From: Sphaerodactylus townsendi
Lineage: Eukaryota
Reading direction: 5' to 3'
DNA length: 64,000 nucleotides
NCBI RefSeq assembly: GCF_021028975.2
Contig: NC_059432.1
Span: forward strand, 64,852,001-64,916,000
The notes under the pieces were generated by a model. The model had not been told where the DNA came from. It made no database searches and saw only the letters and a program-made list of their open reading frames with translations. Positions 1 to 64,000 of the stretch are shown piece by piece (within the stretch, counting starts at the first letter, position 1; the number at the start of each line of letters is the position of its first letter). Position numbers and translations under genes: made by a program.

Positions 1-1100
1 TATTAGCAGAGACAGATCCTAAAGTAGTATCTTAAATTAACTCAGCCACCTCAAAGCTGAATAAAGTATATGACACTCCACCTTCCTTAAGATTTCTTTG
101 GGGGAGGGGGTAGCATGTCTTGGAAAGAAGTCAGCTTTTGCCAGTTTCCTTCGGGACTTGATGTCCATCAAGTTAATGGGAAATAAATAACTGCCTCTGC
201 ACTTCGTAGTTTTAAAGTATTAGCACAGTCTCAGCATAACAACATAATAAAGTGATGTTACAATCAGAACTACTGTTTAAAATCTTTTGTCTTGAGCTTA
301 CCTATTCTGATACTTCCCTATGTCGGAGCATTATCAATATTCCTACTTCCAACTGCTTGAACTGATGAGATTCTGCTAGCTGCCCTCCTCAAAAGCTTAG
401 TCGTTCTATAATGCTACTGATGAAAAAAAGGTGCATGGAAGACCCCTATTCCAGGCCAGACTCAGGTAAAGTAAGATCAGCTACATTATCCAGGGTTGTG
501 GCCTCAAAAACTCCTCTGGTGGCTCTTCCTATCTGGGGCAGGGTTATTATTATAGCATAAAAGAGTAGGCAGCAGCAAAACAAAACTTTCAGGCACAATC
601 CATATAGTACACAACACTGTTTTAAAGAGTGGGGGAAAATGGATAGGCCTCTTCAGTCACTATGACTGGAAGGTTCCCTGGCTTTCTGTTGGCCAGTGCA
701 GAAAAAAAAGAGTCAGTCACTCCCCTGAATCCTCTGCATGCCTATGAACTAGGAGCAGATGGGAGTCAGCCAGCCATCTTGTAAGCTTAGGAATGATGAG
801 AATCTCAGCACTTCCCAGCTCAGCATGAGAGAAATGAATGATCCTGCCTGTCCTGTCAGTATCTCACCTCACACTGTGCTTTTGGAGCACCTCCCAGCTC
901 AACACAAGATGACAGCCTGATGCTGGTTTTCAATTGCCTCATTCACAAATCTCACACTGTGGTGGGAAGCACTCCTAAAGGGTCAGAATCTCTACTGCTG
1001 CTGGTGAATGCATTCCGGCCTAGAGCAAGGCTGTTCTCTCATTGTGTGCCAAGAAATAGGGGCAAGGAGAGGCAACCCCTAAGAATGGTTGGCCCCTAAG

Positions 1101-1656
1101 AGAGCAGCAGGGGTGTAGTGATTAAGCTTTAGCTTCAAAAGGGGCTTGGATAGATTTATGGAGGAGAAGTCGATCTCTGGCTACCAATCTTGATCCTTCT
1201 TGATCTGAGGTTGCAAATGCCTTAGCAGACCAGGTGCTCAGGAGCAGCAGCAGCAGCAGGCCATTGCTTTCACCTCCTGCATGTGAGCTCCCAAAGGCAC
1301 CTAATGGGCCACTGCGAGTAGCAGAGTGCTGGACTAGATGGACTCTGGTCTGATCCAGCAGGCTCTTTCTTATGTTCTTAAGAGCAGGTGCCCTCTAACC
1401 TGGAGAAGCGGGTTTGATTCCCCGCTCTGCCGCTTGAGCTGTGGAGGCTTATCTGGGGAATTCAGATTAGCCTGTGAACTACCACACACGCCAGCTGGGT
1501 GACCTTGGGCTAGTCACAGTTCTTCTGAGCTCTCTCAGCCCCACCCACTTCACAGGGTGTTTGTTGTGAGGGTGGAAGGGCAAGGAGATTGTAAGCCCCT
1601 TTGAGTCTCCTAGAGGAGAGAAAGGGGGGATATAAATCCAAACTCTTCTTCTTCTT
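1101..1656 (+). mobile_element. Squam3-like (MIR/Ther1-derived) tRNA SINE, interrupted by a CR1-type insertion
   Basis: A-box head gtgtagtgattaag|agcagg, B-box ggtttgattcccc, core ctgggtgaccttgggctagtcac, (CTT)n tail. Imperfect TSD ttggcccctaag / ttggcctccaag. Confidence 0.8.
1127..1377 (+). mobile_element. CR1-type LINE 3' end nested in the SINE head
   Basis: ...aaaaggggcttggatagatttatggagg...gctggactagatggactctggtctgatccagcagg with tail ttcttatgttctta; ttaag duplicated at 1122-1126 and 1378-1382. Confidence 0.75.
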
Positions 1657-1928
1657 GGCCTCCAAGGCTCACCAAAATGCTCCCAGCAATAAGTACCTCT
1701 CTGCGAGTTGTAGTCTTTGAAACTCCTTCACCAGTCTCAACTGTGTGACTAGATGTGCACCCGTATGCAGGGTGGGACAGTCCAAGACAGGCTATTCGAC
1801 AAAAAAAGTGTGCCAGGGCAAACGGCTATGCAGTGTGTGCCTGAAGCGGGCATCATGCAGGGCGTTCCTTCCCTTTCTCAATCACCATTTTGTACTCTAC
1901 TCATCCTCCCACCAATCCTGTCACTAAC

Positions 1929-4900
1929 CCAAACTTGCGGATCAGCTTGGAGAGAAGGTTTCGCAGCTTCATGCGGAAGTGACGCCTCATGTCATCACTC
2001 ATGCCCCCGATCGCTTCTAGCTGTAAAGAGAACACTGGCATTAGAACTCTGGGCAGACGGCCATAAAGGTCCCCCCCTCCCCCAATCCACACACATCATA
2101 TCACTTAGGAAACAAGATTTGTCAGTCCAAGACCTCCTCCTCCCACTCCATCTCTCCCTCTGCTCCCATTGCTTTCTAAGAGCAGCAGAAGCAGCGCGGT
2201 GCCCTGTGGGCCTAAGGGCACTGTTACAGTTCCAACATGCACACAATAAAGTCTGTGCCAAATTCTAAATAGTTTTTTTGTGAGGCAGGGCTAGGATCAA
2301 TCAATGACAATGCTTTCTCCAACCCTTTTAAGAAAATTCAGATGCAGGCAAGCTGACCCTATTATCGTTCCCAGCACCCTCTTTCCCAATGCCTGCCCCC
2401 CAAATGCCACCCCTAACTCACCATGGTCTGCAGATGCCGTCCCAACAAAGCTACATCCAGGAGCAACAGCGCCACCTTGAGGAAGCCCAGGGCTGACTTG
2501 ACCACATCGCGTGTCCGAGAGCCTACCATGAGGCAGATATGCTGCACAAGCTGCTCTAAGGCAACTGGGCTGATGTGTTCTACAGGACAAAAGATCCACT
2601 TAGGAAAGGCACGCTCTGATTAATGTATTGTCGAAGGCTTTCACAGCCGGAATCACTGGGGTGCTGTGTGGTTTCCGGGCTGTATGGCCGTGTTCTAGCA
2701 GCATTCTCTCCTGACGTTTCGCCTGCATCTGTGGCTGGCATCTTCAGAGGATCTGAAGGTCAGTTCTGTTCATGAAGCTATTGGTCTTGTCCAGTCACTT
2801 TCTGGCACTCACGTTTCCTTACCTCATTCAGATCCTCTGAAGATGCCAGTCACAGATGCAGGCGAAACGTCAGGAGAGAATGCTGCTAGAACACGGCCAT
2901 ACAGCCCAGAAACCACACAATACCCCATGCTCTGATTCTTCAGATTCCCTCCCACACCCAGGTATGTAAGTGAGTTCTCTAGATTGCTACCTTACGTCAG
3001 AGAGTTGCCTTTCCCACAGGACCTCCCTTCGAGCATTAACAAACCAGCCCTGACCAAGCTGGAACTGAGGAGGCACAGGTTGGTGGGTACAGCTAGAGAC
3101 ATCTCCTTGCACACTCTGATGGAAGCACCCTTCTTTGCACAAATTCAGCTCAAGGATTCCTAACTGATCCCACCAGGAAGGTCAGTTCTGTTTATGAAGC
3201 TATTGGTCTTGTCCAGTCACTTTCTGGCACTCATATTCCCTCACCTTTGAACTCGAACAGCAGCCGAGCAAGAGCAAGAACAGTGCAGCTCATCATGTTA
3301 ACAGAGCCAGTCAAGCCTGCATAGACCAGGAGGAGGTACCGTTGCATTGCGTCTAAAGGAAATTGAAAAGCCAAGTGTTAGAGGATCCCCATCTTGTCTT
3401 GTCCTGGTTATGTTAAGAATAAGGCATATACAATCACATACAGCCTGTGACTAAGGCCTAAGCGGTTATTGCAGAAGATAGACAAGTATACAGAAATATC
3501 CATGGAGAGAGGAGAGTACATTCCCTGAATTCAGGTACCCTGGAGACAGTGAGAAGAACCACATCTCCAATCAATTTTTCTGGTGCATCAGAGGACAAAA
3601 GGGATGGCACAGAGATCCATTTCTGATAGGCCTCATGGGGAAGAGGACAGGAAACAGCTATAGGACCAATACAGCAATCTGAAAAGAGCAGCAAACCCTT
3701 TCTCTGAAAGCAAGAGGTTGGCTGGAATAAAAATTCAGCTCTCTGCAATATAAGAACAGCAAACAGGGTTCACAAAACTATGGCTAATGAGCAGAGTTAT
3801 TTTTTTATTGTTATTCTTTTAACTCCTTGCCTATTACATCAGTTATTATGACCTGTCTTCTGTCATAATTTAGGAGAAGGGAGGAGTATAGAATATGCAT
3901 TCTGAAAGCATTTACTGAAAGAAAAGAGAGCTCCATTTAAATATTTCTTGAGCAGAGTTATGTGTATTCTCTCCTTCAGCAAGTCTGCATGAAATATAGC
4001 ATCAAACGCCAGATGTAGATGCCTGAAGATTTTTTAAAAAATCACACTGCTTATAGTTGTTACCGTAATCTTGAATCCACGCAAGATGAATCCATGGCTG
4101 ACAAAATCTCAGAAGGTAAAAGGGGAGCCAAGTGGAATACTAGTGATCAGTTGGCTGGTTTAGGAAGTTGAATAGCTGACTCCTTCCCATTGTAACAGAA
4201 TTATATACAATAGAACGTGTGCTTTATTTGTTCAAATCTCACAACCCAGTAATCTAATGCAAAATGTGAACTGAACCTGCCCCCTACCAAATAATAGAAG
4301 CAAAGTTATGAAGCTCAGTCGGGTGGGGGGGTGGGGGGTGAACTATCAGGACAACTGCAGCACCATAGGTAGGAAAAAAGATCAGAATAGATAGGAGCTA
4401 GCAAGGATGTCGGTGATGGTGGGGAAACTAAAACCCTTTCTCCAATCCCAACATATTCATACAGCAATCCCAACATGGGTAACCAGGACTCACCATCTGC
4501 AGTAGGGCCAAAGCGCAGGAAGGCATGACCAATCTCTACAAGCAGACTGAAGGCATTCTTACGGGCACCCACAGATACCTCTTTGGTGCACAGTATCACC
4601 TACAGACAGCAAAGATATTCATCAGCGTCCTTGTATTGCTCTCAGCTAGGCCTAGAACAGGGGTAGGGAACCTGCTGCTCTCCAGATGTTCAGGAACTAC
4701 AATTCCCATCAGCCCCTACCAGCATGGCCAATTGGCCATGCTGACAGAGGCTGATGGGAATTGTAGTTCCTGAACATCTGGAGAGCCGCAGGTTCCCTAC
4801 CCCTGGCCTAGAAGTTTCCCCAGCACTGAGCATTTTAACAGTGCCCAAAACACCAAAACATAATGGGTACTCTCTTCCCACAAAACAGAAGATGAGAAAC

Positions 4901-7900
4901 TGCTAGGATTTCAGTTGGAGGAATACTGATCTGGCATAACAGCAAAAGATATAGAACAAACTGGGAAGGAGGGTGGTATGTCTGCCACTGCATTTGCCAC
5001 AGGCATGTCTGTGCAGAGAAAGTGGAAAAAGATAAATCATCATCTGTGGTCCAGTGAGATGTGGCTTTTCAGAATATATCTTTTTTCCTTTAAACTGTGT
5101 TTGTTTTGAAATACAGATTCAGCTCCTTGCACACTCCAGCATTCTAGGCAAAGAGTGACATTTCCCCCAGTCTTCTGATAAGCCAGCACATCATTAACTT
5201 TTCTGGTTCCTTAGCAGTTACCGTCTTCTTCTGTTCTTGCTCCACCTCACCTCTGGCACCAAGGCAGTGACAAAATCCTCATGCTCTGCCACAAGCTGTT
5301 TGACAACATGGAAGAGGCACTTCAGTCGGGGCTGGGAACAAAGGATGACAGATTGCAACATTTCAATGACAGCACCATGAATATCCCCTTCCATCCCTCT
5401 GCCGTACTTCTCAAAAGACTACTTTCACCATCTTCCCATCTCATCTTGCAGAGCAGTAATGTCTTCTCCTTACCCTCTTGGCAGGTGAGGCTGCGCTGGG
5501 CAAGGACTCCAGCAGAGCACTCTGCAGCTCCTTCAGGTGGCTCTCCACAAAGTTCTGACATGCAGGCCGCTCAGAGGCACACACCTCCTCCAGTACCCGA
5601 TATGCCTTCTTCTGGACCCCATGGTCTTTGTTCTAGGAATATGAACCAGACAGATGATCCTAGAGACACAATTTGCACTGATACACAAGGACAGAACCTC
5701 TTGTCCTCAGCTTTGCCCTATTCTAGTACAAAAGAGAAAAAGACAAATCCAACATCAAGCAGAATTATTGTATCCTAGAAATGGGAATTGCTAAGCCTCA
5801 ATTAGCCACATGGTTGTGATTGATTGTATGATTTTTGCTAGTGGAAATGGCATCACCTGAAAGTAGTAAGAGAAACCCACATGATTCGTCCTTTTGCATC
5901 ACATGTTTGGGTCATTTGGACATTTTCTCTGCAACAGGGAAGCAAATCACAAATAATGGGACAGCCATGTGGCTGAGAAATGTCTAAAAACGTGATATAA
6001 ATGGCATAGAACCTGCATGAGAATGGACATCTGATATGTATGACCAGGCATTTAACATAGACAATGAAAGGGTCTTTCCCAGACCACACCTGGCTAGAAT
6101 GGCAACACATCCTACACAAAGGTCTTCTATAGTATTAGTAAAGCTTCAGAGATCACGTCCCAAGGAAATACTGATCAAAATATTCCCCCACCACCACCAT
6201 TCCTGCCAACCCCTTCTACAACCTGTAACTGGACTTTTCTAAATGGAATGGGATACCCATTCACTTTATATCTACTGGCATATGCCCCATCACCACCACC
6301 ACCACCACCCACACTCACTTGCTTTGGCAATATTTGCTTTATATGTTGTACATCGCCCAGAGCCCTTCGGGGATGGGGCGATACAAAAATCCAAAAAATA
6401 AATAAATAAAATAAAAATAAATATTAACCTAGAAGTCTCAGTACAGTCAGAGAAGACAATAGTCAAACAGCAAGGATGGAGTTTGTGACAGATCAAGCCT
6501 ATCCTTTCTCGGTGATAGAGCAGCTCACCTGCAATGAGGGCTGGATGATATTGTAGAGAGAATGTAGAGACCTTTCATCAACATAGGGAGCCATGGTTAC
6601 AACAAGGTCCAAAATGGAAAGCCTGCAGCATATTTAGAAAATACAGCACTGTTAGCAAATACAGGTCTAATCATCTTTATGACTCCACTTTCTCCCTGGA
6701 ACTGAGTGAAATGAACTCTGCGGGCTGCTCACTGGCATGAACTTTAAGGCCTCACACCTTCTGAGCAGGGTCAGGACTAGAAAGGCCACAAACCCATCCC
6801 CAACTCTGGCCTGGACTGTACCTGGTAAACTCTGAGCTATCAGGGCTGGTCAGTTTCTCAGTAGCTTTCTCCAAGAATCCACACACCATCTGCAACAGAG
6901 ATAAGGCTGTCAATCCTACAGAGGCCCCTTTCTACATACATTTCTATAATCCACTCACTGTCTGAAACTGATTGTCATCCCAGCCCTTCAAGCCAGTGGC
7001 ATCCATGCCGTTTTGCAAAACTCTGCTCACCTGAGTCTCTGTGACTGTCAAATAGGCTCGGATAGTGTCCAGCACAGAGCGTCTTTGCACAGGGCTCTCG
7101 GTGGCAGCATCCTGTTGGCTATAAGCATTGAACAGGATGGGCAGGAAGTTCTTTGCAAAACGCCCAACCTCAGCACGTTCAGCATCTGCAAGGGGAGGCA
7201 GCGGAATGCAAGGCTGAAAGCCAAATAGGGGCAGTGCAGGGTACTTCTAGATGTTCACCAAACCCAGGCACAAATCATCAAGTATGTTGGAAACATAACG
7301 TAATCATTCTCTGCCTGGCTAAAACGCTATGCAGAAGGTAGATAATAAAATGGCACTTAGTTATTCTATAAGCAGTTAGCTCGGGGGGGGGGGGGGCGGC
7401 AAGAGGAACACAGAAGGATATTCCTTTACACAGAGCAAGGCAGGGCAATCCACAAAAAGGACTACATGGTGTGTCCTATGCACAGGCACGGACTGGCCCG
7501 TTCTCTCCTTTCTCTACTCTTGCTCTCCAGTAGGAAACACAACAAATCCAGAATTGCCACCACCAGTCAACACGATCAGTTCGGGGGGGGGGGGGTGTAG
7601 AAATGCAAGCTCCACTCCCACAAAGGGATCTCACCTGTCTGGCAACCCTTATTTATTAGCCTACGAAGAGCTTGGCAAACTATAAGCCGCAGATCCGGTC
7701 GGTCACTGATGGCCATTCCCAATGTGCGTGCCAGACCCTTGAACGAGGCTACTGTATCTGTAGGATGGGTGCAGAAACTGGGCAAGAGGTTCCAGACCTA
7801 AAAAGGCAGAGGGGAAAGATTAGCATAGTTGACTTCTACCAGGATGCACCCCAAATCTTGCCATGAAAGCCACAAAAGATACGATATAGAGCTATGGAGG

Positions 7901-10900
7901 TCCCTCCTCACCTGGCACTGCAGAGTATCGTAGATCTTGGCTTCTAAGTGTCGTTCAGCTTGGGCAAGGTCTGTGGCTACAGAGAGACAACAGAGAAGGT
8001 TTTAAAACTCAGTTTCTATCCCGCACTTTCCTGGCACAAGCCAGGCTCAGGGCAGCTGACAATACCATAAATGTACAATATCATAAAAATCTAACCAATC
8101 TAAAATGACACCCAGGTTACAAGTTTCAGCCACAGATGGTCAGACAAAAGATGCTAGAAGCAATTAGGAAAAGAATGACAATGCTTTAGTAGTGGGGCAC
8201 TGCAAGGTTGCATCGGTCATAATCAGCTCAATTCTGGTTGGATCCTGTCATGTCTCCGGGATGGGACATAGGATCCTCTGTCTCTCCTTCCCTCCCTCCT
8301 GACTGCTTTGTTTTAGTTTCAGTCCCCCGACAAAGTCTGGTTTGCTTGATAGACACCTGCTAGCTGTTGCTTTCCACAGTACCTGGGAATGTAGATTATT
8401 TTGACCTAAACGAAAGCAGTACTGTCTCTGGGTCAAAGGTTTGGAGGGGGTCAAAACCTTCTTGGGTTTTGAACACTCTCAATGTTCAGGGGTGGGGGGT
8501 ATGATGCGAAGGGGACTGATGTGGGCTATAATGGAAGGTGTTTTGGCCTTTAACCATTAGTTCTGACAACAGAAGTCTAAATGCTTTTCCCTAATGGTGT
8601 TTCATAATAAAGAAATCATCTGAACGCAGAGTCCCATTATTGAACAGTCCAGGGGCACAATAGTATACCCTGCAATGCTTTACCTGGCTGAAAAGAAAAC
8701 TTCCAAGTTGAAATTGGCTGCATTCAGACAGCAGTCATTAAAGTACAGCTGGGAACAAATATAACTTGTGATCAAACTGTTTACTGGGAAAGGAGGAAGA
8801 AGCAGGAACAACAATCTGGAACTTGGAAGTTTTCAATTAAGCTCCATGCAAAGGGAAAGAAAAGGGAGGCAGAAGCACAAGATCACCACAACAAGCTGTG
8901 CTTGTGCCTGAGCAATGTCTAATGACTGCTTACAGCAGGGGTGTCCGGCTCTGGTGCACCAGATGTTCATGGACTACAGTTCTCATCAGCCCGTGCCAGC
9001 ATGGCCAATTGGGACTGATGGGAATGTCCATGAACATCTGGGGCGCCAGAGTTGGACACCCCTGGCTTACAGCAACGCTGGAATCACTGCATGACTCAAC
9101 ATTTTGAATCAGCACTCCTGTAATCTTTGCATTCTGCATTCAGTACCCCAAATTCCAGGCTGATACCTAGGGAAGATGTTTATCTTAGAGAATGATTTTT
9201 ATTTCCCAGAATCTGCCATGGCAGATTGGCCAATGGCAGATTCCCCATACCATTTGCATAGTTCTAACGCAATTCTCAAATCCCCAAGCTGAAGTTTCTC
9301 TTGTTCTCTTCTGGGATCTGTGCATTTGTGCTCTGAGTTTAATTTGCCCATGCTCTCTATTACCTCTGTTTTTTAGAGTTGTAGCTAGTGGCAAGAAGTA
9401 ACTGCAGAAGAAGGCAAGGGGAGCATCATGGATGTGGTCCCGAAGCACAGGGAGGAGCCAGCTGCGAGGGAAATCCAGTCTCTCCCTATGGAAAAGGGTG
9501 GGTGGGTAAGAGAACAAACTCACATCTTGAAAGTATAAGAGGACTCAGGAAGTAATGGCATCAGATAAATGGATTTGGGCACTTTATTGTGTCCTCTCTA
9601 GTGCTTTCTGCTTTTGTTCATAAACCTCCTATAAGCCAGTGGAGGTGTGAAAGCCCCATGTAGTGAATGCCCTCAGTCTGAAAGTACGCTCAATAACTTT
9701 GTTTCAGAGTACTGGATAACACAAAGAAATGTAACAGTTTAAAAAGGCACTGTTTCCAAAGATGCTGGCCCTTCCTCTGTGGCAAACGTTGCTTTGCAAC
9801 ATTAAACAAAACCTCTCCAAGGTGCACGTACTGGCAGATGGAGCCTTTACACTTTTCTGCAGGCTCTGCAACCAAAATTTAAAAGGTGCTTGCTAACCAA
9901 AGTGTGGATGCCTTCCCCACATGTGCACTGAAATTACTGGTTTATCCGAAGGCTTTTTAACTGACTGCATTCTCCACAATGTAATACAAAAATGAAAGTC
10001 AAAACAAACCAAGAAACATCACTAAAATCAATAAAACCAGAAGACTAAAAGAAGCAATAAAAACAAAAGAGGGTAGGGGAGATAGCAAGGACATAAAATG
10101 ACATCACAACTCTTCCACAGGATGTGGCTCCAAACCCCATGGAGGCAGAAATCATACTCACTCTGTGCCATCGATATCTAGAGGCACAGCCTGCAGCACC
10201 ACTTCAGGCCCCATGGTAGCCACAGCAGCCCCAACAGCTTGGTCGAGAAACATGACGTGAGGAAAGTGTGAGGATCCACGCAGGTCAGCTAAAGATTGTA
10301 GGCACTGCAGAAGAAGGTAAACAAAGAAACAAGGGGGGGAGCTGTCACCTAATGAGAAGTACTTGCCACCAAGATATACAAAATAATTTCCCCTGTGTTT
10401 TCTCATCTTCTTATCATTCACTTCTTGATTCTCACACTATTTCCCCTCTTTAGTAATTCTGTACCTCAGAAACTCCATTTTTATTTATTTACAAAATAAA
10501 AATTCCATCTTTTTGCCCTTACAAGTGTTGCTAAGGCAGCCAACAATTGAAAACATACAAGATAAAATTTTATTATAAAACCATTAAAACATACATCATT
10601 AAAATAATTTAAAAAGAGTTAAAACATATAAAACATTGGAAAGAGGGATCACGGGAATGACAAACAAGACAGAAAAGACTTCACTTGCTGGTAGAAGACT
10701 GTAACAGAAGGAAATGGAAGAATCTCCCTGGGCAGAATATTCCAGAGCTTTGGTGGTGTGACCAAGAAAGCCTTCTCCTCAGTTGCCACCTGCCTGAACT
10801 CAGAAGGCAAATGCACCTGAAGCAAGGCCTCCGAAAGTGACCATAATGGTCAGGCAGATTCGTAAGGCATTAGGCAGTCCTTCTTGCAAGACTCTGAGAT

Positions 10901-13900
10901 CCAAATAATCTCTGGACAGAAACTTAGACTATTAGCTAGCTTGTAAGTAAACATCAGTAACTGCAGTGGTTCCCTTTACCTTTCTCATCATGGGATGACA
11001 CTGGCACCCACAAGCCTCAAAGAAAGTCTTCAGAACCTGCAACACAGAGGCCCAGGCTGCATGGAACCGGTATGTCAGGCCTTGTTCCACTGCTCTGCAA
11101 GAAGAAGAGCACATGCCTAATCAAAAACAGTCTACATTGGCAAACCCTACCACAGAGGTGGTTCCAAGACAACCCAGATTTTGAACTTCCACCAGCCAGC
11201 TGGCTAACCCTTTTACCTGAACATCTTGCAGACATGGGCAGCAGGTCCAGATGGGGTAGCAGAAGAAACCGACCCCAGTTCTGCCATGTGAGGGGCCACA
11301 CACTCATTGAGCAGAACCTGCAGAATATATACACCATCATCAGCTCACACTCTCAAGAGACTAAGAGTGCACACGTATGTTAGCTGCAGCACTCTGGAGC
11401 ACTCAACAAAACACTGATGCCCACCATACAACATTTAACCACAGATGTTCTCCATCCCTGTATTTATTTGAAAGGCCACAAAAGCACAGTTATACCATGT
11501 TTCCCCGAAAATAAGACAGGGTCTTATATAATTTTTTGCACCAAAAGATGCATTAGGCCTTGTTTTGGGGGTAGGGCTTATTTTAGGGGAAATACGGTAC
11601 CCTCACAATTCATTAAGGTGGGCGCTCGGCAGCCCCCTTGCTTCCCCGTCATGTGTGATGCAAGCTGCATCCTCATTGGCAGGGAGCACCCCGCTGGATC
11701 ACACCATCCTGATTTGTAACTATCGGTAGGGCTTATTTTTGGAGCAGGGTTTATATTTTAAGCCTCCTCCAAAAATCATGAAAAATCATGAAAAGGCTTA
11801 TTTTTGGGGTAGGTCTTATTTTCGGGGAAACACGGTAGGCAGCTCTACCAACACGCATATGGAAGTAAGAAGAGCATAATACCTTTAGGGTTTGGGCAGC
11901 AGCTGACACCACCTGGGCGTGTGGGGAAAGGAAGGCGACCATGGCTGCACTGAAGAACCGAGAAAGATGAGCCCAGCCGAGCTCCCACTGCTGCCTACAA
12001 CACAGAAGAACTTAACTACAGACCTGGTTGTGGATACGCCCTTCCCACCCAAAGCTTCCCCATTATTTTCCCAACTTCCCTCCTTACCTTGCCAAGCTGA
12101 TCTGTGCCCGCTCCATGACAGACAGCCAGGTCAGCAGAGGTTGCAGGTCACCCTCACTGGGCACATAGTCATACAGGGCCTAGCACAGCAAAGCACAGAG
12201 GTTAACCTGAGTGTCCCATGCTGACTGTACCCCACCCTAGGCTGGTCGAGCCTTTGCAGGACTCACAGTAATGATCTGGGCATTGAGTTCAGCTGGCAGG
12301 CACAACGAAGGCGGCTGGGAAGCAAACAGGCTATGGAAGACGTTCATGGCACACGCTGTTACCAGCTGGGGGCAAAAGTGAAAAAGAATCCTTATAGTGC
12401 CCACCCCTTCACATGGATCTCCCCAAAGTCAGAAATGGCAACCCAACCATCTATCTCAAAGGGACAGGAAAAGTACTTCCACACGGAAGAAATAGGGCAG
12501 TCAAAATCACGTCAGACTGCATGAACAATAACATCCCAAAGTCATCTTTGCGTGCTACTACCCCTACCAAAGCTGTCTGTCCCAACCCACTACTGAAATG
12601 AACTTCAAAGCAAAACTGGGGCAGCATTAACAACTGGGCGGGGTGAACTCACCACATGGCTGAGGGTCATGACACGAAGCAAGGTCTCACAACAGGGTTT
12701 AACAGATGAGGCAGGCAGGCAAGGCATTAAGTCTCGCAACAGAGTGAGCACATGCAATGTGGTGGTGGCCTCTTTTGCACCTGGAGGAAGCAGAGATGCT
12801 GTTCATCCCAAGCCACAAACCTCCCTAGTTTATTATATTCTAATAATTATATCCTGCCTTTCCTCTTGGCTCAAGACAGCTTACCTATGATGATTAAAAC
12901 ATTACAAGTTGAAAGCAAATACCTCCCAAGTTCCTCCTCCCCTTTAAAGATAGCCTCCATTCATACCCCACCAAAAGTCCTGGCAAACAGGCAAGCCCTG
13001 AACCACCTTTTGAAAATTTCCAATGAGGGGGCTCCTCTCAACTCTTCAGAGAGCTGCTTCCATAGAGTGGGAGCGACAACAGGAAAAGCCCAGGCTGTGT
13101 TCAATACCTGGTAGGCCACTGAGAGTGAGGGACCAGCCAGTATGTGGCAGCCTGATGACCACAGCTGGTGCTTAGGAACACACAGAGGAAACAACCTTCA
13201 GATACAGGCGCCTATATCCAAAGGTCATAACCACATCTTAAACTGAACTCAGAAAGCCAATGAAGCTGTTTTAAAATGGGCAATGTACGTTCTAATCAAC
13301 AACAACTGGACACTGCATTCTGGACTAATGCAGGTTTTGGGTTGTCGTCAAGGGCAGCCCAGCATACAGTATACTACAGTAATCCAACTGCAAGGTTACA
13401 AAAGAATGGATTAGCATAGCCGGATCGTAGGTGCCCTTGACCACTCCATCCCCAACATTTTGCTTGGTTCTTCTACACAACTAATTACTACAAAGGGCCC
13501 AGTGCAACAGAGAACAGAGCTAATCTAACAACAGAGGATTAGAGTCAGAGGTGCTATTCTGGTGGTATATCAGCCCTTCCATTGGTGGAAGGAAATGTGA
13601 TTTTCGCCACTTCCCTTAACCACTGCATGTTGCCCTCTTTGCCACCCCACAATCCCCAAGGGCCTATGACACCACCCCAAAGCAGAATTTGGACAGATTC
13701 AGGTGGGACACCCAGGTCTCACCATGCTCTGATCAGAATCCAACACAGTCTTCCTATGAAAGGTGACTGCAGACAGGATTCAAAAGGAAGATGCTTCCTT
13801 GGAACTAAGAATATGTACCAAGAAATTTTAAGAAGGTCATAATTATTGGTATTCCAGACTACTCAGGTATCCAATACTGGTTCAGCATTTTAACTTTTTT

Positions 13901-16900
13901 TTCTAGATTCCACAATTATTCAGGCCCACTATTCCCTGGGGGAATCATTTCACGGACAATAGATGTTTTTCAAGTAAATGACACCAAACTTGCAGTACAG
14001 CTGGGGTTGCCTGTCTGCTTTAGAACCCCACAGTTTCCAACTGGGCCAAAGCATCCAACTCCTTTGATTTTTAAGTGGTAAAGTAATGTGGAATCAGATC
14101 TCCATACTGCAACAACTTTTCATTGACCCCCCCGCCCCCCGCTGTTGTACCTCCAGCCTTCTCGATCTCTTGCACACAGAACTTTGCAGTTGAGGATGCT
14201 GCTGGATGATGCGAGGGAGCCCCATCTCCAAACAGGAATTCACTGCCTCTCAGGATGGAGCAAACACCTTGCTGGGCAGCCTTGCGGACCTGTAGGAGAG
14301 AGGAACATGAGAGGACTATGAGCTGGGATGTCACATCCCCCAAATTCACCACCCATATATTGAAAGTGTGAGCTTGGATCTACTGGACATTTTCCATGGG
14401 TGGAAAAATGTCCACACTGGCAGCACAACTTCCTCCCTTTCCCACTCCCAATACAGCCCCCCAAGCCCCCCCCCCCCGACTGCCCTGTTGCTCCTGGTTC
14501 CACAGGAGCACCATTTTGGGCTGTAGTGGGAAAGTCATACACCTATGTTGCTCTGGTGGATTCAAGCCATTTTATGTAACTAGGAGTGACAAACAGAATG
14601 CTTGTTTACAAAGAAATTTACCAGAGTGAGTAGAATGCGTTGCGCCCTCCTGGAGGCTCTGCAAGCATCTCCAGCAACTCACCTTGGGCTTGGCATGGAC
14701 AGTAAAGCTGAGAAGGCCATGGAAAACTTGCATCGTAACCGGGTAGTTCCAAGCTTCTAGGTTTTGTCTCCGCAGCAATGTGGCTAAGCAGGAGAGCACC
14801 TGGCAGGAAGGAGATAGAATAAGGATTGATGTGGTATTAACAATATCAGTTATATCCCAGTAAATGATAAAGACTAAAAAATACTTCCGCTGCTGGTAGT
14901 TCTCAGCAAGGAGATCAGTTGCTGAGCAAGTAGTAGAAAAGCATCCTGTATTTTTAGCCAACAATGGCATAACCTGAATTCCAACAGTGCTCTGCATGCT
15001 TTGTTCAAGGAAAAACAACAACAACCTGGGAAGCTGGGGAAAATGGCCCCTGAGCAATGAAACTTCAGATGCACATCACATTTCTAAATGAGGTCCACCA
15101 ATCATGACAGGTCCCCCACCCCGCAAATACATATCCTCATTTTGCCACACAATTAGGCCCCTTTTGGAACACTTACCCAGCGCAAGGCCAAGGTAGAGCT
15201 TCCACAGGCTTGGGAGCTCAAGATCCCCATGAATGCCTTGGAGGTATCAGAGAACTTCTTGATAAGCACAGGACCTGGGACTCTTTTAGGGATGCAGAAA
15301 ATGGAAGAGGGCAGTGTAAGAAATAATAACAACCCTTTCCACTACCCTTTCAGTACTCACTTTCTACTGCATCTAGGTTGAGTGACTGGCATCCTGTACT
15401 TCTATGCTCCCAAACCTTTGATCATTCACTTGTCCTTTAGATAGTCCACAGGGACTATCAAAGTGTAGGACAGCAAGATTGACACTTGAAACACCATGTA
15501 CAGTTTTTCTCAGTCCTTTTAAAACAGTATATAATGTAATGCAAGATATATAATGAAGCGGCTACAATGATCAAGGACACAAATCACATTTCATACAAGG
15601 AATGATGGAAAAAATGCTGTACTGAAAGTTGCTCCGGAATCTTATTATTTTGAAAGCACTCAAACAACATGGTAGCCAATAAAAGTTGAAAGGAAATTCA
15701 TTTATCTTGTTGACCCATTGCAACAAGATTAAATGGATTTAAACAGGACCAAACAAATTCAATGGCAGGCAGCCCATCCACAAAGTGAGGTGGCCCGCCA
15801 TGGTAGTGTAAGTATGAATCCTGGCCTGCCAGCCTAGCATGCTGAGAGAGAGCCGACTAACGCTGCTACGTCAGCAGCGGGGGCTGGGGAACTGGCATAG
15901 TGCTTAGCACTGCATTCCAGTGCCTGGGACAGCTGCATGGTGCCAAATTTTCCTCTTCACTAAGGCAAGTGTCCCAGGTACGGCAAATGTACCAGCATGC
16001 CACCCTTAAAGTGGATCCCCTGCCCGCTTTAGATGGGGTTATAAATCTTCTTTTCAAGCCTGAGGGAGTCTTGTTTCTAGAAATAATTAACAGAGGTGGG
16101 GGTTTTATTACTACCTCCAAGTTATTCTATACTTTCTCTAAAGCATCCTGATTGTCGGTCACTAGTCTGGGCCAGGAACACTCTTCTCAGATTCTTAAAA
16201 CTTACCGCTTCAGCACCAGATTAAGCAAATAAGCTACAGCAGCCATGGATTCAGGAGATTCAACTGCTTCTAGAGTTGTCATCTGTGGAAAAATAGTATG
16301 GTGGAATGAAGCTGTAACAGAAATCTGAAAACTTGCTAAGGCTCAATAATGTCACTTAGAGTCTGGGATCTTAGACCCCTAGAGACTGCATTAGCAAGAG
16401 CTATTTATTTCCATTCTACACTGGACAATCCTAGTAGACTTAATCCCTTTCAGACAAAGGACAGTCTGGTTTGGACCACACTATCGGTTTGTCATAGAAG
16501 TTTAGAGTCATTACCAGATGCTCCATGGAGGTAGGATGATATTGTATGTGGTTCTGATTGGTAAAAGCAGCCTCTGACACCAGAGATGGGGATTTGCATG
16601 GGATTGGAGAAATCCACTTGTCATTCTTAGAAAGGAGGCTGGTTTAAATCCAGCTCCATTTAGCATAAATATCTGGACTTTTGGGATATGCTTTCGTCTT
16701 CAGTGGAATTAGGGTCCACAAGAAGCTTGGTAAGGATTAAGGACTCCTTCAACTTGTTGTTTGCACAAGGAACTCTGCTCATGCTCCAAGGAACAAGCTG
16801 CAATCTAGGTAAAGTGTTTAGCTTACTTAGTTCAACTATATTGCTTTTCATTTGTTCCTGAGTGCTTCTCCCTGTTATTTTGCCTTTCACCCTTTTTTGA

Positions 16901-19900
16901 ATCCAGCCACCCATTCCCTTTAGTTACCAGGGTACTTTCCAGGGACCCCTTGGTCTAAGTGCGTTTCCCAGGGGGGAATTGCAGCATTTTCTCCTTCCTA
17001 CCGTAACAGAGGAAACTAGGCAGCAGATCAGGCACCCTGTACTCCATGCTGCACAAAGGTGAAATGTATAATCTCCTCCATACAAAACTTTGTCATTAAT
17101 CCCCCTCTCTGATTTCTCCACTAGTAGTATGAGACTAGAAAACAATTTGCAGAGCATGGGCCCAGTTGTTCCAACATGTACATGGTAACAGGAATGCACA
17201 GATGGCAACTATTATCACCCTTCTCAGAAGAAGACAACAGGAGACCAATGAAGTTCACACATTTTTCTTGATGGAAAGAGAACTTTCCTTCTCCACACGT
17301 ACCCACTGGAGTGTTAACATGGGATTACCCACGGTCCTGTGATCACAGCAACTGAATTAAACCATGCTTCAGTGTATGATCGCCATTCATCTTCCTTGAC
17401 ACTCACCAGTGCACCAAAATATTCTGTCTCACTCTCGGTGCCGCCCTGCGCTCGGATAACTTCTGTGACAGCAGCCAACACAGCACAGATCTTGAAAAAC
17501 AAGACAAAAACATTATTGCCTGGCTTGATAAGGAAAATTTACTTGGTAATGAACAAGCTGGTTTTCACAAAAGCCATTCAACTATGGATTATTGCATGGT
17601 CTTAGACTACCTAATTCAGAAATATGTGCATGTTAATAAGGGTTCTCTCTTTGCAGCTTTTGTTGATTTCAAAGCGGCCTTTGATAACATCCCACGTAAT
17701 AGATTACGGGCTAAGTTAGCTGAGGCCAACATTGACAGATACCTCCTTTATTTGTTAAAATGCATGATAGTACTTCCCTACGAGTAAGATACATGCATGA
17801 AGAGCACTTAGTCACGGGTCTAGACAATGTGGACTAGACAATGCTACTATTAGATGGATTTGTAATTGGCTGACTGACCAAACTCAAAGGGTGCCCATCT
17901 TCATCCTGGAGAGAAGTGACTAGTGGGGTGCTACAGGGTTCTGTCTTGGGCCCAGTGCTATTCAAAAATTTTATCAACGACTCGGATGATGGCATAGAGG
18001 GCATGCTAATCAAATTTGCAGATGACACCAAAATAGGAGGGATAGCTAATACCCCAGAGGACCGAGTCAGAATTCAAAATGACCTGGACAGATTAGAGAG
18101 CTGGGCCAAAACAAACAAAATTAATTTCAACAGAGATAAATGTAAGATGCTACACTTAGGCAGAAAAAAATGAAATGAACAGATATAAGATGTGTGACAT
18201 CTGGCTTGACAACACTACATGCAAAAGTAGACCACAAACAGAACAAGAGTCAGAAGTGATGCAGTGGCCAAGAAAGTCAATGCAATTCTGGGCTGTATCA
18301 ATAGGAGTATAGTGTCTAGATCAAGGGATGTAATTGTACCCCTCTATTCTGCATTAGTTAGACCTCACCTGGAATATTGTATACAGTTCTGGGCACCGCA
18401 ATTCAAGAAGAATATTGACAAGCTAGAATGGGTCAAGAGGGCACCAAAATGGTAAAAGGTCTGGAATCCATGACCTACGAGAGAGGCTTAGGGAGCTGGA
18501 TATGTTTAGTTTGGTGAAGAAAAGGTTAAGAGGTGACATGATAGTCATGTTTAGATGTTTGAAGGGATGTCATGTTGGTGAGGGAACAAGCTTGTTTTCT
18601 GCTGCTCCAGAGACTAGGACCAGGAGTAATGAGTTCAAGGTGAAGGAAAAGAGATTCTACCTAAACATGAGGAAAAACTTCCTGACAGTAAGGGCTGTTT
18701 GACAGTGGAATGTACTACTTCGAAGTGTGGTGGAGTCTCCCTCTTTGGAGGTTTTTTAAGAGAGGCTAGATGGCCATCTGTCAGGAGTGCTTTGATTGAT
18801 TGTTCCTGCATGGCAGGGGGTTGGACTTGCTGTCCTTGGGGTCTCTTCCAACTCTATGATTCTATTATTCTAACACCATACCAATCCCTGTGACTGTTTC
18901 CTTACTACAATCTAGTACAAAAAAAATATTCAGAAGGTGGTACCCAAGCAGAGGCTTGACAGAGCTACTCCTTACCATCCCTCAGCTGACAGCACACTGC
19001 TAAATTGTCAGTGTCATTGCCTCTCACTTCTGCCTATTCCTTCCTTTACTAAAGTGATACCTCTTTGTGAGCAGCAGAATTAGACTCCCAGAGACGCTGC
19101 ACTCTGCCGAAGGTGAGGTTGGTGCAGTCGCTCAGACCACTCAAGAAGGTGGCTGAAGATTTGTGGGTCTTCGTTTCTGCATTGTTATCATCTTCCATGC
19201 AGGTCTGGGTACCCTCTGCATCCCGAAAAGGAGGAAGTGGTCCTGATGACTGAAGCTCATTATGCAGTTTCAGTGCATCCACAGTCAGATCACTGTTTTC
19301 TGTAAAAGGAAGACAGACCATCAGTCAACTCTTGTCATGATAAAGACATCACACTGGATCTCTACAAGGCTGGAGTCCTTGTATGCCAGGACCAGGGTGG
19401 CCAGTAACCAGTCAAACAGTCCCCAAGTAACCCTGAGAGAAACTGCCTTTGCTATAGACCTCATAAACCAGTCACTCCTCATCCATAGCAAAAACAAAAT
19501 GTCATGTTCATTAGAAACAAATACATTTCTCTCCTTTTACTGTCCTGACCCTTTCACTGTGGGCCAGAGCACAGAGAGAACCACCAGACTCATCATGACA
19601 GAGCAAGCACAAAGGCTTCATTTTAGTCAGCCAAGATATCTATTCTTAACACCATAGTTCAGCAACATGGGGTACAAAATAAATGTGAACACATTCCAGC
19701 ACAAATAGAATTATTTCTCCTCTGCTCCATCCTGAATTGGCACACTTTCTGGTAGTATGAGCTCAGCTTGTCCCTAAACATATGAGCCATAGCACTTCCC
19801 CTGTTACCATACATATGTAACATTCTCCCATCAGTTTCTGTAATCACTGGAGCATAAAAGTAACCTGCATATGTATCTCAGAATTTGTTTGAGAGACCAG

Positions 19901-20640
19901 GCTCTGAGAGTTTGCCTTAACAGCTTGACAGAGTAGCTCAAAGATCCAGTAGTCAGCCTTACTTCACATGGGCTAAAACTCGAGGGGACGACCATCCTAT
20001 ATGGATCACACAATACACCTGGTAATGTCTTTCTACCACTGCAGGACCACAATATCTATAAATGTCTTTCTATGAAGACCACTGTGCCAGTAACTAAATC
20101 ACCACCAACTTTGCAAATACCAATTCCAAAAACAGTCCTATTAAAAAAACCTAGGAAGAAGTGGCTACAGAGAACTACTGCCCCAGTATGAATAGGCCAG
20201 ATCCTGGATTTACAGGGTTTTAAACACACATTTAACGAACTCAGGATGACGTAGATTATAATAACCAAACAGCCCTTTAGGATAAGATAGATAATAGGTT
20301 CAGGGTGAGCCAGTACGATTTAGAAGAAAACGGGATTCGGAGCCAAGCCTGTACCACGGGAGGGGGGGTGTCTCACCACATTAAATGCGGGCACGGAGGC
20401 AGGGCGGACCCAAAACTCTCCCTGCTACCCAAACAACTCTTGCCAGAAATCTGTTCTGCGTTCGACATCCACGCTCAGTCCCCTTATCCTAACTCACAGA
20501 CCTGATCGAGGAGCAAGAAGACGACCACGAGCTGCCAGGCGGTAGCGCCGCTCCTCCGGGTTGCTGTCGCTGCTGTGCCCTTTGCGCCAACGCTTGAGTT
20601 TGCTGGCAGAGCCAGAGCGCAACTTCCCCGAACGGCCCAT
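1929..20640 (-). CDS. RRP12: Ribosomal RNA processing 12 homolog (HEAT-repeat 40S biogenesis/export factor), coding exons 1-26; 3' exons lie beyond the left edge
   Basis: ATG at 20640 gives [28 protein letters not shown], matching the vertebrate RRP12 N-terminus. Exons, all GT-AG and frame-consistent, 3062 nt in total: 20502-20640, 19061-19299, 17407-17490, 16206-16282, 15177-15282, 14683-14799, 14151-14289, 12653-12780, 12267-12365, 12088-12179, 11883-11994, 11217-11317, 10980-11094, 10162-10304, 9364-9485, 7912-7976, 7635-7797, 7031-7185, 6822-6889, 6529-6622, 5474-5632, 5251-5331, 4494-4599, 3245-3352, 2422-2579, 1929-2020. Diagnostic peptides: [59 protein letters not shown]. Confidence 0.97.
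2709..2751 (-). ncRNA. Minimal type I hammerhead ribozyme motif (PLE-associated), sense to RRP12 pre-mRNA
   Basis: Minus strand reads tcct-CTGAAGA-t-gcc-agccacagatgca-ggc-GAAA-c-GTC-agga: helix I tcct/agga, helix II gcc/ggc, palindromic ACGT in place of helix III, GUC cleavage triplet. Confidence 0.8.
2833..2875 (+). ncRNA. Minimal type I hammerhead ribozyme motif (PLE-associated)
   Basis: tcct-CTGAAGA(2837-2843)-t-gcc...ggc-GAAA(2864-2867)-c-GTC-agga; predicted cleavage after 2871. Confidence 0.8.
4658..4805. mobile_element. 148-bp palindromic hAT (Charlie-type) MITE
   Basis: Terminal inverted repeats CAGGGGTAGGGAACCTGC; near-perfect hairpin centred on ggccaattggcc; 8-bp TSD gcctagaa. Confidence 0.92.
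8936..9064. mobile_element. Related, older palindromic hAT MITE
   Basis: CAGGGGTGTCC...GGACACCCCTG termini; 8-bp TSD gcttacag. Confidence 0.85.
11495..11835. mobile_element. Tc1/mariner-superfamily (pogo/Tc2-like) non-autonomous element
   Basis: TIR ccatgtttccccgaaaataagac / gtcttattttcggggaaacacgg with TA TSD; an extra internal TIR-like copy ends at 11597. Confidence 0.85.
12830..13430 (-). mobile_element. Old L2 LINE fragment; similar remnant at ~10480-10880 (-)
   Basis: Degenerate peptide [35 protein letters not shown]. Confidence 0.65.
17521..17787 (+). mobile_element. Non-CR1 LINE reverse-transcriptase fragment (RTE/RTE-X-like)
   Basis: Open frame [21 protein letters not shown]...[20 protein letters not shown], matching the early non-LTR RT motifs. 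Confidence 0.7.
17800..18872 (+). mobile_element. 5'-truncated CR1 LINE (degenerate ORF2 RT and 3' UTR), antisense in RRP12 intron 2
   Basis: Peptides [35 protein letters not shown]; 3' tail ttccaactctatgattctattattcta. Confidence 0.92.
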
Positions 20641-20780
20641 CCCGACCGGCTTCGGCCAGAAGGTAACCACGTGCAGCCTTCCTCTTCCTTGCTGCAGAAC
20701 TAATTCCGGGTCTCTAGTTCCACGGGCATTGCAACTTCCGGTCTCCTTGCACAGCTGGGAGCTTGGCGACCTTTCTTTTT
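20330..20780 (-). promoter_or_regulatory. RRP12 CpG-island promoter and exon 1
   Basis: CpG-rich; ETS/GABP motif ACCGGAAGTTG (20732-20742, -) ~90 nt upstream of the ATG. Confidence 0.7.
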
Positions 20781-22778
20781 CTCTACAGTACTATGATTAT
20801 TATATTACTTTTGGTTAAAATTCTGCTTGTAATATAGCCATAAGTTCTGCTTCCTCTCGCTTTCAACTGCCTACGGCTTATTCTGAGTGGACAACAACTT
20901 TCAAAGCACAGTAAAGATATGAGGTCCTGAAAATTAAGAATTAAGTATTGCGGCACCTTAGAGTGGGTGCACTGTATCTTAAGCTTTGGTCCGTCGTCAG
21001 ATCTTAAGCGTCCGTCGTTAGATAATACAGGAGAACTTAAATACAGAAATATCACATGTAAACTTGCACAGAGAGCTTAAAGGGTCCTGAACTGCTCCGT
21101 CAACAACATTCCGGTGCAAAACTCTCCCAGTAATATTCACATCTTTTCCACGCTATGTGCGTGCATACTCATATGAACCAACGGAGTTTTCTCTTAGTTC
21201 ATCTGAAAGTTTATGCTAAAATAAATAAGTTTTTAAGGGGTTGCAAATGCGGCAATAAACATGCGGCTAGCCAATGATTTTTGTCAGGACCTCTCTTCTA
21301 GAACTTGCTAGAATGTTTGAAGCTTTTTCACTACAATAACAAGGAGCATCTAACTTCCTTAAGTATTTTCATCACTCTTGCCCATAAATGGGGAATTCTA
21401 TCGCCTACAGTCGAAGACATAAACATCGACGGCAAAATCTTCAGAATCGTAGTAACTTGAGGGAATTTTGTAGGAATTTTACAACCGGAAATTTTGCACT
21501 TTTCCCTAACTCGGTGACTGATGCCAGAAATGAAGCACACAGACGCCCTGTGCAGGAACGCTGCTACAAAGAAATACGAAAAACGGAAGTTGCATACAGT
21601 CCTACATTCCAGGTTTCCATTTGAACCTTACCCCACACTTAAGGCCACAACACGAGGATCACAACTGGGAGGAGTTACTTTCTTAACCCTAATTTCTTGG
21701 TTCTCTTCCCCAGTTTCTCTGGCATTGGCTGCCACACACATGAGAGCATTCATTGGCTACCAGCACATGCGTTGGATTCTTGTTTTACTAGGCAATCCTA
21801 TGCAGATTTATTTGAGGAGAATAAATCCGGTGGAATACAATTTCCAGATGGCCAGGGAGGAGGTATTGGTCCACTGCAACCAAAACTACAGGAAATGGGG
21901 AGGGTGTATCGTGAAGACTCTGTGTGTTACCTGACATCAAGTCGCTTTTGACTGATGGAAACCTTAGTTCTATCAGGCTTGCTTCAGGCTTGCAAACTGA
22001 AGACCCTGGCTTCCTTTATTGATTCAGTCTTCCCATCCATCTTAAAGACTAACCAATTTATTATGGTAGAAGCTTTTGTGAGACAAAACAGATCTATTTA
22101 AAAGTAGGTGCTAATTTATTCAAATAACCTTACTCCCAGGAATGTGTTCTTAGGATAGGGGCACTACAATCCTAAGGGCCGCCTACACTGTAGTGGTTGG
22201 CCACCAGTGTAACTGTAGTGGCACTAGTCTGCTCCCTGAAGGGTTTGGTTAGTGAGCGTTGCTGGAAAAAGAGTTCATAGCTGGATTTTTGAGGCTGCAA
22301 CTTCATCAGTATGTTACCATACTGCCCTGACATAGCTGAGGGGAGGGGGGAGTGCTTATTCATAGGTACCCCTGCCCACGTGCCAGCCTAAAGGGTGATG
22401 CTGGTGTTGCAGAGATGGGGAGTCCATTCTCTGGCAATTGCCAGGTCTACCTACAAGAAGCTTCCAAGAATTGTTTTTCTGTTCTCACGCTCTCAGCTTG
22501 TTTGCCATACCAGCACATTTTCAGCTGTACAGCCAAGGAAGAATGTGTTCTCAACATGATACAGTAGTACTGCTGAATAGATACTCGGTTTCAGCCACAA
22601 GAAGACTCCTGATGTCATTGCCTCCCCTGATTATCTTAACCTAGATACTCCCTTCTGTAACTAACTTATTTTGACCACCTTACAATACACTTGATTGTTT
22701 CTCAAACAGTCCATCCGGACATCTCCCAGAGGTTGTCCTAACATCCCCAGAGGTGGTTCTTCGCCCTATAAAGATACT

Positions 22779-23305
22779 ATTTATTTATTTTTATTTATTT
22801 ATTTCTTAAATTTATATACCGCCCGATCCCCGAAGGGCTCCGGGCGGTGAACAACATTATTTGAACATCAACAGGAGCGGTCATACAAATATAAATACAT
22901 AAGCTCCATCCCATAAAATAGCTTAAAACTCATAAAAACAGCGAATAACCATAATACATAATAACAACAAGAGGCGTCCAACCCCAATTTAAAACCTTCC
23001 CCCATGAGGGGGGGGCGGTGGGGCCCCTCAATATGAGGGGACCCTGATGTAACTGTCCCAGGCACAGAGCAGTGAGGGGGCACCGTTCAGCAGCTGGACA
23101 CTCCAAAGGCCCGGTGGAACAACACAGTCTTGCAGGCCCTGCGGAACTCACCCAGGTCCCGCAGGGCCCGGACAGCTGGAGGAAGGGTGTTCCACCAGGC
23201 CGGGGCCAGTGCCGTAAACGTCCTGGCCCGTGTGGAGGCCAGCCGCATCATAGAGGGGCCGGGGATCACCAGTAGGTTGGCCTCTGCAGAACGCAGGGGC
23301 CGAAT
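22779..23305 (-). mobile_element. L2-clade LINE 3' fragment
   Basis: ORF2 C-terminus RTFTALAPAWWNTLP...FRRACKTVLFHRAF; 3' stem-loop ccgcccggagcccttcggggatcgggcgg and (TAAA)n tail. Confidence 0.85.
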
Positions 23306-26300
23306 ACTACCCTCTAAAGGGTCAACTGTCCCGTGCCACTGACACCTTTCCATCTTTGTTGCTGTGTCCAACGCATTGCTCCCTGGAACCAAACACTGGC
23401 CGTTTTGCTCTGAACCCTGGATCCTCTTCATGTCGTGATCAGGTCGTATTACCCATATATCCCATACCCTCTCTATTCCAAATCTATTTTCCAACCTATC
23501 TATATCTTAGGAACTATGTGTGTACATATTTCCTGCATTGAACAAAATGATTGTAAACCCCTTATCCCTACAATAAAGATTGTCAAATTTGCATTATATC
23601 CTTCTCTGTGGGTTTTCTTCCAAGAGCTGATCTTCATATACACTGGTATTAAAAGATTCCTCAACCAGCCTCTCGCAACATTAATAAGCAGTTTGTTCTA
23701 AGTGAATATTCCCCATATTATTGAGAGACTGTATTTCTAATCTGGGCAACAAACTTCCGTAGCAACAATACTGAAGTGTCCCATGAGGGGCGGGTTGTGT
23801 TGCAATGGATGGGCCTTTATAGCTAGGGCGGGCAGAAATGGGCTGTAGGGAAAGCATAGCCAAGCACTTGTCACAGTCCAGGGCAGGAAAACACACATGC
23901 ACTCTTAAAGGAACTGAGTCCAGCTGACAGAGTTGGCAAGAGACTCAGCAATCCCTCTCCCATGGAGGCCCCAAGCAGGCTCTCACCTCACATGGTGCAA
24001 ATGGTGCCCTCACCTCAGAAGTAGCACAGAGAGATGTTGAGGACAGTTCATGCATTCATGGGTGTCCTATACTCACTGGGAGCCATGCCACCAGCAGCCC
24101 AGCCATGCTGCTGAGGGCACTCCCAGGCCACCCTTGTTGGGGGTGAAGCAGAAGTGGGAATCGCTGGGGCAGAGAGTCCTGCAGGGACTTGCTGCACTAC
24201 TGACACATCTCCCAACAACCTCTCAATGCACACCTGTCAATCCCTGGTGTCCCTCACAACAGCAAGGAGCCCCCCAGTAGCTTGGCAGTCACAATCACAG
24301 ATGCTGCCAGCCTTTCCAAGCAATGATGACCCTTGGAGACAGCATCCTGCCACTCGTAACAGATCTCCAGCTGCTCCTAATTGATTGCTGCTCTAGTGGC
24401 AGTGAGGGTAGGTGGGATGAGCTGAGTTGAGCTAGCAACAGAGGCCCAGGCAAGGAATCAGTGTCTCTCACATCACTGGGGACACCAGTGGCCAAATCAC
24501 CCGGCTCCGGAGGTTGCTGCCCCACCTCTTCCACCTCTACCTTCGCTGTTTTCTGCTGCCCCCATTCCATCACCTTCTCCACGCACTGTGTGGCTCCACT
24601 CTCAGCTGCTGGCCCTGGGGATCCCATGATGCCGAGTGTCTGCAGGATAGCTGGTCCAGCCACTGCAGCTCATCTCATGGGGGGTCTGGACACTTTGATC
24701 CACCTCCCCATTGCTGAATTCCATCTCCTCCTGGCTTGGCGCAGGGGACAGAGACCTGGGTCATCACTATTCAAGAGGTCAAGGGCCACTGAGTAAATTG
24801 GTTTGAAGGTCATCTGAGAGAAATATGGGGTATAAATCTTTAAACTAAGAAATGGGTAACTATTAGTTTTAGCTGTTTCTGGAGTTCTTCACCGAATAGC
24901 AAAGCAGATGGTTCTTGGGGACATCTTGATAAAATGTTTAATGACTCATTCAGAATGGAATATCAAAGCAGGTCCTCCTACTATATCACTTTTGCTTTAT
25001 TACTTTTATTTATATATATATATATATTTGATTTGGTAAACCGCCCTACCCCCAAAGGGCTCAGGGCTGTGTACAAACATAACAATCAATACAATGTAAT
25101 TAAGAACACAAATATAATAATCCCAATTAAAACAATCAATACAATACAATACAACAGTAGCAGTAATAACCCATCCATAACTAACTAAATAGACAACGTC
25201 CGGTAGTGAAGTGAAGGCTAGCAAACTGTTGGCAGAGGTGGTAAATTTTGGAATTAAATTTGAAGGAGTGTGTCTGTGGGAAGGGTCACTCTGAAGATCC
25301 TGTGTAAAATGGAAGGACAGACTATGAATGTTTAAAATAAATTAATATCCTAACCCTTTCCTATTATTAAAAAAAGGACTTTGATAATTTTGTGTATTTT
25401 TCCCATTTATCCAAAAACAAACTATAAAAAATAAACTAGATGAGGACCTGTATATGTTATAAAGGAGCAGAGAGATGCTTGTAGAATGCAAGGTCTCTTG
25501 ACAAGGAAGATAACATAAGTTTTTGAGGAAATGGCAAGGGTCAAGCCATGTCCCAAGAAGTACAGAATGTGTCTACTCTTGCTCTAAGGTTTGTTTGTTA
25601 TAATCTTTGTTACAACCTTCCAGAGGCTGACCTGACATTTCAAAATTTATTATCAGGGTCTAACGTGCTTAGCTGCCTCTAGAAGTCTTCATATTCAGCA
25701 ATGCACATATTTAGGGAAATCTCTCTATAACAGGTGTTCAACAGGTAGCTCACCAACTGCTGCAGCATAGATATTACATGTGCTAGAAAACCCTGGAGAA
25801 GATTGTACAAAAATATGTTCTAGTCTTTATTTTAAAGTTCTTCATAGGATATTTTCACTGCTTTTTAGCTGCTGGTTTCACTTCTAGCCCACTTTCAGTT
25901 TCTAAGACAGAACAAAGCTTGGTAGCATGCCGGGTGGTAGAAATTTGGCATACGGTACTCAGAAACAGTTCTGATGAAAGAAAAGGCTGGCGACCCTTCC
26001 TCTATAGTACTAAGATTGTGGAATCTTAGGAGGCAGCTAGCTTCCTACATGCCTCTCTACCCATACTTTTACAGCATATCCATATCAAGAAAAAACGCTA
26101 GTCCTGAGAAGCAACATCAGTGTGAGGCTTTGATCTCCTGTTGTTGGCCTTCTAGGCAGCAGGTTGTCCACTGTGTGAAATAGGATGCTGGACTAGGTGG
26201 ACTATTGATAAGATCTAGCAGTGCACCTCATATGTATCATGTTCTTGACAAACATAATTTGCAGCTTCCTATTTTATGAAGAATACCTTGATAAATGCAG

Positions 26301-27591
26301 CAGGCACCACTGTAAGATACTTTTCCTATTCAGACGATGCAGAAGAATATAATTTATTCATACTGAAGAAAAAAGTGAAACACTAATATTATATGATACA
26401 AATTTCTTGAATTCCTTTGCTTCCATCCAGATAACATTGGTGATTAGAAATTCTTTGCACTGGTGGTGGTCAACAAGGCATCATATCACAGAATTACACA
26501 ACAGATTTATTATAGTGCATATTTGGGGCAGAGGCAGCCCATGGCTCTATGACAGAGCATGATTTATGAATGGAAAGCATCTGGACAGGACAGTTAATGG
26601 ATTTCAGGCAGCAGCAACTGAGAAAGATCTCTCAGCTCCAGAGACCCTGGTCAGCCACTGTCAATCAGAGTAGACAGTACTGTGCTAGATGGTTCAATGG
26701 TCTGACATGGAATCTATTCATTGCATTTGCAAAGATCAGTGGGCCCAGTGCTGAATTTACCTATGGGCTTTACAGGCTGAAGCCTAGGGCCTCAAAATCT
26801 AACAGTGTATAATATATTTGACACTGTCATGGGCCTTTCTTACACATGCTGTGTAGTCTCTAAACAAACCTTCAGTAATTTTCCATGCACTCAAGTTCAG
26901 AATAAAACTGTCTAAAGCCGATAACTCGACACTAGCATTGATTTCTGTAGCGATGTTGTCTTTCCAGGACTTCACTGAAGTGTACCCCATTTTGGGAGAA
27001 GGCCTCTTCATGTTTTCCTTTCTGATAACTGTTGAAGAATAATTTTACTTTTTATTTTCAGATTCTAATCTGAATATGAACGAAAGATTTGTAAGGGGGG
27101 AGGGGTCTGGGAGGAGCCTCAGAAGTGGAATAGCTGCCTTAGGGGTATCCCTTCATCTGAAACCGGCACTGGTTGGGGGACGGCGCAGCAATTTCGGCGT
27201 GCTGATTCTCCAACCACAAAGCCTTCCTGCACCGGTGACATCACAGCGGCTGAAGGTCACATTGTCCTTCGCGTGCGCTCCGTGAGCGCCGTGCCCGAAG
27301 AAGCGGTCAAACTCTTACTCTTCAACGCACGCGCGAATCCTTCGCCGGTTCTTCCAGCGCACGTACCCACTCTCACTGTGGACCGCTACGAGGCATTAAG
27401 GGCATGCGCATTAAGCAAGGTTTCGCGCCCGGCGGGAGGTGTTCAGAAGCTGCGGACGCCTGCGTGGTGAAATCGTGGGAGGGCTGCGCTTTCGACGCAT
27501 GCGCTTTGAGGCGGAACTCCCTCTGTCCTCTTAGCGCGGTGAGAAAGCTGCATCTCCCCCTCTGTCTCTTCTGATCTGAGTCGTTTCCGGC

Positions 27592-31806
<4,215 letters not shown>

Positions 31807-32565
31807 GGGAGGGGTAGGCAATTAGTAGAAGATCCCTCTCCTTAATCCCTTTCCTTCCCAGCACACACCTGCCACAGCCTGAGGGATGGGGTTCAAAGAG
31901 CCAAAGGAGGTAAAGCTCATATCCTTTCCTCTAGGACCAATTTCCTTCCATGTTCATTCCTCCCCAGTAGATTCTGGAGAGATAACCATAGGGATGTGGT
32001 CCAGCAGGGGCTCTGAAATTGCTCTGGAATAAGGTTCCCAAAGTGAAGATGGTAGGGACCTCTGGCATTTCCAGGACAGTTTCCCCCCTTCGTTCCATTT
32101 CATGCAGCAGCTGTCATTAAAAATCACTTTAAGTGTTGTTTGACTTGCTTTGGCCATTCACAACTATGATTTTAAGTGTAGGGGTGCTTCAGAGCAGAGT
32201 GGGGATGGAAGCACCACTCTCACGTTGGAGCTTTGGCTTATGACATTGAAGGGCCACAGCCCATTTTGAATTGTCCCTGAAAGTATATTTGGTCCGGCGT
32301 TAAGTAACAATTGCCAACTCATAGTCTGTTGCCATCAAACAGTTAGAAAGGGATCAGGCTAGGAAAGGGAAACGCACTCACCCTGGAATCTTCAGATGTA
32401 GTCCCATAATCTTGCTATATAGTGCCAGTAAGCCCAGATACTGTGTATCATTCTGTATTGCTTGTCAGCCCCACAATCTCTGTGGTATCCCAGCCTGTCA
32501 TAGGGCGGGTCTACACTGGAGTTCACGTCTCTGTACAATGGCTGAATTTGCTCTAGTCTCAGTAA

Positions 32566-32571
32566 AATAAA
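32566..32571 (+). other. Probable PGAM1 polyadenylation signal
   Basis: AATAAA ~760 nt after the stop codon, followed by a GT-rich tract (tgtgtctgtgtc). Confidence 0.65.
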
Positions 32572-33244
32572 GGAATTATGTGCAATATCTGCTGTGTCTG
32601 TGTCACTTGAAGGGGGAAGACAGCCTTTATCATACCAATGAAAATATCTGACAGATCGTCAATGGCCAGATACCATAAGCACTATCAGTTTACAGCTCAA
32701 GCATCAAAGGTTTAGGGGCAGAGAGCTGTAATGCAACTGAAATGTCTTGGTGACACCTGCCCTCCCACTGGGAGACTTTCCTGTCCCCTCTGCTAATTAG
32801 TTGGTGGGTCATTGTATTTACACCAAAAGAAGACAACCTACTTAATGTTACACACAAAAAATACCGGACATCACTTGTATGCAAATGTAAGATGGCTTCT
32901 TTTTTGATGGCATACCTATGAAAAAATACTTGCACTTGGGTAGATATACCTAAGTTAGCGTACTAGTTACCTTTCCTCTGTTAAACACAGATCATGCTAC
33001 TGGGAGGAAGAACATACTGTTACTTAAAAGTTTGATATTTATATTAATCACTAAATACCATTCCATATTCTCTCAGCTCAAAAGCCTTCTAGCATAAAAA
33101 CAACTTCAGCTTAGTCTAGGAGACCTAAAAGATAGAACTATACTTGCCTTTACAAGAAGTCCCAGAATTTAGGGGCAGCAGATGAAACTACCCTTCTTGG
33201 ATATTGATGAGTCTTACCAGGTAAGGCTAAATTATGCAAGAAGG

Positions 33245-33577
33245 CAGAGCTGTAGCTAGACCAGAGTGCGCCCGGTGCACACTCTGGCTTTTGCCCCCCC
33301 CCCTGCACCCCCCCCCCCACTTACTTTTAGGAAAGGAGAAGGCCGGAAGCCTGCCTGCGTTGCCTGGGCCTGGTGGGAACCACATTTCCCAGGAGCCCCT
33401 GGGAAATGTAGTTCTCACCAGACGCAGGCAGGCTCCTGACCTGCTCCATTCCTAAAAGTAAGTGGGGTGGTGCACCGCAGGGGGGGAGGGGAGGGGGATT
33501 TTTCCTCCACCCCCACGTGACTAGAAATGGTGCGCCCGGTGCGTCGTGCCCCCTTCCCCCTGGTGGCTTCGCCTCTG
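33245..33577. mobile_element. 333-bp GC-rich non-autonomous hAT element between PGAM1 and EXOSC1
   Basis: Imperfect TIR cagagctgtagcta / tggcttcgcctctg; 8-bp TSD caagaagg (33237-33244 and 33578-33585); nested internal inverted repeats. Confidence 0.82.
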
Positions 33578-35377
33578 CAAGAAGGCACTGTTTTAGGCTG
33601 TAAACAAACTTTGGTTAGTACAACCAGTTCCACTTTTTTCTCTGAGGTCACCAGCTGTCTATCTCCAAAGATGACTGCTATGGTATCTTGGCTGTTAAAG
33701 GTGGAACTGTAACTACTACAGGATTTTGTTTTGCAAAAGCCCTAACTGCTTCTGGACTATAAAATTGCTTAGTCTTGCTAATAATGACATGCTGTGGTTT
33801 AGGAAAAGCCTCTTGTTCTGATTATGCTTTTCTATCTTGGGTTGTACCCAAGTGCAAAAGGGTTGTTACAACCTAGGTAGGAAAGGGCACTGTATACTGT
33901 GATGGTATTACAGATTTAAAACTATAGAGAACTGTTGCAGTTGTGTAACAGAGTAATTTAGAATAATTGAATATGCCTCTGTCGAGTTAATATCCAAATA
34001 ATCTCATATAACCCCTCCTCAATCTGGAATGCAGGAAACTGGTATTAGTTGAAAAGTGCTAATGAGCTGGTAATGTATCAGTCCATTCTCTTTCCTTGGT
34101 GATGTGGCAAAGCTCCTCCATGAGTAATATATTTCCCTTCTCCATGAGTAATATAAGGTAGCGAAGATCCAGCACAGTAATAAATGCCATAAGCTTTGCC
34201 CCCCTCTCTGCTGCTAATGAAAATCTATCGCAAGTATTACAATAGAGTGACAAAGTAGCTGACTGAACTGTCACTGAATGTGAAATGCAAATAAGGAAAA
34301 TTGGGGCAGTTCCTGTGATGGCTTCCTAATCATCCCACATTAGCTCTATTCCCAAGCAGGCTGTACCCCTACCACCCAATAATCCACTCACTGCACAAGC
34401 ATGGCGTAGCAGGCCCTAATACTGCAGGTGTCTAGGGCAATCACATGCAGCAGCTCTTTGGAGACACTATCCTGCTCAGTGCTTCACATGGGAATCTCAA
34501 GAGACAAGATCAAGTTCTCCCAGAATGACTCCTTGGGTTATCTTGTTTACAGACAACATTCCAGCACAGTAGACTGAAGGGTCATTGTCTCCACAGGAAG
34601 ATTTCATGCACCTGCTTGATACCATGAAAACACAGTAGAAGAGTTAGACTCCTCACTTGATGAGCAAGTCATTGAAGGTAGTACAGACAGGTGATTCTCC
34701 TGTTACGCCTGGGAATCAAGGTCCTAGGAGAGTTCACAGATATCAGTTCCAAAGCCTCCACTGTTATCCAGATCTAGAGACAGAACCTGTCAGACAGTCT
34801 TGCCCAACATCAAACCTTTGGAAAACTATGCAAACAGTCAGCTACTACCTTCCTTGGCTGATTTTCTCGGATGCAATTCTGGTCCAGGAACAACTGCAGT
34901 AGGAAATTGGAATTACAACAAAGATTCTGAACATTATAACCCAAGTTGAAAGGCTAGGCTGATTAGGCACAATGTGCTTGCTGCGTGATGTCTGTTGCAG
35001 CAAGATTTCTTGTATGGACCTGTTTCCTCACTTTCTGGCCATCACTTGATGGCCAGAGTTAAGAGAACCAGGCCTGGAGAGCTCTGGCAGAAAAACTCTG
35101 GGGAAAGGAAGGAGTGCCTCTTCATGTGTAAACAGAAAATGCAAGAAGAGCCCACTGCACAGAGAATAGTCCCAAGGTAAGCATTCCATGTGTAATGGAC
35201 CCTAGAGTACCTGTGCTGAACTTTTGGAGAGATCTTCATATATTTCCTGAGATAAAACATTTACAGCTAAAGGAAAGACATACATAAGCAGCCATATCTC
35301 TTTACATTGCTATGCTTCCAGGAATTACTAAGGCCATAAAATTTCAGCCAAGAAAGCATAGACATAGTTGGGAAGAG

Positions 35378-35383
35378 TTTATT
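35378..35383 (-). other. Probable EXOSC1 polyadenylation signal
   Basis: AATAAA on the minus strand ~235 nt after the stop codon. Confidence 0.55.
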
Positions 35384-35618
35384 GACTTATAAAATAATAC
35401 AATTGGGACAAAAAATGGAGGAAAGAGAAGTAATTAAGATTCTTTTTTCCCCAGGCCATTCCAAAGGCAAAAATGAACACAGGGTTCCTGGGGCTTAGTT
35501 CTTTCTTAGAAAACTGCAGTAGCTCAGTGGACTCTTTTTCTTTTTAGTGTCCTTCATCTCTCCATCCTGAGTTAAAAGTCTTCTCAGTACCTGTTGTACC
35601 TCTTGGGGTATGTACCAT

Positions 35619-38600
35619 TTAGGTCTGTAGAAACTGAGGCTGCACCCGGGCTACTTTGCGCAGTTCTTTGGCATGTGTACTGGGGCACTGCATTTCACAC
35701 CAGCTGATTGGCACCATCTGTACTCCTGAGATACGAACAAGAGTCAGTAACTATCCAGTTCATAATAGGTTTGTAATAGAAAAAAGGAGTTTAGATTTAT
35801 ATCCTACCTTTCTCTCCTGTAAGGAGACTCAAGGTGGCTTACAAGCTCATTTTCCTTAATTCTCCCCACAACAGATACTTTGTGAGGTAGGTGGGACTGA
35901 GAGAGTTCCGAAGGACTGTGACTAGCCCAAGGTCATCCAGCAGAAATGTAGGAGTACGGAAACACATCTGGTTCACCAGGTAAGCCTCTGCCACTCTGGT
36001 GGAGGAGTGGGGAATCAAACCCGGTTCTCCAGATTAGAATCCACCTGCTCTTAACCACTATACCATGCTGGCTCTCATATATACCTCTCCTGCAAAAGCA
36101 AGAGTCTTCTACCATTGAATATGTCCTGTGACCAATTCCTTCCACAGCTCATGCTACCTTGGAGGAAATCTGGCTGTTTTTGCTTCTGACAGGCTCTCAA
36201 AACAATGCTCTGTCTCATTATCAGAAGGGAAGTTTCTTCTTTGCACTTCATATTATTCTGCTCTTCCTATCAATGCTATTTTCATGTTATTGGGGCACAC
36301 AGTACTTTCTCCTTAGCCATAAGTTCGAAAAGTTGTGACCTGGAAGATGCCACCAAGTGCAATATTTTTCGCTATTTACTTAGAATGAAAATGTTCTTAC
36401 CTGCTTCACTATGAGCCACCACTACACCCAGCTCATTCTCTGCTGTGGTCAGCAGGTAGTTGGATTGTACATCCCCCAATGAGATCTAGTTCCACAGGGT
36501 AGGTTAAAGAAAATTACTTTAAAGTTTCCACTCCAGCTAAGACTTATACATTCCTTATCTGTGCACTTAAGAAATAACAGAAAAAGGATACAACTTTGGC
36601 CAGAACGATGTCACCTGGGCGGAAACTCTTGTAAACCTCCACCTGCCAGTGTGTGGGGAAAAAAGACAGAAAGTAAACGAAGTTTCACAACTACTTCAAG
36701 GAGCTGATGTTACAAAAAAAGTAAACAGAAGCAAGGCTATACTGTACATGAAGAAACATTTCAAATACATTCATGTGATCTTTGCTAGGATACTTTCAAG
36801 AGAAGCACACCTGAATGGCTTATTCCACAGGATTTGGGTTTTTATTAAGAAATTATCCAAACTTCAAAAATCATTCAGGGTAAAGGGGGGGGGGTTAGTT
36901 TTAATAGATTAATAAAGCATGTATTAGCACCCACAAGACTCTGTCAGCATTGGTGTGCTCATCACATCCTGTAAACTGAGATGCTTATTCCACTGACCTT
37001 GTCTTTCTCTGTAGCTCGGATATCTTCTCTCCTGTAAAGAGAGACATTGAGACCTTATCCTTGCGGTGCCCTTTGCTGTACAACTCTATAAGTGAACTGA
37101 GTGTAATGTGATTAGCTTGCTTTAGCATAACAGTTATCTGTCAAACTTGCTCTGTAATAAGTAAACCAGTAATCCCTGATGTGGTGTGCATGGGCAACAT
37201 GCTGCCCTCCTTTGCGGGCACCCATTTTTTTCTTCTCCAGAACAAAGGGCCAGTCCTAGCAGGAAGTGTGGCAGAAGAAGAAGAAGAAGAAGAGTTTGGA
37301 TTTATATCCCCCCTTTCTCTCCTGCAGGAGACTCAAAGGGGCTGACAATCTCCTTGCCCTTCCCCCCTCACAACAAACACCCTGTGAGGTAGGTGGGGCT
37401 GAGAGAGCTCCGAGAAGCTGTGACTAGCCCAAGGTCACCCAGCTGGCGTGTGTGGGAGTGCCCAGGCTAATCTGAATTCCCCAGATCAGCCTCCACAGCT
37501 CAGGCGGCAGAGCTGGGAATCAAACCCGGTTCCTCCAGATTAGATACACGAGCTCTTAACCTCCTACGCCATTGCCTGTTTCCATCATAGCAGGATGCTT
37601 GGGTTGGGGCCTCTCAAAATTCTGTCATAGACCCTAGCCTTCAAGGCAGCCATTTTGGGCTGGAATCTTCTGTTTTCAAAATGTCAAAAATGCCTACAGG
37701 TTCAGCAATTTTAGGAACTCCTGAAGTAAACTATTAACAGCCGGCACATACTTAAAATAAAAAATCACTGATTCCTTAATGTTCACCAGCACTCAAATGC
37801 AAACAATGAGAATTAAATATGGCATTTATAGAAGATGAGACCAAATTCTCCCTTGTCAATAGCTCTTCCTACCGTATTGTTCCACGGAATGGGGATTTCA
37901 GTGGTGTAGAACTGACGTACAAGATGTGTACCTTTGCAAAACGTGAATTAATGCTGCAAACCTGGAAAGAAGGTGGGAGGAAGGCTGTTCACTATGAATT
38001 TCAGATTAAGTAAATCCAAAATAATCAACTCAGGACATGACTCTGTAGAAGGAAGACATGCCAGTGTGCCCTATCTCACTGCTTACCGCCTTATTTCCAC
38101 TTCTTCCTGTTCCCACTCCCTATATCCTGAGGACGGATGTCTGCCAAGACCCACTCAGCCTATCGGAGAAGGAACTCAGGAGCTCATGAAAATAGTCTGA
38201 AAGGCTTTGTAGGAATAGAATACAACAAAGGAGACAACACTGCCCATATGCAGCAATCAGGTTTGCAGCCCTCAAGATTTATGAGCCTATACCTGGTCTC
38301 AATGAAAGATAAAAATGCGGCCGTGTGTGGTGTAGCGGAAGTGAACATCACATCCTCTCGCAATTCAAAAAAGTCCTGATTTTCTGTTAGCATTTCAAAA
38401 GCTGAAGCTGACATAAAACGATGGGTACAGTTATAAGAAAAAAGCAAGTACTACAAATAGTCTTCGGATGTATTAAAAATGCTCCTTTAAAAAAGTAACA
38501 AGTTTAATGGTGCATAGAATAAAGGTTTTGACACAAGCAGAGCTTAAAATAGCTTTTTAAATGCTACTGCAGAATCGGGATGGTGCGGGCGGGGGACTGA

Positions 38601-40674
38601 ACTGGGCAGGCACTAGGACCACAGAGGTGCATTCAACTGCACAGAAGGTCTAGGAAATGGCTGCAGATTAATTCAGCATTGAGTTTCTATCTTTCATTGA
38701 GACAAGGTATAGCCTGTTTACTTCTTGGCTCATCAGTAACCAAGTTAAGAACAATTCTATTTTGTCCCGCAAGATCTGCCAGGATTACCTTGCATGTCAC
38801 TGTGGCTCCCACATCAGGTAGAAGTTGAGAATCTGCATCCCTCATTACACAGACCACTGGCAGCTGCGAAAAGCACAGAAAACTGGTATATCATCCCCTG
38901 GTTGCACTGAATCAGGCTGTCTGCTGGCACAATAAGCCAACTGCGTCTTTGATCTCCTCTGGATTTCCAGAAGATCACACACTGATTATTGTCTCACTGA
39001 CATCATCAAACCATGTAGCATATCCAACCCAACTGCTACCAATTTGCTTTATATTTACCATGCCATTCTCACTTTTCTTAATGAAACAACCTGCCAAAGA
39101 GGAAAATATAGAGCCATGACGGGTGTAGGTACCACTGCCAGGGGTTCCTTCCTCTAGGCTGCAGAGTCTCTCACCTGTGGAATACAATATAAAGGTGAAG
39201 TCAGTGCTAAGGCCCCAAGTCTGCCTGCCTGAGATAGCCTGTGTGCCCAGGCCCTTCCACATAGTACCTGGCAAAATGTTTTAATGTGTTAGAAAAATCA
39301 GCAGCAGCAGCATTGTGAAGTCTGGCCAATCCAGTGTTCCTCACCCAGTTTGTATGACTTCATAAACTAAGGCTACAATAAATGAAACAGGTAAAGATGG
39401 TGCCGTAGTGGAAGCAGGACCAGCCTGAGTATCTTAAACCTAGGAAGGGTACAGTGGAGTTAGTTGGTTGTTGTGGGTTTTCCGGGCTGTGTGGCCATGG
39501 TCTGACAGATCTTGTTCCTAACATTTCGCCTGCATCTGTGGCTGCCTTCTTCAGAGGTGTATCACAGAGGGAAGTCTGTTACACACTTGAGTTAGTGTAC
39601 ATGTTCAAATACATCAGAGGAAGATGTTTGTAAAGTGCCATTTCTCACACTCCAGACAAGGAAAGACTTCTCATTACTAAGAAAATGTCCAAAAGCATCT
39701 ATACTCCCTTAATTGATCTTTTGCTGATCTTCCTCCTCTGAGGTCTCAGGAGGGAAGAGGTAGAGGAAGAAGGATCACACCCACCATCTATGGGAGAAGC
39801 CAGAGCAGCTCCTGAACAAGATATCAAGTGATTTCATCAGGACTTCCAACAACTTTCACTCTACCAACTTGAGCAAGAATCATTCCATTCAATAGGTACA
39901 TTTTTTCTTTGCAATCCTTATACAACTATACAGATGACACATAAGCACTACTTTATATTGAAATTTCACTGTCTATCATGTGTGACTACATGTTTCTAAA
40001 AGAAAAAATAATCTGTTGTCTATAGCTAAGGACTGTATTACAATCCTATTCACTCCAACCATCAAACAGGAATTTGCACCACACATTCACGATACCTATT
40101 CAATAAAGTAAAGCAAAGCCAGACTGTTCCCAGAACTAGCCTACTATGCTACAGGCCCAAAGGAGAAATAATTGGCACAGCAATTATTGTCACCTACAGC
40201 TCACAACTTAAACCAGTCCAGGGCATCATCCTGGATAACAATATTCTCTCTCATAGGCCTTTGGGTGGCAGAGCTTTCCTTGCTGATTCAAAACAGCTTC
40301 TCATCAAGAACTACAGACTGTGTGACAGAAACTCAAATGTAGGAACCAAAACAAGCAGCAAACCTAGATGGCAGTTTTACCCCCACAAACATTCATGCAA
40401 TATCACAGCCATACTAATGAAGTTCAGAAACACGTGGTGGAACATATTACCTCCCAGGACATATTGTAGCCATTCTAAAGGTTACTGTTCTCCTTTAAAA
40501 TAATTTCACTGGAAGGATCTAAGGCCACAGTGATGAGCCATTCACAAATTCAAGGCAGTGTTCCTTCACACACAGTGAACAGGGAGCTTGAATGTCTCAT
40601 CTGCATAGCTCAACCTCCCCGCACCCCCCAGTCGCCATTCACCCACCAGGAACACAGTACCGCGCCGGGGCCAT
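35619..40674 (-). CDS. EXOSC1: Exosome component 1 (Csl4), 8 exons, 194 aa
   Basis: Exons 40647-40674, 39059-39174, 38789-38863, 37873-37961, 36998-37031, 36592-36642, 36401-36485, 35619-35725 (585 nt). Translation MAPARYCVPGERLCSLEEGTPGSGTYTRHG...SFRPGDIVLAKVISLGD...MVPISWCEMQCP...RKVARVQPQFLQT*. Confidence 0.97.
35778..36076 (-). mobile_element. Squam3-like SINE, EXOSC1 intron 7
   Basis: Reverse complement of the same SINE family. Confidence 0.85.
36486..36591 (-). other. U12-type (minor spliceosome) GT-AG intron, EXOSC1 intron 6
   Basis: Donor GTATCCTTTT; branch site TTCTTTAAC (36503-36511) ~18 nt from the acceptor AG; no strong polypyrimidine tract. Confidence 0.9.
37273..37571 (-). mobile_element. 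Squam3-like SINE, EXOSC1 intron 4
   Basis: (GAA)n tail on the + strand, followed by the family body and tRNA-like head. Confidence 0.88.
39465..39588 (-). mobile_element. Single Penelope-like pLTR fragment with a degenerate hammerhead, EXOSC1 intron 1
   Basis: Closely similar to the 63352-63604 arms; flanked by gagttagt (39457-39464 and 39589-39596). CTGAAGA core intact, but helix II and the GAAAC motif are mutated. Confidence 0.8.
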
Positions 40675-41300
40675 GCTGCCGCCGCCGCAGCTGCCAGGGA
40701 CGACGGAATCCGAGGCTGCAACGCCGACTTCCTCCCCGGGGCAGCCGTCTGCAACCACATCATTCGCTACTCCTGTTGTCACATGATCGCCCCCGCACGC
40801 TTTCGGGTTGGTTGGAGTCAATTGACACAGAGAAAAGTACTGCTAGAGGGGAAAAAGTGTGACCGGGGTCGAGCTATACTTGATGGGATTTGTAGTTCCG
40901 TCTGGGGGCGTGCATGCGCGTTGAGGCTTCGGTAAAGGCGACCGGGAGGAGAGCGATTTGGGAGGATGCGGTGACTGGAGAGTGGTCCGTCTTCTCATCC
41001 CAGGAATGGAGGCACCAGGTGAGAGAGGGGTCCTTCTCACGCTGGTTCCCTACGCTGCATGCTCGGGTAGGTTGCCTAAAGCCCGGCATGCTTTGGAAGA
41101 GACCGTCTTTCTCCCCACCCGCGGTACTCCCTTTCTCCATTGCTGGTAGCGGCACAGTCTGTTGTTAAGACCGTGCTGTCGCCCCCTCCTCTTCTTTTAA
41201 CATTTGTGTGGATGTTGTTGTGTGATGTGTTGTGGAATACAACTGGAGGTCGGTCCTTTTCGCTCCCGCGGAAGTTGCCGAGCTTATTCTGCTCTTCCTT
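40600..41300. promoter_or_regulatory. CpG-island bidirectional promoter, EXOSC1 / ZDHHC16
   Basis: CpG-rich; ZNF143/THAP11-type ACTACAAATCCCA (40884-40896, -); NRF1-like CGTGCATGCGCG (40909-40920); probable ZDHHC16 non-coding exon 1 donor CAG|GTGAGA at 41018/41019. Confidence 0.8.
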
Positions 41301-42743
41301 GACTATGCCTTCAGCGTCCGTGTTTCAATGGACCTCCTTTCAGTGCAAAGCTACGGTGCTTCTGGGTTTATAGACACACTTTCTCCAGTTCTCACAAGCC
41401 TCTGCAAAGGTTGGTGAAGGATTTGCCGCGTCTCTCCACCCCCTCCACCCCCATGCTATCCGGGTTGCCATGCCCACGAATCAGAATAGGGAAGCTGGGG
41501 TGGAATTACAACATGGGCTGACCTTGCTTTTATAGAGAATATTGTAACTAAAATATCCTCCAGGGGCGAGATCTCCTACTACAAAGTGCATTCTGATTTT
41601 CATCTTCGCAGGTCTGAAGAGCCTCTCTTTTATTAATGCTCTTGCCCTGGTGAAGATTTTCTGCGCTGCCATCTGCTAGAAGGATGATGCTGGGTTTTTT
41701 TAAAAAAATACCCGTAATCTGTGCCTAGGAATGATGCCAACTCTGCCCAGCTGGCAGAGAAAAGGTTGGACGAGTTAGTTGCTCTCAACAACAATGCCTG
41801 GTTGTACTATAATTTCTGTATGAACAGGCTAGTGGGGTTGGATGCTCAGTGTTCAGCTCCATGTGAGCCTGAGCTCTGAAACTGTGCTTCAGGATATTCT
41901 GCTGTAAGAAAGTGAGTGCATAATTATTGGTGTTAATGTAAGATACTCTCCTATTTTATGGTGAAATTTGGGGGGCAGGGCCTGGTGTATTGCCCATACA
42001 GGATTTTCACCACAAACAGCCAAAATCTATTGGAGTTTCTGTAATTTGAAAATTATCAGGCTCCAAACCAGTACAGCTCCACACTGACCCCTTTCTTCCA
42101 ATAAGGTGTGAATGTACTGGAGGTTTTTCATTAGTCCTTCCCAGCTTAACTTTGTACATTGCTACTACATGCCATTCTGGTGATTTAATTGCCTGCAGAA
42201 TCTCTTGGTCTTCTTTCGGATTATTTGTCCTTAAGATGAACCAATGAAAACTGTTAGGTTTGAGTTGACAGACTAATGAAAAGTATACTTCCTTTTGATA
42301 TCACAAGCAGGGACATAGGTATAGAGTTTTTATGGGGGGGCTCGGGGGTGTGGCCACACACCCACCCGCCCCTAGGGCATGGCCACGCCTTCCCAAGCTC
42401 CGCCCCTGCCCTAGCGCTTATAAAAGCAGCTCTCTCAGGTCGGGGATGGTAGACTCCCCTGCCCTGCCCTGCCCCTCCCCTCTGGGCAGAGGCATAGAGG
42501 GAAAATGGAGCCCAGTGCAAAAATCTGAGTTTTGCCCCCCCCCCCCCACCTGGGCAGCCGTTGTGATGCTGGAATCCACCCCCAAACAGCATCACTTTCA
42601 ATGGTGTTTAAACTTGAGAGCCCAAATTCTCCTTTTAAATCCACCTTAAAGGGAGAATCTGGGGTCCCTAGTTAAACAACGTTGAAAGTGATGCTGTTTT
42701 GGGGTGGATTATCCCCCACCCTGAAATAGCATCACTTTCAATG

Positions 42744-43030
42744 TGGCGTAGTGGTTAAGAGCAGGTGCATTCTAATCTGGAGGAACCGGGTTTGATTCCC
42801 TGCTCTGCCGCTTGAGCTGTGGAGGCTTATCTGGGGAATTCAGATTAGCCTGTGCACTCCCACACATGCCAGCTGGGTGACCTTGGGCTAGTCACAGCTT
42901 TTCGGAGCTCTCTCAGCCCCACCTACAGGGTGCTTGTTGTGAGGGAGCAAGGGCAAGGAGACTGAAAGCCCCTTTGAGTCTCTTACAGGAGAGAAAGGGG
43001 GGATATAAATCCAAACTCTTCTTCTTCTTC
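42744..43030 (+). mobile_element. Squam3-like SINE nested in the hAT element
   Basis: tggcgtagtggttaagagc...ggatataaatccaaac(tct)n; same family as 1101-1656. Confidence 0.88.
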
Positions 43031-43174
43031 TAAACTGAGAACCTCAGATTCTCCCTTTAAATCCATGCCGAAGGGGGTGGATTTAAAAGGAGTATCTGGG
43101 GAAATTTTGGGGTGCCTGCTGTCAGGGGTGCAATTGTTAAGCTAGAATCACCAAACTTTCAGAGTATCTTTAGG

Positions 43175-43775
43175 AGTCTCTCCTAATGATACCACCCAGG
43201 TTTGGTGAAGTTTGGTTCAGGGGGTCCAAAGTTATGGACCCTCAAGGGTGTAGTCCCCATCTCCTATTAGCTCCCATTGGAAACAATGGGGGATGGGGGC
43301 ACCCCCTTTGGGAGTCCATAGCTTTGGACTCCCTGCACCAAACTTCACAAAACCTGGGTGGTATCAATAAGAGACTATCTTGATAGTACATCCCAGGTTT
43401 GGTGAAATTTGGTTCAGGTTGTCCCAAGTTATGGACCCTCAAAGATGTAGCCTTAATCTTCTATTAGCTCCCATTGAAAACAATGGAGGATGGGGCACTC
43501 CCTTTGGGAATCCATAGCTTTGGACCCCCTGGACCAAACTTCACAAAACCTGGGTGGTATTAATAAGAGACTCTCCTGATAATACACCCCAGGTTTGGTA
43601 AAGTTTGGTTCAGGGGGTCCAAAGTTATGGACCCTCAAAGGTGTAGCCCCCATCTTCTATTAGCTCCTATTGGAAACAATGGAGGATGGGGGCACCCCCT
43701 TTGGGAGTCCATAACTTTGGACCCCCTGAACCAAACCTTACCAAACCCAGGTAGTATCATCAGGAGAGTCCCCCA
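43175..43775. repeat. Three ~196-bp tandem units, each an imperfect palindrome
   Basis: cccaggtttgg recurs at 43195, 43392 and 43588; each unit has ~60-bp inverted arms (gataccacccaggtttggtgaagtttgg... / ...ccaaacttcacaaaacctgggtggtatc). Confidence 0.9.
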
Positions 43776-45341
43776 AACAATCCCTGAAAGTTTGGTGCTG
43801 CTAGCCCAAACAATACGCCACCTGCAGGCCAAAAACCGAAAAAGCACTAAAAAAAATTTAAAACCCACAAACGGAGGGGCGGAGCTTCGGACATAAATGG
43901 GGTTTTTTTTTTCAAACCCGAGAACCCCCCCTTACTTATGTCCATGATCACAAGAACATGTTTTACTATGGCTGGAACAACTTCAGAATTCCTCTTGAAA
44001 TGTGATATTGCAAATCAAGGATTTGAATTAGCAGGTGGTGTTGGGGGTGGGTGGGTGGTGTGCAAGCTCCTGTCCTAATAAGACTGAATGGAATCTGGAA
44101 ATTGAGTGTGCTGCAGGGCTACGCTAAGCTTGTAAGGTGCTCCATTCTTTCTTGCCTGCCTTGGTCCCTTTGTGCTGTTCCTGCCTGTCACCCCTTGCTG
44201 GGTTGCTCATTGCTTAAGGCCACCACCCCGTGAGGTTCACAAGATCACATCTGTTGGTTAATATTAATTGACCAAGATCAGTTTTCTCCAGAGCTGGTCT
44301 AGCTCAGGTTCCTTCTTGCTCTTAGATTAGTTGCAGCTCAGCATCAGAGTTCATGCAAACAGGTAAGCACCATCATTCTTTCAACCCCTTGGGGTTTTTT
44401 GTGAGTCTTTTTGGCTGTATCAAGTGCAAAAGACTATTTTAATTGGGATAATTGTTCTATTTAGGAAAAGGAACCAAGGCTGTACCCCCACCCCCACCCC
44501 CAATATGTGGCTGGATTTTGGAACTCTTGATTGTTTGCCCCCTCCTTGTTTGCTCCATTCCCCAACCTGCAGATATTTTGCAATAATGAAAATGAACAGG
44601 AAGGGATGGGAGTAAGGATTTAGGCCTTTCCCTATGTGATGGCCATCTGAACCCAGTAAGCACACACCTCTGTAACACAATATCTATTCTGGGTGAGACT
44701 TTGTCATTGACACTAATTTACCTCTTCTCCCCCACACTGGAGATTGCTAACAGGTCTGGGGGCTTAGTGCCTGAGTACTGTCTATATCTTTGGTTTCCTC
44801 TGTCATTTTTCTTTGCCATGTTTGTCTCTAGTTAACGCAACAGGTTGGGTCCTACAGAATGTTTTCCAAATAACGGTGACATTTCCCTCCACTGTAAGAG
44901 GGTCTTCTGTTAGTACAAGGCTCCTTGTACTGTATTATTGGCAGAAATGTTCTATAGGATCCAACCCAATGACATTTGGAGAAGGATCCCAGAATTTACT
45001 CTGCTTAAATATGCCCCTTTGGCACAGAAGGGCTGGAAAAACCCCTCCCTCTTGAACTTAATCTGTATGTGGTCACGTAGTATTTGCTGTTCCATTTTGG
45101 GAGGTAGACAGGGATGTTTGCAAATTCATACCTAGAGCACTATTTTAGATTGGCAGTGACTGTTCCTCACTCCTGCAACACTAAGCTGCTTTTTATTGTC
45201 ATAATGCCGAAGAATTAAGTCCAGCACAGGCACCTGGATGCCAGACTTCAAGCCTTTGCTCACACTCTGAAAGTCTTGGTTACAAAGAGGGTGAGGTTGA
45301 TGCGACTGCCTCCCTCTTTCCCCAGGATTTGAGTGGCAGGA

Positions 45342-48300
45342 ATGAGGACCCGTCGGTGGATATTCTCTGCTGTAATGCGCCTCTTACTGAGGTGCCTGCG
45401 AATAGGTCAGCGCCACCGGTCCTGGCCAACCCAAAAGGTGCGGCAGCTATGGCTATATGGACGTCTGTGCCTGCGCTCTCTGCTGTACAACTCCTTCACT
45501 GACAGCGACACTGCCCTTGATGCTCTCTTTGAGCCTGTCTACTGGCTGGTGGATCACATCACCCGTTGGTTTGGAGTGGTGAGTACCCTTAGGAAGAAGA
45601 GTGGAGCCTAAAGTCCTCTCAAAGCAGTTTCAGCTCTGACCTTTGGAGATGTTGCCCTCAGCCGTTTTGAGTGACTTCTTCAAACACTAGCTGTTCTAGA
45701 CTATCAAGGTCAGCATTGTCTAACTGGCAGCAGTTCTCCAGGGTCTCAGACTGATGTTTTTCATAGCACCCATGACCTGGAGTCCCTTAACGGGAGATGC
45801 TTGGGATTGAATCTGTGACCTCCTGTATTCAAAGCAGATGTTTTCCCTCTGAGTTAAAACCCTCCCTGTCAAGCAAGGGCAGGGGTAGGGAACCTGCGGC
45901 TCTCCAGATGTTCAGGAACTACAATTCCCATCAGCCCCTACCAGCATGGCCAATTGGCCATGCTGACAGAGGCTGATGGGAATTGTAGTTCCTGAACATC
46001 TGGAGAGCCGCAGGTTCCCTACCCCTGAGCAAGGGGGAGATAACAGATGTGGGAATGGGATTGATTCACATAATCCTTTATCTGCTCCTCAGAATTGTTC
46101 TCTTGGAATTAACGGGGGGTCCATGCAGGCTTTATTGATTTTCCACTAGTACTGTGCTAGTGATCCAGTCCCTTCCCTGATCCTTCTAACAGGTGTTTGT
46201 TGCATTGGTCATCATTCTGACTGGCTCAGTGGTGTGCATTGTGTATTTCTGCCTCTTGCCACTCATTCTGCGGACTTACCCTCTTCCCTGGGTCTTCTGG
46301 CACGTCATCTATGGCCATTGGAACCTTGTCATGATCGTCTTCCACTACTACATGGCCATCACTACTCAGCCTGGTTGCCCACCACAGGTAGGTCAGAGGC
46401 CTCAGTATATATCCTTCTTTCAGCAGGGGGTGCAGGAGTTTGATTCTTCCGGGTTGTTGTGGTTTTTTTTAGGCTGGTATTTGAAGCAAATCTCCTTGGT
46501 AGGATTCCCCATCATTTCATGCCAACAGCAAAAGGCAAAGGCTATCCTGGAGCTGCCCTTGCGTGGAACTCCGGAAGGCCCATATTTAAGTGTTTTTGAT
46601 GCCAGCTTGTTCTGAGTTAGCATTTGGTGGCAGCATTCTTGCAAGAGAAGGGTAAGAGCCCCTCTTGTTTCCTTCCTGTAGCAGCCAAAGAGCGACATCG
46701 CTGCTGTCTCCATCTGCAGAAAATGTATTGCCCCGAAGCCTGCCAGGACCCACCACTGCAGCATCTGCAACAGGTGGGTGTTCTCCCTATGTCAGAACAA
46801 GGTTACCCTCGTGCTTTTCACTTCCGTAGTGTGTTGTGATTTTTGTGCTTGGGCATAAATTATCGTCTAACAACTGGTAAAAATATATTTCAAAGAAATA
46901 CATGCAGACCTTAAATCCCTTGCAAAATGCAGCTGCTGGCTTTAAAAGAAGGACATTAAAAACAGATATGAAAACCAACTGAACATATAAGCTAGATTTG
47001 AACCATGGATATGAACAAATGGACCTGCAATGGCTCCTCAAAGCCTCAAGGTAGAGGTTTCTTCCAGCAAGAGTACCTGAGATTCTTTTATATGGAGAAA
47101 GCTTGGGACAAATTCTGTACTACTGAGCCTCTCCCAGGAGAATCTTAAGGTTGCATCTCTTAGTTCTCCATTTGGGGTTCTTGAATAACATCCATTAGCA
47201 TGCTGATAGCTAGGCTGGTTTGTCTTGTGCAATTGTATCTGCATGTTTTTTAAAATCTGTTGTAGAATTATGTGTTCGATATACATTGCTGAGGATTTTT
47301 AAAAACCTTTTGGTTTGCATGTTCTCCACTGTCTTATACTTCAGTTTTCCCCCAATAATTTGCATCAGAATAAAACATCTCAATGAGAGCAACATATTCC
47401 CTTTAGTCAATATACTCTGCTTAATTGTGGCCACAGAGTTGAGTTTCCTCCAATACAGAACTGAAAACTATTTTTATGAATACTTCAGAATTAAAGTAGG
47501 GTAGACACATTTAATGGATTGTCCGTGCACTTTGTGATCTCTGTAAGAATGTGACTAGGCAATGTGTCACATTGCAGTTACAGATCCATCTGACCCCCCA
47601 CCCCCCCCTTTGATTGTTAGCATCAGTTAATATGGTTGGATCCATTGTCCCTATTCTCTGAGCTGAAGAGTGTTTCTACTTATGCCAGAGAGAGGATAAT
47701 TTTTGCTACTTCTCCCCTTTCCACTACAATGTCACATTTCAAAGGCTATTTATGCACTTGCGTTCTGCCTTACAGCCAGCTTACCTTTCCTTCTCTATAG
47801 ACTTTCCTTCATTCATTATTTTTGCCTTTTCTGAAGTCACCACAGGGTAGAGCAGAGAAGCTGTGCAGTTTCCAAATGCTGGCAAAATGCAGTCTTTCCT
47901 GTTTCACTTTTCTCCATGAAGCGAAACAGCTAAACAGGAAGTATTATTCTTTATCTGGATTTTGTTGCTTCTTCCTGCCTTTCCCAGCTCACCCAACAGC
48001 AGTGCTTCCAGTTCTTGAAGCCATTGTTCCTGAACGATCAGAAGAGCCTCATTTTTTTTAATGCTGCAGGTCTGACATTGGAGCAAGAGACTGGTCTATT
48101 GAATTATCGGATCCCAGGGGGGAAAAGGGGGTGGGTTTTTGCAGGAAAACCACAAGGCATGCAGGATTAAAACTTTTGTCTTTGTTGGACTGGCAAAAGT
48201 ACTTTAGATAAGAATAAAAGAATTCTTTTAAAATTCAGTAGTGTAGGCAAAAGGGCTCTGCTAAAGTGGTACTTTTATTGTGTATATATGTATCTGTGTG

Positions 48301-51300
48301 ATTTAGTTTAGTCCCAATGGATCATGAAGCTCTTAGTTTCAGATTCTAGTTGTGGCTAGTGCTGATGGTTGTAAGAGATGTCTTCCATGCAAATAAAAAC
48401 TGTAGTTATGGACCAGCTTGTCCCTGCTGAATGGACCTGAGAACTGCATTATTGCAGCCCAGTCCATTCTGTAAGTAGAAAACCATGGGAGAATCTCACT
48501 ATGAACAAACAGCCTTGAGACAAGCAGTAAGTGCACAAAAGCCCATACTATTCCTGGTGGTCTGGTCTCCCATTCCCAGGAATAGCTTTTCACAGGCAAG
48601 AGGGAGAGGGGGAATCTGCCTTGTGAGTGCCACTCCAGTTGTGATCCTTTTGGATACATCCATAGTTTGTTTTAGGAGCTGCCCTACTCTGCAGGGATGC
48701 AAGGTATTGGGTAGAATAAAGGAAAATTCTGTGACATGAATACATTATACAAATTGCATTTTGCATTTTGCTGTAAGGCAGGCCGGGAAGGAACTATATG
48801 GAGCATTGAAGCCTTGCTCATTTATTATTGGCATTGTGGATCAACTTTCCTTTGCCTCTTCTAGGTTTCCTTAGGCATCATCCACAAATTTGAAAGCCTG
48901 CAGTACTACCACCAGCTGTAAAGTTTTAACATTTGCGTTTATTATTATTTTTAAATGAAAGTTAACATCAAAGTCCAAATTATGTGCCAGATACTAAATT
49001 CTACGCATGTTGTATATTTAGAGATCTGCAAAATGCCTGCAATTCCAGCTTTAGGGGTGTTCTTAGTTAAGGTACTATTCCCCAAGGTAACTGGAAGGGG
49101 GGGGGGGGAAACTGGGGGCAATGAACAGCCCTAGCCGAGTGGAAACCTTCAGCTTGCTTGAATGTATATGATGAAGCTGTGTCTGTAGAGCAGCTGATCT
49201 TCCCTCCCATTTTTCTTTCTCTATATCGCTGTACTACTGTGCTTGATATATTCTGTGTCTTGGCATTTCTAACCTTAGTGCAACAGCACTCAAAATCAGT
49301 ACTACCTTCCCCCCACAGGTGTGTACTGAAGATGGACCATCACTGTCGTATCCTTCCATCTCACTGACAAGCTCATACTTTGAACTTCGTGGGAGGGATA
49401 GTGTCTTACAGTCCAGGAGAAACCGGGCCACGTCCCCAGAGACAGGTGCCTTACCACAGTGAAGGGAATATCAGGGTCTCCTGAGGCTAACACTTTCAAA
49501 GAGGGTGTTCTGAACCATCAAAGAGGAAGGAGTTGGTGTGGTGGGAGGCACATCTTCGGCAGAACTACAGAGTTAATTGTGTGTACTACAGGAAGCATTC
49601 AGCCTAAGAGACTAAATAGATCTGGCTTCGCCCCTATGACGCTTCTCCTGTTAAAGCACCACCCCAGAGCATTCCTTCAGACTTGCTTGATTTTGGCTTC
49701 CGTGAAGCTGTCAGAGTATACTGTTAAGCAATCGTTCCTTTTACAAAGTAAGGTGGAACGTGTTTATTTATTCATTTAGAAATTTATACCCTGAAGAGGC
49801 TTACTGCATTGTATTCCTCTCCATTTTATCTTCGCCACAAAACCCCTATGAAGTAGATTTCACTGAGAGAGACCAGCTTGCCTAAGGTTGCCCAGCAAAC
49901 TTTTGTGGCAGGGCAGGTATTTAAATCTGGATCTCTCTGATCATAGTCCAACACTTTCAACTGCACCACATCAGTGATGGAGGCCTAACTGGATGGCAGG
50001 GACAGGTGGGTGGGAGCCCATAACCACAGTTGTCCTCAGCTGCCCTTTTGGGAGGTTTGGCTTTTTGCTTACAGTTATAGATCTTTAACCCCAAGGGGCC
50101 AGCATGGCTGAACAACTGTGTTGGGCACTTCAACCACCGTTACTTTTTCTCCTTCTGCCTCTTCATGACCATGGGCTGCATCTACAGCAGCGTCAGCGGT
50201 TGGGACATGTTCTGGGAGGCCTATGCTGCCATTGAGGTGAGGTTCCTGGCTGAGCTGGGGTCTCAGGCAAATGGGAACTGGAGTGTTTGCTGGGGCAGTG
50301 GGGAGAAAGGGACTCTTCATTTCTGGTCCTGATGCCTCCACATGCAGCTACGATGAGTAGGCCAAGAAATGAATGTGTATAACTGGCAGCCTGTTTTCCA
50401 TCCGATAGAAAATGAAACTTCTTGCCAAGGAGAGCCTCCCAGTGACAGCCAATAAGGTGGGGTTCCTGCTGCTCATCTGCTCAAGTCGGAGACAGGACAG
50501 AGCAGATAACGTTCCTGCTTTCCTCCCAGAAAAGAATCTAGAACATTGGGTATAATAAGTCAGATTCCCTTTACAGGGCAGAAAGGCGTCTATCCCACAA
50601 GGCAGTCCAAAAGCCCCAGATGTCACCCACTAAAGAGCAGTTGTTTCTGTCCCTATTTGAAAATAAATGATGGGAGGGAAGCAGGTCCAATGCCCTGGTA
50701 TCTCTGCTCTGTCCAGTTTCTGAATCATGATCATTGCAGTCCCTGCCTCAGTCGCTTTCTGTTTAGTGTGCAGTCTGTATTGTCGTCCATTCTAGAAAAC
50801 CCCTTCCACGTCTAGCTGGTTTGGGTTCCAACATTCTCTGAGTTTTGTATCTGAATAAGGTGACATTTCTTTTACTTAGCAGACTTATGGTCAGACACCA
50901 CCACCTAACTTCACCTTCAGCCAAAGAGCTTTCCACAAGAGTGTTGTGTATGCCTGGGTCCTTTGCAGGTAAGTGATGTGGTCTTTTGGTTGTGAGTGGT
51001 CATTGGGGGAGGGCCCTCCTAAATCACTTTCAGAATTATTCATCTTGTTTAGCTGCTCTCTGCAAGAGGACAGACCTGAAACTCTTGGTTCTTGCATAGA
51101 GTCTGACTGTGGCTGCATCAGTCTGTTTTTGCAAAGGTCCTCTTTCCTTCCCCAGTTCAGTGGCCTTGGCCCTGGGAGCGCTCATGATCTGGCATGCTGT
51201 CCTTATCACCCGGGGTGAGACCAGCATTGAAAGGCACATCAACCGCAAAGAGAAAAAGCGGCTCCAGAAGAAGGGCAAGGTGATGAAGGAGCAAGGCTGA

Positions 51301-51927
51301 ACTTTCAGCTGGCTTCAGTTCATGTTGTTCTGTTTGCATTTATTTTAGTGTGCTGAAAACAGACTGGAGTTTTAGGTAGGGCACACGCCTTTAATACCAA
51401 GTGCACAGTGTGAGTTGCTGCACAACCTGTCTGGCTATCGGGGGGGTGTCAGCCAGGGCTTTTCTGAGCAGTGGCTGCTTTGCTAAATAGGAGGGCGGTT
51501 GAGTTAGAAGCAGCTGTTCAGATGCTATTTTTTTGACCCACCTTCCTTGTTTCTAGGTGTTTCGAAATCCATACAGCTATGGTCCCTTGGGCAATTGGAA
51601 GGTGTTCCTAGGTGTTGAGAGAAAGAGGTAAGGTGCTATTGGAAGAAGACATCTGGAAATCGGGTTTTATATCACCCTTGTTGTACCTTTACTTGCTTCC
51701 TTCAGTTCAGCAGTAGCAACATAATTACTTTTGTCAGTCTAGGATATACAAATGAGCCCATGTATGTCTGCCTGTAGTTAACTCTCAATGAAGGCCCCAT
51801 TCTCTTTTGCAGGCATTGGGTCACCAGGGTTTTGCTACCCTCCACCCACCCACCCAAGGGATCTGGCTTGAGTTGGGATACTAGTCCTTGTGTTTCTGAA
51901 CAGAAGACAGACCTCCTGGCAATATGA
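45342..51927 (+). CDS. ZDHHC16: Palmitoyltransferase ZDHHC16, 10 coding exons, ~375 aa
   Basis: Exons 45342-45578, 46193-46387, 46685-46773, 49319-49347, 50103-50236, 50409-50456, 50883-50968, 51156-51279, 51557-51627, 51813-51927 (1128 nt). DHHC cysteine-rich domain [44 protein letters not shown], plus CLRSLLYNSF and GETSIERHIN. Confidence 0.96.
45880..46027. mobile_element. 148-bp palindromic hAT MITE, second copy
   Basis: 147/148 identical to 4658-4805; 8-bp TSD agcaaggg. Confidence 0.92.
49348..50102 (+). other. U12-type GT-AG intron of ZDHHC16, immediately after the DHHC motif
   Basis: Donor GTATCCTTCC; branch site TCTTTAAC (50082-50089); acceptor CAG at 50100-50102 without a polypyrimidine tract. 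Splicing restores [10 protein letters not shown]. Confidence 0.9.
49765..49970 (-). mobile_element. Older MIR/Squam3-like SINE inside the ZDHHC16 U12 intron
   Basis: ccattttatc...aaccctatgaagtag...gcctaaggttgcccagc... resembles a degenerate MIR-core SINE. Confidence 0.55.
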
Positions 51928-52303
51928 ACTGGACTTGGAGCACATTATACCAGTGTGATGAAGACTGTAGGCTGCAACCGACTTCCATGAAGAAACATAG
52001 CAGAAAGTTCTATCCCTTAGAAGATGGCTGCCCAAAGTGCACATTGGCTCTACGCTGACCTACTCCCAGTGGTTAGGGGAGAAAAGCAGAGGAAGTCCCA
52101 GCTGCAGGCAGCTGTGAGGGCAACAGGGGTATCTGGCCCTCTTTGGTGTCTAAGCACACACTTTCTAGCCTGCCTAAAGTAAAATATTGGCATTCCTGAT
52201 GATGGGGGTCTTCTTCTTTTCCCCTTACTCTCAAGGAAGCTGGCATTCCAGGGGTCCTCCTGCTCTCCCTGTAAGAAGACAGGGATTTTTAAAGATATTT
52301 AGA

Positions 52304-52309
52304 AATAAA
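52304..52309 (+). other. Candidate ZDHHC16 polyadenylation signal
   Basis: First AATAAA noted after the stop codon (~375 nt downstream). Confidence 0.45.
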
Positions 52310-54145
52310 ACCACTTTAATACACCATGACTTCAAGCTTGGTCTCAAAGGGAAAAGGGAGTGGCAACAAATGAGCAAAAGCTGTTCAGGGAACTGGTGGG
52401 TCTCGCTTTACCTCTTACACCTGTGTTGACATGTGCCCTGTAGGACTGATACCTGGTCTCTGCCTGCTTCTTTCTATGAATACTTCTCAGATAGTAAAAT
52501 GGTAGTTATCAGCTGTGGACTGTATACAGCAGTTCGTTCAATGTTAGTCCAATGGGTTTTTCATTGTTAGGGTTTTTTTTCCTCTTTAGCTGGGAAGAGA
52601 CACTATCCCCTAGCAGCACACCTAGGAACAACACTTTTCTTTCCCCAAGTTGCTTGTATACACAATAAGATACAACAGCTAGTCAGGAGGCTGTGACTTT
52701 CAGAAGTGATCTATGCATGACTGTCAGGGAATTTGGGAACCTGAAACTTTACTGAACAGGTCTGCAAATTAAACCTTCAAAAATGTGAAGCTGGGTTGTA
52801 GCCCTGCCTAGCCCAAAAGTAGTACCCAAAATGTAACTTCCTTACCTAATGACCCTACATCTATAACTGTAGTATTGTTGAATAATTTTGAGGACTTGCA
52901 TCTTCCTGTTAATTGAGTCACAAGCTTTAGACAGGAACAGCTATCTAACAAGGATTCCATTCTCCTACCTTGTATGCTTTCTCTCACAGACAGTTAGATA
53001 CTGAACATTCTGAAAACAGTCCAAGTACTTTCAAAGGCAAACTTTCATGCCTCGTTCCAGGCAACTAAACAAGGCAAACTTCTGACATTCTAGTCAGCAC
53101 ATCATTCTCTTATCAGAATTGACATTTATATAAAACAGACCAAATAATCGTGAGTTAGATCAGTATTGTTTACTCTACCTGCAGCCTTAAGTCTTCAGAC
53201 AAGGACTCGTCTCCTGAACTGCACCCTAAGCTCTTTAAACAAGAAGTGACACGATTCAACATGTTGTGAATGTTATTACAGAGGTGGAGTACCGGCGGAC
53301 TGTTAACATAGCACCACCACTTTGGCACCACGGGTGCAGTTTCACTAATCTTCTATAGTAGTTCTACCATGTTCTTGAATTTATTTTATTTTTCAAAGAA
53401 GAAGAAATGTAGTCCTGTGTACCCAACACCTCTTATATCAAATATAAAATTCAAATTAGCAGTTGAAATATAAATCCAGGATCACCCTGCCTCCCTTAAA
53501 CTAGATTTGACATGCTTGTTTATTGCTCAGAAGAGTACTGGCAGGTTTGAGAGATTTAGCCAAAAAGATACTCATCCAGGAAAGTGCCACAGAAGACCAG
53601 TATCCATTGCCAGTTCTATCATATAATACTAGTGTCGCCTTGCTCCTGTAAACTGAGCCTGCAGCAAGAAGGAAACACTGGCCCAGGCTCTCTTTACCCT
53701 GTTTACATGTTCTACAGCCAATATAACTGAAGATGACCAAAGTAACAGCAAGATCCAGAAATATCCAAGCTCAGCTCTTGCCACTCGCCACTTAAAAACA
53801 CTATATTTTCAATCTTGAAGCTGTTTCAAAGGACTATCAGCCAGTATTTCCCAGGGAAGAAACACACAAGAGCATTGTAAAGGTAACCTAATTGGGTTAA
53901 CCCCACCCCCCCACCCCACACACACAATCTTAGGTGAGTTAGTAGAATTTGGCTTGAAAGCTGGTGGGGAATGGGTTTGTTATGTTCTAGCATCACGTAA
54001 AGGGGAAAAAACAATTTTGCTTCAGCTAGTACACTTGTGGGGAGATTATGTCAAGAGTGCAGCACGACAAAGAAGAGGCCCCTCTTCCACCTCCCTTCCC
54101 CTACAAGAGGCACTTTCTCCACCAACATTGTTAGCAAAAGGTATA

Positions 54146-54151
54146 TTTATT
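54146..54151 (-). other. Candidate MMS19 polyadenylation signal
   Basis: AATAAA on the minus strand ~265 nt after the stop codon. Confidence 0.55.
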
Positions 54152-54416
54152 CTCCTGGCCCCACGCGCAGTGTGCCCTGTTGATTCTTGGTGCCTCCACA
54201 TACTACTGCCCTGCAGCAGGAACTGTGGCTAGCTGCTCCAGTCTACTGGGCAGAGATGTAGCAATTCAGACTCTGCCAGGTTGCAAAAAGGACAGTCCTC
54301 CTCCTGTTTCGCTGCTTTGCCGAGGAAGCTCCCCCCCAATTGACATTGAAGCCAATGGTTTAACAGGGGAATTGGGCGCAGGCAAGATTGTCAGTCAGTG
54401 CTGGCAGTGCGAGCCT

Positions 54417-57400
54417 TCACCTGCCAGGGGTCCCGAGAAGAAACCTGAAGAGAAAGAATACATCACTGTGATTAGTCAGCAGTGGGGATGCGGGGCGGGG
54501 AGCACTCTACATCATGACTTCAAACCTCTCTGTTCCCACAGAATTCCTGCACATGCATCATAATGCTGCTCTCACCATTCTCCTCGTGCTGTCACCGCTT
54601 CTTTCCGTACTAGCCGCTTCTTGTCATCCAAAGGTTTAGCCAGTGCTCGGATCACGCGTGGCTTGTAGGGGATCACCTGGTCATGAATTGAAAGATGTAT
54701 GAATTAAGATCTTACAACATCTGTCGCCAACTCGGTGTCCGCCAAGTGAAGACAACAAGACAGAAGCAGATTCAGGTAGCACAAGCCCTACCCACAGAAG
54801 AATGCACCACCCAAGGAGAGGAACCATTGTGTTACCGCCTATAGGCAGCCCTGATCACTTACCACTGGGGTGGGTAAAGAAGCGAGTGCAAGGAGGCATT
54901 GAAGTGCAGCAATACGAATGGCCTGCAACACAAAAAATAGCTGTTGGTTACCCTTCCAAACTCCTGTAACCCCCACCCCCCCCACCCCTTAAGGTGGAAT
55001 GGGAAACTGTGTGGCTACACAATAGGGAGCAGTCACCCAGGACTCACCATGGCTGGGCTGTCTGTCAGGCCAAGAAATTTTCCCACAAGTGTGTCAACAT
55101 GCAGACTCACAACCAGGGGTGCATCGAGCAACAGTGGCTGCAGACAGTGCAATGTGGAGAGCTGGACCACACAATCAGGACATGACAAGGCTTCCAGCAA
55201 CAGTGGGAGCAACTGTGGCGATAAGAAAAGTAAAATGACATGGTCTCAAACATGTAGCTCATGAATGAACCGTAGCTACAGACTTGCTCATGCATCCCAC
55301 AAAAAAAGATAAAGATCAGATCTAGGTTTTTTTCCTTACACCTTTACTCCATTGCATTTTGCTCTGTGCTACATAGAGATAATTTCATTTCTAATGCTGT
55401 TTCTAGTCCATGCCCCATTTCTATGACAGAACCAAACTTGGTAACATGCTGGTGGGGATATTTTCCTGTACTCTCAGCTGTAGGTCTCAGTAAAGAAAAG
55501 ATGGGACACCCACACAGCTACAGAACTCATCACAGTCAAAGCCCACCTCCCCACTCCACATTAGCCCCACTTACTGTAGGCAGCTCTGTCACCAGCACTG
55601 GCTTGGGCAGGTGGTTGAGTATATGAGAAAGGCCTTTCAAGTAATTTGCTTTCACACCTAGGAAGGACAGACAGACAGATGAGACTTAACTCCTGCAAGT
55701 GCATGGGAGACCTTGCCAAGAGGGGTTTGAAATGGAGCCTGGGCACACTTGGAACTCGCCGGTGTGCTTTTTGATTCAGCTGAATATCACAGGTATTAAG
55801 ATCTTTTATGTGCCTTGGGGCACGAGATGAAAGGGCAAGGAAGATCTACCAGTAGAGGAAGAGAAGAGAAACCCTGCTTTGTTCTTTGATGCCTCTTTCC
55901 CCGTTCTCCTGTTTATCTATACTGAATTTCCCTATACTCTAAGTCAGGGTGTCCAACTCTAGCGCTTCAGATGCTCATAGACTACGATTCCCATCAGCCC
56001 CTGCATGGGAATTGTAGTCCATGAACATCTGAAGTGCCAGAGTTGGACACCCCTGCTCTAAGCAGCTTTTGGTCACCATGGGGAGAAAACTAGGATAGAA
56101 ATAAAGTCAAGAAAAAGCAGGTCTGGAATATCATGCTAGATGCTCATAAACTCTGCAGGGACAAGGTTAGTGTTCTGACCATGTCAGAACATTCTGAATG
56201 TTTAGCACCAACAGCATTCTCTCTGATTTGATAAGGAAAGACACTGGGGGAGGTCCTCACCTGGGGCAGCTGTGTGGAACCCTTGCACCAGTTGTGGCAC
56301 ACACTCTGTGAAAAAGCGCTGGCGGAACATGAGGCGCACATCGGCATGGCAACTCTTGCCCAGCACATCTGGAGAGTCAGCCATGAGCAGGGCAAACCCA
56401 TCGCCCACTGCTGGACCAAGGACTGGATCCCCCAAGAGCACGAGCAGCTGTAGGGAAGGAGGACAGGGCTCATCAGGTGAGCTGAGAGCATGGGAGCAGA
56501 CTGATTGGATTTCCATCCCCTCAGCTCACCTTGTCGGTCAGGTGGGTGGTCAGTGGGTGATAGCGCAACAACAGAGCTTTGCTCACCTGCAGAAAGAGAG
56601 AAGTTCGTTCAGTTCTGTCCGGTGGTGGGATTCAAATAATTTAACAACTGGTTGTTTACAAGCACCATTTTAACAACCGGTTCTGCTGAAGTGGTGTGAA
56701 CCGGCTGAATCCCACCCCTGGTTCTGTCCCAGCAGCAGAGAGAATGTTGCTGAATAGTGGAGACTTACCCACAGCAGCAGAGTGAGAGCCTGGCTTCTGC
56801 AGGGACCGTCATTCAGGCCTTGCTCCAACTTGGCCATGGCTGCTCCCAACAGCTCATCTAACTGAGGCCCTAAGAAGGGCAGAGGAAAAGGGATTGATGG
56901 GTGTCCCTGTGTGCTCCAGTACAAACCAGGAAGGCCAGCAGCACCGCTTTGGAGTTTCCCCTCCATCACTGCTGTGCCTTACCTCCCACCCATCATTAGG
57001 ACATATGCTGTCTCACCCAATGGTTACCTGCTGGGTGCTTGTTAACCAAGCCTGCAAAACATTTGGCGGCGGCTGTGGCAGCGAAAGGACAGTCAGAGGA
57101 GCAGCTTAAGGCAAGCAGTTCCCGTAGTAATCGGTCCTGCTGAGGAACTGGCACCTGCAGGGAAACCAGTGCTTAGGGGGAAGGTGAGATTAATGGCAGT
57201 CCTACAAGCCAGGTAGTGGATAATTACATTACCCGCTGGCTCCCAGCACTGCCGGTCTAGGTTTCAGGCACAATGCAGAAGACCTCCAGCTTCCCTCAAG
57301 ACACACAGCACCCCCTTCCTCAATGCCCAGCACTTACGTTTCTTGGTAAGGAGCACACGAATGCCATGAGCAGAGCAACAAGTTTTTTCTGGGTCTCAAC

Positions 57401-57716
57401 TTGGCACTGCCCACCCTGTGGAGGAAACACCATTATTTTCCCTGCTGAGACCGCCCTAAAGAAGCATCCTCAATCTCCCCTGCACAACAGAATTGGGGCC
57501 TCCAGTTATCCACCTCACCTGAAAGGGCTGGAAAGTGCCAGGAAAGCTGTTTCCAGGCAGGAAGGAGAGCTCTCCGTCTAGGAAGAGAGGTACCACTTTG
57601 GAGACACTCTGGGCAGCCAGCCTGGCATGGAGAAAAACAGGAGGGATATTGCCTCAAGAGCACAGTACAAGGACCCAGGAAACACAGAGAGAGAGGAGAA
57701 AGAGAGAGAGAGAGAG

Positions 57717-57776
<60 letters not shown>

Positions 57777-60700
57777 CTTGCACCCATCCTAAACCCTGGT
57801 AACACACATCAAGCTGGCCAGGGTAGTGCCTGATCCTGCCCTGAAAAGCAGAGAAACTGGGACAGGGAGTCAGTCACACACACTAAGAGGGATACAGGAA
57901 GAGCCCTTTACGGAAGCCAATACTCACTCTGGACTTAAGTACATACAAGCAGCACTGATGACCCGTGCCATGGCGGATAAGGCTTCCTCCTTCAGCAGCA
58001 CTTTGCTTAGCATGGTGTGGGTATTTTCTGAAAGCAGCCAAAAACAGATGAGTCAGGAGGGGGAGGCACTTGGAAACTCGTCATTTTCCTTAAGAGGTGA
58101 CCTGTTGACTGCATAAAAGCCTCGTGAGGCCAAATCAGTTCATGTGTCGATCATGGTCAGTTCTTACTCTGACTGGTGGCAGGGCCTCGAGTAGAGGTCT
58201 TCCACATCACCTGCTACCTGAGTCTTTCAGCTGGAGATTTCAGGGACTGGACCCAGATCCTCCTATAGGCCATGCAGATGTGCTACCGCTGGGCTGCAAC
58301 CCCTCCCCCTGAGCTCAAATGACAGCAGAGAGACTGGGCCATGGAAAGTGACCCCAAGTGTGTAAAGCCCTTCTCTGTAGGGCAGCAGTGAAGTAAAAGA
58401 GCCAACATGGGATGCTGGGAAGAATGGATTTAGGTAATGTTAGGTTCCTCATTTGCATTTTGGGCTCTGAACACGATGCCCTCACACACACACGATTTAG
58501 GCTGTAAGCATAGCCTGATTCAGAGAATGTAACAAAAGGCAAATCTGTTAATATACCAGGATGTCCTCACTCCCCCGCCCCCTCCAAATGCTGCTGCCTG
58601 GGGGACTGGGGTCTCCCATGAACAGAGTGAGAGTCTGCAACGATAAATTAACAACAGACTCACCCCCAGTTTCCCTTAGCGGGTCTCTGCTCATCCATTG
58701 GCCTTACCTTGCAATGCAGCCTGCACGGCTAAGCCCATCAAGCAAGGCACTACAGCCTGATGCAAGTCCCAATAATTCTGAGTATTTTGCTGGCACTGCA
58801 ATGCCATCTGCTTCAGACTCCGGCACACAGACACCACAGAGTGGATCCCTCCCTGCATGCTGCCTGCAAATTAAAAGAACGCATTAAAAGGCGATCCGGC
58901 TGGCCTCTACAAGGGCCAGGGCTTTTACGGCTCTGGCCCCTACCTGGTGGAACAGGCTTCCAGGTGAGATCAGGGCCCTGCGGGATTTACAAAGTTTCCG
59001 CAGGGCCTGTAAAACGGACCTGTTCCGCCAGGCGTTTGGCCAGCCGGGATATCAACCGTGATAAAAAGCAAACATCTGGCCTCCCGTGGGTTCATAAAAG
59101 GGGGAATAGAATAGCTGAAGCCATCTCTAGTTTAATATTTTATGTATTTTATGTATTTTAATTAACTTATATATATGATGTTTTAAATTTTTATTTTGTT
59201 GGAAACCGCCCTGAGCCTTCGGGGAGGGCGGTATACAAATACAATAAATAAATAAATAAATAAAATGTGAGCATGTGTGTGAAGGGCCATCAAGTCACAG
59301 TTGAATTATGGTGGCCCCACAGAGGGTTAAAAGTAAGAGATGAATAGAGGTGGGTTGCCATTGCCAGCCTCTATGTCACAAGCCAAAGACTTCCTTGGTG
59401 GTCTCCCATTCAAGTACTAACCACGGCCAACCCTGATTACCTTCCAAGATCTGACTAGCCTGGGCCACCCAGGCCAGGGCACATTAAAAATGCCCACCCT
59501 AAACGACACCCTATTCAGGATAAAGATGTCAGGAGATTTGTGAATTCATCCGCCATTTCCTGGATCGTCTTTATTCTAGAATGCTCTGCTTGGGTCTAGA
59601 CTCTAGTGCCTTGGGGACAGAACTAGGTAGGCAGCAGGGCCCACATGGAGCACTCTAGAACAACAATGGTCCAAGAGACGGCACATGAATTCATAGCTCT
59701 CCTGTCATCTTAATCTTGAACAAGGTATAACAAATGACGGTATGAAGAGGCACGCTAGGTAATGATCACCAGTTCCTTCAAATCTGAAGGTTCAAATCTG
59801 ATAGACAATCTCCATGGCCATTTAAGAACTTCAAAGACATTGCAGCACCAAAAGGAGGCAGGCTAGCACTGGGAAAGCCTTGCCATCTCACACTCTGCAG
59901 TAACGAATTTTGCCAATCTTTCTCAGGCTGTTTAGAAATTAGAAAGTTATGGGGCTGGAAGGGACCTACAGGTTAGGAGTCCAGGTCTCTGCCCTCAGAA
60001 AGGTACTAAACATGCAAATCTCTCTGACACAGTTCTAAGCCATTCCATCCCTATTACCCTTCGCTATTAGAAAACAAAGATCAGGGTTGCTCACAAATTG
60101 TCCCATACAATTCTTGTATTACCTTTCTCCACCTCCTGGAGATGCTGGAGAAGAACAGGAACCGTCTCCTTCGTTATACTTGGGTGGGTGGAGACTGCTG
60201 CCAAGGCCTGCAGGCAACGGTCCTGCTGGAATTCAGTGCTGTCCTCCTGCGATTCTGAAACAGGCAGCACATGGAACACAGCAGCCAAGCAAAGCATTTG
60301 TCTGAAAGAACAGACCAGCAAAGTGCTACCACAATCCCATCCACCGCATAGATGTGAGGAATGCCAGCCATAAGTCCCAAACAGAGTCTGTCCCTTAGAT
60401 TTATTTTTGTATGCTTCAAACCACAATCAGACAAATCGTACAGAGATGCAAGTGAATGTCCTCATGCAGTTAGCACCTGTAGTCACTACAATAGGCACCA
60501 ACCATTTATTCACACACACTTAGTGAGGTAATGCAGTGGAGGAACCCTGACTTCCTCTGCCAAACCCACTAACAAGCCCGCTATACCTGACTGCAGACCC
60601 TCCGAGAGCTTCCGAACCAAGCATCTGCTGACGGCCTCGGGATAGAAGGGAGTCAGGGTGCCTGCAGCCTCCATGGCAGCCAAGCTATATGGATGAAGAG

Positions 60701-63700
60701 GAAGACAAAAATGGAAGAGCTTGAAAGAAAGAGCTTGTGCCAAACGCTCATTGCCAGAAGGAAAGAAAGCAACTCTTTCAAACGAGATCAAAATATAAAA
60801 GCTAAAAAACACAATTTATTGGGCTTCCCTATCACAGGAAAGAAACTAAAGCATAGGTCTTACATGATATGTTTTACCATGGCAAAACATAATATATGGC
60901 AACCAAAGTGGTCTGAAATTAGAGTGGTGAAGAGAAAGGGCTAACTAAGCAACACACACAGAAGCCAAATGTGCTACCTCTTTCCAGTGTAACTAATTCA
61001 TTTTATCATTTTAACTTTAAAAATGACAGAACAGTACAGCATCAGCTGTTAGGAATGAATCAATTCCAAGACAATTCTGAAAAGCTCAAACACCTGCCAT
61101 CCCCCCCGCCCTTCCCGACCACAGCACTGGGCCCAACTTTGCCCCTGCATTTCACCTGGTCTGGGAATCTTCCTCATGGAGAATGAATCGAGCCAGGCTG
61201 TCCACAAGTCTATCCACATCTGGGAAATCCAGGAGCCCTGCAACAGGAAAAATTGCATCTACATTTCTTCCCTTGCACAGGGAAGGGAACACAGCACTGC
61301 TTTTTCTGACTTGCTGTATTGTAGACCACTTCCTATAATCTGTCTAGTGCTCCTAAAGTCCAGCTAGCATGAAATAAACTGGAAAAAAAAACCAACTGTC
61401 TGAAATCCAATCACCTAGCTATATACATGTGGCAGACCATGCCAGACTGCACACTACAGGGATCTGCACACATGAGAAATCCAGAAACACACCAGAAGAG
61501 AAATCTTCTAGCAAAACATAATGTTTCCTGGGGGCATCACTCAACCCATACAGAGAGAAGGAGGAGAAGAAGAGTTTGGATTTATATCCCCCCTGTCACT
61601 CCTGTAAGGAGACTCAAAGGGGCTTACAAGCTCCCTTCCCTTCCCCACTCACAACAAACACCCTGTGAGGTGGGAGGGGCTGAGAGAGCTCCAAAGAACT
61701 GTGACTAGCCCAAGGTCACCCAGCTGGCATGTGTTGGAGTGCACAAGCTAATCTAGTTCACCAGATAAGCCTCCACAGCTCAAGTGGCAGAGCAGGGAAT
61801 CAAACCCGGTTCTCCAGATTAGAGTCACATACCTTGCAGTAATCCTAAGAAGGTCAACGCTCGGATCCCAACCAACTGTAGTTGCACGTTGGGCTCAACA
61901 AGTGCTGAGAACACCATGGAGCACAGAGCATCTTTGGAGCAAAGCAGGGGACTCTTGTCTGGAAGAGAAGGAGAGAGAAGCAGCTAGTGTTATTTTGCTT
62001 CAGAGCCTTGGGAACTAATGTTATGGTATAAATTACAAATCAACAGTGCAGATGTTAACAGGAAGCCAGCTCGCACCTTCTTCCTCAGGACCCCACTTCT
62101 GCCGCAGCTCCAAGAAACCAAGGAGCACCTCCAAGATTGTCCTACGCTGACTACTCTACAAGAGATCAAAAAGACACAGGCTGAATTAGGGGGGTCAAGA
62201 ACATGGAAGAAGAGGCATGATTCAAGGCTACTGTCCTATGTCGGCCACAAGCCAAAGCAAACTCCAAGGGCAGATGTAGAATAACCCACAACCAAACTTT
62301 CCCTAACCTGCAACTGGGGCTGCCAGTTCCATCACCATGATCCTCCACTCCAGCACTTACTTGCAAATGCTTGTTATACTGCTCCACCAGTAATGGAAAC
62401 ACATTGCTTGTGATCTGGTAATAAGCCCGCAAGGAACCCCCTGCAGCTGCCTGCAGGAGCTTTGCACTCGGCCACACCAACTTCATGTCTGGCTCACACA
62501 GGTGGTGCCTGCAATCTGAAGCAGGCAAGACTGCATATGAGTGAGATAACAGAAGCCCCAAAATCCCCATTAAAATCCCACCAAAAAGCAACTTTTCTCC
62601 AACAGGATGTTGCTCATCTTCAGAATTTTAAGGCTGAGCAGAGAATTTATTCTCTGTTCCTACTTCCCCAAGTTAACAGTAGGAACAGTTTCCACCCCTT
62701 TCTCTAAAGCTGGACAGCAGATGCCTTCTTCTCCTAAAAGGGTGTAATTTCCTCCCAATAGAATTGTGTGAATGGAGTCTCTTCTTCAAGTGGCTGCCCA
62801 GTCAGTATTAAGTATTTATATGCTGCTTCTGTCCTACCACCGCTCCAATGTCACCCAGCATGTTTTCATGGTCCAATGTCACCCAGCATGCTTTCATGGC
62901 AAAGCAAGAATTCAAACCTGGTCTCCCACATCCTAGTCCAAACCCGTAACCACTATGTCACACCATCTCTTGTTGAAAGGTACACTGCTCCTGTGGAGTT
63001 ACCCTTCAAAATGCCTCCAAGGAAGGAATCCAGAAGGTCCTCATCATCTGAGCTGAGCACTGAGCGCGACAGGCATGTTGACAGAGAACGCAAAGTGGAG
63101 AGACCCTCTGTTTCAATCCTCTCACTTGCTGTCTGGAACACCTGGTCCGAATGGGAGGGAAGGGAAGGAAGGAAGGAGAATCAACTCTCCATGCAAGAGT
63201 TTGCCCTGTTTATAAACTAGACAAGAATGGGACTCCAGAATGCAATCAGCATTCCAGGAAGTCCTCAGGAAACAACCTGTATTCCGCAAACAGGTCAAAG
63301 TGGCCCTTTGAGTACATTTCTAGACAAAGAGGGGGAACAAAGGCTACATATGCATTGTCGAAGGCTTTCTCGGACGGATTCAACTGGTTATGGTGGATTT
63401 TCTGGGCTGTGTGGCCGTGGTCTGGTAGATCTTGTTCCTAACATTTCGCCTGCATCTGTGGCTGGCATCTTTCAAGGTGTATCACAGTGTAACAGACTTC
63501 TCTCTGTGGTATACCTCTGAAGATGCCAGCCACAGATGCAGGCGAAACGTTAGGAACAAGATCTACCAGACCATGGCCTTACAGTCCGGAAAATCCATTA
63601 CAACCAAAGGCTACATATATTTTCCCAGGAAACAAAGCCCACCTCACCTCCCATACAAATTCATTTCTCTCACCTCTCTGCGCAAGGATGACCAGAGGCT

Positions 63701-64000
63701 TGGGAGAAAATCCTTCAGCTCTTTCTGCCCATAGATTATGCAGGCAGCATTCTGTAAGAAAAAGTTAGACGGGAAGGGGGTCAACAGCCAGTGAAGAGCT
63801 ACAGTGGCTGGCACAGACTGCAGACTTTGAATTACCAAGAAGGCTAAGCAGACACTGAAACAAGGGAAGGCAAAACCTGGATGCTTGGCTAAGAAAAGTT
63901 GCAGAAGCAAGATAACCTAATCCCTGACCCCAGTAATAGAGCTTGTTATGTTTCAGTACTGCTCTTACCAGTGTCTGTAGGGAGTCCATCTTGGCACTTT
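54417..64000 (-). CDS. MMS19: MMS19 cytosolic Fe-S assembly component, last 22 coding exons (~754 aa); 5' part lies beyond the right edge
   Basis: Exons 63969->64000 (partial), 63674-63751, 63003-63141, 62361-62515, 62077-62155, 61833-61958, 61156-61237, 60587-60684, 60123-60254, 58708-58863, 57928-58027, 57519-57621, 57338-57415, 57028-57154, 56769-56869, 56530-56586, 56261-56447, 55575-55657, 55048-55212, 54863-54922, 54576-54676, 54417-54444. Diagnostic peptides: DCRHHLCEPDMKLVWPSAKLLQAAA, LMFRQRFF, LDDKKRLVRKEAVTARGEWFLLG. Confidence 0.97.
55945..56055. mobile_element. Related palindromic hAT MITE
   Basis: cagggtgtccaactct...agagttggacacccctg; TSD ctctaagt / ctctaagc. Confidence 0.8.
56620..56720. 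mobile_element. 101-bp hAT-like MITE
   Basis: Imperfect 15-bp TIR cggtggtgggattca / tgaatcccacccctg; 8-bp TSD gttctgtc. Confidence 0.8.
57685..57772. repeat. (GA)n microsatellite
   Basis: ~88-bp interrupted GA run in an MMS19 intron. Confidence 0.97.
58120..58310 (-). mobile_element. Degenerate tRNA-derived SINE; related copies near 45685-45870 (-) and 26560-26715 (+)
   Basis: Reverse tRNA-like head (atgcagatgtgctaccgctgggctgc) and shared body gtcttccacatcacctgctacctg. Confidence 0.55.
58890..59265 (+). mobile_element. L2-clade LINE 3' fragment, same family
   Basis: agggcttttacggctctggcccctacctggtggaac...; 3' stem-loop ccgccctgagccttcggggagggcgg and (TAAA)n tail. Confidence 0.85.
59273..59480 (-). 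mobile_element. 5S rRNA-derived SINE (SINE3 / 5S-Sauria-like)
   Basis: Reverse complement of 59391-59460 resembles the 5S internal control region (GATCTtGGAAGgTAAtCAGGGTtGGcCgTGGTTAGTACTTGaATGGGAGACC), followed by a Sauria/BovB-like tail ...gacttgatggc. Confidence 0.75.
61556..61826 (-). mobile_element. 5'-truncated Squam3-like SINE abutting an MMS19 splice donor
   Basis: Family body begins ~6 nt after the GTATGT donor at 61832. Confidence 0.85.
63352..63604. mobile_element. Penelope-like element inverted pLTR pair in an MMS19 intron
   Basis: Same family as 2622-2928 but a different subfamily. Left arm plus tail 63352-63487, inverted right arm 63488-63604. Flanking 14-bp duplication caaaggctacatat (63338-63351 and 63605-63618). 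Confidence 0.85.
63514..63554 (+). ncRNA. Minimal hammerhead ribozyme motif (PLE-associated), antisense to MMS19
   Basis: cct-CTGAAGA-t-gcc-agccacagatgca-ggc-GAAACGTT-agg; AACGTT palindrome and GUU cleavage triplet. Confidence 0.72.

Follow-up and report, generated by a model that had tools for sequence, protein, structure and literature searches.

In LINE-1 twin priming, a nick in the second target strand primes on the same RNA, which inverts non-overlapping parts of the element. EN+ Penelope-like elements (PLEs) carry an inverted, head-to-head 5' pLTR, a one-sided tail of 30–40 bp and a short target-site duplication (TSD), with a TATA box and an initiator (Inr)-like motif in the pLTR and captured host DNA beside it (PMC8557442, PMC3846280; here and below, a citation covers the accessible part of each report). 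A promoter has been placed in the pLTR (PMC2377424, PMC3846280), and self-priming on an antisense template has been proposed (PMC3846280).

Minimal hammerhead ribozymes (min-HHRs) have a helix I of 4 bp, an unpaired base ahead of helix II, no helix III or loop 3, and a palindromic ACGU (PMC4209133). A single min-HHR does not cleave (PMC4209133); cleavage has been described for dimers (PMC4209133, reviewed in PMC6765202). Dual min-HHRs on opposite strands, 100–700 bp apart, were already reported in PMC4209133, the accessible text of which offers no evidence of cleavage in vivo. PAc, a Poseidon element of Anolis carolinensis, has two reverse transcriptase (RT) start sites, and its protein cuts and extends both strands in vitro; its hammerhead was cleaved only with its protein, at a site 26 nt after the start codon, and insertion required RNA reaching ORF +172 (PMC11167929). 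In the accessible part of that report there are no head-to-head stubs and no genomic distribution of 5' ends. Non-LTR retrozymes (bioRxiv 10.64898/2026.07.22.740005) are, in the portion of the preprint available, non-coding, PLE-derived and equipped with a type I hammerhead, as is the insertion described here; they are direct tandem repeats with at least two hammerheads on the same strand, whereas the present insertion is inverted with one per strand.

Here we describe an insertion in a window of 64,000 nucleotides of Sphaerodactylus townsendi DNA (contig NC_059432.1, positions 64,852,001 to 64,916,000, forward strand; all coordinates below are those of the window). We consider it probable that this is a single 316-bp Penelope insertion of the Poseidon type, in which two hammerhead-bearing ends stand head to head, and that it is inert in its RRP12 intron. 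It shares with EN+ PLEs the inverted head-to-head pLTR, the one-sided tail, the short TSD, the TATA and Inr-like motifs and the captured host DNA; unlike them, the insert consists of the two ends alone. Inverted pLTRs, a one-sided tail and opposite-strand hammerhead pairs are already in print; the literature searched yielded no report of Penelope twin priming or of genomic copies whose 5' ends fall at the cut, and subscription papers or the supplementary figures of the PAc study could contain one.

An insertion in an RRP12 intron

The host intron lies on the minus strand, with its donor GT at 3244–3243 and its acceptor AG at 2581–2580. The exon downstream of the insertion (2422–2579, minus strand), read from 2579 to 2422, matches residues 939–985 of the RRP12-like protein 7wts_K (E = 1.2e-12); none of three RRP12 exon fragments was recognized by Pfam. 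Within this intron, a repeat finder returned two inverted arms of 101 nt each, at 2657–2757 and 2827–2927, that are 96% complementary and 69 nt apart. We number each arm from position 1 at window 2757 (minus strand) or 2827 (plus strand); in this numbering, helix I is formed by 7–10 with 46–49, the ATG lies at 17 and the predicted cut falls after 45.

The long arm (2657–2757, minus strand) is a segment of the pLTR and ORF start that is sense to RRP12, and its native context is seen in three other genomic copies (L033, L040 and L057). Only this arm continues into a 35-nt tail (2622–2656, minus strand), whose end falls on the distal RT start site (ORF +120); the spacing agrees with PMC11167929 as far as its text is accessible. 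The short arm (2827–2927, plus strand) is antisense to RRP12 and ends at the proximal RT start site, at about ORF +85. The two arms have four differences (2850, 2908, 2920 and 2921), all of them C>T or G>A and all in the short arm when compared with the common family sequence.

Direct reading of each arm gives the parts TCCT, CTGAAGA, helix II, GAAAC-GTC and AGGA, and both arms have the CUGANGA and GAAA cores, the NUH triplet, helices I and II and the 15.2–16.2 palindrome of min-HHRs. The predicted type I hammerhead of the long arm (2709–2751, minus strand, predicted cut after 2713) is an exact match to the 43-mer that we counted genome-wide, and that of the short arm (2833–2875, plus strand, predicted cut after 2871) carries a single substitution in the region of helix II, at 2850. 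A preliminary description of this DNA had reported back-to-back intact minimal hammerheads on both strands at these places in an RRP12 intron, and we find them there; the dimer-type architecture that it gave for PLE pLTRs likewise agrees with PMC4209133, including the 4-bp helix I, the unpaired base ahead of helix II, the absence of helix III and loop 3, and the palindromic ACGU. The 21 Rfam matches with E ≤ 10 to window positions 1–8000 include no hammerhead family, so our call of a predicted hammerhead is based on direct reading and on the printed layout of the anole element.

The left TSD copy (2613–2621, plus strand) is exact over 9 bp and reaches 12 bp (2610–2621) if one CpG-type change is allowed; the right copy (2929–2937, plus strand) follows from direct reading and from the empty site. 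The insert edge is 41 nt from the acceptor, where the earlier estimate was about 40 nt, and the pyrimidine tract and acceptor within those 41 nt are intact. Between the arms is a 69-nt filler (2758–2826, plus strand), a 93% copy of 3177–3246 in the same intron that is entered through a 4-nt GAAG microhomology and that is missing from the empty site. Its source (3177–3246, minus strand) comprises the authentic RRP12 donor (GT 3244–3243) and the first 66 intron bases, and the filler carries a decoy 5' splice site, with GT at 2822–2821 on the minus strand. As RNA, a 380-nt stretch of the minus strand is predicted to fold with –242.8 kcal/mol (z = –19; 0 of 100 shuffles equally good).

We compared four DNA runs at the locus: X3 (organism A), X4 (organism B), X5, and X7 (organism D). 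In X3 and X4, contigs enter the insert from both ends and the insertion is present. In X7, one contig joins 2612 to 2929; this is an empty site that lacks the arms and the filler and retains one copy of the duplication. The same run has a G at 3235, which matches filler base 2813, indicating that the filler preserves a base that was later changed in its source. The target duplication together with the empty site show that the locus records one insertion event.

Two older relatives of the arms, about 80% identical, lie elsewhere in the window at 63350–63592 and 39466–39557, and the first of these is also a head-to-head pair.

The insertion belongs to an abundant family

We counted family copies by exact patterns in the 1.81-Gb genome and found 2,134 matches to the junction 16-mer, 13,667 to an arm 29-mer and 8,991 to the intact 43-nt hammerhead; among the first 100 listed places with an intact hammerhead, 6 were head-to-head pairs exact on both sides. 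In the parent copy L033, the arm continues 5' into an RT frame that Pfam matches to RVT_1 with E = 7.7e-07 (29.5 bits against a cut-off of 29.6), and 3' of the RT we saw by eye a GVY...YIG motif; two fragments gave no Pfam GIY-YIG match. The stub itself has no ORF. The pLTR overlaps the ORF start and contains the hammerhead, and the 35-nt one-sided tail, the TSD of 9–12 bp and the inverted 5' copy reproduce the EN+ PLE layout. By eye, the printed RNA template of PAc is collinear with the arm, and as in PAc the ATG is at the start of stem II, the cut is 26 nt after the ATG, the target is AT-rich and the arms end at two RT start sites, one at either end of the tail (accessible part of PMC11167929). 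Judged by this collinearity, the family probably belongs to the Poseidon clade of Penelope elements.

Two other identities were rejected. A non-LTR retrozyme would have direct tandem units with motifs on the same strand, and here there is an inverted pair with one motif per strand; a self-propagating palindromic mini-element of MITE type is ruled out because junctions and fillers vary from locus to locus and the filler here comes from the local intron.

To describe typical insertions, we sampled 110 loci chosen by the mid-arm 29-mer among the first places listed on contig C1; our samples overall are the first places listed, mostly from contigs C1–C6. Automatic classification of 115 insertions as pair or solo gave 67 head-to-head pairs and 48 solos, some of which are halves of decayed pairs. 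Both hammerheads were intact in 6 of the 67 pairs and one in 18, and 8 of the 48 solos had an intact hammerhead. A lenient finder detected duplications of at least 6 bp in 52 of the 67 pairs, 23 of them of 12–13 bp. The copy in the RRP12 intron is a clean yet typical member of its family.

Native copies fall into two pLTR subfamilies (L033, L040 and L057 versus L054 and L055) that are distinguished by 5 nt in the stretch from the TATA-like box to the hammerhead, and stubs of the two are expected to begin at different positions. A second abundant family has only the hammerhead core in common with this one and diverges at both core edges with consistent flanks; these edges are at L033:1546 and 1587 in RNA runs X23 and X24 (loose-end agreement 0.77–0.9) and, with weaker agreement, at window 2709 and 2750 in DNA runs.

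Pairs combine two 3' ends and often agree in their 5' ends

When we classified the 3' ends of both arms, 55 of 58 classifiable pairs had one long arm (about 134) and one short arm (about 101), while 2 were long-long and 1 was short-short; this excess is significant (binomial p = 2e-13), and the remaining 9 of the 67 pairs had 3' ends that did not fall into these classes. Of the 48 solos, 24 were long, 18 short and 6 other, so both sites serve for priming. The long and short arm ends match both published RT start sites of PAc (PMC11167929, accessible part).

The 5' ends are concentrated as well. Across 182 arms, which include 6 self-matches to the references, 44 begin at positions 4–6 and 77 at positions 0–10. 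In 48 of 67 pairs both arms belong to one 5'-end class, compared to 24.2 expected by permutation (0 of 20,000 permutations as high). In the native sequence, a TATATATA box lies 30 nt ahead of position 4, which itself falls within the initiator-like sequence TCAGATC. These motifs suggest that transcription may start near positions 4–6; if it does, internal priming gives complete run-off cDNAs of 100–130 nt. A GATC palindrome at 5–8 and a short native inverted repeat are features that would favour joins at the same place. Two other origins of these ends were considered. A wholly fold-back origin of the TCAGA at the arm start was dropped, as native copies have CATCAGATCC, and we gave up a splice acceptor as the source of the fixed 5' end, since the truncated copies have no upstream exon in common.

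Some arms begin at the predicted cut

A second cluster of 5' ends is found at positions 43–51 (17 of 182 arms). We counted, genome-wide, patterns in which an arm starts at position p with three mismatches forced upstream of p, and obtained 40 at p40, 69 at p44, 72 at p45, 130 at p46, 40 at p47, 76 at p48 and 40 at p52. The raw peak at p46 is only 1.7- to 3.3-fold over its neighbours; it is one base wide. Position 46 is the first base past the published cut, which lies between 45 and 46, 26 nt after the start codon (PMC11167929, accessible part).

We examined 69 distinct places among the 130 at p46, together with the first 20 each at p40, p44, p48 and p52. The p46 places comprise 50 pairs, 15 solos and 4 indels. 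In 13 of the 50 pairs the partner arm also begins exactly at 46, in 6 cases without a gap and in 7 across fillers of 2–135 nt; the partner begins at 46 or beyond in 33 pairs and at 20 or before in 15. None of the 43 control pairs had a partner that began at the same base; it began at 46 in 1 of them and at 46 or beyond in 12, where the control counts contain indels (13 of 20 at p40 and 5 of 20 at p48) and the p48 pattern is blind to gap-free palindromes at 48. The difference in same-base partners (13 of 50 vs 0 of 43) has a Fisher p of 1.5e-4, or 0.012 when the 6 gap-free palindromes are left out. Since the partner lies at 20 or before in 15 of 50 pairs, a single cut template is insufficient for all of them; 7 of these 15 were joined through AGGA microhomology. 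Taken together, these counts make it likely that the small share of sister copies that begin at the predicted cut is a fossil record of hammerhead cutting in living cells. We lean towards reading the stub pairs as run-off records of two RTs primed from opposite strands on one RNA, mostly up to its capped start, and the 46/46 pairs as the result of protein-assisted cleavage in the germ line after which the 3' product still served as template.

It is possible, if on the unlikely side, that the peak at 46 reflects pausing of the RT on structured RNA or AGGA/TCCT microhomology used in repair, and not ribozyme cleavage. Joins at 46 do show microhomology of at least 3 nt in 8 of 50 cases, with 5 more that have 2 nt common to position 60. 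Cleaved RNA ends were seen neither in two RNA runs of organism D nor in the accessible part of the PAc study, which shows no reads ending at the cut (PMC11167929). Read starts and ends from those runs did not pile up on L033, either at the cut or at the proposed start; the reads are unstranded and fragmented and thousands of copies are embedded in other transcripts, so that they cannot reveal such ends, and organism D lacks the RRP12-intron insertion. In PAc, the shortest active 5' truncation of the RNA began at +20, and a cut RNA would begin at +30 (PMC11167929, accessible part). On the other side, a pause as an independent event in each arm predicts a partner at 46 at the background of 3 in 182 arms, compared with the 13 in 50 that we found; microhomology is absent from all 13 same-base pairs; and the peak coincides, to the base, with the published cut (PMC11167929, accessible part).

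We judge it unlikely that the pairs arise by fold-back or self-priming, in which one cDNA or an antisense template copies itself into the second arm and an endonuclease trims one end, leaving the tail. This would account for the long-plus-short pairs, for the matching 5' ends and for the small hairpins at many junctions, and at the RRP12 locus both arms start with TTCAGA, as expected if an end had folded back onto itself, where the native sequence has ATCAGA. Three observations argue against it: the solos that end at either site (24 long and 18 short of 48) imply two priming sites; same-base agreement occurs at 46, is absent from the four control positions and extends to pairs with fillers of 2–135 nt; and the PAc protein extends both strands in vitro (PMC11167929, accessible part). 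PMC3846280 proposes antisense self-priming, whereas our counts favour twin priming on sense RNA.

Fillers at other loci were also inspected. In L141 (the same place as L098), both arms begin at 46 with a 135-nt filler between them, a SINE-like 5' piece that has 94% identity across 96 nt with a copy located about 700 bp from it; a similar SINE filler is present in L261. The L141 filler could have arisen at the cut end, through template switching or through ligation of RNA. Short local matches of 12–16 nt are present in the fillers of L049, L146 and L233. No other filler matches locally at such length and uniqueness as that in the RRP12 intron.

The insertion within RRP12 RNA

As RRP12 is on the minus strand, with its donor at 3244–3243, transcription meets the antisense arm first and the RRP12 RNA holds one sense hammerhead. 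The preliminary description had said as much, and had further proposed that the antisense arm locks the ribozyme in a duplex and that this silencer may explain why the copy was tolerated. A full duplex is indeed predicted: in the whole insert, and in nascent RNA ending at the hammerhead, the pair probabilities of helices I and II are 0.0. We find no support for a lock particular to this copy, since any head-to-head pair self-locks on both strands, or for a role of the lock in tolerance. Of 30 exact intact hammerheads, 17 have antisense cover (two pairs counted twice), 2 have partial cover and 11 have none. The motif on its own, with no antisense arm present, is already predicted to prefer another fold, with a helix I probability of at most 0.02; the computed monomer and dimer folds do not favour the active fold, and with one sense copy per strand a dimer could form only in trans. 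The RRP12-intron copy stops at ORF +120, short of the +172 required for PAc insertion. A silencer is unnecessary to account for the tolerance of this copy.

Two effects on RRP12 were weighed. It is quite improbable that RRP12 output is altered, either through competition between the authentic donor and the one copied into the loop or through editing or Dicer drawn to the 101-bp stem. The decoy (GAG/GTAAGG at 2823/2822) does stand beside the authentic AAG/GTGAGG in likeness, 422 nt downstream of it, and it sits at the top of a stem whose base is 41 nt from the acceptor; against this, the insertion is common to organisms A and B in a conserved ribosome-assembly gene, and in the predicted fold some of the decoy is base-paired. 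It is likewise quite improbable that RRP12 pre-mRNA would be cut by the sense hammerhead and that the copy survived only through the lock: the antisense arm is made first with a full lock predicted, both motifs are intact, which is true of only 6 of the 67 sampled pairs, and 17 of 30 intact copies are covered, but 11 of the 30 are uncovered, the isolated motif is predicted to misfold, monomers are inactive (PMC4209133, accessible part), the protein and the RNA to ORF +172 that the anole homologue needs (PMC11167929, accessible part) are absent in the stub, and the intactness of the motifs is consistent with young age, the arms being 96% alike.

Discussion

We propose that such pairs likely arise by twin priming on one RNA that is sometimes ribozyme-cut. 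The element protein would nick both target strands about 12 bp apart, with priming at the distal start (about ORF +118) from one nick and at the proximal start (about +85) from the second. Both cDNAs would run off the 5' end of the RNA, usually at the TATA/Inr-like start just ahead of helix I, in which case stubs are complete products, as opposed to random truncations. For a few percent of events, the hammerhead would already have cut the RNA, and both arms would start at the cut. The cDNA ends would then be joined by microhomology-type repair, and the duplex that locks the hammerhead would be a by-product of the head-to-head geometry. Both arms here copy the same 100 nt, unlike the products of LINE-1 twin priming.

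Templated end-joining of the polymerase theta type leaves filler that is entered through microhomology and copied from flanking DNA. At the RRP12 locus, both arms reach position 1–2, which would correspond to an uncut RNA, and the left cDNA end may have jumped through GAAG onto flanking DNA 240–310 bp away and copied the donor region; we infer this repair step from the sequence and from what is known of templated end-joining.

The RRP12 locus is common transposon debris, and we see no sign of a regulatory switch there. The family statistics address two open questions raised in the literature, the in vivo cleavage by minimal Penelope hammerheads and the origin of the inverted pLTR with its one-sided tail, and they yield base-exact predictions for the existing PAc in vitro system. 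Unlike in the accessible part of the PAc report (PMC11167929), genomic 5' ends here peak at the TATA/Inr-like site and at the cut. If our reading is correct, the 46/46 pairs would show what the in vitro paper could not, that is, germ-line cutting and use of the 3' product as template, and the head-to-head inverted pLTR of Penelope would result from twin priming with sense RNA as the template, instead of from antisense self-priming.

Two further repeats lie in the window. At 4652–4811 there is a 160-bp palindrome with 80-nt arms that are 93% alike and have no spacer; it has weak matches to miRNA families that are under the gathering scores, the same sequence is found upstream in L059, and it is likely a MITE-type repeat. 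At about 1380–1640 there is a SINE-like repeat with a CTT-run end, also present in L044 and L055, which we take to resemble squamate SINEs.

What the first reader, a model, noticed from the sequence alone, without database searches (positions are those of the whole stretch)
2755..3246. Penelope fold-back insertion has captured the 5' end of its own host intron, stopping at the splice donor
Seen: the loop between the two inverted PLE arms (2755-2824) is a 65/70-identical copy of 3177-3246, which lies 422 bp away. That segment is the first ~68 nt of RRP12 intron 24 and ends 2 nt into exon 24 (AG|GT). The left junction shares a gaa microhomology with the PLE arm. Inference: polarity fits one continuous cDNA. 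Priming at the target (2621) copies the PLE RNA 3' end, the RT jumps onto RRP12 intron RNA and runs to the intron 5' end (where a spliced intron or lariat would stop), then copies back to make the inverted arm. This would be a fossil of cis capture of host intron RNA by a PLE reverse transcriptase.
Basis: partly seen in the sequence, partly recalled or inferred. Interest (0 to 1): 0.85.

Follow-up and report, generated by a model that had tools for sequence, protein, structure and literature searches.

The report
Penelope fold-back with flank-copied spacer
A young 307-base Penelope-type retrotransposon hairpin in an RRP12 intron really does carry a 60-70 base copy of nearby intron sequence in its centre. 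The copy is bounded on both sides by short matches to the transposon's own end, so its stop at the splice site is probably a by-product of sequence, not a trace of copied intron RNA.

Summary
Positions 2755-2824 copy 3177-3246 (65/70). The copy sits between 101-nt inverted Penelope arms (96%), flanked by a 9-bp target duplication, inside an RRP12 intron on the minus strand. A close relative (2.6% diverged) has the empty site, and the 70-mer is not a repeat family.

1. The arms end at ORF positions about +120 and +86. Family copies in four genomes pile up at the same two ends. These match the two internal reverse-transcription start sites and the both-strand priming shown in vitro for anole Poseidon (PMC11167929). 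Two converging cDNAs fit better than a copy-back.
2. Other genomic copies show that the element continues GAAGGT past the arm. The spacer starts at the only GAAGGT in 2 kb. It ends at the next ACCT(T), the reverse complement of that same end, which happens to be the AAG|GT splice donor.
3. The copy overshoots the intron 5' end by 2 nt.

So microhomology explains both boundaries, and an RNA 5' end is not needed. The template was either the sense DNA strand (favoured) or nascent pre-mRNA. They have the same sequence and cannot be told apart at this locus. The scan has noted nearby-derived spacers in two other fold-backs of this genome.

The parts
2613..2621 (.). Left copy of the 9-bp target-site duplication GCTCTGATT. 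The nick lies after ATT.
   Evidence: Sequence. A single copy is present in the empty site of organism D (record 25).
2622..2760 (-). Left arm: the 5' part of a Poseidon/PAc-type PLE ORF region, antisense on the + strand. It includes the 'tail' 2622-2656, which the right arm lacks. Its last 6 nt (2755-2760, GAAGGT) are shared with the copied source.
   Evidence: Family loose ends lie at 2622/2624 (outer) and 2760 (inner, followed by AGTAAAGC...).
2713..2747 (-). Minimal hammerhead motif (CUGAAGA ... GAAAC GUC) of the left arm. [quoted passage not shown]
   Evidence: Regex scan. The layout matches the PAc description. No Rfam hammerhead model hit.
2755..2824 (+). Spacer: a direct copy of 3177-3246 (65/70). 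Only 2761-2820 is unambiguously source-derived. 2755-2760 and 2821-2824 are also PLE sequence, so they are microhomology.
2824..2826 (.). Three extra bases (TCA, equally readable as CAT) between ACC(T) and the right arm. They are not explained by the source or by the PLE consensus.
2827..2928 (+). Right arm: the same PLE region in sense orientation. Its outer end is at ORF about +85/86, so it has no tail.
   Evidence: The family has a recurrent end at 2927 and at the mirror position 2657.
2837..2871 (+). Minimal hammerhead motif of the right arm.
2929..2937 (.). Right copy of the TSD GCTCTGATT.
3177..3246 (-). Source of the spacer: RRP12 intron nt +1 to +68 plus the last 2 exon nt. It starts at the only GAAGGT in 2000-4000 outside the insertion and ends at ACCTT (3243-3247), which is the AAG|GT donor.
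   Evidence: It is ancestral and single-copy in organism D.
3245..3352 (-). RRP12 exon encoding the equivalent of human residues 898-932. The donor is at 3245|3244.
   Evidence: Orthologous contigs L001-L003 align over it.
2422..2579 (-). Next RRP12 exon. Its acceptor is at 2580/2579, 42 nt from the insertion site.

Best explanation
A Poseidon/PAc-type Penelope-like element nicked both strands of the RRP12 intron 9 bp apart, with the top-strand nick after ATT. Both 3' ends primed reverse transcription of the element's RNA at its two known internal start sites, about +120 on the left and about +86 on the right. This produced two converging antisense cDNAs of roughly 100-140 nt, each carrying the hammerhead region.

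The two cDNAs have the same sequence, so they cannot simply anneal to each other. The left cDNA ended in ...GAAGGT. That end paired with the only ACCTTC on the sense (minus) strand of the right flank, 250 nt away. It was extended for about 64 nt until the new strand carried ACCT(T), the complement of the AAGGT end of the right cDNA. The new strand then switched onto the right cDNA and completed the fold-back.

On this reading the spacer is a microhomology-bounded templated filler. It ends at the splice donor because AAG|GT is the complement of ACCTT. The template was most likely the sense DNA strand, exposed by resection of the break. Nascent pre-mRNA has the same sequence and is the main alternative.

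Shown: the anatomy, the TSD and empty site, the family end points, and the microhomologies. Inferred: the order of events, the polymerase and the template type.
For: - Direct repeat, arms and uniqueness.
- TSD, plus the empty site in organism D at 2.6% divergence. The insertion is present in organisms A and B.
- Family-wide outer ends at 2622/2624 and at 2657/2927, with A/T-rich DNA outside them. These match two RT start sites 30-40 nt apart, nicking and extension of both strands, and an ATT cleavage motif in anole PAc (PMC11167929).
- The second fold-back (63352-63606) has the same tail asymmetry, and its right arm has 16 nt that are absent from its left arm.
- A PLE subfamily follows the focal left arm to 2760 and then reads AGTAAAGC (121 contigs in X1; 72 in X7, the genome that lacks this insertion).
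- GAAGGT occurs in 2000-4000 only at 2755 and 3177. The first ACCT after 3182 is at 3243.
- The source is local and in direct orientation. Other scan notes report nearby-derived spacers in two more fold-backs of this genome (untested leads).
- Organism D has G at 3235, as the loop does, so the copy went from source to loop.
Against: - Junction B is not clean. Three extra bases (2824-2826) separate ACC(T) from the right arm, so the right microhomology needs an extra small insertion or a variant template.
- The PLE consensus beyond 2757 comes only from loose-end consensus lines at 0.65-0.68 agreement. I could not fetch an actual copy.
- A 64-70 nt filler templated 250-320 nt from the break lies outside the usual polymerase-theta range of 3-30 bp within about 15 bp (PMC7165422). 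A more processive polymerase, possibly the PLE RT itself, has to be assumed.
- Nothing in the sequence separates sense DNA from sense RNA as template.
- Four of the five loop/source mismatches cluster in the last 13 nt (P about 0.005). This is not fully explained.
Confidence: 0.5

Rival explanations
1. Same double-primed insertion and the same microhomology-guided switches, but the roughly 64 nt were reverse-transcribed by the PLE RT from nascent, unspliced RRP12 pre-mRNA held at the locus, for example by a polymerase stalled at the nick. This would be cis capture of host RNA, though not defined by an RNA 5' end.
For: The polarity fits. The extended left cDNA is the + strand and the gene is on the minus strand. 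The length and the distance from the break are untypical of polymerase-theta fillers. An RT is on site and already extending that very 3' end. A follow-up note in this genome reports a spliced IRF6 mRNA piece inside a PLE (not tested here).
Against: There is no RNA-specific mark. The copy is unspliced and includes the exon-intron boundary. The sense DNA strand has the same sequence and is always present, while this intron's RNA is short-lived. The locality of the source is what DNA templating predicts directly.
Confidence: 0.22
2. A single cDNA primed at 2621 jumps onto excised or lariat intron RNA, runs off at the intron 5' end, and then copies back on itself to make the right arm.
For: The spacer ends within 2 nt of the 5' splice site, and the polarity is right. 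The insertion lies about 42 nt from the 3' splice site, near where a lariat branch would tether the intron 5' end.
Against: The copy includes AG of the exon, which an excised intron lacks. The terminal ACCT equals the PLE's own next bases (chance about 1/256 under run-off). The right arm stops at the family's recurrent +86 start site rather than copying the tail. The second fold-back's right arm holds sequence absent from its left arm. The first 77 nt of the intron form no special structure (z = 0.69).
Confidence: 0.06
3. The element first inserted as a spacer-less palindrome, as many family copies are. Later the palindrome centre broke, because long inverted repeats are fragile. The break was repaired by microhomology-mediated synthesis from the flank, which added the spacer after integration.
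For: Many genomic copies join the arms directly (joints 2750>2834 and 2756>2828, 11 contigs each in X1). The broken centre would expose the same GAAGGT ends, so the same microhomologies apply.
Against: It needs two events where one suffices. Loop/source divergence in the clean 57 nt (1 mismatch) is not lower than arm/arm divergence (4/101), so there is no sign that the spacer is younger. Organism B was not resolved at the centre.
Confidence: 0.1

Closest known systems
Penelope/Poseidon-clade PLE insertions with an inverted 5'-truncated copy and a 30-40 bp 'tail' (Evgen'ev & Arkhipova 2005; Craig et al. 2021, PMC8557442; PAc of Anolis, Frangieh et al. 2024, PMC11167929)
   Same: Hammerhead at the pLTR-ORF junction, with the ORF ATG at stem II and the cut site 26 nt after it. 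Inverted arrangement. One end is about 34 nt longer (the tail). ATT at the nick. Both strands are apparently primed.
   Different: Only about 100-140 nt per arm, with no RT/EN ORF. It carries a 60-70 nt host-derived spacer at the centre, which I did not find described in the papers read here.
Templated insertions at double-strand-break junctions (polymerase theta TMEJ, PMC7165422; MMBIR-type template switching, PMC8421209 by abstract)
   Same: A direct copy of flanking sequence, bounded by microhomologies of 6 and 4-5 nt to the two 3' ends. The logic is aborted synthesis followed by re-annealing.
   Different: It is much longer (64-70 vs 3-30 bp) and templated much further from the ends (250-320 nt vs about 15 nt). 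The joined ends are retrotransposon cDNAs, and the polymerase may be the element's RT.
LINE-1 5'-junction phenomena: twin priming inversions, microhomology-mediated 5' end attachment, and chimeric U6/L1 or mRNA/L1 retrocopies by RT template switching (from my own knowledge: Ostertag & Kazazian 2001; Zingler et al. 2005; Buzdin et al. 2002; Gilbert et al. 2005)
   Same: Second-strand priming gives inverted segments. Junctions use microhomology. Host sequence can be added at the far end of the cDNA.
   Different: In twin priming the two segments are different parts of the RNA, whereas here they are the same part. Captured RNAs in L1 chimeras come in trans and carry RNA marks, whereas here the source lies 250 nt away in cis and is unspliced.

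Membership tests
Penelope-like element, Penelope/Poseidon clade (PAc-like) | Minimal type-I hammerhead core (CUGANGA, stem II, GAAA, short palindromic helix III, GUC) at the pLTR-ORF junction | tested here: met
   A regex finds intact motifs at 2837-2871 (+) and 2713-2747 (-). The architecture is as in PMC4209133. Rfam's curated hammerhead models give no hit, so this rests on the motif and not on a covariance score.
Penelope-like element, Penelope/Poseidon clade (PAc-like) | ORF start at stem II and HHR cut site 26 nt after the start codon | tested here: met
   The ATG lies in CTGAAGATGCC and GUC ends at +29, as described.
Penelope-like element, Penelope/Poseidon clade (PAc-like) | Two alternative outer ends 30-40 nt apart (the 'tail'), reflecting internal RT initiation | tested here: met
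   The left arm ends at about +120 and the right arm at about +86. Family loose ends pile up at 2622/2624 and 2657/2927 in four runs. The second fold-back shows the same.
Penelope-like element, Penelope/Poseidon clade (PAc-like) | ORF with telomerase-like RT and C-terminal GIY-YIG endonuclease | not tested
   This copy holds only the first 28-40 codons. No full-length copy was looked for in the window.
Penelope-like element, Penelope/Poseidon clade (PAc-like) | Real insertion: TSD and empty orthologous site | tested here: met
   9-bp TSD. The organism D contig joins 2612 to 2929.
Polymerase-theta templated insertion (TMEJ scar) | Insertion identical to flanking DNA, with microhomology at the junctions | tested here: met
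   65/70 identity to 3177-3246. GAAGGT at the left junction. ACCT at the right junction, with 3 extra nt.
Polymerase-theta templated insertion (TMEJ scar) | Length 3-30 bp and template within about 15 bp of the break | tested here: not met
   60-70 nt, templated 250-320 nt from the right TSD.
RT capture of host RNA (template switching or run-off at an RNA 5' end) | An RNA-only mark: a splice junction, poly(A), or an end exactly at a known RNA terminus | tested here: not met
   The copy is unspliced. It runs 2 nt past intron +1 into the exon, and those terminal bases are also PLE sequence.
RT capture of host RNA (template switching or run-off at an RNA 5' end) | Polarity: the extended cDNA strand is antisense to the transcript | tested here: met
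   The spacer is on the + strand next to the left cDNA, and the gene is on the minus strand. The sense DNA strand satisfies this equally.
LINE-type twin priming | The two inverted segments derive from different, adjoining parts of one RNA | tested here: not met
   Both arms cover the same PLE interval.

The most novel reading that the evidence does not exclude
The PLE reverse transcriptase, while extending the left target-primed cDNA, switched through 6 nt of homology onto nascent RRP12 pre-mRNA tethered at the nicked locus and copied about 64 nt of intron before switching onto the second cDNA. That would make this a fossil of cis capture of host intron RNA during PLE integration.
Probability: 0.22. 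Interest if true: 0.6.

Novelty: new member of a known kind. Interest (0 to 1): 0.35.

Why it matters
How Penelope-like elements finish integration is largely unknown, and so is how their typical inverted structures arise. This copy is young, has an empty site in a close relative, and carries a locally templated spacer at its centre. That shows the centre of the fold-back was built at the target site, from two 3' ends carrying the same PLE sequence. It agrees in vivo with the in vitro finding that both strands are primed at two internal start sites.

It also serves as a caution. An endpoint at a splice site looked like an RNA signature, but the donor consensus AAG|GT is simply complementary to this element's cDNA end. 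If spacers of this kind are common, as two other notes in this genome suggest, a survey of them could show which polymerase and which template resolve PLE intermediates.

Tried and rejected
- **Rfam.** A scan of 2000-4000 and of the right arm alone found no hammerhead model. It returned only a hairpin-driven MIR530 hit below threshold and noise. The HHR call therefore rests on the motif.
- **Orthologues through protein fragments.** The exon-25 peptide found ORF fragments and contigs L001-L005. These are only about 80% identical in the exons and their introns do not align. They show intron 24 is about 290-380 nt elsewhere, but they give no empty site. The empty site came from Logan contigs instead.
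- **More copies of the PLE subfamily.** The PLE N-terminal peptide search found nothing. Two metagenome scans found nothing. There was no further copy in the window or in the fetched loci.
- **A small structured RNA, such as a tailed mirtron, as template.** The first 77 nt of the intron fold no better than shuffles (z = 0.69).
- **'The 70-mer is a repeat.'** Rejected.
- **Lariat read-through across the branch.** The bases after AC do not match sequence upstream of any plausible branch point without several gaps. Rejected by eye.
- **The 8-mer CTTCAGAT next to the right TSD (2938-2945), which is also in the PLE.** By my estimate about 0.16 such matches are expected by chance. I treat it as chance.
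- **Mosaic at the loop end.** Loop bases 2816 and 2820 agree with the PLE sense sequence when aligned on ACC. This is suggestive of a heteroduplex but not significant (P about 0.06). I keep it as a note only.
- **Spliced model.** Exons were searched one by one, by reference.

Full report
**1. What is there**

Positions 2755-2824 and 3177-3246 are a direct repeat of 70 nt with 65 identities. Positions 2657-2757 and 2827-2927 are inverted arms of 101 nt, 96% complementary, 69 nt apart. Neither the loop nor the source has a third copy in the 64-kb window.

The left arm runs outward to 2622, about 34 nt further than the right arm, which ends at 2928. The whole 307-nt unit is flanked by GCTCTGATT at 2613-2621 and 2929-2937.

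**2. Gene context**

On the minus strand, 3245-3352 is an exon. Its 35 full codons match human RRP12 residues 898-932 (E 2.7e-8). It ends ...AAAG|GTGAGG, with the donor at 3245|3244.

The next exon is 2422-2579, and its 52-residue peptide finds RRP12 fragments and a 1297-residue RRP12. The intron is therefore 2580-3244, 665 nt long, or about 349 nt without the insertion. The insertion sits 42 nt upstream of the acceptor.

**3. It is a real, young insertion**

I laid Logan contigs of four runs on 2300-3500 (runs).

- **Organism D.** One 2070-nt contig covers 2300-2612 and continues directly at 2929-3497. That is an empty site with one TSD copy. It has 23 differences in 882 nt (2.6%).
- **Organisms A and B.** Both have contigs crossing both outer junctions (2300-2644/2646 and 2900/2901-3223).
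- **Depth.** Depth on the arms is 1e6-1e7, against about 20-110 on the flanks. The source region is a single contig in D. So the arms belong to a very large repeat family and the 70-mer does not.
- **Direction of copying.** D has G at 3235, as the loop has at 2813. So at least one of the five mismatches arose in the source after copying, and the direction was source to loop.

No listed contig spans the loop itself. Its independent support is only the 0.91 share of sampled words in run X1.

**4. What the arms are**

Each arm carries CTGAAGA...GAAAC-GTC, a minimal hammerhead as described for PLEs (PMC4209133). The layout reported for the anole Poseidon element PAc is reproduced exactly. The ORF starts at stem II and the cut site lies 26 nt after the start codon (PMC11167929). 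Rfam's curated hammerhead models do not score it.

That paper also shows the following in vitro:
- PAc nicks and extends both target strands.
- It prefers an ATT site.
- It starts reverse transcription at two adjacent internal sites, and the spacing between them is the 30-40 nt 'tail'.

Here the left arm starts at ORF about +120, right after ATT of the TSD, and the right arm starts at about +86. Across four genomes, other family copies break away from the focal sequence at 2622/2624 and at 2657 or its mirror 2927, with A/T-rich DNA outside.

The second fold-back in the window (63352-63606, TSD AAAGGCTACATAT) has the same asymmetry. Its right arm contains 16 nt of PLE sequence that its left arm lacks, so that arm cannot be a copy of the other.

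I conclude that the fold-back is best read as two converging target-primed cDNAs. A single cDNA that copied back on itself fits less well. This is an inference from end points, supported by the in vitro work.

**5. Why the spacer starts and stops where it does**

Most family copies leave the focal left arm at 2750. A subfamily follows it to 2760 and then reads AGTAAAGCAAG... This subfamily is 121 contigs in X1 and 72 in X7, the genome that lacks this insertion. So the antisense PLE sequence is ...CAGAGGATCTGAAGGT|AGTAAAGC.

- **Left boundary.** The six bases GAAGGT (2755-2760) are shared with the source (3177-3182). In 2000-4000 this hexamer occurs only at those two places.
- **Right boundary.** The sense PLE sequence upstream of the right arm is therefore ...ACCTTCAGATCC. 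The spacer ends ...ACCT. In the source this is ACCTT at 3243-3247, the first ACCT after the start point. On the gene strand it is the donor AAG|GT.

Both boundaries of the copy are thus matches to the same PLE cDNA end, once in each orientation. The unambiguous copy is only 2761-2820 (intron +3 to +62). The stop at the splice donor follows from the donor consensus being complementary to ACCTT.

Under a run-off at an intron 5' end, the two exon bases and the identity of ACCT with the PLE's next bases would both be coincidence, with a chance of roughly 1/256.

The weak point is junction B. Three extra bases (2824-2826) separate ACC(T) from the right arm.

**6. Mechanism proposed**

Two identical antisense cDNAs cannot anneal end to end. 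The left cDNA's GAAGGT end paired with ACCTTC on a sense-strand template 250 nt into the right flank. It was extended by about 64 nt, then re-paired through ACCT(T) with the AAGGT end of the right cDNA and copied it.

The sense template could be either of two things:
- the minus DNA strand, exposed as the 3' tail when the right end is resected;
- nascent RRP12 pre-mRNA.

They have the same sequence, so this locus cannot decide between them. I favour DNA (about 0.5, against 0.22 for pre-mRNA) for three reasons. The flank is always present. Locality is its direct prediction. Two other notes in this genome describe fold-back spacers copied from nearby sites, one of them a patchwork of three sites (untested).

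Against a plain polymerase-theta event, such fillers are 3-30 bp and templated within about 15 bp (PMC7165422). A more processive enzyme, possibly the PLE RT, must be assumed.

A later break of a spacer-less palindrome is a further possibility (0.1). Many family copies do join their arms directly.

**7. Residual oddities**

Four of the five loop/source mismatches lie in the last 13 nt (P about 0.005).
- One is the source's own change (3235).
- Two (2816, 2820) agree with the PLE sense sequence when aligned on ACC. This would fit repair of an imperfect heteroduplex at the second switch, but it is not significant on its own.

Loop/source divergence (7%) is slightly above the A-D divergence (2.6%; Fisher P = 0.048). 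The arms differ by 4%.

**8. Comparison and verdict**

The element is a member of the Penelope/Poseidon PLEs on every structural feature I could test. The RT/EN ORF is absent from this fragment.

The spacer works like a microhomology-bounded templated insertion, but it is too long and too distant to be filed as a typical polymerase-theta scar. It lacks every RNA-only mark that would file it as RNA capture.

The striking part of the interpretation, a lariat-defined stop plus copy-back, is not supported. Interest is moderate. It is a clean in vivo fossil of how PLE fold-backs are closed, and it points to a feasible genome-wide test.

Noticed in passing
window 63352-63606: A second PLE fold-back from a subfamily about 80% like the focal one, with a 13-bp TSD AAAGGCTACATAT. 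It has the same tail asymmetry (left arm about 37 nt longer at the outer end) and no spacer. The right arm extends 16 nt further inward than the left arm, and the hammerhead motif is intact only in the right arm.
   Followed up: partly
window 39466-39600: A solo, non-inverted fragment of the same PLE region. It continues inward as ...CAGAGGTGTATCACAGAGGGAAGTCTGTTACAC, which shows what the other subfamily looks like beyond the arm.
   Followed up: partly
window 2816-2824 (minus strand): The spacer places a second, consensus-improved donor-like site (AG|GTAAGG, against AG|GTGAGG at the real donor) in sense orientation inside the intron, about 240 nt upstream of the acceptor. The insertion lies 42 nt from the acceptor, and a CTAAG branch-point candidate near 2600 remains between them.
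   Followed up: no
window 2657-2927: The RRP12 pre-mRNA of carriers must contain a 101-bp, 96% paired hairpin with opposed hammerhead motifs. It could be a substrate for dsRNA editing or processing. No RNA run holding the stretch was on record.
   Followed up: no
window 2812-2825 vs 3234-3247: Four of the five loop/source mismatches cluster in the last 13 nt (P about 0.005). Two of them match the PLE sense sequence, so this may be a mosaic from heteroduplex repair at the second template switch.
   Followed up: partly
window 4652-4811 and 45880-46027: Two zero-spacer palindromes (arms of 80 and 74 nt, 93-96% complementary) belonging to another repeat family without a hammerhead motif.
   Followed up: no
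window 43148-43770: A cluster of overlapping inverted and direct repeats (units of about 120 nt, 71-86%) from a further, non-PLE repeat family.
   Followed up: no
Read laying joints on window 2693-2898: Hundreds of other genomic fold-backs of this PLE family join their arms at varied points. Recurrent spacer-less joints are 2750>2834 and 2756>2828. Some carry fillers of 1-8 nt. One has a 28-nt patchwork of PLE pieces, which suggests repeated template switching at these centres.
   Followed up: no
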